Notes under the pieces: model-generated
Told to the model about the DNA's origin: nothing
Seen by the model: the letters and a program-made list of their open reading frames with translations, nothing else
Databases searched by the model: none
Assembly (NCBI GenBank): GCA_024654415.1
Contig: JANLHQ010000011.1
Coordinates: 1 to 35,817 of the forward strand
From: Candidatus Azambacteria bacterium
Lineage (GTDB): Bacteria > Patescibacteriota > Minisyncoccia > GWC2-36-17 > WO2-46-25
Reading direction: 5' to 3'
DNA: 35,817 nt
Translations under genes and position numbers: made by a program
Shown: positions 1 through 35,817 of the stretch, piece after piece
How positions within the stretch are numbered: position 1 is the first letter of the stretch
How the letters are laid out: each line of letters begins with the position of its first letter

Positions 1-1
1 T

Positions 2-97
2 CTCAATCATCGACCGCGCAAACGCCTCGGCTATCTCACTCCGCACGAGGTATTCGTTCTTGGAGCGGTTCCTGGTGCAGTTCAAACTTGAATGTAG
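2..97 (+). mobile_element. IS30-family DDE transposase, C-terminal fragment (gene begins left of the window)
   Basis: Frame 2 reads LNHRPRKRLGYLTPHEVFVLGAVPGAVQT then TGA (95-97). LN-RPRK-LGY-TP-EVF is the conserved C-terminal signature of IS30-type transposases. The terminal inverted repeat cannot be verified without the other end. Confidence 0.6.
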
Positions 98-150
98 GGC
101 TCATTGGATAAAGATCCTCGGTGGATCTATTTTAACCAATCACCATAATT

Positions 151-531
151 TTATTTCCACTCTTTTTTTAGCTCGATCAGCCTTTTAAGCCTCGCATCCA
201 TATCTTCGGTGGTCTGTAACTGTCTAGGAACAACACTGTCACTCACAATATCATCGCTTCCTGATGGAAGGATAAATACATTGCCTTCGTATTTTCCTAA
301 AGCCACTTTCATCCCTTCACTCTCAAATCTTGGAATCAATTCATCTATAGGGGTTGTATACCCTGGGTTTTCTTCTTCATCCGCCTTTATTTTTTCATAC
401 GAATCATGATCAATCCCAGGAAATTCGAAAACTTCCTAGCTTTCGCTAAGCTCTATAGCTAGAGAAATAATCTCTCTTCCTGTTAACTCTTTTTCCTCTG
501 GAGATGGATCTGCTTTCGGTATCTCGTTCAT
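151..531 (-). pseudogene. hypothetical 126-codon ORF interrupted by a single in-frame TAG (436-438)
   Basis: ATG at 531 opens MNEIPKADPSPEEKELTGREIISLAIELSES, followed by TAG. The same frame then continues EVFEFPGIDHDSYEKIKADEEENPGYTTPIDE into the 62-aa track ORF 151..339, which otherwise has only a TTG start. No family recognised. Confidence 0.3.
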
Positions 532-553
532 ATAAAAAGTATATTAAATACTC

Positions 554-673
554 TTATTTCTTCTTTCCTTTGCTTTTCTTAGCTTCGAGCATGAGCCTCT
601 TCACCTCCAACCGCTTTTTCGTTTTATGAGAATGAGCTGCTCTCCCTTTTACGATACCTGTTTTTCTTCCCAT
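554..673 (-). CDS. very small lysine/arginine-rich ORF (39 aa), hypothetical
   Basis: ATG 673 to TAA 554: MGRKTGIVKGRAAHSHKTKKRLEVKRLMLEAKKSKGKKK. It is below the track cut-off, has no recognisable family and may not be expressed. Confidence 0.2.
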   Translation of the reverse strand: MGRKTGIVKGRAAHSHKTKKRLEVKRLMLEAKKSKGKKK

Positions 674-789
674 ATATGTATGTGATTAATTAACTATTCC
701 TTGAGCATACCAGAGAATACTGGCAAAGAAAAGGGTTCTCCCCTGTTTTTCGCTTGGCCTTACACCCACATGCTTCACCCGCAGGATAT

Positions 790-2460
790 TCACGCATTCA
801 ATAACTTGTCTTGCTCTGCTTTCAACTGACTTAATGTTTCAATATTCCACTTTTCGTTGCGCAAGACCTTTGATATCCAATGTCCGCCTAAAAAGTGAGG
901 CATCATCACAAAATCAGCGCCGTGCCGGTACAGCATCTCGGCATCTATCTTATGGTATGCATTACCAATAATCAACGCCTTGTCATTGGTTTTGCGAACA
1001 AACTTAATCAGATTGACCTGATCATCAACAGTAGGCACGGTCATGATAATCATCTTGCTTTGTGCTATTGGCAAACCCTCCAAAAATTCGATATCGGCAA
1101 TATCGCCAAAATAAAAAGGGAGATCGGACTTCCGAATGCGTGCAACAGCCGCCGGATCAAAATCAACCACGCAAAAATTCGTCTTCAAGTCACTCATAGC
1201 CTCCGCCACCTTCATACCAATGCGATGATACCCGATAATCCATGCATCATACTTTTTGGTCACGTGCTCATTTTGACGATATTTATCAGGCCCGAATAAG
1301 CGGAAGTACGGTAAAAAGAACCGATAGATCTGTTCGTTATAAGAGATCAGGTACGAAGATATGAAAATCGTAGCAATAGCAACCGCTGTAAAAATAGCTC
1401 CTTCATTCCCCTGAAGATGCCCCGCCTGTCTGCCAGCAAACAACAACACAAAGCCAAATTCGCTCACTTGGGCCGCAGTAAGACCGGCCAAAAAACTATT
1501 TCTGCGCGTAAATTTCAATCTTCGGAATAAGATATACAATATGAGCGGATTACCGATGAGAATAAAAAGAGAAAGTATCGTAGCAGGCACGAGTATCAAT
1601 CCGAGAGAGCTAATTCCCATTTCGCTCCCAAGCACGATGAAAAATAAAATTAGGAAAAAATCTCTAAGCGGCTTGATGCGACTCCCGATCTCCAACTGAT
1701 ACGGAGATGAGCTCAGTGCAATGCCAGAAACGATAGCGCCTATTTCCAAAGAAAACCCAAGCATATAGAGCGCGCTGGCCACCCCAAAACACCATGCAAG
1801 CGTAAAGAGAAATAAAAGCTCGCTGGAGTCCGCGATTTTGTCCAGCATTTTTGGCAAAAGATATCTACTGACAAGGTATAAGCCCGCGAGCGTGAGCGCG
1901 AGCTTCATAATAAGTAAGACGACCGTCAGCGATCCACCCCCAGATTCACTCTGCATCATCCCGAGCGCAATCACTAATATAACGGCAATCACATCCTGCA
2001 CCAACATCAGACCGATAGTATACCGGCCGTAGGTCGTGTCCGTATCCTTCTTATCGGACAAGAGCTTCATAATGATGATTGTGCTGGAGAATGTAATAGC
2101 CACGGCCACATAAAGCGCCGAGGTTAACTGCATATGCATGGCAAGTAATATAACTGTGCCGATGCCAGCCGTAAAAATGACCTGCCCGAGACCGGTGATG
2201 AAAGAAACCCTTCCGATTGATCGTAAATGATTGAAGTTGAGATTCAGGCCGATAATGAATAAAAGGAGTATGACCCCGAATTGTGCAAATGCCTCATACG
2301 TTTCGTGCCCGCCATCAAAGAGATTTAATATAAAAGGACCGGCGATAATTCCGGCAAAAATATATGCAACGATCAAGGGTTGGCGCAATATCCTAACAAT
2401 AAAAGCGGCACCAACGGTGATCGCTAAAAGTGAGCTAATTTGTACAAAAATATTATCCAT
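790..2460 (-). CDS. CPA2-family monovalent cation:proton antiporter (Kef-type) with C-terminal RCK/TrkA-N domain
   Basis: 556 aa with about 12 hydrophobic segments typical of the Na+/H+-exchanger fold. The C-terminal soluble domain has a Rossmann-type IIGYHRIGMKV...VVDFD motif as in KefB/KefC/TrkA-N. Confidence 0.8.
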   Translation of the reverse strand: MDNIFVQISSLLAITVGAAFIVRILRQPLIVAYIFAGIIAGPFILNLFDGGHETYEAFAQFGVILLLFIIGLNLNFNHLRSIGRVSFITGLGQVIFTAGIGTVILLAMHMQLTSALYVAVAITFSSTIIIMKLLSDKKDTDTTYGRYTIGLMLVQDVIAVILVIALGMMQSESGGGSLTVVLLIMKLALTLAGLYLVSRYLLPKMLDKIADSSELLFLFTLAWCFGVASALYMLGFSLEIGAIVSGIALSSSPYQLEIGSRIKPLRDFFLILFFIVLGSEMGISSLGLILVPATILSLFILIGNPLILYILFRRLKFTRRNSFLAGLTAAQVSEFGFVLLFAGRQAGHLQGNEGAIFTAVAIATIFISSYLISYNEQIYRFFLPYFRLFGPDKYRQNEHVTKKYDAWIIGYHRIGMKVAEAMSDLKTNFCVVDFDPAAVARIRKSDLPFYFGDIADIEFLEGLPIAQSKMIIMTVPTVDDQVNLIKFVRKTNDKALIIGNAYHKIDAEMLYRHGADFVMMPHFLGGHWISKVLRNEKWNIETLSQLKAEQDKLLNA

Positions 2461-2537
2461 ACTGTTCTATTCCTTAATACGGTTTTCCATTATTCAAGAA
2501 TACAGCATTTCGCTTAGTATGTCATTACGCATACCAT

Positions 2538-2575
2538 AAAACAAAATACCCCATTGAAGGAGTGTTTTGTTTTTT
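2538..2575 (-). terminator. terminator-like hairpin inside the 5' leader of the antiporter gene
   Basis: Minus strand reads AAAACAAAACACTCC-TTCAAT-GGGGTATTTTGTTTT, an A/U tract plus a 5-bp GC-containing core with one mismatch. It lies 78 nt upstream of the ATG at 2460. The stem is weak. Confidence 0.3.
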
Positions 2576-2731
2576 AGCTCCGATGGCTGAACGATGTTCG
2601 AATTTGTTTAGCGTGAGCGGCTACTTACTACCCACACTTATTATTTATGATCACGCTATATTGTGCTTTGTAAATTGTCCCGGTCCCCATTTCTGAGAGA
2701 TATAACCCACGACATAAAGGATTTGATTACC

Positions 2732-2758
2732 TTGACAAACCATATAATTAAGTATAAT
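2732..2758 (+). promoter_or_regulatory. sigma-70-like promoter for the small + strand ORF
   Basis: TTGACA (2732-2737), 15-nt spacer, TATAAT (2753-2758), 12 nt upstream of ATG 2770. The spacer is shorter than optimal. Confidence 0.4.
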
Positions 2759-2769
2759 AAAGAGATAAG

Positions 2770-3078
2770 ATGTTCCTTCAAAAACTGAATAAAAAAAGGG
2801 GGGTCATGAGCATATTTAAATTCAAAGGTAAAATTAGAGGTAGCACAATTTCGGGGACAGTTACCAAAGCATCGGCAGCACCAGCATCAGGGGTTGGTAT
2901 CCTGGGAATTATTCTTCCTATCTGGATCCTTGTGTTTATAGCCAACCTACTCGTAGAAGAAGGAAGTCCCCTCTTTGTTGTTTTTGCCCCGTTTTTTATC
3001 GTGGTGGCAATCGTATACGGGATATTCTGGTTGATCTGGACGTTGCTCGGAGAATTGATCTGGCTGTTAATCGGATAA
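2770..3078 (+). CDS. small integral membrane protein, hypothetical
   Basis: 102 aa with two long hydrophobic segments (GILGIILPIWILVFIANLL, LFVVFAPFFIVVAIVYGIFWLIWTLL). An alternative start at ATG 2806 is preceded by AAAGGGGGG. A hairpin terminator follows. Confidence 0.5.
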   Translation: MFLQKLNKKRGVMSIFKFKGKIRGSTISGTVTKASAAPASGVGILGIILPIWILVFIANLLVEEGSPLFVVFAPFFIVVAIVYGIFWLIWTLLGELIWLLIG

Positions 3079-3126
3079 TGATTTTCGCGTAACACCAATC
3101 ATGAAGTAAGTTTCGATACTAAAACA

Positions 3127-3162
3127 AACCCGCTCAATCAAAATGAGCGGGTTTTACTTTTT
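3127..3162 (+). terminator. rho-independent terminator
   Basis: AACCCGCTCA (3127-3136) pairs with TGAGCGGGTT (3144-3153), followed by a T-rich run. Confidence 0.7.
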
Positions 3163-3193
3163 TAACATGAGCGATTTATACGCTCAATCCATC

Positions 3194-3232
3194 AAAAACA
3201 AGAAACATCCACAAGGGATGTTTCTTGTTTTC
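3194..3232 (-). terminator. rho-independent terminator of the FAD-protein gene (convergent with the previous one)
   Basis: 13-bp stem ACAAGAAACATCC (3198-3210) / GGATGTTTCTTGT (3216-3228), flanked by A and T runs on both sides. Confidence 0.7.
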
Positions 3233-3308
3233 ATGGCTCCGCGCGTTGGACGCTGTTCGAACCGCTCTACAGGAGATACAAGGAAGATCCCCGCTTGAAA
3301 AATAACGG

Positions 3309-4289
3309 CTATTTAAGAATTTGTTGTGCAACGACTCTAGACATAACAAGTATTTCACCTATTGAACCTCCTCCCAGGCGCCCTTTCCCATGCATACCGT
3401 AGGCACATTCACCTAACGCATATATGTTATTTACTTTTGTTTCTCCTCGTTTGTTGATGCGTATACCACCCAATACGAAATGAGGCTCTATATCTAGCTC
3501 AATAATCTTATTTCCATTTACTGCATACCTTTTTACTGTTCTTTGATACTCCTTACAAATATCATCAAACCTATGGTGCGCATTATGTGCTCTAACAAGG
3601 TAATGTGTTAACTCAAGCCTTTTGCTCTTATCATCAACAAAATCAAAATTATATAGGTCGTCACTCGGGATACATACACCTTTTGAATAGAAAGGATGCT
3701 TCATTACCAAATCTTGATACATCACTACGCATCCCACAGCTTTAGCAACCTTAAATAGGTTGCTTTCCACCTTTTCGTCAATAAACTTTTCAGACAACCG
3801 TGCCCTGAGCCCACCAAAACAGAACACGACCTTCTTACAGTGAATGACTCCTTCATTAGTTGAGACCTCTATGTACTCACGCTTCTTTCGCACTGAAACG
3901 ACCTCCGCATACACGCGACTGAAACTAGATTCTTTGCGTATCTTGTTAAGTAATGATTTGGAATTAGCAACTATGGCGCCCAGATACGAGGGCTTCATTT
4001 TTGTTAGGTGACTTAAATACGTCAATTCATTGTCAATATTATTCACAAATACGTTCACTAATTGTTTATTATTTTTCCCATAACTCGCTGTGTTCATCGA
4101 TTCCTTTAGCGAGGTCTGTCTCACTCCTCGTGAGCGAATATTGAAGTACGATTTATCACTCACGGTTTGTATGTCAGGAGCAACTATCAAAAAATCGCGT
4201 TTACCATGGGTAATTAAATGATGCGCCAAATAAAGTCCAGAGAAACCGGCTCCAACAATAACGGTGTCTGTGTTTTTAATTGTTTTCAT
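3309..4289 (-). CDS. short FAD-dependent oxidoreductase (succinate dehydrogenase / L-aspartate oxidase flavoprotein-like)
   Basis: N-terminal dinucleotide-binding VIVGAGFSGLYLA (GxGxxG). C-terminal YALGECAYGMHGKGRLGGGSIGEILV resembles the FAD_binding_2 closing motif (AAGE..G.HGANRLggnsL). At 326 aa it is much shorter than NadB/SdhA. Confidence 0.6.
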   Translation of the reverse strand: MKTIKNTDTVIVGAGFSGLYLAHHLITHGKRDFLIVAPDIQTVSDKSYFNIRSRGVRQTSLKESMNTASYGKNNKQLVNVFVNNIDNELTYLSHLTKMKPSYLGAIVANSKSLLNKIRKESSFSRVYAEVVSVRKKREYIEVSTNEGVIHCKKVVFCFGGLRARLSEKFIDEKVESNLFKVAKAVGCVVMYQDLVMKHPFYSKGVCIPSDDLYNFDFVDDKSKRLELTHYLVRAHNAHHRFDDICKEYQRTVKRYAVNGNKIIELDIEPHFVLGGIRINKRGETKVNNIYALGECAYGMHGKGRLGGGSIGEILVMSRVVAQQILK

Positions 4290-4317
4290 ATATCATTAGA
4301 TTTTTTAGATGAGTAAT

Positions 4318-4347
4318 AAAAAAACTGCCTCATGGGCAGTTTTTTTG
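4318..4347 (-). terminator. hairpin terminator flanked by A- and T-runs
   Basis: ACTGCC (4324-4329) pairs with GGCAGT (4335-4340), between AAAAAAAA and TTTTTTT. It lies downstream of the 7217-to-4596 gene string. Confidence 0.5.
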
Positions 4348-4595
4348 CTACGTAATAGAGAGATAATAATCTTATACGCCAAAATACAACTGCCCGCTCT
4401 GCCAGGCAGCCCACCACGTATTAGTTGTTCGACGTATATGATTCATATTTTTAGTATAACAACCAAAGCAAAAAAGTCAACCACTTAAACACCATAATTT
4501 GAAGACTAAGCTCCGCGGCTTATTGGCTGTGCGAACTTGTATCATCGAACAAACGCTACTCGAGAAGTATAGGATAAAGAGCCTTCAATGATGAG

Positions 4596-5039
4596 TTAAG
4601 AGCGTTTTAATTTACCAAGGAGATAGTGAAGAATTAAGGCAAGAATAGTCCAATAGAAAGCAAATATGATACCAATAAACGGAGGTGGTGGATCGTCTTG
4701 CCTCATGTATTCAATGAGGGGTGACACAGGTCCTATCAAAACAATTTTGATAGGTAATATAATTCTGGACACAGCACTCTTCCAGGCTATTGGTGAGTCG
4801 CCACCGGTTCTGAGGACAGAGTCGGGGAACTGAGGAAAGCCTCGGGGGCCTGTTGATCCCAAAAGTGAGGTAGTGATAAAAAGAAAGGCAAACCCAGAAA
4901 TGATGAAAAGAATAACAAATTTTTTCCTTGAAATACTCATATACGTATCTCGGTTATTTTGCTCCACACCCTGAACGAAATCCGAACGTTGAATTTTGAT
5001 CCGCCGCCGCCGAATTTCGTATATAACTTTCCCGGTCAA
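4596..5039 (-). CDS. small membrane protein, hypothetical (start uncertain)
   Basis: Hydrophobic segments FVILFIISGFAFLFITTSLL and FIGIIFAFYWTILALILHYLL. The 5039 start is TTG, directly abutting the stop of the upstream gene. An ATG at 4940 (MSISRKKF...) would give 114 aa. Confidence 0.5.
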   Translation of the reverse strand: MTGKVIYEIRRRRIKIQRSDFVQGVEQNNRDTYMSISRKKFVILFIISGFAFLFITTSLLGSTGPRGFPQFPDSVLRTGGDSPIAWKSAVSRIILPIKIVLIGPVSPLIEYMRQDDPPPPFIGIIFAFYWTILALILHYLLGKLKRS

Positions 5040-7217
5040 CTACTTCGTCGTCAGAAAATTATACCATGGGAGATGTTCCGATAATATATTGCCATTCTCG
5101 GCATCCGCGGACACAGCCCTCGGGACATTAAGCGGAATGAACCCGAACAGTTTTCGGCGCTCATTCATTTTCATATTATAGACCGCCTTCGTGTTCTCTT
5201 TTTTTAATTCAATCGCTGTTGGCGTAAGTCCAAGCTTCTCCAATACCTCGCTTGCCGACATTTTTACATCCACACCACCTACGCTTAGCACGTTTTCTTT
5301 GATTGTAACCTCATTCGTGTTCACTTCCAATCCTTTATCCAAAATAAGCACCTGGTTCTCCGTTGGCTCAATGCTCACCGGTCTGTTTCCGACACTGACA
5401 AGCATTTTCTTCCCCGTAGTTTTTACCGCTATATCATCGGCTTTAATTTCCCCACGGCTTACTTTTACTTCTTTTACTAAAGTATTAAGCTCGCTTACTT
5501 CCAGCTCTTTTCTGCTTTTTATAAGATTGGAAATAAGCCCATCAATTTCATCCCGTAATGTTTTGAGTTCCTCTATTTGTTTTTCTTCCCCTTTTGCAGA
5601 AACGGCTTTTTCAAGTCTTGCTTTATAATATGTGCCGATCTCTTGTCCCGACTCAATGACAACTGGTCGTACCGTTTCCGTAATAGAAGCTGATCCTGTT
5701 ATCGCGGTAGCTTTCGGTATGACAGATGTCTTTTCTTGGATAGAACACTGTGCCCTTACTTTTTCAATACCGAGTGAAAGTTCCTGCAGGATTTTTTCAA
5801 TTTCTTCTCGAGAAAATCCATTCTTTTTTAGTTCATCATCACTTAGATTACCAAGTTTTTTATAATAGGCGATTTTAGTTTCCCACTGCGCGACTTCGTT
5901 GCAACGGTCTATTAATACGGCGACCGGTTTATTCGTTAGTGCGGGAATTGATTTATTTTCTATTGCTATTTGTGAGCCAGTTGGCATTGACTGCGGAGCT
6001 ATCGTTGGTGCTGGCCACGAAGCTATTGCTGGTTTTGATTGTGGGGAATTACTAACACATTCCTTTTGTTGTGTTGAAATTTGCTGTTTCAGCGCAATTA
6101 TTTCTTTGGTTATTAATTCTGTTCTTGCTTTATCAGATTCTGATTTTTGCAATTCAATAATAAGTTGATTATATTTCTGAAATAAATAGTCGCCGATATA
6201 ACACACAGGAGTCGCTCTAGGTATTTCTACTAGTCTTGTTGTTGGGGTTCCCGGCTTATTTTCTTGCGTGTAAATTGGTTTGTTTTCTGTTCCTTTTGGT
6301 GGAGCTCCTACTTGCCAAGCGTTTTGCGGATCCGTGGAGCAGATTTTTTTTGCATCCTCAGTATATTTTTTTATGTTTTCGATGTTCCGAATTATATCTT
6401 CTATTTTCCCCTTGTCAGATAGCGCTTCTTGTTTTTGTAACTCAAGAGTAAGATCACTATAATTTTGTGTTAAAGTGTCGATAGTTGTGCAGACAGAAAC
6501 CCATTCTTGTTTCACTATTGGTACTGATGATGGCCCAAGAGGAGTTGATCTATTTCCACCTTCAGTGGTCTCTTTGTAATAAAAAATGGGAGTTGGTGCC
6601 TCTGTTGAAACAACGCCCGATCCTCCCCTCTTTGAACAATGACTCGCACACGCTTCTTTTGCGTATTGATTCCATAAGTCAGCAGATTTGCATGAGGTTG
6701 TTTCCCCTAAAGTAACTTCAAAACCATCATAACATTGAGCATGAACATTTTTGTATACGCCGGCGCCGCATTCGTTATAAACTTTGGAAGTGTTCACTCC
6801 GCATCTTGTGTCTGGCGAGGTGGCGGCAGTTGTTGGCGCAGTAACACCACCTATCGTTGTTGCTTTTAGGGCTGGTACTGTCACCGGCGTTGGTGCCGGC
6901 ACCGCTGTCTCCGGTATTGCCGGCGTTGTTGGTGGTTCGTCTGAAGATGGGGGTACGTCTTTATTTGGACAATGATTCATACAGGCCTCATCCGCTAACT
7001 TGGTCAACTCCTCATATGATTTACATGAGATCTCCTCCAGAGTAATCCCAAAACCATCAAAACATTCGGCGTAAACATTTTTGTACATACCGACGCCACT
7101 GCATTGGTTATAAAACTTATAACCAGATACCCCGCATCTTTGATCTAAAGTTTGCGCCAGCCCAATAACAGGAGACGCCACTAAACCGATAATAAATAAA
7201 ATTGTTACGATTTTCAT
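5040..7217 (-). CDS. secreted Cys-rich repeat protein, hypothetical
   Basis: Signal peptide MKIVTILFIIGLVASPVIGLAQT. Two copies of a ~55-aa six-Cys module (RCGV..K.YN.C..G.YKNV.A.C.DGF..TL.E..CKS......A.EAC..HC), P/T-rich linkers, three Cys-bracketed helical modules and a C-terminal LFGFIPLNVP... tail. Confidence 0.65.
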   Translation of the reverse strand: MKIVTILFIIGLVASPVIGLAQTLDQRCGVSGYKFYNQCSGVGMYKNVYAECFDGFGITLEEISCKSYEELTKLADEACMNHCPNKDVPPSSDEPPTTPAIPETAVPAPTPVTVPALKATTIGGVTAPTTAATSPDTRCGVNTSKVYNECGAGVYKNVHAQCYDGFEVTLGETTSCKSADLWNQYAKEACASHCSKRGGSGVVSTEAPTPIFYYKETTEGGNRSTPLGPSSVPIVKQEWVSVCTTIDTLTQNYSDLTLELQKQEALSDKGKIEDIIRNIENIKKYTEDAKKICSTDPQNAWQVGAPPKGTENKPIYTQENKPGTPTTRLVEIPRATPVCYIGDYLFQKYNQLIIELQKSESDKARTELITKEIIALKQQISTQQKECVSNSPQSKPAIASWPAPTIAPQSMPTGSQIAIENKSIPALTNKPVAVLIDRCNEVAQWETKIAYYKKLGNLSDDELKKNGFSREEIEKILQELSLGIEKVRAQCSIQEKTSVIPKATAITGSASITETVRPVVIESGQEIGTYYKARLEKAVSAKGEEKQIEELKTLRDEIDGLISNLIKSRKELEVSELNTLVKEVKVSRGEIKADDIAVKTTGKKMLVSVGNRPVSIEPTENQVLILDKGLEVNTNEVTIKENVLSVGGVDVKMSASEVLEKLGLTPTAIELKKENTKAVYNMKMNERRKLFGFIPLNVPRAVSADAENGNILSEHLPWYNFLTTK

Positions 7218-7246
7218 AATATTTAAGATACTACAAGTATACCACT

Positions 7247-8269
7247 CTACTTGTTTGAAGTGTATTTGAAATTCACATTATGCTGTTCCGCGGGAAGTTG
7301 ATAACCGTCAGCTTCGAAAGGATAAGCCAGTACTCCGCTGGGGAAATCAGTATCAGGGCTATAACTTTTCCAATAAAAGAACGACCCAGGTTGAACAAGG
7401 TGACGATGTATGTCCCCTTTCTGAATGTTCGGATTTACTGATGTGTCTGGTACACTGAAGTAAAAATCAGCAAAGTGGTGAGCGCCGGCGCCAGCCGGCA
7501 CGGTGCCAGCAAATCCAATTAGTTCACCACGTTTTACTTTGTATCCGATGAGAGCGCCATATGAAGACGCATTGCCCGTGGGTGGAAGCGTAAAATTCCC
7601 ATCCCAGAATAGTTGGAATCCCTGGGCTGGCGGCGCAAGGAGGTCGTTACTTGAACCTTGAGTGTGTCCGGTCAATAGAGGTGAGGTTGATAAATGATAT
7701 ACAGTCATATATACCCCCGGCCAATCAGGGCTTGCAGACTCGAAGAATAATTTAACGTCATCAGAATGGGCAGATATTCCTTCAGACACAATCTGAGTGC
7801 TGGTATCTCGAAAGCCAACTAGTATCATATCAAACGGTGCGAGTACCGGCGAATCACGATTATATGCTTCAAAGCTCATGCCGGGCTTATGCTCGTAAGG
7901 TGGCCATCCTGGATGGCCACCAACCTTGGGGCCAAGCGTAATTATATTAGGGTCAGCACCTGTACCATATAACTCCGTATGGGTATTAATGCCTTCCATA
8001 CTGGGTGGCGGTGATGTAATTGCAGATGCGCTTATTTTGGGTGCCAGAATGGGTTTTGAAGGAGGAGTAATTAATCTATCAGAACCTTCGTTTGATTTTG
8101 TATTGATATCTACATTTGAATTTTTGTTGAGTAGTTTTTCCAAAATACTGCTGCGATTTGCCGCATAAAATACGCCAACAATAAATGTAATAACCAGCAT
8201 TGAAATTATGAATTTTTTTCTCATAATGGAAATGAGGACAGGGACAATTATGCTTGGGATTCTTCCCAT
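7247..8269 (-). CDS. membrane-anchored protein with a divergent M23/LytM-like peptidase domain
   Basis: N-terminal anchor MRKKFIISMLVITFIVGVFYA (an ATG at 8224 is a plausible true start). The order VLAPFDMILVG ... YMTVYHLS ... VKRGELIGFAGTVPAGAGAHHFADFYF matches the M23 pattern (AP.dG.V / Y.HL / G..IG..G.TG...HLHFE), but the metal ligands are not canonical. Confidence 0.45.
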   Translation of the reverse strand: MGRIPSIIVPVLISIMRKKFIISMLVITFIVGVFYAANRSSILEKLLNKNSNVDINTKSNEGSDRLITPPSKPILAPKISASAITSPPPSMEGINTHTELYGTGADPNIITLGPKVGGHPGWPPYEHKPGMSFEAYNRDSPVLAPFDMILVGFRDTSTQIVSEGISAHSDDVKLFFESASPDWPGVYMTVYHLSTSPLLTGHTQGSSNDLLAPPAQGFQLFWDGNFTLPPTGNASSYGALIGYKVKRGELIGFAGTVPAGAGAHHFADFYFSVPDTSVNPNIQKGDIHRHLVQPGSFFYWKSYSPDTDFPSGVLAYPFEADGYQLPAEQHNVNFKYTSNK

Positions 8270-8321
8270 TGAATTATTATATCAAAGAAAAAGGTACCTG
8301 ACACTTTTCTTCCATAAACAT

Positions 8322-8345
8322 AAAAATCCCCGTTTGGGGATTTTT
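8322..8345 (-). terminator. strong hairpin terminator between a structured GC-rich spacer and the M23-like gene
   Basis: AAAAATCCCC (8322-8331) / GGGGATTTTT (8336-8345) with a 4-nt loop, and T-runs in both orientations. Confidence 0.7.
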
Positions 8346-8353
8346 ATGTTTTG

Positions 8354-8500
8354 GCTCGCCCTACTCAAGGACTTTCGAACTTTGGATTGGGCAGAGGAGT
8401 ATAAATATCCGACCGTGATCCTCTCCCAAATGAAACAGTTACTAGCCGAACATCAGGAGGGATAACCCCGATTTGCCAGCTGTTTGCCCTTGTGGCGAGC
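8354..8500 (-). ncRNA. candidate structured RNA / cis-regulatory leader (unclassified)
   Basis: A 7-bp closing helix (GCTCGCC 8500-8494 with GGCGAGC 8360-8354 on the minus strand) encloses a 9-bp bulged hairpin (8389-8398 / 8419-8427). The region is locally GC-rich in an AT-rich setting and is followed immediately by the terminator at 8322-8345. No known RNA family recognised by eye. Confidence 0.25.
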
Positions 8501-8503
8501 TTT

Positions 8504-8548
8504 GTCCCACGAACCCACGCTTGTCACCAATTGCCACCAGTACCCACC
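8504..8548. repeat. five phased ~10-nt degenerate repeats ending in CCCAC(C)
   Basis: GTCCCAC / GAACCCAC / GCTTGTCACC / AATTGCCACC / AGTACCCACC read consecutively on the + strand. Confidence 0.5.
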
Positions 8549-8609
8549 GGTTTGACCAAAATTTCGCCTCTAAAACGATTTACTTAACTTAAGCAAATGT
8601 TAAGCCAGT

Positions 8610-10088
8610 TTACATTACAAGCTCCTGATATCGCGCTTCGAGAAAGTCATTGATACCGTGAATGTCTTTTTTATTCCGTAAATTCAATAACTGTTTTATG
8701 TCCTTATCATCAAGAGCAATTATTCGGCCCCTACCGTCGTTCGCAGTATCTTTGCACCTCTTAATAAAGAGTTGCTTGTTCTTAAACGTACGACAAATAA
8801 GAAAACCAAACTGGCCTCGATTAGTAGAAAAACGTCCTGACAGTTGGTCAAGCTCTGGGTTGGCTGGGTCGCTTGAATAATTCTTGCATTCTACAAAAAC
8901 ATATCCTGACGGGACACTTTTAGTATTTGGGAGGTCAAAGAAAAAGCCATCGTGAGCCGCATTTTGGAAAGTAACATCAATTCTTTTTCTCCCCTCGTGT
9001 ATTTCATGTTCCTTTTTTGGATTAATAAGGTAAGGATAAAAAATTGCTGTTAATACACCAGTTATGTGATCGTGAAATTTCTTTGCGTTTTCATCGCCGG
9101 CTGGTATTGCACCAAGTTCACTAGCCAATGAATTGTAATCAAATTTTGACTCCTCAGCCTGACCAAAAGCAAACATGAGCAAGTCCTCGACAGTTATTTC
9201 ATTTAGGGAATAATTTTTACTTTTCTTATAATTTTTTAGAACCTCTGGATGTGCTTTAGAAAACTCATATAGATATGGCTTCGACAATGGATTTAGCTCT
9301 TTGAGTGCTTTTTTGAAAGGTGGGCGTCTCGTCCCATCTTTTAATGTTCTCACTAAAGATGAGTTCGCGTCTAAATGTTCTGATTGTAAAAAATTTAATA
9401 CAAAATGCTGATAGTATTCTTGATGGTTAAATTCTATTCCAAACCTAGCAATAGCCTTGGGTACGAGAATGACGCTGTGATTTTTGCAGACAGGTAAGTT
9501 AATATACTCGCTCGTCCATTTTTTATTTTCATTGTCCCAGATGGGGCCACTCGGAACAGAAACCATTGATATGCCCCAAAGCTCACATTGGGCTTGAGTG
9601 TATTCAACCAATTTATGGCGAATAATATTTGTTGAAATATCTGAAATCTTATCTCGGCTAATACCCTCAATTAGAAGCTCGCATTCTTCCAGGTCCTTAA
9701 TAAAACCCGTCTTAACGGCTGTGCTATCCGCAAGTGCTTTATATAAATCTTCCGCTTGCTCACCACCAACGCCCCTGCCTCGCGGATTTTCTCCTTTAGA
9801 AAGTCCGAATCTGGTCTGGTTCGGCTCTCTTAATCCAGACAGCATGTATTTAGCTTGCGGTTCATTACCTTCTCGAATCTGATCAATAACACCTTGAAAA
9901 AATTCGACAATGGCATTATGACAGTCAGTCGACCAATAATCACTTCTTTTTGAAACAGCATATGGGTCAATAAACAAAGGGATGTCCCCGTTGTTAATAG
10001 GGACATCCACAAAATCAAGCTCGTATTGGCTTTTATTCAAGCGGAAATATTCAGAAAATGTCTGCGCCATTATAATTTTCATATTCAT
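8610..10088 (-). CDS. 492-aa protein: unknown N-terminal ~370 aa plus a C-terminal PD-(D/E)xK (Mrr-cat/restriction-endonuclease-like) domain
   Basis: C-terminus reads EIHEGRKRIDVTFQN...GYVFVECKNY...GQFGFLICRT, i.e. the E/D...D...E-x-K arrangement of restriction-endonuclease-fold nucleases. The N-terminal part matches nothing I recognise. Confidence 0.55.
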   Translation of the reverse strand: MNMKIIMAQTFSEYFRLNKSQYELDFVDVPINNGDIPLFIDPYAVSKRSDYWSTDCHNAIVEFFQGVIDQIREGNEPQAKYMLSGLREPNQTRFGLSKGENPRGRGVGGEQAEDLYKALADSTAVKTGFIKDLEECELLIEGISRDKISDISTNIIRHKLVEYTQAQCELWGISMVSVPSGPIWDNENKKWTSEYINLPVCKNHSVILVPKAIARFGIEFNHQEYYQHFVLNFLQSEHLDANSSLVRTLKDGTRRPPFKKALKELNPLSKPYLYEFSKAHPEVLKNYKKSKNYSLNEITVEDLLMFAFGQAEESKFDYNSLASELGAIPAGDENAKKFHDHITGVLTAIFYPYLINPKKEHEIHEGRKRIDVTFQNAAHDGFFFDLPNTKSVPSGYVFVECKNYSSDPANPELDQLSGRFSTNRGQFGFLICRTFKNKQLFIKRCKDTANDGRGRIIALDDKDIKQLLNLRNKKDIHGINDFLEARYQELVM

Positions 10089-10122
10089 TTTTCATATTCA
10101 TCTCTTGATTATCAACTCCGGC

Positions 10123-10659
10123 TTACGATCCTTGCATTAAAGAAATAAGACTATTCAATTCCGGTACGTTAGCACGTTGTGTATCAAGGGTTGCTTTTGG
10201 AAAAAACTTATCATATTCACCGAGCTCAGTCCGTTTTTTCTTATTCAAATAATTGGATTCAAACTCACTTTTGCACCATGCTGAAGTCTTGCCGGAAAAA
10301 GATTGTCCGGGCCTCAAAATTGCGAGTAATATTGCCTCTAAGCAGGGGGAATTTTCGAGCAGTTCAATTCCTTGCTGTTTTGCTTCCGTTCGCGCCTGAT
10401 TCATTTCCTGCTCACCTTTGTCATTATCCAAAATCACGATTTTCCGATCAAACGCACCCGGCTCATTTACGGCATTAGTGATTATGTTTGTTGCTGTGCC
10501 ACCTTTGCCATTACGGATTGTTACAGCGACTCCGCTGTCTCGAGAGTATAATCCGCGCAAATGCTTTAGGAACATCTCCTCACCAAGCCCTTCTCCATAC
10601 ATCAGCAAGGTTCGGCTGGCACTACGACGTTTTTTCTTGTAAGGATTTGTCCGTGACAT
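10123..10659 (-). CDS. small Toprim-like protein (RloB / DUF4276-like)
   Basis: 178 aa. LLMYGEGLGEEMFLKHL (conserved E-G..E near the N-terminus) plus KIVILDNDKG (DxD) give a Toprim-type acidic signature. Its size and position directly downstream of an ABC-type ATPase fit RloB-like partners. Confidence 0.55.
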   Translation of the reverse strand: MSRTNPYKKKRRSASRTLLMYGEGLGEEMFLKHLRGLYSRDSGVAVTIRNGKGGTATNIITNAVNEPGAFDRKIVILDNDKGEQEMNQARTEAKQQGIELLENSPCLEAILLAILRPGQSFSGKTSAWCKSEFESNYLNKKKRTELGEYDKFFPKATLDTQRANVPELNSLISLMQGS

Positions 10660-10670
10660 GATTTTCTATG

Positions 10671-11879
10671 TTAAATCTTCGGAACAGCTCCATACGCCCC
10701 GGCGATATATTTTGAATAATAATTATCATCAGAACGTACATCAGATACCTCATCTAAGCGCCATGCCTCGCTTATACCGTTCTCATTCTTTTCGACCAAT
10801 ACAATTTGATACTTATCTAACTTACTTAAGAGCATATGACTATGGGTACTTAAGAGAAGCTGTGCGTTTTTAGGATTCGTCTCCGGCTGTATAAACAAGT
10901 CAAACAACGCCATAACCATTTCAGGGTGTAGATTTACATCAAATTCGTCAACAATAGCAATACTTCCTTTTTCAAGGGCCGCAAGAATACTCTTCAAAAG
11001 TACAAACAATTGCTTTGTTCCAAATGACTCATATTGAACAGGTAGATACAACGTCTGCCCATTAAACATGTGGGATGCTCGGACATTAAGAGAAAAACCG
11101 TTTTCCTTTTTTTCTTTTTTTATCTCAAATCCACTTAGTCCCAAGTCAAATCGGCAAAGCAATTTTTCTGCTTCCTGTTTAAGAGCACTGTTTTCACTAA
11201 AGAAATCAAAAGCTTCGCCAAGTTGTGCGATTGAATTTGGTAGCAAATGGTCTCCGATCCAACCAGCCTCAATGACATTTGTTTCTATTTGTCCCCAATA
11301 TGTTGCTATCGTTTGACTTTCCGCATGATTAAGTCGAGCGGCAGTACCAATAACGCTCGCATTAGAACGCAAAAGATTTTCAAACCCTTTTGGCAAATCA
11401 AAATTATCTCCCTCAAAATCATATCGATTTTCTTTCACATTCCAGTTTCGAGAAAAAATCTTCTTGGTAGATTTTTTCTCTTTTGCAAAACTAGTGAGCT
11501 TTAGATCTTCGCTTAGAATCTTTTCTTTGGTGATAGTAAAAGCATAGGTATACACTTTTCCATCGACCTCAAAAACCACCGATAAGTCTGTCGGCTCATT
11601 CTTTTCGTCCCCAAACGCAAACGGCTGAACGACAATAGGATTCTCTGGCTTCATATTGAACGAATCAATAATCAACCATTTCAAAAACGGTAAAACTTTT
11701 AGCAAATTTGTTTTACCGGATGCGTTAGGTCCTATAACTGTTTCGACCTTCGAGAGTCGTACACCTGACTTGGCTACAAAATAGCCATTATTCTCTGGGG
11801 CATTACCATTTACCTCGAAAACAAGCGATGTTTCCTCACCAAAGGAATAGAAGTTTTTACATGAAATTGAATGAATCAT
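10671..11879 (-). CDS. ABC/SMC-like AAA ATPase (AAA_15/AAA_21, COG1106-type)
   Basis: Walker A GPNASGKT, signature-like ESFGTKQ, Walker B IAIVDEFDVNLHP, H-loop LSTHS, and a long helical insert between Walker A and the signature. Confidence 0.8.
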   Translation of the reverse strand: MIHSISCKNFYSFGEETSLVFEVNGNAPENNGYFVAKSGVRLSKVETVIGPNASGKTNLLKVLPFLKWLIIDSFNMKPENPIVVQPFAFGDEKNEPTDLSVVFEVDGKVYTYAFTITKEKILSEDLKLTSFAKEKKSTKKIFSRNWNVKENRYDFEGDNFDLPKGFENLLRSNASVIGTAARLNHAESQTIATYWGQIETNVIEAGWIGDHLLPNSIAQLGEAFDFFSENSALKQEAEKLLCRFDLGLSGFEIKKEKKENGFSLNVRASHMFNGQTLYLPVQYESFGTKQLFVLLKSILAALEKGSIAIVDEFDVNLHPEMVMALFDLFIQPETNPKNAQLLLSTHSHMLLSKLDKYQIVLVEKNENGISEAWRLDEVSDVRSDDNYYSKYIAGAYGAVPKI

Positions 11880-11918
11880 ATTTTTATATGTTTTACCTTT
11901 ATTACCTCGACCTATCTC

Positions 11919-11947
11919 ATACTAGCAGATAATAGATAGAATTGCAA
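11919..11947 (-). promoter_or_regulatory. sigma-70-like promoter of the ATPase cassette
   Basis: On the minus strand: TTGCAA (11947-11942), 17-nt spacer, TAGTAT (11924-11919), about 40 nt upstream of ATG 11879. Confidence 0.5.
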
Positions 11948-11951
11948 GCTT

Positions 11952-11971
11952 TTCTACAATAATTTGTAGAA
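11952..11971. promoter_or_regulatory. perfect 8-4-8 palindrome abutting the -35 box (operator-like)
   Basis: TTCTACAA-TAAT-TTGTAGAA, located 5 nt upstream of the -35 hexamer of the ATPase promoter. Confidence 0.45.
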
Positions 11972-12053
11972 AGTGGAGAAATATAGGTATTTTCAAGCTA
12001 TTTTACCTCCTCGGACTAGCCTGATTCTTAAGTTATACACACCCCTATAAGAT

Positions 12054-13037
12054 TCAGCTTTCTAATGCCCTGATTATTTCTTTGGTAACATGCCACATAA
12101 CGACGGGTGCGACAGCATTTCCCAAAGCTTTATAATTCGTCGTTCGTGATCCGGGAAGCACAAAAGAATCCGGAAAAGATTGTATGCGAGCTACCTCAAG
12201 GGGGGTGAACATTCTATACCTGCCATTTACCTGCAAAACCGGGTCGGTGCTGTTTAAGCTTACTTTTGCAAGATGTGCTCCGACTGTATTGCTTGGTTCA
12301 TGTAATTTTTGCACCCGGCCCTTGTTCATGGTCTTTGAGTGTTTGGTTGCGGACATACCGTTGACAGCTTTTGCGCTGAAATAAAATTTTTCCTCGACTT
12401 CATGGTTGGGTAAAACAATCATAGAAAGTGGCACCGGATTGCTTTCGGTTACCGGCTTTGGAAATTCGAAGCGGTCATACGTTTTCTTATTCTTGAATCC
12501 TACAATAAACACACGTTCGCGTTTTTGCGGAACGCCGTAATGGGAAGCATTCAGAACCTTATATTTGATATGATAGCCAGCTCGCTCGAATTCTTTTATG
12601 ATTAGCGGAAAAGCTTCTCCTTTGTTAGCCGACAGTAATCCTTTCACATTCTCGGCTACGAATACGGACGGTTTTTTGTCTTTAAGAATCCTGCACATTT
12701 CGAAAAACAATTTTCCTCTATCATCTTTATATCCGAGGCGGCGAGGATTCTGCGCCACTACCGAAAAAGATTGGCAAGGAAACCCTCCGGTCAAAATATC
12801 GTGATCTGGAACATCTTTTGATTTCAGTTCTTTTATATCTCTTACATCAATTTTCAGTGAAAAATTCGCATTATAAACATCGCATATCGATTTATCGAAA
12901 TCCGTGGCATAAACTGTTTCCACCGGATGTTTTTTAAATCTTTTGCCCAAGTACGCGAAGCCGCCCTCCGCCCCTAGGTCCATCCCTCCGCATCCACTAA
13001 ACAAGGAAACTATTTTGTATTTTTTGGTTATTTTCAT
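12054..13037 (-). CDS. DNA (cytosine-5)-methyltransferase
   Basis: Motif I LFSGCGGMDLG, motif IV GGFPCQSFS, motif VI ENVKGLL, motif VIII QKRERVFIVG, motif X GNAVAPVV. The start overlaps the upstream stop (ATGA, 13034-13037). Confidence 0.9.
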   Translation of the reverse strand: MKITKKYKIVSLFSGCGGMDLGAEGGFAYLGKRFKKHPVETVYATDFDKSICDVYNANFSLKIDVRDIKELKSKDVPDHDILTGGFPCQSFSVVAQNPRRLGYKDDRGKLFFEMCRILKDKKPSVFVAENVKGLLSANKGEAFPLIIKEFERAGYHIKYKVLNASHYGVPQKRERVFIVGFKNKKTYDRFEFPKPVTESNPVPLSMIVLPNHEVEEKFYFSAKAVNGMSATKHSKTMNKGRVQKLHEPSNTVGAHLAKVSLNSTDPVLQVNGRYRMFTPLEVARIQSFPDSFVLPGSRTTNYKALGNAVAPVVMWHVTKEIIRALES

Positions 13038-14464
13038 ACGAGTAATTTCTCCCAGTATCCTGATTTATCTGAGTACCTGATATCCGCTCCGTCACGTGGA
13101 CTCATATCTAGCGTGTCAGATTTGTATTGGCCAACAGGATCTTGGATCAGGAACAGATTTACATCCTTGGACGAAATCATTAATCTATAAACAAAGTAGG
13201 TTTTTCTCAAACTATTGGCCGCACTCCATTCGCTCGGCGTCATATGAAAGTTACTCGTCGCGAGCTTGCCTCGACTGATGCTTGTCTTGACCTCGACATA
13301 CCTGCGAATATCACCGATTCCTTCGAAAGACGAAATATCATATCCGACTGCGAATGTCTCCGGAATTTTCTTTATAAGATGCAATAAGTCTTCGCGCTTA
13401 AGCGTTACCATCCTGATTTTCTCGTGTTCGATCACGATTGCTTCACCTACATCTCCCACCTCTTTGGTTTTTACTTGTTCACCCTCTCTGATCATCTGCA
13501 CTTTCATCAAAACTTCTTTAATGAATGCGCTCGTATCCCTATCTTCAGTGGTTTCGCTGGCTTCTTCGATAATTGAAAGGATGTTTGCTTCAAAGATACT
13601 TGAATCAAGCTTGTTGTTTACATGATGGAACCAATCTTGCTGAGTGGATACCACGTCAGCGAGTGATAGATCGCTCTTGGTGTACAAGGGCTGATAGGGT
13701 GCGAAATATGAGCCGTCGTTGATAAAAGCCTGTATCGTTTCAAGATTTACCGTGTTTAAATAATACTGATAGTTCTGCCTAAGTCTTACCAGATCGGCGA
13801 GCTCCATGTAATCGAGCACATCTCCTGCATAGCGGATAACATCTCCTTGAGAATCATATTCAATATCGTTTTTCCTGTTGGCCAAGATAAGCTCCGCTGT
13901 TTCCTTCGGAGAACGATTGTCCCTTGTAACCCTTAAGTCGTTAAAAATACAGTGGGTGGTTTCAGCTTTCGTCAAACCAAATTTTTCCGACTCGCCGACC
14001 AGTTTCTTGCCTTCAAGCATTACCTGCATAAGATATTTTGCCGGCTTGAATCTAATGCCGGCTTTTATGCATTCAAGAGTTTCGTGGGGTTTCAAATGAC
14101 CTCCGGGATACTGGAAGTAGAAAAGAAAATATCGAAAAAATTCAATAAGGTCCTGCGATTCTGAAAGCAGAAGAGCCATGCGTCCAGGTTGGGATATATC
14201 CCCGTCGTGTTCGATCAGCCCGAATAAGGACGAAATCTCAGTACGCCAATTATTGATTGTCTTTAATTCTTTTGAAAAATTGCCGGGGTAGAACTTGATG
14301 GTGTTATTTAATTTCTGCTTGAAAGTTTCGTGTTCCTCTGGCTTGAGCTTTGCAATTTCTGTCGCCATATAGAAAAGCACGTTCTCGACATCGTTTTTGA
14401 AACGAGGACGGATGTGATGTAGTCTGAAAAAATATTCTTTTGGTGTTTTGTAAATACTTTTCAT
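13034..14464 (-). CDS. putative restriction endonuclease (N-terminal recognition region plus C-terminal PD-(D/E)xK / DUF3883-like domain)
   Basis: Sandwiched between two m5C MTase genes with 4-nt ATGA overlaps on both sides. The C-terminal GYDISS...RYVEVKTS...FHMTPSEW...YFVYRL matches the D...E-V-K nuclease pattern of DUF3883-type domains. Confidence 0.6.
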   Translation of the reverse strand: MKSIYKTPKEYFFRLHHIRPRFKNDVENVLFYMATEIAKLKPEEHETFKQKLNNTIKFYPGNFSKELKTINNWRTEISSLFGLIEHDGDISQPGRMALLLSESQDLIEFFRYFLFYFQYPGGHLKPHETLECIKAGIRFKPAKYLMQVMLEGKKLVGESEKFGLTKAETTHCIFNDLRVTRDNRSPKETAELILANRKNDIEYDSQGDVIRYAGDVLDYMELADLVRLRQNYQYYLNTVNLETIQAFINDGSYFAPYQPLYTKSDLSLADVVSTQQDWFHHVNNKLDSSIFEANILSIIEEASETTEDRDTSAFIKEVLMKVQMIREGEQVKTKEVGDVGEAIVIEHEKIRMVTLKREDLLHLIKKIPETFAVGYDISSFEGIGDIRRYVEVKTSISRGKLATSNFHMTPSEWSAANSLRKTYFVYRLMISSKDVNLFLIQDPVGQYKSDTLDMSPRDGADIRYSDKSGYWEKLLV

Positions 14465-15513
14465 ATCTTTTTATTTAAAGCTTTAGCCAGGGCTTTCGCT
14501 ATCTGTTCTGCCATAAGCGGCGGAACCGCGTTTCCAACTTGCTTGTATTGGCTGGTTTTGGAACCCATGAACACGAAATCATCGGGGAATGATTGCAGTC
14601 TAGCAGACTCCCTAACCGTGGGTATCCGGTTCCATTTGTAATGGAAATGGTGCCTATGTCCGGTATCGATGGTAAAGCTTGGTTTGTTACTGCTGTATCG
14701 GGTCCAAGCTATATTGACACGGCGGGTATTTTTTAGATGATCCGGCAAATCTTTGTAATTGCCCCCGTCAGGCACAAGCGCAATGATGTCTGTTGTTTTT
14801 TGATCATGATTTGTTATCTCATGGTTAAAAATTTTATTAGACTTTTTTCTCATTTTCGCCTGATAATCCGAAACTGGTTTTTTCTTATTCTCTGTTCCAT
14901 CCTTAACTGATCCTTCGGGAAGATCGGAAATAGCCTGTCCTGCGGTTGCTTTAGATTCAGGATCCGAAAAGGTTGGTTCGGGGAAAATAAAGCTGTTATG
15001 ACCAAGGGTTCCCACAAATACGACACGCCTGCGGTTTTGCGGAACGCCGTAATCAGAAGCTAGCATGACTTTGTATTTGACCTCATAGCCAAGAGCTGTG
15101 AAATCCTTCAGGATTTTATTCTTTATTTTGCCGCCAGACATCGCTACAAGATTCGGAACATTCTCAAGGACGAATGCCTTCGGTCTCAACTGCTTCACTG
15201 TTTTAACAAAGCTGGTATAGAGTCCGTTACGAGGGTCATTTGGATTCCTTTTCCCTGAAATTGAAAATCCTTGACATGGTGGTCCACCGACCACTACATC
15301 GATTTTGCCAGTAATTTTTTCTAAATTCTTGGGATCGAAGTTTCCTAAATCCATCAGAATGCCTTTTGATCCGGGATGATTCCTCTCAAAAGTTATAAGT
15401 GAGTCTTTCCAGTTATCTATTCCTGCTACCACGTCAAAACCAGCTCGTACAAAACCGTAGGAAAGACCACCACAACCTGAAAATAGATCTAGAACTTTTA
15501 ATTTATTCTTCAT
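14461..15513 (-). CDS. DNA (cytosine-5)-methyltransferase
   Basis: Motif I LFSGCGGLSYGF, motif IV GGPPCQGFS, motif VI ENVPNLV, motif VIII QNRRRVVFVG, motif X GNAVPPLMA. Confidence 0.9.
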   Translation of the reverse strand: MKNKLKVLDLFSGCGGLSYGFVRAGFDVVAGIDNWKDSLITFERNHPGSKGILMDLGNFDPKNLEKITGKIDVVVGGPPCQGFSISGKRNPNDPRNGLYTSFVKTVKQLRPKAFVLENVPNLVAMSGGKIKNKILKDFTALGYEVKYKVMLASDYGVPQNRRRVVFVGTLGHNSFIFPEPTFSDPESKATAGQAISDLPEGSVKDGTENKKKPVSDYQAKMRKKSNKIFNHEITNHDQKTTDIIALVPDGGNYKDLPDHLKNTRRVNIAWTRYSSNKPSFTIDTGHRHHFHYKWNRIPTVRESARLQSFPDDFVFMGSKTSQYKQVGNAVPPLMAEQIAKALAKALNKKI

Positions 15514-16165
15514 GTGTGTGCAACGTTACTTCCTTAAAGCCGCTTTGGGTAATAATTACATGGCCTGACAATCGGAATCCTAATATGTTTGCCGCCTCCA
15601 ATAATTGCCAAGTAATTTTTTTATCTTCGGCCGATGGTTCAAGGCTCCCGGAAGGGTGATTATGTGCAATTGTGATTGATGATGCTGAAAGCGAAATCGC
15701 TGGTTCAAATATCTCGCGTGGGTGGACAAGACTGGAGTTGAGAGTCCCGATAGAAATGATGCGTCTTTCAATGATTTTATTTTTCGTGTCTAGATAAAAA
15801 ACGGCCAAATGTTCCTTTTTGGAATCATAAAAATCAGCGCACAGTTTCCAGATGTCTTCAGGGGATTGGACTACGATGCCTTTCTTCTCATTCAGTCGGC
15901 CACTTAGCTCAATTAAAGCTAATATCTGGGAAATCTTAGCTCGACCTAGGCCATGTATTTTTTTAAAGTCACCTCTTGAAATATTTGCCGATCCCATACT
16001 CTCTATTTTGCGTAAAATCTCTCGACTCAAAGCTAAAACATTTTTTCCTTTAATGCCTGAGCCAAGAAGGATCGCCAAAAGTTCCGAATCAGAAAGCCGC
16101 ATCGGTCCGTATTTTTCGAGTTTTTCTCGCGGTCTATCAACTTTTGGTAAATCTTTTATTTTCAT
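15503..16165 (-). CDS. radC: RadC-like JAB/MPN-domain protein (UPF0758)
   Basis: N-terminal RPREKL..YG...LSDSELLAILLGSG plus an HhH region. JAMM motif HNHPSGSLEPSAED. The stop overlaps the MTase start by 11 nt. Confidence 0.85.
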   Translation of the reverse strand: MKIKDLPKVDRPREKLEKYGPMRLSDSELLAILLGSGIKGKNVLALSREILRKIESMGSANISRGDFKKIHGLGRAKISQILALIELSGRLNEKKGIVVQSPEDIWKLCADFYDSKKEHLAVFYLDTKNKIIERRIISIGTLNSSLVHPREIFEPAISLSASSITIAHNHPSGSLEPSAEDKKITWQLLEAANILGFRLSGHVIITQSGFKEVTLHTHEE

Positions 16166-16167
16166 AA

Positions 16168-16356
16168 CTATTTTTTGATTGCCTCGTAGTCTCCCTCGTT
16201 GCCAATTACCCGGATGTAGTCCTCACAACCATCAACCGCAATAGTCTTACACTTGCAATAAGTCATCTTTTTCCGAGTATCACTAAAAATCTCATCAGCG
16301 CATTTCTTGCATTTGATGTAGATTTCTTTTTTGGCATTGTTGGCGATTTCCTTCAT
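16168..16356 (-). CDS. small Cys-rich zinc-ribbon-like protein, hypothetical
   Basis: MKEIANNAKKEIYIKCKKCADEI...YCKCKTIAVDGCEDY (CxxC ... CxC ... C). ATG 16356 lies 4 nt after the Fic stop. The longer track ORF (to 16407) would overlap the Fic gene. Confidence 0.5.
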   Translation of the reverse strand: MKEIANNAKKEIYIKCKKCADEIFSDTRKKMTYCKCKTIAVDGCEDYIRVIGNEGDYEAIKK

Positions 16357-16360
16357 AAAT

Positions 16361-17422
16361 TTATAGTTTTCTATAGCTTGTTGATCGGCCTTGCCCAATG
16401 CGCTCAATCTTTTTGAGTCGCATCAATTTATCGATTGCCTGCCTGACAGTCGGATAAGCGACTTTCGTCTGTTCGGAAATCTCACGCGGCGTAGCACTTT
16501 CAACTTTTTGGAGATAATTCCAAACAGCGAGCTGTTTTTGTGTGAGCAATCGTTCAATATTTTCTTTGGACAAAAGATCGATGGCCATCTCCGATTGTTT
16601 TAAGAAAATGGTCAAGAAGAAATCCAACCACGGAATGATGGTTTCATGATCTGTCTTAAATGTTTTTTGGCTCTGACGAAGCACAAGATAATAATCTGGC
16701 TTATTATCTTCAACAAATTTCTCATGCGAAACATAGGGCATATACAAGTATCCCTCTTTCAATAAAAGAAGGTTAGTGAGTACGCGGCTAAGACGGCCGT
16801 TGCCGTCTTGAAATGGATGGATCTGCAAAAATTCAACAAGAAAGTTGCCCACAATAAGAAGTGGATGATAACTCTTCTCTTCAAGAGCTTTTTGGGTCCA
16901 CTCAACCAATTCCAGCATTTCTTTGGGAGCAAGATATGCCGGCGTGGTGTCAAAAAGCACGCCAATGGATTCTCCGGCGGCGTTTATCATCTGTACCTGA
17001 TTTTCTCTTTTTTTGTAATCGCCTCGATGGCCTTCGTCCTTCTTTACATACTTCAGGAGTTCTTTATGGAAGTGTTTGATAGTGCTTTCATTGAATTTCA
17101 AACTTTTCCAAGAATTAAAAATATTCTCAAGCAATTCGTAATATCCTTTGACTTCCTGTTTGTCCCGATCAGTAAATTTTTGGATATCAATACCCCGCAT
17201 GAGCTTCTCCACATCTTCATCAGAGAGCCTTGCCCCCTCAATACGAGTTGATGCTCCAGTTGAAGTAATCAAAACAGACCGTTTGAGACGACCTAATACC
17301 TGAGACGAGAGTTGTGCTCCGGCGATCCATTGCCCCTTTAACTCATCAATTCTTGCTATTTTTGACCAGATTTCAGCCGGTAAATGCTCTATCCGCTGGT
17401 CTAATTTGATGTTATTTGCCAT
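16361..17422 (-). CDS. Fic-family protein (class II, N-terminal inhibitory helix) with C-terminal winged-helix domain
   Basis: Fic motif HPFQDGNGRLSR. Autoinhibitory (S/T)xxxE(G/N) motif STRIEG in the N-terminal part. The C-terminal LQKVESATPREISEQTKVAYPTVRQAIDKLMRLKKIERIGQGRSTSY is wHTH-like. ATG 17422 is preferred over the TTG at 17443 used in the track. Confidence 0.85.
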   Translation of the reverse strand: MANNIKLDQRIEHLPAEIWSKIARIDELKGQWIAGAQLSSQVLGRLKRSVLITSTGASTRIEGARLSDEDVEKLMRGIDIQKFTDRDKQEVKGYYELLENIFNSWKSLKFNESTIKHFHKELLKYVKKDEGHRGDYKKRENQVQMINAAGESIGVLFDTTPAYLAPKEMLELVEWTQKALEEKSYHPLLIVGNFLVEFLQIHPFQDGNGRLSRVLTNLLLLKEGYLYMPYVSHEKFVEDNKPDYYLVLRQSQKTFKTDHETIIPWLDFFLTIFLKQSEMAIDLLSKENIERLLTQKQLAVWNYLQKVESATPREISEQTKVAYPTVRQAIDKLMRLKKIERIGQGRSTSYRKL

Positions 17423-17593
17423 ATATTTAATCCGATATATCAACTATAGCGGATTATAACGAATAAATCAAACTCGCCGCTTATTATTAGTTAGGCCAAC
17501 AAGTTGTAATAAGGACACCCGTATTACGACTTGGCAACAAAGTAGGCTAGTTTGCTTACATCTGGCAGAGCAATGTAAACAAACTTAAAGAAG

Positions 17594-17602
17594 TGTTATA
17601 AT
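17594..17602 (+). promoter_or_regulatory. extended -10 promoter element (TGnTATAAT) with no annotated gene behind it
   Basis: TGTTATAAT at 17594-17602. The -35 is weak (TGTAAA 17574-17579). Confidence 0.35.
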
Positions 17603-17660
17603 AAAATCAACAACTGAATAATTTCGCTCCAAGGGGCGACCTGAAAGGTATTCCGGGTCC

Positions 17661-17712
17661 AAGGGCTCGCAATCGATCACTTAACGGTGAAAGATTGCGA
17701 GCCCTTTTGTTT
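17661..17712 (+). terminator. long hairpin followed by a T-rich stretch
   Basis: AAGGGCTCGCAATC (17661-17674) pairs with GATTGCGAGCCCTT (17693-17706). The loop contains a TCAC/GTGA mini-stem. TTGTTTAGTTGTTT follows. Confidence 0.5.
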
Positions 17713-17887
17713 AGTTGTTTAGATAAAAATGATCATGAATATGAAAATGGTCTCAATGGAGACGAGCTACAAATTTGATATTGTTGCAACGAAAGACGCG
17801 GTCCGAGATGCTTTTACAACATTCGAACCGCCAAAAGAGCCCGTCAATAAAGGATTAACACCAGCTTTCGCTGATGTTAATCCTATC

Positions 17888-17919
17888 TGGCTCCGCGGGT
17901 AGGATTCGCCTCTCCCTAC
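17888..17919 (-). pseudogene. decayed copy of the tRNA-Asn 3' end (T-arm, acceptor strand, CCA)
   Basis: Minus strand reads GTAGG-GAGAGGCGAAT-CCTAC-CCGCGGA-G-CCA. 19 nt (17890-17908) are identical to 18038-18056 of the intact tRNA. The T-loop is disrupted and there is no matching 5' half. Confidence 0.6.
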
Positions 17920-18003
17920 GGTCGAAATGCACCATTTTTCATTCAATCGCCTTGCTCTTGAGAAAAATGGGCACCTTCGGTTCGAATCCCACCCACAGAA
18001 AAA

Positions 18004-18037
18004 CAGAAAACCCCTTAAAAGGGGTTTTCTGTTTTTT
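18004..18037 (-). terminator. bidirectional rho-independent terminator directly after the tRNA 3' end
   Basis: CAGAAAACCCC (18004-18014) / GGGGTTTTCTG (18021-18031) with a 6-nt loop, and T-runs in both orientations. Confidence 0.8.
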
Positions 18038-18076
18038 GCTCCGCGGGTAGGATTCGAACCTACGACCAAGCGATTA

Positions 18077-18644
18077 CACTTGTTTGGTAAGTGGACTATA
18101 TCATCTCCTTCTTCGTTAGAAGTTAAGGAGTCGGGCGCTTATGAGAGATTATTGTTGGGACTCACTCTCTAGTCTCTACACCTTCCTTGAAACTAAAACC
18201 CTTCAAGGCTTGGCTCGGTATTAGATTAACTTCTCCTTCACCGAATTCACCCGATTTTTCAATCCTGATTTCTCAGGAAAGCTGCCTGAAGCATGGATCT
18301 CTGCGTGGCAATTGCTACACAAAAGAATACACTTATCTAATTCTTTTCTTACCCTTTCCCAAGATTGTGTATATCCTTTTGACGCAACTCCGAAATCCTT
18401 GCCGCCAGGTTCTTTATGATGAAAAACTAAAGCAGTTTCACATCTATTGTAGCCACATTTCTGACAAGCTCTTCCCTTATATTCAAGAGACATTTTCTTT
18501 ATATCCTTTCGTCTCTTGTCTACAAAGTACTTAAGCTTGCAGTTTACGCTACAGAACCTGCGTCGTGGTTTCATAATAGTGTTAACGCAAACATGATAAT
18601 TACATTTCATGATTACATTATACCCTATTATGAGCCAAACTTTG
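18077..18644 (-). other. group I intron (IC3-like) in the anticodon loop
   Basis: Minus strand contains AATTCGGTGAA, CCGAGCCAAGC (18218-18208) and GAAGGTGTAGAGACTAGA (18185-18168). I recognise these as the conserved P4, P6 and P7 core strings of the Azoarcus and cyanobacterial tRNA introns. The proposed boundaries obey the rules that the 5' exon ends in U and the intron ends in G. Confidence 0.7.
18221..18610 (-). CDS. HNH homing endonuclease encoded within the intron
   Basis: 129 aa starting at ATG 18610 (MKCNYHVC...). Contains CQKCGY...LVFHHKEP...LLCSNCHAEIH, an HNH motif with flanking Cys pairs. The longer track ORF (to 18709) runs through the tRNA 5' exon and is an artefact. Confidence 0.75.
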   Translation of the reverse strand: MKCNYHVCVNTIMKPRRRFCSVNCKLKYFVDKRRKDIKKMSLEYKGRACQKCGYNRCETALVFHHKEPGGKDFGVASKGYTQSWERVRKELDKCILLCSNCHAEIHASGSFPEKSGLKNRVNSVKEKLI

Positions 18645-18957
18645 ACAGTCGCCTGCGCTACCACTGCGCCACCGCGGAATATGTTTTCCAATGAACTAAC
18701 GCTCCTCAATCGTAATTGAGGAGCGTATGTCTATGGTGTCAGATACACCACACACATACGCTACCCATATGCACTCCCACAGCGCCCCTCCGTCGCCTTG
18801 CGCTTTCACGCAGGCGGCGGAGTGCTCTATGGTAATCTCCCGGTACCGGTGTTGCCCGACATTGCGGACAATCGGCTACCGAAAAACAAGAATGGAAAGA
18901 ACAAAGCATATCAATTATATACTTTTTTCGCAACCCCGCGCAACAGAGAACCTTTCC

Positions 18958-20304
18958 TTAATATCCTTCGAGCCTACTGAGCTTCTTATGCGCGCGGATC
19001 TTTTCAAGCGCTTTCGCTTCGATCTGGCGGATGCGTTCGCGGGTAACGCCAAACTCCTTTCCCACCTCTTCAAGTGTATGAGTAATACCGTCCTCGATGC
19101 CAAACCGCATATGAAGGATCTTTTGTTCTCTGGGACTCAAGTCGGACATAATATCTTTCAGCTGATCTCGTAAAAGATGGCGCGCGGCGCTTTGTGATGG
19201 GATAATTTCTTTCTCATCTTCGATGAACTCACCGAGCGTTGAATCCTCGCTATCATCACCAAGTGGCGTTTCAAGTGAAATCGTTTCTTGTGAAATTTTC
19301 ATGATGTGACGGACCTTTTCAACCTCAAGCTCCATTTCTGCCGCAATTTCTTCGGCAAGAGGCTCTCTACCAAGGTCCTGGAGAAGACGGCGCTTCACCT
19401 GCGTAAACCGAGAGATTGTTTCCACCATATGTACTGGAATGCGGATGGTGCGTGCCTGGTCTGCCAGTGCACGCGTAATTGCCTGCCGAATCCACCACGT
19501 CGCATACGTTGAGAATTTATATCCTTTTCGGTAATCGAACTTCTCTACCGCCTTAAACAACCCCATATTTCCCTCTTGAATAAGATCAAGCAAGGTAAGA
19601 TGCGGGCTTCTTCCTGCGTATTTTTTAGCGATACTTACTACAAGGCGTAAATTTGCTTCGGTAAGCTTGCGCTTTGCCTCTTCATTCCCCTGCTCGATCT
19701 TTCTTGCAAGGTCTTTTTCTTCATCGCCATTCAGCAACGAGATTTTACCGATCTCACGCAAATACATCTGCACAGAGTCCTGCGCGGCATCATCCTTGGC
19801 GTCTGACTTTTCTTTGATCTTTTTCTTCTTCTTTTCTTTTTTCGCGTCCTTTTTTTCTTCTTCCTCTTCGTCTGGAATTTCGAGAAGGTCGCGCGCATCC
19901 ATGAGCTTTATGTTTGCATCACTCAAATGCTCATACAATGTTTCAAGCATTGAAACATCTTGCTCGATATGCGGCATCATATGTAAAATTTCTGTATAGG
20001 TTACAAACCCGCGAAGCCTTCCCTTTGCAAGAAGCTCGTTCATTGCTTTCTCCTGCGCATCTGCTTCTGCTACCTTTTTTCTCTTTGGGCTTGAGATAAA
20101 CCCCTCTTGTTTATGAAAAGACTTGGTCAACGGTTTTTTTGGTTCCACTTTTGCCGGCTCAGCTTTTTTAACGACGCGTTTTTTTGCCGCTGACGCGTGC
20201 TTTTTTGGATTCTGCTTTTGCTTTTTCTTTTGTTGGATTTTTGGCTTCTGCTTCGCCTTTGTCTTCTGCACCTTCTTCACTGCTTTTTTTGCGGGCTTTG
20301 CCAT
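18958..20304 (-). CDS. rpoD: RNA polymerase primary sigma factor (sigma-70) with a lysine-rich N-terminal extension
   Basis: Region 2 [39 protein letters not shown], region 3 IRIPVHMVE, region 4.2 [24 protein letters not shown]. Lies immediately downstream of dnaG. Confidence 0.95.
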
Positions 20305-20315
20305 GACGTTATACG

Positions 20316-22160
20316 TTATTTTGCTACCGCGGTCTGCGGCATTAATTTTGATTTCTTTGCGCTTAATATGTTTACCTCTTGAAATAACTGATCGGAGAGC
20401 GCGGCATCGTTTTGTGCCTCTGCCTTTCGTAATGCGAACTCACGCTGACGAAGCTCGCTTTCTATAAGCTCACGCTCGATGCGTGACGCAGAAAAAATAA
20501 TTTCTTGCCCGATGGTCTCATATGCAGAGATCTCAGACATCAATAAAACTTCGTTAAAAATGTCCTGCGCAGCAGGAGTCATTGCTTCATCGAACTTTCC
20601 TGAATATCCGTTGATTTTACCATATTTCATAAATAAGTCAAACACTTCACGAGTAGGGGTAGAAATTATCTCTTTTCCTATATTTTTATCCTTCTGAATG
20701 AGATTAAGGAATTCAAACTGAGCAAGCGTATCAAATGATGCAATAAACGCCACCTCGTCTTTTTGGGCGTACATAACTGCCATAAGGTGCTCCAGAAACT
20801 TATCTACTATCGTGCGTTTTACCACCACTTTTTCCTCTGCTTTGGGTGGCGTAACGCCATGCTCGGGGAAGCTCTCCTCTGTTTTTATGCGTTTCATTTC
20901 TTCCTCTAAATATTCGACTTTTGTACCTAACCGTATAGAGAGTTGCTCGAGCCAATGATGTATTTCTACTCTGTTGGGAAGTTTCTTGATTTGCGGGAGC
21001 AGTGTCGCTGCAATACGTTTTTTGTCTTCTACTTTTTTAGGATCATATTTCGCGAGAGTGGTTTCAAAGTAGTATTCCATTACCGATACCGCGCGCGCAA
21101 TCTCTTCTGCAAGCTTTTTGGGATGGTCGACGACAAAATCAGCTGGATCCTTTTCTCCCGGAACTTTTGCGACACTCACCACAAACCCCTGGTCCCATGC
21201 GAGCGCGATACTTTTACGCGTTGCCATATCACCAGCCGGGTCTGCATCGAACAAAATACAAATTTTTGTGGCGTAGCGCTTGAGCGTCGCAAGCTGATAC
21301 GCAGTGAACGCCGTACCTGATACTGCAACACTATTCTTCACCCCGTCCTGATATGCCATGATCATATCCATCTGCCCCTCTACGAGCACCGCTGTTTCTT
21401 CTTTCCGGATTACCATCTTTGCTTTATCGAGCCCATACAACACCGTGCTTTTGTTATACAGTACGGTTTGAGGACTATTTACATACTTCCCCTCCCCTTC
21501 TCGCTCCTTAATATAGCGACCAGTGAAGGCAATGATGTCGCCGTTGGCATCTGCGATCGGGAACATAATTCTCCCACGGAAGCGATCGTAATATCGTTTT
21601 TTTCCTGCCTTTTCACTCAAGATCGTAAGCCCTGCCTTTTCGATCATTTCGGCCTTATGCCCTTTGAGCGTCAGGAATTGATATAGCCCTTCCCATGAAT
21701 CAAGAGCATATCCGATACGGAACTCGCTCATTGTTTCTTTGGTCATGCCGCGCTTTGTGAGATACGCGCGCGCTTCCTCGCCCGCTTCACTCTCGAAATT
21801 ATTTTGAAAATACCTCGTTGCGGCAGCGCAAATCTCAAGCAACTGCGTGCGCTCGGTTGCAAGCTTTGGGTCCTGTGCTCGTAGGGTTACTCCCGCCTTT
21901 TTTGCCAAAATACGCAATGCATCGACAAACTCTACTCCTTCCATTTTCATCACGAATTTGAAAATATCACCACCTTCGCCACAGCCAAAACAGTGCCATA
22001 TCTGGCGCGAGGATGAGACGTGAAATGAGGGTGTTTTTTCGTTGTGAAATGGGCACAATGCACGCCAATTTGCACCTGCTTTTTGCAGGCGAATATATCC
22101 CGATAGCACCTCGTGGACATCAAGCCTTGATTTAATTTCTTCAGAAGGAAAGCCAGCCAT
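20316..22160 (-). CDS. dnaG: DNA primase
   Basis: CHC2 zinc finger [14 protein letters not shown]...[11 protein letters not shown]. Toprim [10 protein letters not shown] ... [12 protein letters not shown]. Confidence 0.95.
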
Positions 22161-22222
22161 AACTACATGTGCGCGGCATTATAAAACAAACGCCTTTATT
22201 GCGCAAACGGTGTTTCACCGCA

Positions 22223-23383
22223 CTACTTCGAGAACCAGCCGATAAGCTGAGTGTGCGTAATATCCTTGGTAATACCATTCAGCTCTCTGTGACTCTCTTT
22301 GTCGATATCGATGATAGCATAATGTGACTCTCCTTCCTCGGACACCTCTACCAGTACGCTGTGCGTATCGGGCACCAAAGAAACTATACGAGTTGCATGC
22401 TCGATACTCTTTCTATTCGAACCATCAAGCTGTACCGCATATACATCACCATCCGAGGCAAACACCACTTTTGACTTATCGGCTGTAAGCAAAACACTGC
22501 TCACTTTTTCTCCTGGCAATGCAAGAATATCTGTTCTTTCTTTTGTTGTGATATTAAACGTAAATATACTCGTTGCATCTGCCGCAACAAAAAGCTCATG
22601 CAACGGATAAAATTGTCCTGCGCGCACGCCAGAGAACGATGCAACCGTCGCATACGAATACCGTTGCACATCAATCGCCCGCACCAGTGCTTTGCCATTC
22701 TTTATGCTTGTACAATATGCTTTTGCGCCATCCACTGACCATCCATTAAAATCGCACGCTTCGGAAGCAGGAGAGCTTATTGGCCAAGCGAATACGTCTT
22801 CGTTTTTTTCAAGGTCACGAATCGTAAGGATTCTCGTACCGAGCGAAGAAAATTGCTTGAAGTACAGCATCTTTTTCCCATCGGGAGAAATAGTGAAGCG
22901 TGGATCTTGCGGCACAAAAAAGGAATTAGCCAGTGGCACCGATCCCCCGTCTCGCGTAATCAGTATACTTTGTCCAGAATCAAGAAATACTGCGAAATTT
23001 TCACCATACTCTACTATTGTCGGGGTTGCCTCACTTTTACGCCATGGGATTGAAAAAACCTCTTCCTTTGAAAATGGAGCGTAATATACCTTAAAAATTT
23101 TAAGGCGCTTATCGGTCGAAGACACTTCGCCTATAAGGAAGTACTCGCCACGCGGAGTAGCTTCTCCGCGTGCAACCGAGGAGACCGCCTTCACTGCAGG
23201 CGCCACGACCGTAGACGGTCCACCACCGCTGCTACTATCACTACCAATAAACTGATATGCACCTAAAAATACTACCCCTGCAATAAATAAAACAACTACT
23301 AAAAGCGCAATCCAAAGAAAAGACTGTCTCCTTTTGAGAGAGCTGTGGTACTCATGATCCGATTGTACCGGTTGAAATGGCAT
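22223..23383 (-). CDS. membrane-anchored PD40/TolB-like beta-propeller repeat protein
   Basis: One TM segment (FLWIALLVVVLFIAGVVFLGAY), followed by repeats of the SPDGKKMLYF / WSVDGAKAY / DGDVYAVQLDGSN type. Confidence 0.55.
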   Translation of the reverse strand: MPFQPVQSDHEYHSSLKRRQSFLWIALLVVVLFIAGVVFLGAYQFIGSDSSSGGGPSTVVAPAVKAVSSVARGEATPRGEYFLIGEVSSTDKRLKIFKVYYAPFSKEEVFSIPWRKSEATPTIVEYGENFAVFLDSGQSILITRDGGSVPLANSFFVPQDPRFTISPDGKKMLYFKQFSSLGTRILTIRDLEKNEDVFAWPISSPASEACDFNGWSVDGAKAYCTSIKNGKALVRAIDVQRYSYATVASFSGVRAGQFYPLHELFVAADATSIFTFNITTKERTDILALPGEKVSSVLLTADKSKVVFASDGDVYAVQLDGSNRKSIEHATRIVSLVPDTHSVLVEVSEEGESHYAIIDIDKESHRELNGITKDITHTQLIGWFSK

Positions 23384-23435
23384 TCCCCTATATTATACAC
23401 ATTCCTTACCAAAAGATACAGAATTACCCTGTGTA

Positions 23436-25586
23436 TTACTGCTTCACTTTCTCAGCTTTTTTCACATCAAGAGCCCTTATGAACGATTCTGCCTGCTCCG
23501 CGAGCGAAGGATCGCCCGCAACGGCTTTCTGAGCTGATGCAACCGCCTCATCATATGCACCAAGTGCCGCAAAATTCTCGGCCAGATCGATATACGCACG
23601 CACATCCAAGTGTGTATCAGCATTGAAAATAGCACGCGTAGCAGTAAGCGCTTGCTCATGTGCACCCGCCTTACGATATGCGAGCGCAAGGCGTATCTGA
23701 AGATCTATCACGTTAGGATTTAATACAACTGCTTTTGCAAGCACTGTCACCGCTCCTTGGGAATCCCCCGCAAGCATCTTTACCTCTCCCCACTGAAGAT
23801 ATAGCATCGGCTTGCGTGGCGCGAGCTCTTGCGCGCGGGCAAGTATTTTATCGGCTTGCATGTGTGCATCAGGAATATCCACTGACGCAAGCGCATCGGC
23901 ATTGCCACTTAAAAAAGTAGCATAGTAAAGATAATTTCTAAAATTGAGCGGACCTCGCGCGATGCTATTTTCCATTTCTTGTATCACAAATTCACCGGCG
24001 CGCCGCCGTAATGCTTCATCTGTAATGCGTTCTTCGTGCAGTAGGTCGCTTACATAATCTGCGAGTTTCCCACGAATCTCCTCGCGCCCAAAATTACTGT
24101 AAGCAAGCGCACGCTCAAAGTGCCCCAGTGCTTCATCCGCGGACGATAGTGAGGTCTGTAATGCTCCAACCGTATGGTACGCGCCAAGCGCCGGACGGAC
24201 ATCTACCCAATACACCATGCCCGCAAAGAGTGGGAGGAGAATGAGAGCGGTCTTGAGTGAGGGATTGTAAAACTTCCTCGCCTTATCCTCCGATGCGTGC
24301 GCACCCTCCTCGCCAAGCGTGAACCCACTACCTGCAAACGCACAAAATATAAAAAACGGGAGATATGTCACCAAGCTATCAAACACAAAAATATTTTGCG
24401 TGAAATACGCAGCAATCAATGCAAACGAAAACATCCCGATCCAATACTTTTCAGGGGCGGAGCGTGCAAACGTAATAATACGAAATACGAGGTATATAAA
24501 AAGAGCGGCGTACGCCAGAAGCCCTGCAATACCCATGGTTGTCGCGATATCGAAGAAAATATTATGCGCGTGATCAAACCAATTTTCGGTTGGATATAAT
24601 TTTGGATTGTAATATTTATCAAACACGAGATTATAATTCTCAGGCCCCCACCCGAGTATCGGGCGCGCCATAAACCCCTCCCACCCTGTCGAAACAGAAA
24701 GTAACCGTGTTTGCACTGTAGCGTCAGAGAGTGAAATCGATGAAAAGCGCTGGAATGACTGATATATTCCCCCTCCCTCAAGCATTACCACCGCAAGCAG
24801 TGCAAATGCAATTATGGCGAGCGCCCATTGTATGTGCTTTTTTTTGATAAGCGCTACGCGTATTGGCTTAAACAGATACGCGAGAAAGAGCACTATACCC
24901 GCCACCGCGAGCCCAACTGCCGCACCGCGTGTGCCCGTGAAATAAATAATGACCACATTAAGCGCAATCGAAATTGCCGCACCTACGCGGAACGCAAGAC
25001 GGCTCTCCTTCATAAGCAACATACATGCAAAAAATATTGCAAATAGTAGATACCCTGCGACAAACGCCGCGTTGCCAATCGTAGAATCAATGCGGTCGAT
25101 TCCCGCATGGTAAACCCATCCGATACCAAGTTTTTGCCCTACTCCATACAAACTCACCAGTACGCTTGCGAGTACGAACGTGCGTAAAAGCCACAACCAA
25201 TCTTTTTGTGATACGAATACCGACCGCACTATTAGATACAGCGCTACAAAATGAGCCATAGTAACCACTGAGAGCATTCGCTCGTAGGTGCCAAAGAAGC
25301 TTCGTGCCGGATCTACCCCTAACGCTGCAGCGAGGACATATACGCCAAAAAATGCAAGCACAAGCTTGGTAAGGATGTCGAATTTCGGCGCATACTTCTT
25401 ATCGAGTGAAACCGCCAGAATATAAAAGAATAGCGCGACCGTGACCGCAATTTGAAAAAAAAGCGTCTTGGGAACAATAAAGGGAAAGAAAAACGGTGCG
25501 GAAAGCACCAACGGAGAAAACAGCGAGGCAAGTATTCCCCCTTTTGCGATATTCACATATAGTTTTTTTACATCTTCTCTATTCAT
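23436..25586 (-). CDS. O-antigen-ligase-like (Wzy_C) polytopic membrane protein with C-terminal TPR repeats (paralog 1)
   Basis: More than 10 TM segments, TGTRGAAVGLAVAG and WFDHAHNIFFDIATTMGIAGL motifs, and a C-terminal TPR-like region of ~250 aa. Confidence 0.75.
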   Translation of the reverse strand: MNREDVKKLYVNIAKGGILASLFSPLVLSAPFFFPFIVPKTLFFQIAVTVALFFYILAVSLDKKYAPKFDILTKLVLAFFGVYVLAAALGVDPARSFFGTYERMLSVVTMAHFVALYLIVRSVFVSQKDWLWLLRTFVLASVLVSLYGVGQKLGIGWVYHAGIDRIDSTIGNAAFVAGYLLFAIFFACMLLMKESRLAFRVGAAISIALNVVIIYFTGTRGAAVGLAVAGIVLFLAYLFKPIRVALIKKKHIQWALAIIAFALLAVVMLEGGGIYQSFQRFSSISLSDATVQTRLLSVSTGWEGFMARPILGWGPENYNLVFDKYYNPKLYPTENWFDHAHNIFFDIATTMGIAGLLAYAALFIYLVFRIITFARSAPEKYWIGMFSFALIAAYFTQNIFVFDSLVTYLPFFIFCAFAGSGFTLGEEGAHASEDKARKFYNPSLKTALILLPLFAGMVYWVDVRPALGAYHTVGALQTSLSSADEALGHFERALAYSNFGREEIRGKLADYVSDLLHEERITDEALRRRAGEFVIQEMENSIARGPLNFRNYLYYATFLSGNADALASVDIPDAHMQADKILARAQELAPRKPMLYLQWGEVKMLAGDSQGAVTVLAKAVVLNPNVIDLQIRLALAYRKAGAHEQALTATRAIFNADTHLDVRAYIDLAENFAALGAYDEAVASAQKAVAGDPSLAEQAESFIRALDVKKAEKVKQ

Positions 25587-25589
25587 ATA

Positions 25590-27680
25590 TTATTGCTGTG
25601 CCACCTGTGCTGCTCGCGCATACCACACTTGTGCTTCCTCTTGCATACCGCGTTTTTCGTATTGCTGTGCGAGCCAGCCCATTTCCTTTTCACTTACCAA
25701 TGGAAGTCCATTTTGCACACCTTCATCAAGCGCATAAAATGCCTTGTCTTCATTTTCTACTAAGCTGTATGCAATAAATGCAACGCGATAAAAATCATAA
25801 AACTTTTTGCTTTTTGCTATACCTTCTTCTGCGCGCTCAGCTGCGCCAGTATAATCACCCTCGATCAGTGCGCGCTGCGCAAGCACTAACGGCACCTCAA
25901 GGCGCTCGGGCGCGAGCTCCTGAGCCTGCGCAAGAACACCCTCAACTCGCTCGTCGTTTTCGATACCAAGCAGAAGCTGTATATTATACAACCTGCCAAG
26001 CTCACTGTAGGCAAGATAATCATGAGGATGCTGGCGTATATACGCATCGAGCTCGCGCATGGCAAAGGGAAGAAAATCATCGGTGAATTCTTGTGGCGAT
26101 TGCCTTCCGAATGTCTGATAAAAATTAAACGCATATACGGCAAGTGATTTTTGCACCGTGCCCTTTCCGTATGTTGAGATGCCGAGTGCTCGCTCATATA
26201 TATCCGTTGCCGCCACAAGCACACCATGTGGCTCCACTTCTCCGATGCGCTGTCGCAGATCATCCGCGTCAGAAAGTGCGCGATCAGCGAGGGCGGGGCG
26301 TATATTCACCGCCCACCCCACATATGCGAGCGCGAGAAATACGGTGAGCGCGGTTACTGCAAAAGAAACCGTAAGCGGCTCTTGTGTGGCTTGTGGCACA
26401 TGAGGCTGATCTTCGCGGGTGTGCGTAATGCGTGCCGTGACATATCCGAATACTAAAAAGAGCGGTAGAAAGGATGTAAGTGTGTCCATATTGAAAAACC
26501 CCTGCATACCATACATCACCACGAATGCACCAAGAATAATCGAAGTATGCGCACCGAACGCACCCTCACGTCTCCCCTTCCATAACAAATATAAAAACAT
26601 CATGAACATACTGATATATGCAAGCACCCCAATACCCCCCGCAGTCGCAAGCTGTTCGATGAGTATGTTGTGTGCACGATCGAATTCGGTCTCCCCTATT
26701 TCGTATGTATAAAACCCCGGGTCAAAATATTTATTGAATACGACTTTAAAATTCTCAGGACCCACGCCAAGAAGCGGTGCATCCAAAAAACCTTTCCATC
26801 CTGCTTCCCATGAAAAAAGACGCGTACGCGTCGTAACATCAGAAAATGAGAAAATGGCAAGACGGCTAATACCCACTTTTACACCAAGGCTAGTGTGGGC
26901 AAGCCCAAGCACTGCGCCACCCACCAACACAAATGTAATAAACAATGCAACAAGAAGCATCTTTATTCGTTTTGTCTTGTGTTCATACCAGAAAATATAT
27001 CCGCACCCCATCACCATGATCCCCGCCGCGAGCGCAAGCATCGCCGCACGCGTGCTGGTGAGCATCGCGACCACGACATTCACCATAGCAATTCCGCCGA
27101 GCGCGAGCCTCCACGGGCGCGCAAAAAATGCTCCAAGCGCGAGCCATAGCGCAATTGCCGCATTCAGCAAGAGATAGGTTGCGAAAAACCCGGCATTGCC
27201 AATAGTGCTATAAATACGCCCTATGTCTTCAAAGAAGAATTGATACACGCCGTAACCGGCGGTCAGGAAACTCGCCCCCACCGACACCGCCAGTAGCCAC
27301 CGCCATGCGCGATCTTCGCGCACCACTGCACTCACGATAACAAAAAATATGAAGAAGTGAATAATCGTGATAAATCCCCAGTGTCGGTCAAAATCAGAAA
27401 AGAAGCTTCGCATCGGATCAAGCCCGAATACTCCCGCAAGTGCCTGTGCCCCGATGAATACCGCAACAGCCCAGAGCATTGGAGAAAGCTTGGGCGCATA
27501 CGCGCTATTTCTCAGCACCAAAAGAAAATATACAAAGAGCATCGCCTCAACGATCAAGCGAAAAAGGAACGTCTGCGGTGCAACATGCGACGGATAGAAA
27601 TACACAGAAAACACCAGCGGCACACACAATGCCGCGCCTGTAAGCCATTTAATGATGGTTACGAGAGTATTGTCGCTCAT
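25590..27680 (-). CDS. O-antigen-ligase-like (Wzy_C) membrane protein with C-terminal TPR repeats (paralog 2)
   Basis: Same architecture: TSTRAAMLALAAG, EFDRAHNILIEQLATAGGIGVL and a TPR-like tail. The start overlaps the upstream stop by 4 nt. Confidence 0.75.
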   Translation of the reverse strand: MSDNTLVTIIKWLTGAALCVPLVFSVYFYPSHVAPQTFLFRLIVEAMLFVYFLLVLRNSAYAPKLSPMLWAVAVFIGAQALAGVFGLDPMRSFFSDFDRHWGFITIIHFFIFFVIVSAVVREDRAWRWLLAVSVGASFLTAGYGVYQFFFEDIGRIYSTIGNAGFFATYLLLNAAIALWLALGAFFARPWRLALGGIAMVNVVVAMLTSTRAAMLALAAGIMVMGCGYIFWYEHKTKRIKMLLVALFITFVLVGGAVLGLAHTSLGVKVGISRLAIFSFSDVTTRTRLFSWEAGWKGFLDAPLLGVGPENFKVVFNKYFDPGFYTYEIGETEFDRAHNILIEQLATAGGIGVLAYISMFMMFLYLLWKGRREGAFGAHTSIILGAFVVMYGMQGFFNMDTLTSFLPLFLVFGYVTARITHTREDQPHVPQATQEPLTVSFAVTALTVFLALAYVGWAVNIRPALADRALSDADDLRQRIGEVEPHGVLVAATDIYERALGISTYGKGTVQKSLAVYAFNFYQTFGRQSPQEFTDDFLPFAMRELDAYIRQHPHDYLAYSELGRLYNIQLLLGIENDERVEGVLAQAQELAPERLEVPLVLAQRALIEGDYTGAAERAEEGIAKSKKFYDFYRVAFIAYSLVENEDKAFYALDEGVQNGLPLVSEKEMGWLAQQYEKRGMQEEAQVWYARAAQVAQQ

Positions 27681-30600
27681 GGTCTATATACTACATCTTT
27701 AAGGTTATTCGTGAAAGTATTATTCGCTGCTTTCAGAAAATCCTCGGTAAGCACAGACGCTGATTCCGTGCCAATACTGATACCGATACCGCCGATAGTT
27801 TCCCGTGAATTTTTTATCGCTTCTTTCGTATTGCGAATATCGGAATTTGCAATCGTCGGCCACGAATTGCCTTCTATGAACACCGCAATCGCAAGATTCT
27901 TATCAAATGTTGCATGCGAGATTGTCGGGCTTGCATCTTGTATAAGCAGGGCTCCTTTATACCCCATACACGGCCCTCCAAAATATGCGTATGGACACAG
28001 GTTCTCCCCACTCCCTCCGTAACGAATGTGTACATATTCCAGAATAGAATCAGAAGAAGTTGCACCAATGAATTGGATATTTTTCCACGCTCCTGACACC
28101 AATGCCCTACCGTCGCCACTGTCATACCCATCACTGTCATCCGCGGATGCGGTGAAAATAATCGGTCGCTCCGCGGTGCCTTGCGCTTTCAATACGCCAC
28201 GAACTATCACTGGATTTGCAATGCTCTTAATAACGGTGCCCGGCTCGATGGTCAGCGCACCGCCTTCGGTTATCGTGATACCATTGCGGAGAATATAGGG
28301 CATGGTATCGGCACGCAGTGTTTTTACCTGCTCATCCCTCGCCACAAGATAGATATAAAACCCACCTTTATGCTCGCTGTCCCGGTTATTCGTATTTTCT
28401 AAATTAAGATCGCCGTAGGAGCGAGTAAACTCGCCGTTTTTCCAGTTACTCGTAAATATATTGTCTTTTACAATAAGTGGCGTGCTCGTTGCGGATTCTG
28501 AGCTTATGCCGATCCTATTATCTTCAAAAATATTTGCGATAATATCTGCCGTAGAGCTCGCATCTGCGATGCGTATGCCTGCCCCATAATACATTTCCGA
28601 ATATGTATCCTCCGGAGCAGTGGTATTTTTTATTGTATTGCGCGTGATGAACGGGTGCGCACCATCTTCCACATAGAGAGCGACCATGTAATTTTTATCA
28701 AACACCGAATCAGTAATGCGCGGGCGCGCCCCAGAGGTGGCGAGAACACCGGTGATTTTTCTATTTACCAGCTGCCCGCCGTATTTCATGTGCGCATACG
28801 ATACCACCGATGGGATTGTGATATTATAAAAATGAATAGCGCTCCAATCAGCGGGATTTGGCTTTGTTGCTGAACCGTTTTGATTGGAGTCGATACCATC
28901 TACTTCGTCATCTGAAAACGAAGTGAATATTATCGGCTCCTCTCCCGTACCTTCCGCACGCAATGCTCCGTATACGTTCATGCCAGCGGTGCTTGCAAAT
29001 TTCACTACCGTACCCGGCTCAATGGTAAGCGTTGCGTTGTTAGAAATCGAGAGCTCAAGTGGCGAAACATAATACGGGCTGTACGCCTTGCGCCACACCG
29101 TATCTTCAGCAATGCTTCTTGTCGGTGTGTAATATCCAGTCACGCTGTTTTTCATGCCCGGCGTACCAAGGATGTCGCCATCCTTTGCGTCTTTTGCAAA
29201 CGGCGGTGTGAGCGCTTCCGAATATGTTTTCCAATTACTCTGACTCGCGCCTGACGCATGGGGGCTTACGCGTTCCAATGAACGGCGCTCTTCTTTTTTG
29301 CTTGCAAAGAGCCAATACCCGAAATCAATATAGTCCACTGTGGTAGTTCCATTGGTAGTTTTCTGTTTGAGATAGAGGTTCCCCTCGGGATAGGAATCAA
29401 CCAACACGCCTTTATGCGAAGAATACACCATGTTCTCCGCCTGATCGGTGGTCGTGCTTACGGTACGCTCAAGAAGAAAATATCCTTTTGCAGGAATCAC
29501 TCCTTTCAAGGTAACGGAAAATTTTTGACTCTTGCTTTCAAGCGTCCATTTGTTGGCAGGGTCGAGGTCGAAGTCGATATCGCTGTTTGTTTTATTATAC
29601 AGCTCTATCCATTCATCATTTGCCGCCGCCTTTGTGCCCATCCATGCAATTTCATTGATAACGATTGGCGCACCATCAATGATCTCCGGCTCTACAATAA
29701 TCACAGGTTCGGTTGATGTTGCCGTATCAATCACCTCCTCCGTCGTAGTTGCGGTATCAGTAACCGTATCGGGCGTTGAAGTTGCGGTGCTATCGGTCGA
29801 TGTCGCTGTGGTATCTGTTGTCGTAGAAGCCGCAAAAAAACTAAGCGGCTCTTGATCCTCCTCTGGTGGAGTAGCAACAAGCGCATCAGGAGAAACACCG
29901 CTCACATAAGCGCTCCCATGATACACAGGAGTGGTCGTGGTAGCTGTGGACAGATCAGCACTATTTACGACGTCCGACGTCGTAAATTCACTTGCAGAAG
30001 TTTCCACGACCTCAAGAAGCGGAGCATCCGATGGACTCACCGGTATGTCTTGGGCAATATCTTGCGCGCTTGGCGCATCCACCACCACGGGAACGATTGG
30101 GACCTCATATGCAATAGGGTCGACAGCGATAATTGTTTCGGGCTGCGGTTGCGCGGTCGCTGGCTGTAATGTCGGCTCCGGCAATGGTTGCGACGCCGTC
30201 TGCGTCATCCCCTGCCCTTCCGGCTGCGCGTTTGTACTGATTAGCCCGCTCAACTGCGCAGGAAGGAAATTTATATAAAAAACCATCGCAGAATCATATG
30301 CATCCATTAGCGCCATTGCCACATTGGAAAGAGGGGTGCTGGCGATCATAGCGATATCTCCCCACATATATCCGATATTACTCTTGACGCTACTCAATCC
30401 CACTACACTATTTGCCAAAAGATTAAATTTTTTCGCTTGTTTTTCAGCATCAATCTGCTCAAATTGTTTTACGAAATAATCTATAACGCCCGCGCTATAC
30501 CCAACTGCTTTCGGAGATAATAAATTCCAATAATCGGAGTGAATTTGAGGATCGTCGATTGCGTAAACTGGATTAATTACATCCGGATTATCAGAAAAAG

Positions 30601-31327
30601 CTAAATAATATTCATCTCCATTAATATTACTTATTAAATATGTCCTATATTTTCCATCATTAAATATCCTTTTTGTTTTAAATTTACTAACATCTCTAAT
30701 CGTATCCTCGCTAAAAAAATTATTATGAGAATATAAGGCAAGCTCATCAAATGTTTGATCGATGCTTTGTATCGGAATAAAACCTAGTCTCTTGAAATCG
30801 ATGCTTCCATTCTGTTTTGCCCAATTTTCATAAGGGTCGCCTTGGGAATGAGAGTCATTTCGCGTATGCGCCGGCACCGACATGTCTTGCATTAAATGTA
30901 AAATATGTCCGATACCTTGATATGCGCGCTCTTTATTGCCATTACGATAATTTTGCAAAATTGCCGGCTCTGAATAATCTCCGGCATTTGCAACCCATCC
31001 AGTCTGCGTCTGCGCCCATTCTTTTGCTGATATACCATTAACCTGACCGAATCTTTCATCGATGTCATTAAGTCCGATCCCTGTCGTCGGATCATAATAA
31101 TGATTCAGATATCTCGGAAAAGCATCTTCATCGACAGAGCCCAATATAATCCAAGTTATTTGCTCTTGAGAGAGAGTTTTCCCGGTATAATTTTGATATA
31201 TGTTTGTCGCCGCCGCACTAATTTGCGGATGCGTTATTAAATTGTCATACCCAAAAACCGCTCCAACAATAAAAAGAAGTGCGAAAAATGGCAAGAAATA
31301 TTTAATCTTCTTTATCTTTTTTCTCAT
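27677..31327 (-). CDS. 1216-aa secreted multidomain protein: Zn-phospholipase-C-like domain, T/P-rich linker, lamin-tail domain, duplicated parallel beta-helix region
   Basis: Signal/anchor KYFLPFFALLFIVGAVFG. VDEDAFPRYLNHYYDP and HILHLMQDMSVPAHTRND (PLC / S1-P1-like Zn ligand pattern). A long T-rich linker. VINEIAWMGT...NDEWIELYN (LTD). Two homologous blocks TIEPGTV.K....V.G.L.A.GT.E.PIIFT...DD... Confidence 0.7.
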   Translation of the reverse strand: MRKKIKKIKYFLPFFALLFIVGAVFGYDNLITHPQISAAATNIYQNYTGKTLSQEQITWIILGSVDEDAFPRYLNHYYDPTTGIGLNDIDERFGQVNGISAKEWAQTQTGWVANAGDYSEPAILQNYRNGNKERAYQGIGHILHLMQDMSVPAHTRNDSHSQGDPYENWAKQNGSIDFKRLGFIPIQSIDQTFDELALYSHNNFFSEDTIRDVSKFKTKRIFNDGKYRTYLISNINGDEYYLAFSDNPDVINPVYAIDDPQIHSDYWNLLSPKAVGYSAGVIDYFVKQFEQIDAEKQAKKFNLLANSVVGLSSVKSNIGYMWGDIAMIASTPLSNVAMALMDAYDSAMVFYINFLPAQLSGLISTNAQPEGQGMTQTASQPLPEPTLQPATAQPQPETIIAVDPIAYEVPIVPVVVDAPSAQDIAQDIPVSPSDAPLLEVVETSASEFTTSDVVNSADLSTATTTTPVYHGSAYVSGVSPDALVATPPEEDQEPLSFFAASTTTDTTATSTDSTATSTPDTVTDTATTTEEVIDTATSTEPVIIVEPEIIDGAPIVINEIAWMGTKAAANDEWIELYNKTNSDIDFDLDPANKWTLESKSQKFSVTLKGVIPAKGYFLLERTVSTTTDQAENMVYSSHKGVLVDSYPEGNLYLKQKTTNGTTTVDYIDFGYWLFASKKEERRSLERVSPHASGASQSNWKTYSEALTPPFAKDAKDGDILGTPGMKNSVTGYYTPTRSIAEDTVWRKAYSPYYVSPLELSISNNATLTIEPGTVVKFASTAGMNVYGALRAEGTGEEPIIFTSFSDDEVDGIDSNQNGSATKPNPADWSAIHFYNITIPSVVSYAHMKYGGQLVNRKITGVLATSGARPRITDSVFDKNYMVALYVEDGAHPFITRNTIKNTTAPEDTYSEMYYGAGIRIADASSTADIIANIFEDNRIGISSESATSTPLIVKDNIFTSNWKNGEFTRSYGDLNLENTNNRDSEHKGGFYIYLVARDEQVKTLRADTMPYILRNGITITEGGALTIEPGTVIKSIANPVIVRGVLKAQGTAERPIIFTASADDSDGYDSGDGRALVSGAWKNIQFIGATSSDSILEYVHIRYGGSGENLCPYAYFGGPCMGYKGALLIQDASPTISHATFDKNLAIAVFIEGNSWPTIANSDIRNTKEAIKNSRETIGGIGISIGTESASVLTEDFLKAANNTFTNNLKDVVYRP

Positions 31328-31328
31328 T

Positions 31329-31838
31329 TTAGATATTCTCTATCTTCCAGTAGCCATTTAAATCTTTAATAAACCTGACATTGTTTTTATTTTCAGTCCC
31401 CATATTAATATCATAACTAGCATAATTTCCGCTTTCCTCTTCTTTTGTTATTTTCTCAGGAATTTTACCTCCCCACTCCCTCATGTTTCCCTCATCGCTT
31501 AAAATCTTTCTGAATGTTTCTCTATGCTCCTCTGATATTTGTTCTAGCGCTAATTCGAGATCACTGTCAATCAACGCCTGCCGAAATGCTGTATATACTT
31601 CTTCAGGTGTATTTTTTGCTTCGGCTTCATAGTATTGCGGAGGGAATTTCTGCGCTAATTCTTCTTTCGTATACCAAGCGCCGCCCCATTTCACGACATC
31701 GCCACGCTGGATTTTGATGTAGGCATACACCATGCTAACAGTATAATAAATAATTATCGCGCCCGCGATAATCGCTGCGATTTTTAGACCTCTTGGAATT
31801 CTTTTTTTGTTTTGTTGATTTTGTTCTTGTGGCTCCAT
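31329..31838 (-). CDS. membrane-anchored hypothetical protein
   Basis: 169 aa with a single N-terminal TM segment (LKIAAIIAGAIIIYYTVSMVYAYI). The soluble domain is unrecognised. Confidence 0.5.
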   Translation of the reverse strand: MEPQEQNQQNKKRIPRGLKIAAIIAGAIIIYYTVSMVYAYIKIQRGDVVKWGGAWYTKEELAQKFPPQYYEAEAKNTPEEVYTAFRQALIDSDLELALEQISEEHRETFRKILSDEGNMREWGGKIPEKITKEEESGNYASYDINMGTENKNNVRFIKDLNGYWKIENI

Positions 31839-31850
31839 AGATTTAGTTTA

Positions 31851-31884
31851 AATGTTTAAAAGTATTAAAGTTTAAAAAATGCGG
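31851..31884. repeat. intergenic repeat, copy 1 (AATGTTTAAAAGTATTAAAGTTTAAAAAATGCGG)
   Basis: Near-identical to 31927-31958. Contains the 22-nt core GTTTAAAAGTAT.AA.GTTTAA. Confidence 0.8.
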
Positions 31885-31926
31885 TGTGCGTAAGTGAGCG
31901 TCGATGTATCATGGCTCAATGATTCA

Positions 31927-31958
31927 AATGTTTAACAGTATAAAGTTTAAAAATGCGG
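31927..31958. repeat. intergenic repeat, copy 2 (AATGTTTAACAGTATAAAGTTTAAAAATGCGG)
   Basis: Direct repeat of copy 1, 76 nt away. Confidence 0.8.
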
Positions 31959-31990
31959 CCGCACGAATTGAAGGTTTAAAAACATAAAAG

Positions 31991-32461
31991 TTACTTATTT
32001 GGAAACGGATAATTTGCGGGAAGAAGACCGCGGAGCTGTTTCTCAAATTCTTCGCGTTCTTTGTCAACTGGCTTTTTGAATTTTAGACCTTTATACTTTG
32101 ATACTTTTAAACTCTCGATGAATTTAGAAATAAGCGAGGAGGTAAATTGGCATAGCTCCGCACACTTTTTAAATTCCGCCTTTGCAATATACTCCTGGTC
32201 TAATGCTACATATAGCTGAGCGCGCACTTCGCCACATGAGGCTTTTGCGATATACAGAAAATATACTGTTTCTTCCTTACTCCCCCGCTCAAATCCTTCA
32301 GCGATATTGGAAAGAACTGAAACCGCGGCGCGCGTAATCTGGTCGGCAAGGCCGCGATCTTTGGTAAATGCGGGCTTGCGCATGAACGAATAAATACAAT
32401 TTACCAACTCGCGGGACTTTTGCCACACAAACAGATCTTCGAATGATTTAGCGGTGCTCAT
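31991..32461 (-). CDS. four-helix-bundle protein (TIGR02436 / 23S rRNA intervening-sequence protein family)
   Basis: FEDLFVWQKSRELVNCIY ... ADQITRAAVSVLSNIAEGFERGSKEE ... YIAKASCGEVRAQL is the characteristic pattern of this family. Confidence 0.85.
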   Translation of the reverse strand: MSTAKSFEDLFVWQKSRELVNCIYSFMRKPAFTKDRGLADQITRAAVSVLSNIAEGFERGSKEETVYFLYIAKASCGEVRAQLYVALDQEYIAKAEFKKCAELCQFTSSLISKFIESLKVSKYKGLKFKKPVDKEREEFEKQLRGLLPANYPFPNK

Positions 32462-32473
32462 AGGAAAATAGAA

Positions 32474-32505
32474 AAGTTTAAGAGTTTAAAAGTATCAAGG
32501 TTTAA
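32474..32505. repeat. intergenic repeat, copy 3
   Basis: AAGTTTAAGAGTTTAAAAGTATCAAGGTTTAA carries the same 22-nt core (32484-32505). Confidence 0.7.
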
Positions 32506-32534
32506 TGACCTAAAAGACATAAGGTTTAAAATCA

Positions 32535-34820
32535 TCAAAGCGAATTTATAAAGTTATCCACAGCTGGTTTTTGGGTGGGGTCGAGCTTTGCTATTGCTTG
32601 GGCGTGCTCAATTGCCCTCTCTTTGTTACCGAGCTTTGCATATACTACCGCCATATTCATGTGGAGACGGACTGCCTCTGTATCGTCTACCCCCGCTTGC
32701 AGCATGCGCTGGTCTATATAGATGATCTTTACGAGGTTTTGTTGCTGGACGTAGTACTTCTCTGCCCATAGCACTTCTTTTGCGGTACGAATGCCCTGGC
32801 CGAGGTACAGTGCCCTTTCAAGGTATGGGATGCCCTTCTCGTCGATTCCCATGAAATGATACGCTTGCGCTATCTTCCATGGCGGCACGGGATGGTCAGG
32901 GTTCTTCTCTGACGCAGTGGTTAAAATCTCAATGGACTTTTCGTAATTCTTTTTTAAGAACTCCGTTTGCGCGAGCGCGAATTCAAACTCCATTCTACCC
33001 GGGCTTATTGCGATGGAATTACGGATGATCTCTTCGATCTCTGGAGATGCCATACCGGTGCGGGAAAGTTTTAGGTTGTACAAGTCAGAGAGCTGGAGTC
33101 GATACAACAAGAGATACTGGTTAGTGCTGTCGATGCCTTCTTTTAATGCGGCAATCGCTTCATCAAGATACGCGTCAACGCTCGACGGAAGTTCTTTTAC
33201 CTCGATACCCTGGACATGCTTTGCCACCGCAAGCGCCATACGGCTTCGCGCTTCGTTGTCACCATAGGTATGATACGCGAGCGCCTTTCGATAATACTCC
33301 ATCGTCTGATGAATATCATATCTCCCGCTTTCCGCCTTTGAAATATAATATGCCTCTGCCGCTGGGCGCGCAGTGAAAAAATAACTTAGTACAAGAACAC
33401 CGATAAGGGGTACGGCAAAAAACGATACGTTCACTGGCTCACCGCGTACCGCGGGAACATCTTGCTCTTGCGAAAAGCTGTTGAGATACGCGAGAGCGAC
33501 AATGAACATAAGAAACGCCGAGAACGAATCAAACAAGAAAACATTCTGTGCCGCGTACGCGATAAAAAACAATGCGAACACAAACGCATGCGCCGCGCTG
33601 AGTTTTCCTTTTTTATACAGCGAGATGATCGTATAAAACGTTGTGGCAAAGAGCAAAAGATACGCAAACAAACCCGCCCATCCGTGCGTCACGAGCATAT
33701 CGATATAGATGTTGTGCGCGTGATCAAACCACACCTCCGAGCGCTCGTAGGAATAAAATGCCGGGTCAAACTGCTTGTTGAACGCCAAAATAAAATTATC
33801 CGGGCCCACGCCAAGGAGTGAGGACTCCTTTACGCCCCCAAGCGCTGATTTCCATGCAATAAGGCGCGTCTGCACCGTTACGTCATACAGCGAGATATTT
33901 GCGATGCGTGAAATGAACGACCCGCTCTTCCCTGCAACGGCCGGCGCGTCGAAACGCCCTATGTCATAAAACTGCTCTTGCGTTATGCGCTGTGTCTTTT
34001 CAAACAGCGACCCCTGCGAAGCAAGCAACACCGCGCCCAGAAGCGAAAGGGCGATAAACGAGATCGCGCCGATCTTCAACACGCGTTTCTTGGAAAATAC
34101 CGCGAGCAGTACCGCGCCCGCAAAAAATGCCGCCGCAAGCCCCACTGCCGCACCGCGAGTCGCTGTTGCTAATATTGCAAACAATGCCGCAAGTGAAAGC
34201 GTGGCGTATAAAAAGCGGTGAGAATATCCCATGCTCCCCTGTAGCCTATTACTCAACCAAAAAAGAAACGCAAAAAAACACGCGAAGAAAAGATAGCTTG
34301 CAAAAAACGCCGGATTGCCAACGGTACTCATAATGCGTGGGGCGCTGCCACTCATCAAAAGCGAACCGACGAATTGCACGATGCCAAACGCTACGGAAAG
34401 CGCGGCGACCATAAGCGCGAGCTTGATGAGCCTCGCCCACTCCTCTTTTGTTTTGAACATACCGGCGAGCACCACGAAAAACAAAAAGAAATGCGCAAGC
34501 GAAAAGAGCCCCCACATGCGTTCAAAATTACCGAAAAAACTGCGATATGGGTCGAGCCCGAAAAGCGTCGAGAGAAGTAATACTAAGAAATAAAAAGACA
34601 GCGCGAGAAGGAGCGCTGTCTTTTTGGGGCGATAAGCAGAGTTTTTCAGCGCAAGCACCAGATAGAGCGCGACGATGATCTCGACAAGTATCTGGAATAA
34701 AAAACCACGCGAGGTGGCAAACGGGAAAAGAAATAACGGGATAACTATAAGCGGCAAAAAAAGAACGGCGTATACGCCGGCCTTAATAATGGAAACAATG
34801 GTACTTTCTCGAAACAACAT
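32535..34820 (-). CDS. O-antigen-ligase-like (Wzy_C) membrane protein with C-terminal TPR repeats (paralog 3)
   Basis: TATRGAAVGLAAAF, WFDHAHNIYIDMLVTHGWAGL and a TPR-like C-terminal third. Confidence 0.75.
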   Translation of the reverse strand: MLFRESTIVSIIKAGVYAVLFLPLIVIPLFLFPFATSRGFLFQILVEIIVALYLVLALKNSAYRPKKTALLLALSFYFLVLLLSTLFGLDPYRSFFGNFERMWGLFSLAHFFLFFVVLAGMFKTKEEWARLIKLALMVAALSVAFGIVQFVGSLLMSGSAPRIMSTVGNPAFFASYLFFACFFAFLFWLSNRLQGSMGYSHRFLYATLSLAALFAILATATRGAAVGLAAAFFAGAVLLAVFSKKRVLKIGAISFIALSLLGAVLLASQGSLFEKTQRITQEQFYDIGRFDAPAVAGKSGSFISRIANISLYDVTVQTRLIAWKSALGGVKESSLLGVGPDNFILAFNKQFDPAFYSYERSEVWFDHAHNIYIDMLVTHGWAGLFAYLLLFATTFYTIISLYKKGKLSAAHAFVFALFFIAYAAQNVFLFDSFSAFLMFIVALAYLNSFSQEQDVPAVRGEPVNVSFFAVPLIGVLVLSYFFTARPAAEAYYISKAESGRYDIHQTMEYYRKALAYHTYGDNEARSRMALAVAKHVQGIEVKELPSSVDAYLDEAIAALKEGIDSTNQYLLLYRLQLSDLYNLKLSRTGMASPEIEEIIRNSIAISPGRMEFEFALAQTEFLKKNYEKSIEILTTASEKNPDHPVPPWKIAQAYHFMGIDEKGIPYLERALYLGQGIRTAKEVLWAEKYYVQQQNLVKIIYIDQRMLQAGVDDTEAVRLHMNMAVVYAKLGNKERAIEHAQAIAKLDPTQKPAVDNFINSL

Positions 34821-34827
34821 GAAATAT

Positions 34828-35196
34828 TTATGCCTTCAGCTGAATACCAATTTTTTCTGCAAGCTGCAAAATCCAGCGCTCCATTCTATCAACCTTATGC
34901 GCCAACATTACCATCTCCTGAAAATAGGTGTCTGACTTCTTCGCATAACCATCAACAGCGGTTTGGAGCGTGTTGAAATCGTGCTTAAGCTCGGTGTGAA
35001 CATTGTCAATCTTTTCATGGACTTCCTCAAGCTTTTCATACACATCATCGAACCGCCGGTCAACTTGTTCGAACCGCTCATCAACCCGCTGAAAGCCATT
35101 ATCCATTTTCTCATGGACTTCATTAAACCCTCTTCCCATCATAAGGGCGAGATCGTTGAGGGTTACATCTTTTTTCTTTTTTTGCTTTGGCTTCAT
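34828..35196 (-). CDS. small coiled-coil protein with basic N-terminus, hypothetical
   Basis: MKPKQKKKK, then heptad-like repeats (GFNEVHEKMDNGFQRVDERFEQVDRRFDDVYEKLEEVHEKIDNVH). Confidence 0.5.
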   Translation of the reverse strand: MKPKQKKKKDVTLNDLALMMGRGFNEVHEKMDNGFQRVDERFEQVDRRFDDVYEKLEEVHEKIDNVHTELKHDFNTLQTAVDGYAKKSDTYFQEMVMLAHKVDRMERWILQLAEKIGIQLKA

Positions 35197-35220
35197 ACTA
35201 TGATTCTAACAAAAAGTTTC

Positions 35221-35250
35221 AATGTTTTAAAGTATAAAAGTTTAAAAATA
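35221..35250. repeat. intergenic repeat, copy 4
   Basis: AATGTTTTAAAGTATAAAAGTTTAAAAATA. Confidence 0.7.
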
Positions 35251-35251
35251 C

Positions 35252-35668
35252 TCAGCGTTTCGCTTGTACGAGCTGGCGCTCAAGTTTTGCTACGCGTTCT
35301 TCAAGAAGTGCGACTCTGTCTTTGTCGGCTTTTTGCGTCAATGTTTTTTTGATATCGGCGATGTCTGCTTTAACAGACATTAATTCATCTTCGATTCTGG
35401 AAAGATACTGAAAAACCTGTTTAAAGTTACTTTCCGTGTCATTTTTAAATCCAACAAAATCACCTCTCAACTCATCTATTTTTCCTTCTAATCTTAACGC
35501 CGAAGATACTATCTTTCTTTCCAATCTCTGATCCGAGGCTTTCTGCCCCTCTATTATAATATCAAACTTTTCTTTAACATCCTCCAAAATAACTCCAAGC
35601 TGATCTTGGGAGGTGGTTTTTGCCGATCTGGATGGTGTCTTTTTCAGCTTCTTTTTCATGTCTCTCAT
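35252..35668 (-). CDS. small coiled-coil protein with basic N-terminus, hypothetical
   Basis: ATG 35668 (MRDMKKKLKK...) is preceded by GGGGGTGA. The track start at 35740 adds an implausible Cys-rich leader. The C-terminus is strongly helical (LLEERVAKLERQLVQAKR). Confidence 0.5.
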   Translation of the reverse strand: MRDMKKKLKKTPSRSAKTTSQDQLGVILEDVKEKFDIIIEGQKASDQRLERKIVSSALRLEGKIDELRGDFVGFKNDTESNFKQVFQYLSRIEDELMSVKADIADIKKTLTQKADKDRVALLEERVAKLERQLVQAKR

Positions 35669-35694
35669 TATATCACCCCCGCACTGCAAGTCAA
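35667..35694 (-). promoter_or_regulatory. consensus-like promoter TTGACT-16-TATAAT overlapping the first ATG
   Basis: Minus strand: TTGACT (35694-35689), 16-nt spacer, TATAAT (35672-35667). The predicted start site falls at or next to the second ATG (35659), a leaderless geometry. Confidence 0.35.
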
Positions 35695-35817
35695 AAACAC
35701 AGGAAGTATCAAAGCTTAAATGTTTAAAAGTATAAAACAATGCAAGTCAAAAATGCAAAAAGTTCAAAAGTTTAAGAGTATAACGGTTTAAAGGTATCGG
35801 GATGCAAGTCAAAAACA
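35685..35817. repeat. phased direct repeats TGCAAGTCAAAAA(CA) at 35685, 35741 and 35803, interleaved with GTTTAA-core copies (35719-35738, 35770-35791)
   Basis: Three 13-15-nt identical copies spaced 56 and 62 nt apart. The array runs off the window edge. Confidence 0.7.

Follow-up and report, generated by a model that had tools for sequence, protein, structure and literature searches.

Do three closely packed genes in a defence island constitute a single undescribed defence system, or do they belong to separate systems that happen to adjoin? The first-pass annotation of the window (the whole stretch of DNA that was analysed, 35,817 nucleotides) had put forward the former: a gene for an ABC-type ATPase (gene 1, 10671..11879, 402 aa), a gene for a Toprim-like protein (gene 2, 10123..10659, 178 aa) and a gene for a 492-aa protein (gene 3, 8610..10088) serving as a third sensor or effector component. 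All three lie on the minus strand, with gaps of 11 nt between genes 1 and 2 and 34 nt between genes 2 and 3, just as it had described; in the database, gene 3 is called from a start two codons inside the 492-aa ORF, giving 490 aa. The defence island with an adjoining R-M system was also borne out by the window neighbours scanned. An automatic scan found no terminator-like site between the three genes on the minus strand. The first such site 3' of gene 3, read from the sequence and absent from the listing of that scan, is a bidirectional terminator-like hairpin, AAAAATCCCC-GTTT-GGGGATTTTT (8322..8345). On the evidence set out below, it is likely that two independent defence units, an AbiL system and a DUF8370 gene, adjoin each other here within a variable defence island.

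The description of gene 1 as an ABC-type ATPase gene was confirmed. Pfam AAA_21 (1.4e-27) and AAA_15 (3.9e-14) both scored above their cut-offs, the PADLOC model AbiLi matched residues 1-402 at 4.3e-73, and the translation shows Walker A, Walker B, signature and H-loop motifs, with the quoted strings GPNASGKT, ESFGTKQ, IAIVDEFD and STHS all in place. Gene 2, whose acidic motifs YGEGLGEE and LDNDK are likewise present in the translation, was recognised as an RloB/AbiLii protein by PADLOC, Pfam and homologue annotation, in agreement with its description as Toprim-like. The AbiLii model aligned residues 49-173 with profile positions 4-121 of 125 (5.2e-11), and Pfam RloB matched at 2e-5 with 25.3 bits, under the curated cut-off of 31.5 bits. 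PF13707 is annotated on many of its homologues, one of which bears the name 'RloB domain-containing protein'. Homologues show no variation in the acidic pattern GEG..EE / DND / E, and E23, E27, E28, D78, D80, E85, E102 and E108 are unchanged across 29 of them. A profile search of gene 2 against solved structures and an hhalign comparison with the DnaG Toprim domain returned no match.

The two genes are strictly associated. Across 80 loci with relatives of gene 1 (62-98% identity), gene 2 lies directly 3' of gene 1 in 76, mostly within ~20 nt, and the remaining four have at most 229 nt of sequence beyond gene 1. The flanks of these loci vary: 55 downstream neighbours fall into 37 clusters and 64 upstream neighbours into 54. 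[quoted passage not shown] Judged by profile matches and gene order, genes 1 and 2 are this known two-gene system, conserved as a unit without an obligatory third gene.

We then considered the region upstream of the pair. The promoter proposed earlier was found as described (11919..11947, minus strand; sequence and conservation): a -35 hexamer TTGCAA (11947-11942), a 17-nt spacer and an extended -10, TGC-TAGTAT, with TAGTAT at 11924-11919 and TG one base upstream of it. It was missing from a simple consensus scan because only 8 of the 12 consensus positions match. When 63 upstream regions from other loci were aligned, most kept its position and spacing, and the hexamers across most related loci read TTGCAA or TTGACA and TGnTAnnAT. 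Directly 5' of the -35 lies the inverted repeat TTTCTACAA-ATTA-TTGTAGAAA (11951..11972, minus strand), a candidate operator of the AbiL promoter. The 8-4-8 palindrome reported beside the -35 is present, contained in a repeat whose full extent is 9-4-9 (11972-11951). In the 63 loci its core, ACAA/TTGT, hardly varies, and compensatory changes in the arms make the outer pairs covary: 78.8% of cells pair, versus 37-60% when the partner columns were slid, and the covariation score was reached by none of 500 shuffles. Farther upstream, an A-rich box with two AAAATAnCCT-like repeats (11981..12004, minus strand), also kept in most of the 63 regions, lies at the AbiL cassette's 5' edge; in many AbiL loci, blastn homology to the window stops at ~12004. 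The promoter and palindrome travel with the gene 1/gene 2 pair.

Gene 3, too, is already catalogued, as Pfam DUF8370 and the PADLOC candidate PDC-M36A. PDC-M36A matched at 6e-51, mainly over residues 7-235, and a second model matched at 2.8e-19; PF28123 (DUF8370) is annotated on all 120 homologues among the matches listed. The DUF8370 family is large and spans many phyla, with 2177 clusters (50% identity) matching at E <= 1e-3, and gene 3 has the typical family length of ~480 aa and the family's invariant residues. With genes 1 and 2 mapping to the named AbiL system in PADLOC and gene 3 to an existing family, the proposal of an undescribed three-gene module does not stand. The PADLOC label M36A denotes component A of a multi-gene candidate. 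Component B, PDC-M36B, which is known by its label only, had no match among the window neighbours scanned or in the 25 commonest families of 60 tightly linked neighbours of gene-3 relatives. PDC families are predictions from embedding in known defence loci (PMC12881386), and no experimental report on PDC-M36 was found in the literature.

The architecture suggested for the gene 3 product, a PD-(D/E)xK-type C-terminus behind an N-terminal region that could not be placed, was upheld by profile searches and Foldseek, and the motif KEHEIHEGRKRID...VECKNY occurs in the translation. The AF2 model (pLDDT 87.7, pTM 0.88) comprises a confidently modelled N-terminal domain of ~300 aa and a PD-(D/E)xK-type domain at ~330-492. 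The catalytic-type residues D371, E400 and K402, arranged as D371...E400-x-K402, are invariant in 56 sequences, and the model of this region has an alpha-beta-beta-beta-alpha-beta core with predicted strands at 354-359, 372-376 and 396-402 and flanking helices. Foldseek with the whole model gave weak, consistent matches to PD-(D/E)xK proteins (FokI, N.BspD6I, VC1899, EcoT38I and Cap4), the best being FokI (E 8e-3, probability 0.72), with TM-scores of ~0.24 and all E > 1e-3. Mrr_cat was the commonest weak Pfam match of the family, reaching 12.9 bits in gene 3 (E 0.12) against a cut-off of 21 and E <= 0.1 in 5 of 56 homologues. Motif and weak fold matches together point to a predicted PD-(D/E)xK-type nuclease domain at the C-terminus.

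The N-terminal domain, searched alone against known structures, had no match, and after modelling and Foldseek this region is still without a detectable structural relative. In relatives of gene 3 it is fused to a CHAT domain (1.7e-6) or to unrelated helical/hydrophobic tails, and proteins consisting of this domain only are found on small plasmids. These varied pairings, together with its stand-alone occurrence, suggest a modular protein. One full-length relative has an extra PNP_UDP_1 domain. No relative of gene 3 was found in 50,697 phage records.

Linkage between gene 3 and AbiL was assessed in loci sampled from 80 of 295 confirmed genome matches and 80 of 113 metagenome matches, limited by search patterns. 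Whether homologues of gene 3 recur beside ATPase + Toprim pairs had been posed as a check, and neither direction of the comparison showed such a recurrence. A set of 36 AbiL loci, including pair relatives of up to 98% protein identity, had 2.1 kb or more of sequence downstream, and none of them carried a gene-3 relative. Conversely, profile HMMs detected no AbiLii-like gene near gene-3 relatives in 94 loci and an AbiLi-like ATPase in one, 2.8 kb away and split over two frames. Gene 3 had no conserved neighbour: the commonest neighbour cluster occurred in 11 of 80 loci, and no family of tightly linked, co-oriented neighbours in more than 3 of 60. These tightly linked neighbours were mostly R-M, HerA, AbiO, Nhi, MADS and GmrSD-type defence genes, and integrases and recombinases were among the commonest neighbours overall. 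The closest relatives of gene 3 (89%, 83% and 78% identity) are located behind a type III Mod-Res pair or lie divergently beside type II R-M genes of the MvaI/BcnI type, the divergent arrangement indicating that the gene can have its own promoter. With its relatives in unrelated contexts and AbiL relatives lacking it, gene 3 loses its proposed role as a third component, and it appears to be separate from genes 1 and 2, side by side with them by happenstance.

The boundary between the two units can be located in the DNA. A tandem pair of ATGAATATGAAAA (10076..10101, minus strand) lies at the seam of the AbiL and gene-3 cassettes and overlaps the start of gene 3; the window contains three copies of ATGAATATGAAAA, against 0.3 expected. 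In other loci this 12-mer starts a different small gene after AbiLii, and in L081-L084 it precedes gene 3. Homology detected by blastn stops at 10075-10090 for AbiL-type loci and at 10101-10107 for gene-3-type loci. One locus, L092, has AbiL DNA 93% identical to the window and other genes in the slot of gene 3 (a UvrD-like helicase, a PDDEXK_1 protein, DUF2726 and further genes), and 92% identity resumes at window positions 8354-8605.

In the arrangement that we propose, unit 1 (~10085-12004) would be a self-contained AbiL cassette with its promoter, candidate operator, AbiLi ATPase and AbiLii Toprim/OLD-like nuclease. On the model of PARIS and other pairs of an ATPase with a Toprim protein, the ATPase may keep the nuclease inactive and sense infection, and the freed or activated AbiLii protein would then cut nucleic acid and abort the infection; whether AbiL shares the mode of action of PARIS is left undecided in PMC13064643. 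The palindrome beside the -35 would probably mediate autoregulation of the toxin-antitoxin style. Unit 2 (8607-10107) would be a single-gene DUF8370 / PDC-M36A cassette in an exchangeable slot 3' of AbiL. With 34 nt between the genes and no terminator seen, gene 3 is probably read through from the AbiL promoter, in which case transcription would be shared with AbiL and function separate. For the same reason, the three proteins could conceivably be made together and interact in this genome. The family-defining N-terminal domain of gene 3 most likely recognises a target or trigger (DNA or a phage cue), and the C-terminal PD-(D/E)xK domain would cut DNA; the protein may act either as a restriction enzyme that depends on modification or as a suicide effector.

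The alternative that survives best, possible if somewhat unlikely in our view, is that gene 3 encodes a stand-alone type IV-like (modification- or structure-dependent) restriction endonuclease without a cognate methyltransferase, its N-terminal domain reading a DNA feature and its Mrr/FokI-like C-terminal domain cutting. The lack of a conserved methyltransferase or other partner, the repeated location of the gene within or beside R-M loci and the weak Mrr_cat and FokI-type similarity would all fit, as would a helix-helix-beta-hairpin at residues 145-198 of the model that may be read as winged-helix-like. However, this N-terminal domain is also found fused to non-nuclease tails or a CHAT protease domain, or alone on small plasmids, a distribution that a generic trigger sensor fits better than a DNA-modification reader, and no known modification reader matches it in fold.

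It is improbable that gene 3 is instead a non-defence mobile-element or DNA-transaction protein, such as a selfish nuclease or a plasmid/ICE accessory function, that accumulates in variable islands. Integrases and recombinases among its commonest neighbours, plasmid-borne relatives all annotated as hypothetical, and the prediction-based standing of PDC-M36 are consistent with such an origin, but defence genes dominate its tightly linked neighbours, no relative occurs in the phage records, and the exchange of C-terminal regions is a pattern typical of immune proteins. That the three genes form one integrated undescribed system, with the 492-aa protein as third sensor/effector of the pair, is very unlikely indeed: co-orientation, short gaps, a single conserved upstream promoter and the lack of an intervening terminator-like site would suit it, but the linkage is unique to the window, the AbiL loci with room for gene 3 lack it, the 94 gene-3 loci yielded no AbiLii-like gene, relatives at 78-89% identity sit in R-M contexts, and the DNA homology ends between gene 2 and gene 3, where a near-identical AbiL locus has other genes.

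The preferred reading of two independent units leaves little significance to the three-gene system as first stated, which resolves into a known AbiL pair and an unrelated neighbour, and it warns against reading closely spaced genes of a defence island as one system. The CPR-clade AbiL promoter with its covarying inverted repeat offers a concrete handle on the regulation of ATPase + Toprim systems. DUF8370, with its N-terminal domain without structural relatives and its exchangeable C-terminal regions, is a reasonable candidate for experimental characterisation. We tentatively entertain, as a real possibility, that DUF8370 / PDC-M36A proteins are widespread single-protein immune sensors in which a new fold of ~300 N-terminal residues detects a phage cue and drives interchangeable killing domains. 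If so, the killing domain of the copy in the window would be a PD-(D/E)xK nuclease, its counterparts elsewhere would be different C-terminal regions, a CHAT protease among them, and this copy would be a working example behind AbiL, possibly gaining from its regulated promoter.

Among known systems, gene 3 resembles component A of PDC-M36 / DUF8370, a computational candidate, with no M36 partner gene (B being known by label only) recognised in the window or among the 60 tightly linked neighbours of relatives. It shares with the type IIS enzymes FokI and N.BspD6I and with Mrr-type (type IV) enzymes a large non-catalytic N-terminal region and a C-terminal PD-(D/E)xK domain, but differs from FokI and Mrr-type enzymes in lacking a linked methyltransferase, none being a conserved neighbour of its relatives by neighbour clustering, and in that relatives swap the nuclease for other C-terminal regions. 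By family criteria it is not assigned to type IV (Mrr_cat under threshold, N-terminal domain without a known reader fold) or to FokI-like type IIS (TM 0.24 for the whole protein, no FokI match of the N-terminal domain at E <= 10).

For the pair, PtuA of Septu matches gene 1 at the general ATPase level (1e-14), and genes 2 and 3 have no HNH domain. Gabija and class 1-2 OLD were set aside, with ATPase and Toprim here encoded by separate genes and no adjacent UvrD-like gene in the window; GajA matches gene 1 partially, in the C-terminal part of the ATPase (2.3e-9). PARIS (AriA + AriB) likewise combines an ABC ATPase with a separate Toprim nuclease, and AriA models match gene 1 at 1e-29 and 1e-17. 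Membership was rejected on the absence of an AriB/DUF4435 match in gene 2 (PADLOC and Pfam, E <= 1) and on AbiLi scores far above those of AriA, and what PARIS probably offers is a functional parallel, in which the ATPase acts as sensor/antitoxin and the nuclease is released (PMC13064643). AbiL of Lactococcus lactis and RloA/RloB are closest. The window pair is sequence-distant from lactococcal AbiL because it lies in a probable CPR (Patescibacteria) genome; its gene 2 falls under the Pfam RloB cut-off, and its clade has a conserved promoter and inverted repeat not met in AbiL descriptions, for which no dedicated search was made. It shares with them a two-gene operon in which the gene for an ABC/Rad50-like ATPase precedes that for a small Toprim/OLD-like protein of the RloB family, and with AbiL matches to both PADLOC models, strict conservation as a pair and a location adjoining R-M genes.

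The three minus-strand ORFs, encoding a 402-aa ATPase (gene 1, 10671-11879), a 178-aa Toprim-like protein (gene 2, 10123-10659) and a 492-aa protein (gene 3, 8610-10088), are co-oriented and separated by 11 nt and 34 nt. All motifs quoted in the first-pass annotation were found in the translations. Upstream of gene 1, the promoter can be read from the minus strand as -35 TTGCAA (11947-11942), a 17-nt spacer and -10 TAGTAT (11924-11919), with a TG one base ahead of the -10. An inverted repeat, TTTCTACAA-ATTA-TTGTAGAAA (minus strand, 11972-11951), abuts the -35 on its upstream side and was measured as 9-4-9. Based on the ORFs, gaps, motifs, promoter and repeat, the sequence description is therefore correct as written. 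The promoter was missing from the list of a simple consensus scan because it matches at 8 of 12 positions; the same scan listed no terminator-like sites between the three genes on the minus strand, and Rfam and tRNA scans detected no RNA genes within or adjoining them.

The reading of these genes as one undescribed defence module, with gene 3 as a third sensor or effector component, did not survive the analysis. The proposed PADLOC check assigned genes 1 and 2 to a named system, AbiL, with matches to AbiLi (4.3e-73) and AbiLii (5.2e-11), respectively, and placed gene 3 with a separate candidate, PDC-M36A (6e-51), whose members lie in unrelated contexts, an outcome of the kind that the annotation had itself named as refuting its proposal. 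We regard the AbiL pair and gene 3 as very probably two independent units.

Gene 1 matched AAA_21 (1.4e-27) and AAA_15 in Pfam. Gene 2 matched RloB (2e-5) at 25.3 bits, under the 31.5-bit cut-off; PF13707 is present on many of its database homologues, one of which is named "RloB domain-containing protein". An alignment of 29 gene 2 homologues revealed eight invariant acidic residues (E23, E27, E28, D78, D80, E85, E102 and E108), a set consistent with a Toprim-type acidic centre. Comparison of the gene 2 family profile with PDB sequences gave chance-level matches only, hhalign against the Toprim domain of DnaG encoded in the window returned nothing informative, and NCBIfam contained no meaningful match to any of the three proteins. 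The PADLOC matches identify genes 1 and 2 as a new member of AbiL, in a genome that is probably patescibacterial to judge by the sources of the closest homologues. The N-terminal peptide of gene 2 (residues 1-18, 10606-10659), MSRTNPYKKKRR.A..T, is almost invariant across the 29 homologues, although their identity elsewhere drops to about 50%; it may serve as an arm that binds DNA or as a peptide for interaction.

Gene 3 belongs to a large family spanning many phyla, comprising at least 3393 clusters when grouped at 90% identity, 2177 at the 50% level (E <= 1e-3) and 295 confirmed matches in one-genome-per-species contigs; no relative was found among 50,697 phage records. PF28123 (DUF8370) is present on every listed database homologue, and a Pfam search with a version lacking that model gave Mrr_cat alone (E 0.12). 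PDC families are predictions from embedding in known defence loci (PMC12881386), and our literature search found no paper on PDC-M36 and no experimental test of it. Gene 3 is a new member of a family catalogued as DUF8370 and as a computational defence candidate only.

To examine the neighbourhoods of this family, we sampled 80 diverse genome loci with 10-kb flanks. Using phmmer, gene 1 found an ATPase in a single locus, 2.8 kb from the gene 3 relative and split over two frames, and gene 2 found none. Profile HMMs of both families, applied to 94 gene 3 loci, detected one AbiLi-like ATPase and no gene 2 relative; reciprocally, of the 36 AbiL loci whose sequence extends at least 2.1 kb beyond gene 1, none carried a gene 3 relative. 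All-against-all clustering of neighbours revealed no conserved partner, the top cluster occurring in 11 of the 80 loci. Recurring neighbours included integrases, serine recombinases, type I R-M subunits, a GmrSD/HNH protein, an EcoRI-type methylase and a Schlafen-type helicase with MazG. In a set of 60 co-oriented neighbours in tight linkage, a given PADLOC or Pfam family appeared 3 times at most, and many of the neighbours were R-M, HerA, AbiO, Nhi or MADS components. Relatives 89% and 83% identical to gene 3 are placed about 30 nt downstream of Res in a type III R-M system, and a 78% identical relative is divergent from an adjoining MvaI/BcnI-type R-M system; because of this divergent placement, it must have its own promoter there. 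We also considered gene 1 as a missing PDC-M36A partner. This was rejected: the 25 top PADLOC matches of gene 1 include no PDC-M36 component, AAA_21 and AAA_15 fall outside the 25 commonest Pfam families of the 60 tightly linked neighbours, and the gene 1 profile yielded only the one ATPase in 94 loci.

The AbiL pair behaves as a self-contained cassette. Across 80 metagenome loci with gene 1 relatives (62-98% identity), gene 2 directly follows gene 1 in 76, and in the remaining four the sequence ends no more than 229 nt beyond gene 1. Flanking genes are diverse, with 37 clusters among 55 downstream neighbours and 54 among 64 upstream. The upstream region is inherited together with the pair: most of 63 aligned upstream regions retain an A-rich box, the inverted repeat, the -35 (TTGCAA or TTGACA) and the extended -10 (TGnTAnnAT), with fixed spacing. 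The repeat core, ACAA...TTGT, is nearly invariant, and its outer positions vary jointly on both arms: 78.8% of cells pair, versus 37-60% when the partner columns are slid, and none of 500 shuffles reached the covariation score. We infer that the repeat is a candidate operator to which a dimeric protein would bind. No separate regulator is encoded in the cassette, so the simplest idea is that the AbiL proteins may autoregulate through the repeat. The A-rich box (11981-12004), upstream of the repeat, contains two AAAATAnCCT-like repeats, is conserved in most of the 63 loci and marks the 5' edge of the cassette. A 72-aa ORF recurs right after AbiLii in four sampled AbiL loci (L094 4923-5141, L126 3056-3274, L129 2215-2433 and L160 1693-1911), is truncated in three others (L107, L132 and L133) and has no counterpart in the window; by its sequence (MNMKTPKYIRNIGKHWSPTEEKKL...RVIGLKLGRPEAGVRGKAHEL...) it resembles a small Myb/SANT-type DNA-binding protein.

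DNA homology divides at the gene 2/gene 3 junction. AbiL-type loci align to the window from 10075/10090 through approximately 12004-12044, and gene 3-type loci align to 8607-10107. At this seam lies a tandem duplication of ATGAATATGAAAA (10076-10101), a 13-mer with three copies in the window (the third at 17735-17747) versus 0.3 expected. A 12-mer of the repeat has 13 copies in 2 Mb of related loci (approximately 0.4 expected), 11 of them where a gene 3 relative or the gene following AbiLii begins. In seven loci, namely the four with the 72-aa ORF and the three with its truncated form, the gene that it opens behind AbiLii is a small one other than gene 3; in four others (L081-L084) it precedes gene 3. 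We suggest that the repeat may provide a microhomology or junction serving cassette exchange. The position downstream of AbiL is filled differently in L092, whose AbiL DNA is 93% identical: it holds a UvrD-like helicase, a PDDEXK_1 protein, DUF2726, a TspO-domain protein and one more ORF. Despite these differing genes, 92% identity to the window resumes at 8354-8605 (L092 12338-12588). In this 250-nt segment, just past gene 3, the plus strand carries the last part of a small reading frame (...LALLKDFRTLDWAEEYKYPTVILSQMKQLLAEHQEG); 15 of its 19 differences from L092 fall at third codon positions, the periodicity runs on beyond the stop codon, and Rfam gave no match. In the closest relatives, the gene 3 counterpart is followed by a PDDEXK_1 protein of about 249 aa (L081 9484-10233), and one of similar size occupies the L092 slot (8985-9731), where other genes replace gene 3.

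Next, we analyzed the architecture of gene 3. An AlphaFold2 model from a 56-sequence alignment (mean pLDDT 87.7, pTM 0.88) predicted the strand-helix order of a PD-(D/E)xK core in the C-terminal third (about 330-492), with D371, E400 and K402 invariant. Foldseek matches in the PDB were weak and the best were PD-(D/E)xK nucleases, led by FokI (E 8e-3, probability 0.72) and including N.BspD6I, VC1899, EcoT38I and Cap4, in agreement with the nuclease fold first proposed. The N-terminal region, which the annotation could not place, remained so: modelled alone from substrings of database proteins, its 312 residues (pLDDT 85.3, pTM 0.81) had no match in either the PDB (best E 0.87) or BFVD (best E 0.19). 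The family profile gave chance-level matches to PDB sequences, and hhalign against the C-terminus of the BpuJI-like enzyme was uninformative. Invariant N-terminal residues include D25, D35, D41, E88, D146, K147, S149, D150, Y163, Q167, C168, W184 and W191. Elsewhere in the family, this N-terminal domain precedes a CHAT domain (Pfam 1.7e-6) or an unrelated glycine-rich segment whose tail is helical and hydrophobic, and one full-length member has an extra PNP_UDP_1 domain. Proteins of 305-340 aa with this domain only occur on small plasmids, such as the 4.5-kb Bacillus cereus plasmid pMRY14-0100_7 (L172 2434-3456) and the 14-kb Acinetobacter plasmid p3AsACE (L174 5995-6909). The Acinetobacter gene adjoins an HTH/ImmA-IrrE pair, and after it come two small hypothetical genes that could be a separately encoded partner.

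Because C-terminal regions are exchanged and forms with the N-terminal domain only exist, gene 3 resembles a sensor-effector immune protein slightly more than it does a type IV enzyme of the classical sort, with both readings plausible. A role outside defence is less likely. In the most likely mechanism, gene 3 is an autonomous protein in which the N-terminal domain would recognise a trigger or target and the C-terminal PD-(D/E)xK domain would cut DNA. In the window, transcripts begun at the AbiL promoter probably read through into gene 3, which would amount to shared transcription, not a shared system.

Upstream of AbiL, the defence island continues with a C5 methyltransferase (12054-13037), a BpuJI-like restriction endonuclease with a NOV_C-type C-terminus (13034-14464), a second C5 methyltransferase (14461-15513), RadC (15503-16165) and a Fic/SoFic-like protein (16361-17443), beyond which lie two housekeeping genes, rpoD and dnaG. 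In the interval that separates the Fic gene from rpoD, Rfam reported a minus-strand group I intron match (RF00028, 18076-18298) at 50.1 bits, with a gathering score of 50. ARAGORN detected no tRNA genes in the whole window.

Taken together, the locus represents no new kind of system, and the interest left lies in the biochemistry of DUF8370 and in the conserved candidate operator of this AbiL clade. Assignment of the pair to PARIS, Gabija/OLD or Septu was rejected, as the second gene is not DUF4435, ATPase-fused or HNH; PARIS, Gabija and Septu models matched gene 1 at the general ATPase level only, and gene 2 had no match to AriB or any HNH protein. According to a 2026 review (PMC13064643), AbiL has two components, an ABC ATPase of the Rad50/SMC-like type and a second protein that is TOPRIM/OLD-like; the review groups it with PARIS and RloAB and leaves undecided whether it works as PARIS does. 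The pair would be an ATPase and Toprim abortive-infection system under its own regulated promoter, in which, by analogy with PARIS, the ATPase would act as the sensor and the nuclease as the effector.

Follow-up and report, generated by a model that had tools for sequence, protein, structure and literature searches.

A Candidatus Azambacteria genome carries six consecutive minus-strand genes for a Fic protein, a Zn-ribbon protein, RadC and the methyltransferase-endonuclease-methyltransferase core (M1, R and M2) of a restriction-modification (R-M) system. The locus raises the question of whether these genes form one defence system or were assembled from parts that are inherited separately. The window (the whole stretch of DNA that was analysed, 35,817 nt) places the cluster at a hot spot by a tRNA-Asn gene, in the dnaG-rpoD-tRNA-Asn locus of an approximately 0.8-Mb Patescibacteria genome. 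Ultra-small (CPR) bacteria are thought to depend heavily on R-M systems.

Gene content and spacing

All six genes, with the spacings and catalytic motifs listed in the first-pass annotation, were present on direct reading of the sequence and translations (Table 1). The TAA of fic is separated from the Zn-ribbon ATG by attt (4 nt), and the TAG of the Zn-ribbon gene from the radC ATG by tt (2 nt). The end of radC overlaps the start of M1 by 11 nt (ATGAAGAATAA), and the M1/R and R/M2 junctions are both ATGA overlaps. The end coordinate first given for fic, 17443, is that of a TTG start candidate. Co-transcription of the six genes is plausible. Elsewhere in the window, many further co-directional neighbours lie 0 to 11 nt apart or overlap; because such spacing is normal in this 0.81-Mb genome, the spacing of the six genes alone is not above chance. 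The weight of the evidence is carried by the comparative data, not by spacing.

Table 1. Features of the cluster and its borders, in window coordinates
Feature	Position	Strand	Remark
M2, second C5 cytosine DNA methyltransferase	12054-13037	minus	
R, BpuJI-family type IIS endonuclease (predicted)	13034-14464	minus	
M1, C5 cytosine DNA methyltransferase	14461-15513	minus	
RadC, full-length	15503-16165	minus	
Recombination joint, first ~30 codons of radC	16080-16172	minus	resembles both parental types
DUF7695 Zn-ribbon, 62 aa	16168-16356	minus	
Fic	16361-17425	minus	ATG is the likelier start; alternative TTG at 17443
Promoter-like site TTGATT-17-TATAGT	17471-17443	minus	candidate; consensus match only, not evidence of function
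Upstream non-coding region of Fic	17443-17733	minus	homology block with L048 and L176 extends to 17733
Duplicated tRNA-Asn 3' end	17890-17907; second copy 18038-18055	minus	18-nt exact repeat

The Fic protein matched Pfam PF02661 (2.7e-14), with additional weak winged-helix-turn-helix matches, and the PADLOC SoFic profile (6.9e-42; residues 26-351 against positions 36-349 of 361). The best PDB match was 8UQU (1.7e-29), the SoFic structure 3EQX reaching 1.7e-7. Its translation contains the catalytic motif HxFx(D/E)GNGRxxR (HPFQDGNGRLSR) and the N-terminal inhibitory helix (S/T)xxxE(G/N) as STRIEG. It is a predicted SoFic-like class II AMPylase with a C-terminal winged helix and likely a stand-alone abortive-infection (Abi) or toxin module. 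The Zn-ribbon protein belongs to DUF7695 (Pfam PF24749, 4.8e-13; 49.1 bits, curated cut-off 25), with the cysteine pattern CxxC...CxC...C and C16, C19, C34, C36 and C44 conserved. A coding signature was found across 64 distinct copies, which hold no stop codons and have codon-position entropies of 0.81/0.68/1.22. RadC is full length, combining an HhH-type N-terminal domain (UPF0758_N, PF20582, 3.3e-23) with a JAB domain (PF04002, 1.2e-35) whose metal motif (E ... HxH ... S..D) is intact in the translation (HPREIFE ... HNHPSGSLEPSAED; HNHPSG...S..D).

M1 matched Pfam DNA_methylase PF00145 (1e-79) and PADLOC MTase_II (1.8e-118), M2 matched PF00145 (1.6e-80), and the FSGCGG, PCQ and ENV motifs occur in both translations; M2 presumably serves the opposite strand from M1 at an asymmetric site. 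R matched BpuJI_N (2.3e-100, residues 5-279) and NOV_C (9.8e-11) in Pfam, and 2VLA and 5HLT in the PDB (1.7e-20). Its translated motif GYD...YVEVK matches YD348...E367VK369 of BpuJI, in which D348, E367 and K369 are the active-site residues (PMC1874659). The first-pass annotation had placed this core within a non-standard R-M layout. It is the published layout of BpuJI, a type IIS system of Bacillus pumilus in which bpuJIM1 and bpuJIM2 lie on either side of bpuJIR, these three being the only genes named for that system (Sukackaite et al. 2007, PMC1874659). By homology, the core is thus predicted to be a BpuJI-family type IIS R-M system in its standard arrangement.

Inheritance of the two modules and the joint between them

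The four-gene block of RadC, M1, R and M2 also occurs in two further genomes and a metagenome contig at 81-86% nucleotide identity. Window positions 12047-16173 matched L033 at 83%, 10085-16176 matched L034 at 86%, and 12664-16173 matched L170 at 81%. Each of these homologies begins 8-11 nt upstream of the ATG of radC, and each of the three loci has an HTH_17 gene ahead of radC in place of Fic and the Zn-ribbon gene. At the same tRNA-Asn site, L033 and L034 have a large serine recombinase gene in place of the Fic/Zn-ribbon segment of the window; on either flank of that segment (17819-17908, and from 16173 on) the window is collinear with both. Window positions 16063-17733, which take in Fic and its upstream region, are 87.6-87.8% identical at the nucleotide level to L048 and L176, and Fic with DUF7695 is found apart from RadC and R-M genes in at least four loci (L124/L125, L128 and L130). 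L170 holds both the Fic/Zn-ribbon and the RadC-R-M families on one island as distinct units, and the intervening stretch of about 1.5 kb contains a divergent gene and an HTH gene.

Along the window, sliding identity is high to the L048 type down to about 16080 and high to the L033/L034 type from about 16172 onward. At the island border, the 3' end of tRNA-Asn is duplicated as an exact repeat for which 0.04 matches are expected by chance; this duplication is an integration scar. The cluster is probably a stack of defence parts that are inherited separately, in which Fic and the Zn-ribbon gene are separable from a RadC-headed BpuJI-type R-M cassette and were joined to it by a cassette swap. The current gene order would have arisen from cassette replacement with one crossover within the first ~30 codons of radC, and with a crossover at that place all six genes are now probably under the putative Fic promoter.

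The joint could in principle be an artefact of metagenome assembly, a chimera created where the 5' end of radC is conserved, as it falls within a ~90-nt stretch common to two lineages and, among the public runs searched, none covers the whole cluster at high identity. That origin is highly improbable, since collinearity on both flanks of the Fic/Zn-ribbon segment means that a chimera would need two switches, and since direct Zn-ribbon-to-RadC junctions occur independently of the window in L048, L176, L138 and L166.

Neighbourhoods of RadC and the Zn-ribbon gene

RadC is among the most widespread bacterial proteins without known function and has stayed unexplained for decades. It is a single-copy gene in this genome and is patchily distributed among relatives, being carried by 15 of 61 and by none of four congeners; its absence from these congeners marks it as cargo rather than a fixed chromosomal flank. 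The next gene 3' of RadC is an R-M gene in 30/75 related loci (27/75 by cluster labels, plus L079, L098 and L110), against 2/74 on the 5' side (Fisher p = 1e-8). This sample was picked by similarity to the query and represents one clade rather than RadC proteins at large, with genes called in the compared loci by a simple longest-ORF heuristic. A median of 4 nt separates RadC from an R-M gene that comes next, compared with 48 nt for next genes of other kinds, and the R-M systems that follow are of types I, II, IIS, III and IV. An R-M gene lies within three co-directional genes of RadC in 43/74 loci; in about 40% of RadC loci of the sampled clade, some of which are broken by contig ends, no R-M gene stands that close. 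R-M-linked RadCs are dispersed over the RadC tree (21 or more state changes). RadC is fused in frame to a C5 methyltransferase in L021 and in L098, where the fusion is 570 aa long and an NgoFVII-like nuclease comes next.

RadC opens the inherited R-M block and, in its clade, heads R-M operons of every type. The tie between RadC and the R-M core proposed in the first-pass annotation is borne out, as the link is co-inherited, directional, tightly coupled and extended to methyltransferase fusions in relatives. RadC might instead be a mere conserved neighbour flanking a defence-island hot spot, its adjacency to R-M genes reflecting cargo insertion with no functional link. Such a reading draws on very close RadC relatives that differ in their downstream cargo, on toxin-antitoxin (TA) pairs (Phd-ParE), Fic, RhuM and AbiE, which also adjoin RadC, and on more distant RadCs of the same class, which lie among housekeeping genes. 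It is nevertheless quite unlikely given the in-frame fusions, the downstream bias, the short gaps, homology blocks that begin at radC itself and the missing gene in the four congeners. From its context, RadC would be a DNA-bound accessory hydrolase servicing R-M. A literature search found no report of RadC as the systematic first gene of R-M operons or as a fusion to C5 methyltransferases.

The Zn-ribbon gene changes partners on both sides. Among 61 copies, the gene directly 5' was AAA14-DUF4143 in 22, AbiEii in 15 and Fic in 13, and an R-M gene lay directly 3' in 18 (30%); in the context survey, 85% of DUF7695 genes stood behind an Abi/TA-type module, AbiEi/AbiEii and AbiL modules included. 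The DUF7695 tree shows barely any clustering by upstream partner. Nucleotide homology was limited to the Zn-ribbon gene in 1255 locus pairs, and it extended into the upstream module in 186 pairs versus the downstream one in 33, a ratio that suits a role of the Zn-ribbon as partner of Abi modules no less than one as leader of R-M genes. The Zn-ribbon gene is a portable mini-gene between Abi/TA-type modules and R-M cassettes. A role as a Fic-specific, co-inherited partner in the style of SoFic-AS1 was considered and rejected on the variety of upstream partners and the mini-gene-only homology; the lack of co-variation with the upstream partner argues against a partner-specific antitoxin. Because it stands at the position held by a small HTH gene in L033, L034 and L170, we infer that it may be a small regulator or adaptor.

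These neighbourhoods also bear on the composite system first proposed, one integrated unit of six genes with Fic, the Zn-ribbon protein and RadC as an accessory arm regulating or backing up the R-M core. PrrC, which is latent with EcoprrI and released when a phage inhibits restriction, offers a precedent for one form of it, a toxin held latent by R-M and freed upon phage inhibition of restriction. The tight packing of the six genes leaves no space for terminators, DUF7695 has the two-sided context given above, and Fic (sometimes with the Zn-ribbon gene) followed by RadC and a type I or III R-M system recurs in L047, L053, L067, L072, L092 and L105, with the same families together on the L170 island. 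The adjacency is thus not unique to this contig, and recurrence in six other loci means that a functional tie between Fic and RadC-headed R-M may exist. Integration is nonetheless unlikely: the RadC-M1-R-M2 block lacks Fic and the Zn-ribbon gene in L033 and L034, the Fic/Zn-ribbon pair stands alone elsewhere, the modules of L170 are separate, and the Zn-ribbon gene exchanges partners freely. Fic lies directly upstream of RadC in 12 loci, 6 of which have R-M downstream, no more than the background of 43/74; Fic upstream of RadC does not raise the chance of downstream R-M. Of the composite proposal, the pairing of RadC with R-M therefore stands, and Fic and the Zn-ribbon protein as an obligate arm do not.

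Proposed roles and comparison with known systems

In the favoured reading of separately inherited parts, M1 and M2 would each guard one strand of an asymmetric site, and R would bind that site through its N-terminal domain and cut nearby with its PD-(D/E)XK domain, as judged by homology. RadC could deal with self DNA that is damaged or lacks modification, or keep restriction under control during establishment of the cassette. Fic would act as an independent toxin or abortive-infection module that brought its own upstream region, and the Zn-ribbon protein may serve as a small regulator or adaptor. A broader scheme, held to be unlikely, would make "Abi/toxin module - DUF7695 - (RadC) - R-M" a conserved three-tier architecture of Patescibacteria, with RadC a general partner of DNA methyltransferases and all R-M types and the Zn-ribbon an adaptor or controller that couples the status of the R-M system to an exchangeable suicide module by a PrrC-EcoprrI-like guard logic.

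The first reading of the locus is corrected in that the M-R-M core is ordinary and Fic a separable neighbour. As the first gene of an R-M cassette, RadC offers a simple testable handle on a widespread protein, and a general partnership with methyltransferases or R-M systems would be its first concrete role. The Zn-ribbon mini-gene, conserved at the DNA level while both neighbours change, adds a further defence-island element of ultra-small bacteria that is undescribed and open to testing.

The cassette shares with BpuJI a single nuclease gene between two m5C methyltransferase genes and a nuclease with an N-terminal recognition domain and a C-terminal resolvase-like PD-(D/E)XK domain bearing the YD...EVK motif. 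It differs in being headed by RadC and in a recognition domain only distantly similar to that of BpuJI (2VLA, 1.7e-20), which makes CCCGT an improbable target site. RadC/YicR (UPF0758) proteins have been described with HhH and JAB domains, a tendency to mobile elements and conflict-related contexts, and fusions to ArdC, primase and DinG helicase (Iyer et al. 2011, 2017; PMC3239186, PMC5512222). The window RadC shares these two domains and keeps the JAB metal motif intact, whereas here RadC heads R-M operons and is fused to C5 methyltransferases in relatives.

SoFic has been reported as a single-gene defence and, with AS1, as a toxin-antitoxin pair (PMC12249575). The window Fic is likewise of class II, with an N-terminal inhibitory helix and a C-terminal winged-helix domain, and a very small gene follows directly 3' (4-nt gap), in a pair with Fic that recurs. 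It is, however, distantly related to SoFic of S. oneidensis (1.7e-7), and its small gene encodes a 62-aa Zn-ribbon that is also found behind three unrelated module types. The C proteins of type II R-M operons are a possible further parallel, being encoded by a small co-directional gene directly upstream of the R-M genes, much like the 64-65-aa HTH gene before radC in L033, L034 and L170; the Zn-ribbon gene of the window fits this position, and its product is not an HTH protein. PrrC-EcoprrI and the Rlo genes are abortive-infection genes embedded in type I R-M loci. The loci compared here resemble them in that toxin or Abi-type genes (Fic, AbiE, AbiL, ATPase) adjoin R-M genes, and differ in that the modules are inherited separately.

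Gene order and spacing in the cluster

The first-pass annotation had described six co-directional minus-strand genes, with gaps of 4 and 2 nt at the first two junctions, an overlap of 11 nt at the third, and ATGA overlaps at the last two. The gene order was borne out by the ORF listing and direct reading, the junctions were as claimed when read directly, and all of the named motifs were present in the window proteins. Fic was placed at an ATG start, the earlier end coordinate (17443) being a TTG. The Fic protein gave a Pfam Fic domain and weak winged-helix matches, and PADLOC called it SoFic-like (6.9e-42) over nearly its full length. The catalytic and inhibitory motifs of Fic and the metal site of RadC are assigned by homology. 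PADLOC labelled the genes downstream of the cluster AbiLi/AbiLii and PDC-M36A.

Features of the six-gene cluster and its flanks in the window
Feature	Coordinates	Strand	Basis and content
Fic	16361-17425	-	ORF listing and direct reading
Zn-ribbon, 62 aa	16168-16356	-	ORF listing; Pfam DUF7695
RadC	15503-16165	-	ORF listing; Pfam UPF0758_N and RadC JAB domain
C5 methyltransferase 1 (M1)	14461-15513	-	ORF listing; Pfam C5 methyltransferase
Nuclease (R)	13034-14464	-	ORF listing; Pfam BpuJI_N and NOV_C
C5 methyltransferase 2 (M2)	12054-13037	-	ORF listing; Pfam C5 methyltransferase
Palindrome	11952-11971		Perfect, AT-rich
tRNA-Asn	18039-18700	-	Split by a group I intron
Group I intron	18076-18298		Rfam RF00028, 50.1 bits
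HNH ORF	18221-18709		With the group I intron

Tight spacing alone means little here, since the source assembly is a 0.81-Mb CPR/Patescibacteria genome and most co-directional junctions within the window are 0-11 nt or overlapping. The scan for intergenic terminators found none between the six genes, and the window scan for promoter-like sites (29 vs 24.9 expected from shuffling) was not above expectation and is uninformative. M2 and AbiLi are separated by a 174-nt spacer that contains the palindrome, TTCTACAAATTATTGTAGAA, a possible operator or weak terminator.

RadC and the restriction-modification block

Related loci (L numbers) were compared with the window at the nucleotide level. Window positions 12047-16173 are 83% identical to L033, with homology ending just beyond the M2 stop; positions 10085-16176 are 86% identical to L034, reaching through AbiL; and positions 12664-16173 are 81% identical to the metagenome contig L170. 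In each, homology begins 8-11 nt ahead of the radC ATG, and the gene preceding radC encodes a 64-65-aa HTH_17 protein, not Fic or the Zn-ribbon. By this homology, RadC belongs to the restriction-modification (R-M) cassette. The gene is single copy in the window's genome and present in 15/61 relatives and 0/4 congeners, so it is an accessory gene; a housekeeping radC was rejected because the gene is absent from congeners and sits inside the mobile block.

L033 and L034 sit at the same tRNA-Asn site as the window, and in both the R-M block is cargo of an integrative element. In the window, the 3' end of the tRNA is present twice, consistent with an integrative island that has decayed. ARAGORN found no tRNA over the whole window. 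In these two relatives, the interval from tRNA-Asn to HTH_17-RadC-M1-R-M2 contains a large serine recombinase gene with Resolvase and Recombinase domains (L033:3180-4970 and L034:1160-2842) along with small phage-like genes, exactly in the place of the window's Fic/Zn-ribbon. Vsr mismatch endonucleases are usual companions of C5 methyltransferases; a Vsr gene follows M2 in L033 (12108-12530). No Vsr gene is present in the window, which has AbiL at that place instead.

RadC neighbourhoods were surveyed by scanning species-representative genomes, in which RadC was found at 79 loci (44-88% identity); the 78 with a RadC ORF were analysed, and neighbours were labelled by clustering and Pfam. The very next co-directional gene after RadC was an R-M component in 30/75 loci, including HsdM, HsdR, type III Mod, N6/N4 and C5 methyltransferases, and GmrSD. 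Under the labelling applied to the RadC tree, 43/74 loci had an R-M gene within three co-directional genes. The upstream neighbour was an R-M gene in only 2/74 loci (Fisher p = 1e-8). The median gap from RadC was 4 nt to an R-M gene vs 48 nt to other next genes. R-M-linked RadCs are scattered on the tree, which requires at least 21 state changes, and the cassettes headed by very closely related RadCs differ. Among RadCs at greater distance (37-43% identity, taxonomy-based sample), 7/11 lay among housekeeping genes, so the link is a property of one RadC clade and does not extend to all RadCs.

In-frame RadC::C5 methyltransferase fusions are encoded at L098:21-1733 (570 aa, followed by an NgoFVII-like nuclease) and L021:1-1848 (616 aa, truncated where the contig begins), and L074 has the order RadC, C5 methyltransferase, HpaII-like nuclease. 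Q-x-S-L-[FY]-D-L-L, a motif similar to peptides that bind the sliding clamp, occurs in the linker of both fusions; this was ruled out as an explanation of the window locus, as neither M1 nor the stand-alone RadC of the window contains the motif. In published work RadC is described in fusions to ArdC, primase, and DinG, and a role in nucleic-acid processing has been proposed (PMC3239186, PMC5512222); a literature search over a limited collection of papers found no description of a RadC-R-M operon link.

The Fic/Zn-ribbon segment

Window positions 16063-17733, spanning Fic with its upstream region, the Zn-ribbon, and ~100 nt at the start of radC, are ~88% identical at the nucleotide level to L048 and L176, where the remainder of RadC has only 55% protein identity to that of the window. 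Sliding identity places the joint at 16080-16172, in the conserved first ~30 codons of radC. DNA sequencing runs X1-X4 yielded short contigs of relatives only, and a search of RNA runs found none containing the stretch. Such a joint could be an assembly chimera; both flanks of the segment are collinear with L034 and L033, which makes double-crossover cassette replacement much the likelier origin. A contig in the groundwater metagenome run X2 joins 16167 to 16367, a variant lacking the Zn-ribbon gene, with radC abutting the 3' end of Fic. In L047:4006-4395, L067:5457-5846, and L072:22-345, stand-alone 107-129-aa genes overlap the radC start by 4 nt and share homology with the window Fic in its C-terminal winged-helix part alone (58-66% identity), so that the DNA-binding tail is retained where the Fic domain is missing.

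DUF7695 is rare, occurring in 8/400 other Patescibacteria genomes. It is a coding gene, as third codon positions are the most variable and no stop codon occurs in 64 distinct copies. At 61 metagenome loci with sufficient flank, the upstream gene was AAA14-DUF4143 (22), AbiEii (15), Fic (13), or AbiLii (1), and an R-M gene followed within 450 nt in 18/61, for example HsdR (L146, L175, L199), type III (L144, L183), or HaeIII-type (L122); in L166, DUF7695 is followed by RadC and then type I R-M. Fic and DUF7695 also occur without RadC or R-M genes (L124/L125, L128, L130). The DUF7695 tree barely clusters by upstream partner. Nucleotide homology is restricted to the mini-gene in 1255 locus pairs, its limits being the stop codon and a point ~15 nt ahead of the start; pairs that share one side only do so upstream in 186 cases and downstream in 33. 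SoFic has a small antitoxin gene downstream, AS1, of 47 aa (PMC12249575); a similar Fic-specific role for the Zn-ribbon was considered and down-weighted because its upstream partners are interchangeable. AlphaFold gave one confident model out of five (pLDDT 83, all-beta; others <50), and comparison of that model with PDB folds gave no match below E = 0.4, the best being a ribosomal Zn-ribbon protein, and no functional lead.

In L170:1747-2205 and L134:7538-7996, a 152-aa gene separates the Zn-ribbon from the module that precedes it (Fic or AAA14-DUF4143); in L170 its first residues, MPKEIA, are identical to those of the Zn-ribbon, as if recombined in at the mini-gene 5' end. A degenerate DUF7695-like ORF ahead of RadC at L040:727-948 keeps the MPQEIA start and EDYIRIGG end and has lost the Cys pattern.

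Composite reading and comparison with BpuJI

The first-pass annotation had proposed a composite system. In its favour, RadC belongs to the R-M cassette, and the order Fic (sometimes with the Zn-ribbon), RadC, R-M recurs in L047, L053, L067, L072, L092, and L105. Against it, Fic/Zn-ribbon is separable, and R-M genes lie downstream of RadC in 6/12 loci with Fic vs a background of 43/74, so Fic does not raise the chance. L170 holds all of the same families, but as two units set apart by a divergent gene and an HTH gene. The cluster is confirmed as observed, with its interpretation partly supported: Fic, RadC, and R-M repeatedly occur together in a defence hot spot and do not form an obligate composite. 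In these bacteria, defence islands seem to share a hot spot next to rpoD. L202:1-6387 has dnaG-rpoD and then AbiEi-AbiEii-Zn-ribbon-C5 methyltransferase, and L167 has rpoD and then AAA14-DUF4143-Zn-ribbon.

All six genes would now be read from the Fic promoter region, as their junctions leave no space for signals and the RadC block came without an upstream region. RadC may act as an accessory DNA-bound hydrolase of the R-M cassette, Fic as an independent abortive-infection module, and the Zn-ribbon as a small regulator or adaptor in the position held by the HTH gene in L033, L034, and L170. The R-M form headed by RadC and the portable Zn-ribbon count as undescribed variants around a known core and merit a bench test.

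The core itself is of a known kind by homology. The M-R-M order is not unusual; it matches that of BpuJI, in which the m5C methyltransferase genes bpuJIM1 and bpuJIM2 lie on either side of bpuJIR, a typical arrangement for type IIS systems (PMC1874659). The window nuclease shares with BpuJI the recognition domain and the YD...EVK active-site motif, but its recognition domain is only distantly similar (1.7e-20), so its target site probably differs from that of BpuJI.

Follow-up and report, generated by a model that had tools for sequence, protein, structure and literature searches.

The closest described relatives of the intron reported here are the IC3 group I introns of Azoarcus pre-tRNA-Ile(CAU) and Agrobacterium pre-tRNA-Arg(CCU), which Reinhold-Hurek and Shub are said to have described in 1992. 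Like our intron, they are small, bacterial, located in the anticodon loop and preceded by a 5' exon that ends in U, and a GNRA-capped P2 is common to the Azoarcus-type introns and ours; the core strings AAUUCGG.GAA, CCGAGCCAAGC, GAAGGUGUAGAGACUAGA and AUAGUCC match what we take to be the Azoarcus sequence. Our intron differs from them in that it lies in tRNA-Asn, is inserted at 35/36 rather than 36/37, carries an open reading frame (ORF) in the P1 loop (L1), has a hairpin between P7 and P3' and a minimal P5, and contains a pseudoknot between its 5' and 3' parts instead of a GAAA-capped P9. The cyanobacterial and plastid tRNA-Leu(UAA) intron is inserted at 34/35 and, unlike ours, has no ORF and an ordinary P9. 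Splicing of its Anabaena representative is reported to depend on pairing between the exons within the anticodon stem and not on P10 (Zaug et al., 1993, as cited in PMC3984707), and the same logic of alignment would apply to our intron. The tRNA-fMet intron of Synechocystis PCC 6803 encodes the endonuclease I-Ssp6803I (Bonocora and Shub, 2001, as cited in the same paper). It too is an anticodon-loop group I intron that encodes a homing endonuclease of its own, directed at the anticodon region of its tRNA gene, and a comparable target is probable for our enzyme. However, I-Ssp6803I is of the PD-(D/E)XK type whereas ours is an HNH protein, and the host tRNA and bacterial phylum also differ.

Phage tRNA clusters contain free-standing homing endonucleases (T4 SegB and T5 F-TflI/II/IV) that target tRNA genes, and the preferred site of SegB lies within a tRNA-Asn gene (PMC2330249). 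Unlike our HNH protein, these enzymes are encoded outside introns, and SegB is a GIY-YIG enzyme; homologues of our protein are likewise free-standing in phage tRNA arrays. We know of no tRNA-Asn host in the classical literature on bacterial tRNA group I introns, and our searches for tRNA-Asn together with group I introns returned only organelle or otherwise irrelevant papers. A 2025 preprint by Nakagawa et al. reportedly treats tRNA group I introns in Patescibacteria, and it probably covers the standard-type tRNA-Asn introns discussed below, at least in part. That some CPR tRNAs carry group I introns has been mentioned in passing (PMC8172020). The "group I introns" of 22-49 nt described in cyanobacterial tRNAs (PMC5733544) were set aside; they are too short, and tRNA-Asn is not concerned.

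The 35.8-kb window (the whole stretch of DNA that was analysed) contains a single tRNA-Asn gene, and we found that its anticodon is interrupted by a group I intron. With a probability of roughly 85%, we read this locus as a CPR/Patescibacteria-type tRNA-Asn(GUU) gene interrupted at 35/36 by a mobile group I intron that has an IC3-like core and would act as proposed below. Every feature described here lies on the minus strand. The 5' exon (18645-18678; 34 nt, tRNA positions 1-35) consists of the acceptor strand TCCGCGG, the D arm, the anticodon stem strand GGCGA and the loop residues CTGT at its 3' end; the 3' exon (18039-18076; 38 nt, positions 36-73, TAATCGCT...G73) reads TAA TCGCT ... CCGCGGA G and does not encode CCA. 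When the exons are joined, ARAGORN recognizes a 73-nt tRNA-Asn(GTT) with one G-U pair and no mismatch, which bears out the claim of a preliminary description that a flawless cloverleaf is split after U35 by a 568-nt group I intron (18077-18644, from 5' CAAAG to 3' AAGTG). The same description had foreseen that the unspliced DNA would read as GTC (Asp) and that tRNA scanners would miss or mis-assign the gene. Default ARAGORN indeed finds no tRNA gene in the whole window, and with long introns allowed it calls Asp(GTC). A terminator (hairpin and T-run, 17999-18031) lies directly 3' of the tRNA, and degenerate copies of the tRNA-Asn 3' end occur just downstream of the gene. A search of 17700-18040 for a second tRNA or structured RNA (Rfam, E <= 1) gave only spurious miRNA/sRNA matches, caused by the terminator and an inverted repeat.

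All 70 exon pairs among the matches listed have U1...A72-G73 ends (TCC/TCT...GGAG/AGAG), as had been noted here for the acceptor, and we take U1-A72 with G73 to be the Asn-type ends of the AsnRS identity rules; the anticodon arms of the 70 exon sets presumably match that of E. coli tRNA-Asn. Together with the anticodon GUU that splicing would produce, these ends identify the gene as tRNA-Asn(GUU).

The junction U35|U36 follows from the pairing of an internal guide with the end of the exon. Exon residues C32, U33, G34 and U35 and intron residue C+1 (18644-18648) pair with the guide GGCAG (18282-18286), which is also read as ORF codons for Gly-Ser, and the resulting P1, which RNAalifold also predicts, puts a U35-G wobble at the 5' splice site after U35 (18645). 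The sequence AGGCAGC is invariant across the subfamily to which the window's intron belongs, and the guide GCAG (GCAGC) was present in the 70 related introns listed, wherever a guide could be located, and pairs with C32-U35. The adjoining pair between intron position +1 and guide position -1 covaries in 63 of the 70 introns listed (C-G in 32, G-C in 24, A-T in 5 and T-A in 2). Five distinct genes reached through close HNH homologues were all split at GACTGT|CA...G|TAATC; their terminal G was found with no pattern imposed, whereas the pattern used to scan for the other loci already contained it. These results support the junction CTGT|TAA, and hence GUU, that had been proposed from the group I rules.

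A junction at U33 would likewise leave a U at the end of the exon and a G at the end of the intron. Splicing there would give the loop CUUGUAA, which ARAGORN accepts as tRNA-Thr(UGU), and with introns allowed the program calls relatives' genes Thr, Gly or Tyr. This reading is nevertheless extremely unlikely. The conserved guide is complementary to C32-U35, with the wobble at U35 and the covarying pair just beyond it, and a guide for ...GACU is absent; the G that it would require, 2 nt upstream of the intron's 3' end, varies among relatives, which end in CTG, ATG, GGG, TTG or GCG; and all 70 listed exon sets carry U1...A72-G73. We rejected the U33 junction on the P1 covariation and the non-conserved intron position -3, and retain tRNA-Asn(GUU), spliced at 35/36.

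In the precursor, C32-U35 and C+1 would thus pair with GGCAG about 355 nt downstream, a structure supported by covariation, and the U-G wobble would mark the cleavage site. We infer that the intron is spliced by the group I route: from the known chemistry, guanosine would attack after U35, the terminal G (omega-G, 18077) would then enter the G site, and ligation of the exons would yield the loop CUGUUAA. The two strands of P1 lie about 355 nt of coding RNA apart, a distance that may delay folding.

The assignment to group I, made in the preliminary description, agrees with a match of the intron to Rfam RF00028 (18298-18076) that spans the full-length model with 50.1 bits (gathering score 50, E = 5e-10). 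No other Rfam family was matched in the 35.8-kb window. A reduced P9 and P5 and an insertion between P7 and P3' account for a score that barely reaches threshold; 14 of the 18 relatives scanned reached 58-102 bits, and this batch scan revealed no further intron-bearing genes near their tRNA-Asn loci. The catalytic core, P3 to P7.1 (18131-18254), is defined by the Rfam match, covariation and RNAalifold. It is preceded by a P2 hairpin with a GNRA loop (CCTGA-GAAA-TCAGG, 18264-18277; compensatory changes in 5/5 pairs) and contains P3 (18254-18248 with 18137-18131), P4 (18244-18239 with 18220-18215), a minimal P5 (18234-18232 with 18225-18223), P6 (18208-18202 with 18191-18185), the 5' strand of P7 (GACTA, 18174-18170; invariant and fully paired) and an extra hairpin, P7.1 (18169-18165 with 18147-18143). 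It is followed by P8 (18130-18125 with 18110-18105), in a segment (18094-18130) that includes J8/7 and the 3' strand of P7 (TAGTC, 18098-18094). Compensatory changes were found in P3, P4, P6 and P8. Across 19 relatives, 91% of helix positions are paired, compared with about 40% when the partners are slid, and the core contains 33 doubly changed pairs; 0 of 500 shuffles reached the observed value. P1-P6 and P9.0 were recovered independently by RNAalifold. Neither P1 nor P7 varies within the subfamily, and covariation there speaks neither for nor against them.

The helices of the P3/P7 pseudoknot core (P3-P4-P6 and P7-P8) are therefore all present, and on covariation P2-P8 would fold into a group I core. 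Its compactness is that of IC3 introns: it has one P2, capped by a GNRA loop, lacks P2.1 and P5abc, and has a simple P5. Contrary to the IC3 pattern, a 27-nt hairpin (18169-18143) separates P7 from P3', and the window's intron has no GNRA P9 to dock into a P5 receptor. We call the core IC3-like; Rfam represents group I introns by a single model. Other members of the subfamily have two hairpins between P7 and P3'.

A borderline Rfam score, together with degenerate tRNA-Asn 3'-end copies that mark the locus as rearranged, could also mean that this is a decaying relic, whose intron has lost splicing or whose tRNA is unused, the cell being served by another, intact tRNA-Asn elsewhere. We consider this quite unlikely. 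The exons give a flawless cloverleaf, no core helix is disrupted, the core shares 98% identity with that of a relative whose flanks are only 83-84% identical, and the HNH ORF keeps all invariant residues. Moreover, complete CPR genomes are reported to have tRNAs that serve every amino acid, even though some of these tRNAs carry group I introns (PMC8172020).

The 3' end of the intron is unusual. Its tail (18077-18093) forms a P9.0-like stem, CACTT/AAGTG (18093-18089 with 18081-18077), and the loop of this stem, CCAAAC (18087-18082; intron positions -11 to -6), is complementary to GTTTGG near the 5' end of the intron, within the P1 loop (18635-18640; intron nt 5-10). The MAFFT alignment leaves the 5' strands out of register, and we scored this helix with a custom script and a shuffle control: 5-7 contiguous Watson-Crick pairs were found in 18 of 18 distinct introns of the subfamily, with about 15 different helix sequences. 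A GNRA-capped P9 was found in none of 23 subfamily introns, compared with 37 of the 47 standard-type tRNA-Asn introns listed, and the P4-P5 span is 25-28 nt in the subfamily against a median of 38; the GNRA P9 hairpin and the long P5 have been lost together. The standard-type introns (for example L023, L017 and L012, WWE3 RAAC2), which score 58-102 bits on RF00028, share the gene, the junction and the guide GCAG with the window's intron but have the longer P5.

These results show the pseudoknot as a helix, and we infer for it a role in clamping the two splice sites together. The pseudoknot would substitute in the subfamily for the P9 hairpin and the tetraloop receptor in P5. The window's intron lacks a usable P10, and the exons would instead be aligned by the anticodon stem and the 6-bp pseudoknot. 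Such a replacement of P9 and the P5 receptor appears to be unreported. With rather less than even confidence, we suggest that these introns form a so far undescribed structural subclass among tRNA group I introns, in which a covarying pseudoknot takes the place of P9 and its P5 receptor, joins the anticodon stem in clamping the splice sites in the role of P10, and tolerates in L1 a 340-nt endonuclease gene that encodes the guide and P2-P5, and that tRNA-Asn 35/36 is an undescribed, phylum-spanning major homing site. A relative with no ORF (L133, 244 nt) would be a compact natural ribozyme with the terminal pseudoknot in place of the tetraloop-receptor contact.

A tRNA-Asn host had been called unusual in the preliminary description, which overstates its rarity. 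A scan of one genome per species together with a metagenome scan, whose counts are lower bounds, revealed at least 92 loci in public genomes, with at least 70 distinct introns, in which tRNA-Asn is split at the same point; this host is very common there. Among the matches listed, the hosts are mostly Patescibacteria, with some Cyanobacteria, Chloroflexota, Planctomycetes and Margulisbacteria, and an HNH gene lies in L1 of 26 of the 70 distinct introns. The tRNA-Asn anticodon loop would be a homing site common to many phyla. As default finders miss the gene and intron modes report Asp, Thr, Gly or Tyr, many CPR genomes will appear to lack tRNA-Asn, and this apparent loss distorts completeness estimates and inferences about decoding.

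The ORF in L1 (18221-18610; ATG at 18610, stop TAA at 18223-18221) encodes a 129-aa HNH endonuclease, and it runs, as previously described, from intron nt 35 into the ribozyme core. Three details required correction. The ORF is placed in the P1 loop. The stop codon is 2 nt from CCGAGCC, not 3 nt, and the overlap of the ORF tail with P3-P5, which does extend into P5', also includes the guide and P2: the last 22 codons cover the guide, P2, P3, P4 and P5 and end in P5'. The reading frame would thus enter the ribozyme and end at the first in-frame stop, in P5. The Pfam HNH score is just below threshold (19.2 vs 21.4 bits), but there are strong matches to PHROG HNH families (phrog_2255, 2e-22). We found 196 homologues of the protein; all 15 residues invariant across 46 homologues are kept in the window protein, including the HH...N...H motif and cysteines, and H64, H65, N100, H102, H106, C49, C52, C98 and C101 show little or no variation in these 46. 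Both the HNH catalytic motif and the zinc-binding cysteines are therefore present. The AlphaFold model has a pLDDT of 84, with residues 114-128 below 50, and the part of the protein that overlaps the ribozyme is accordingly predicted to be disordered. A PDB sequence search and Foldseek found no close solved structure (best Foldseek E = 0.2); the top Foldseek matches, all weak, are all HNH domains.

Comparison with relatives that lack the ORF suggests that the HNH gene moves. The ORF-less allele L133/L169 has exons identical to those of the window, including the whole 5' exon, and is the relative whose core and flanking identities are given above; the 343-nt ORF block of the window is represented in it by 19 nt. 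The absence of this block from a near-identical intron marks the HNH gene as a separate mobile block. The HNH enzyme would act on tRNA-Asn genes that lack the intron, cutting close to their anticodon, and would in this way bring about homing.

An alternative is that the protein does not act, or has ceased to act, as a homing endonuclease at this site, and that the P1 loop houses a maturase-like splicing helper or a nuclease with a different target that arrived there by chance as a passenger. The relatives have two N-terminal types, one Cys-rich and one with a YADR helix, which suggests changing DNA- or RNA-binding modules, and ORF-carrying standard-type introns have the same HNH family in L1 as the window but the other N-terminal type; phage homologues are free-standing in tRNA clusters, often beside a GUU tRNA. 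Against this, the full core is retained in relatives of 200-330 nt that lack the ORF, so that the ribozyme has no obvious need for the protein. In many phyla the HNH clade keeps to a single insertion site in a single gene, and near-identical introns differ in whether they contain it; this pattern is the signature of homing. We therefore regard the alternative as unlikely, and a homing endonuclease as the better description of the protein. The occurrence of one HNH clade both in introns and free in phage tRNA clusters offers a system in which to study how endonucleases colonize introns.

A TATAAT box (18617-18622) lies 6 nt upstream of the ATG of the ORF, and a consensus scan gave no full -35/-10 promoter, either for the tRNA or for the ORF. 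The box is possibly an intron-internal promoter, in which case the HNH gene would probably be transcribed from its own -10 element as a leaderless mRNA. A TATAAT/TATACT-like hexamer 4-9 nt before the ATG was present in 15 of the 26 ORF-bearing introns listed, the window's included, and it often appears as TGGTATAAT/TGGTATACT.

Reading the minus strand of the window at 17850-18760, we found a tRNA gene whose 5' exon (18678-18645, starting TCCGCGGTGGCGCAGTGGTAGCGCAGGCGACTGT) is separated by a 568-nt intron (18644-18077) from a 3' exon (18076-18039) that resumes with TAATCGCTTGGTCGTAGGTTCGAATCCTACCCGCGGAG. When joined, the exons form a 73-nt cloverleaf, which ARAGORN identifies as tRNA-Asn(GTT) with one G-U pair. 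The preliminary description had called the intervening sequence a group I intron, and RF00028, the Rfam model for this class, gave a full-length match at 18298-18076 (-) that scored 50.1 bits (gathering score, 50; E = 5e-10), the sole Rfam match in the whole window. An HNH ORF of 129 aa runs from an ATG at 18610 to a TAA at 18223-18221 (-). Every element of the split gene in the preliminary description lies at the coordinates given there. The gene had also been expected to escape or mislead tRNA finders, and it did both: default ARAGORN reported no tRNA anywhere in the 35.8 kb, and when long introns were allowed it found the gene and labelled it Asp(GTC).

The sequence GCAGC occurs shortly upstream of P2 in 70/70 introns analysed (the guide is GGCAG at 18286-18282 (-) in the window), and it pairs with exon nucleotides C32-U33-G34-U35, with the U-G wobble falling at U35. 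The exon side of P1 is unable to vary, while the pair formed by intron nt +1 and the base 5' of the guide is free to do so: with 32 introns having C-G, 24 G-C, 5 A-T, and 2 T-A, it is Watson-Crick in 63 of the 70. Together, the guide pairing and this covarying pair place the 5' splice site after U35, which yields the anticodon GUU, as had been proposed. A junction after U33, which would give tRNA-Thr, was rejected; no guide sequence exists for it, and the required G at -3 is absent in relatives. The last three intron nucleotides in the relatives are GTG, CTG, ATG, GGG, TTG, or GCG. No meaningful P10 was found, only a U36-G wobble being possible, and the guide position that would form this wobble covaries with intron +1 and not with the exon.

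The contigs of four close ORF homologues supplied five genomic contexts (L001, L002/3/4, L005, L006, and L007), in all of which the ORF lies within an interrupted tRNA with identical junctions, GACTGT/CA...G/TAATC (slashes mark the junctions). We ran two pattern scans, one on one genome per species and the other on metagenome contigs, with the P7 3' strand and the 3' exon as anchors. After exons had been rebuilt by base-pairing rules, the scans listed at least 92 loci at which a tRNA with the Asn-type ends U1...A72-G73 is split after CTGT; among these matches, the guide could also be located in 70 distinct introns. The tRNA-Asn introns range from about 200 to 670 nt in length. Most of the loci among the matches listed are assigned to Patescibacteria/CPR (Parcubacteria, Moranbacteria, Uhrbacteria, Kaiserbacteria, Saccharibacteria, Gracilibacteria, Doudnabacteria, Berkelbacteria, Woesebacteria, Daviesbacteria, and WWE3, the last including the complete RAAC2 genome), and others to Cyanobacteriota (e.g., Microcoleus), Margulisiibacteriota, Limnocylindria/Chloroflexota, Planctomycetes, and Bdellovibrionota; as the scans are pattern-biased, the taxonomic counts are lower bounds. 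RF00028 scores 58-102 bits in 14 of the 18 relatives scanned. The classical hosts of bacterial tRNA group I introns are the genes for tRNA-Leu, fMet, Ile, and Arg. Against this list, the Asn host that the preliminary description called unusual is thus new, yet many examples of it exist in sequence databases.

For the core, 19 introns from the subfamily to which the window's intron belongs were aligned after taking out the insert in the P1 loop (L1). The helix assignment gave 91% standard pairs, compared with 33-42% when the 3' partners were slid by 1-3 columns; both sides had changed in 33/59 pairs, and neither the observed pairing nor the covariation was matched by any of 500 shuffles. Compensatory changes were present in P2, P3, P4, P6, P8, the P9.0-like stem, and the anticodon stem, and P1 and P7 were invariant within the subfamily. 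RNAalifold independently gave the anticodon stem, P1, P2, P3, P4, P5, P6, and P9.0. On the minus strand of the window, P2 (with a GAAA loop) lies at 18277-18264, and the remaining helices pair 18254-18248 with 18137-18131 (P3), 18244-18239 with 18220-18215 (P4), 18234-18232 with 18225-18223 (P5), 18208-18202 with 18191-18185 (P6), 18174-18170 with 18098-18094 (P7), 18130-18125 with 18110-18105 (P8), and 18093-18089 with 18081-18077 (P9.0-like stem). An extra hairpin (18169-18143, -) lies between P7 and P3'. Its 17-nt loop, TGAGTCCCAACAATAAT (18164-18148, -), is almost invariant in the window and in L001, L002, L006, L041, and L147, while the stem covaries; similar loops also occur in L023 and L124, introns of the standard type described below, and the loop probably makes a tertiary contact. 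One subfamily intron of 486 nt (L168, metagenome contig Ga0209542_10088066) has no HNH ORF and owes its extra length to a large P6 insertion and longer P7-P3' hairpins, not to L1.

Whereas 37 of 47 standard tRNA-Asn introns end in a GNRA-capped P9 hairpin flanked by CAC...GUG, none of the 23 introns of the window's subfamily has such a hairpin, and the P4-P5 span, with a median of 38 nt in the standard introns, is 25-28 nt in the subfamily. Intron nt ~5-10 of the subfamily can instead pair with the loop that the P9.0-like stem closes. This pseudoknot is GTTTGG/CCAAAC in the window (18640-18635 with 18087-18082, -), and elsewhere it takes the forms TTGGC/GCCAA, GCTAACT/AGTTAGC, GCTGA/TCAGC, CTGGC/GCCAG, GCTAGT/ACTAGC, TCTAAC/GTTAGA, and ATGGC/GCCAT. 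In each of the 18 distinct sequences, the helix has 5-7 uninterrupted Watson-Crick pairs; with a shuffled tail, the probability that one sequence reaches 5 pairs is 0.08-0.31. These comparisons establish the helix itself, which is separated by 4 nt from the 5' splice site and by 3-7 nt from the terminal G. Together with the anticodon stem, the pseudoknot would hold both splice sites together, and it may compensate for the absent P10 and for the long distance that P1 must span.

At a threshold of E <= 1e-3, 196 homologues of the HNH ORF were found. PHROG HNH families match the window protein (2e-22), which retains C49, C52, H64, H65, C98, N100, C101, H102, and H106, residues with little or no variation across 46 homologues. 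The ORF is located between intron nt ~15-40 and the guide, that is, in the P1 loop, in 26/26 ORF-bearing introns. As the window ORF extends from intron nt 35 to a stop at nt 424, it reads through the guide (as the codons Gly-Ser), P2, P3, J3/4, and P4 and stops in P5'. In relatives the ORF stops between 16 and 95 nt beyond the guide. The tail that overlaps the ribozyme is predicted to be disordered (mean pLDDT 84, but <50 at residues 114-128). Standard-type introns (e.g., L048, L049, L051, L071, and L110) conserve a C-terminal ORF motif, T-Q-L-P, that is coded by the guide and the start of P2 (ACN CAG CTN CC), so that one stretch is constrained both as protein and as ribozyme.

An ORF-less metagenomic relative (L133/L169) has exons identical to those of the window and a ribozyme that is 98% identical, with 19 nt in place of the 343-nt ORF block, and its upstream flank is only 83-84% identical. 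Such a pattern fits a mobile ORF that was recently gained or lost, together with spread of the intron between species. In 15 of the 26 ORF-bearing introns, a TATAAT/TATACT-like box, often after TGG, precedes the ATG by 4-9 nt; the window is among the 15, with TATAAT at 18622-18617 (-). The box suggests an internal promoter for a leaderless mRNA; a consensus scan gave no -35/-10 promoter for either the tRNA or the ORF.

More distant HNH homologues occur as free-standing genes within phage tRNA arrays, recalling T5 F-TflI/II/IV and T4 SegB, the latter with a preference for a tRNA-Asn gene (PMC2330249). On phage-like tRNA-array contigs, such homologues lie 5-52 nt from an 84-86-nt tRNA (L008 2365-2448; L009/L010 1864-1949; L011 512-597) that unusually combines a long variable arm (class II shape) with a GUU anticodon. 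Acinetobacter phage vB_AbaM_B09_Aci05 (NC_048080.1; L176) has a gene annotated "tRNA-Val-GTT" (2475-2546) within a tRNA cluster, ~640 nt downstream of an HNH homologue; this label looks wrong, because GTT is an Asn anticodon. Small GIY-YIG ORFs (96 and 83 aa) adjoin the intron-bearing tRNA-Asn in two unrelated contexts (L002 3766-4056 and L006 2692-2943), so a second endonuclease family may act at this gene.

The window's element would work in the same way as the IC3 introns of bacterial tRNA genes (Azoarcus Ile, Agrobacterium Arg, and cyanobacterial Leu and fMet) and as the Synechocystis fMet intron, which carries an endonuclease. It differs from them in its host tRNA, its 35/36 site, the HNH class of its enzyme, the extra P7-P3' hairpin, and the pseudoknot replacing P9/P5. 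We call the core IC3-like and not IC3 because it departs from two defining features of that class, GNRA P9/P5 docking and a P7-P3' region free of helices. A review of group I introns in bacteria from 2014 makes no mention of Asn, and the tRNAscan-SE 2.0 paper gives only fMet and Ile2 as intron cases; a preprint on tRNA group I introns in Patescibacteria (Nakagawa et al., 2025) may already cover the tRNA-Asn family. The pseudoknot subclass is the part of the finding that is most likely new.

The tRNA-Asn 3' end recurs as two degenerate copies directly past the tRNA terminator (17891-17995, both strands), and these are absent from relatives L001 and L169. One is an exact 18-nt direct repeat, CGAATCCTACCCGCGGAG (17908-17891 = 18056-18039), within a decayed tRNA-like stretch that has an 11-nt "T loop"; the other is inverted and diverged (GGTTCGAATCCCACCCACAG, plus strand, about 17976-17995). 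Both resemble scars left by integration events at this end of the tRNA gene. A defence-type gene cluster follows directly downstream of the tRNA (10671-17443, -), encoding Fic (16361-17443), RadC (15503-16165), a BpuJI-like restriction enzyme (13034-14464) flanked by two C5 cytosine methylases (14461-15513 and 12054-13037), and an AAA_21/AbiEii-like ATPase (10671-11879). Similarity between the window and L169 ends at the tRNA, as would be expected for an island inserted beside a tRNA gene.
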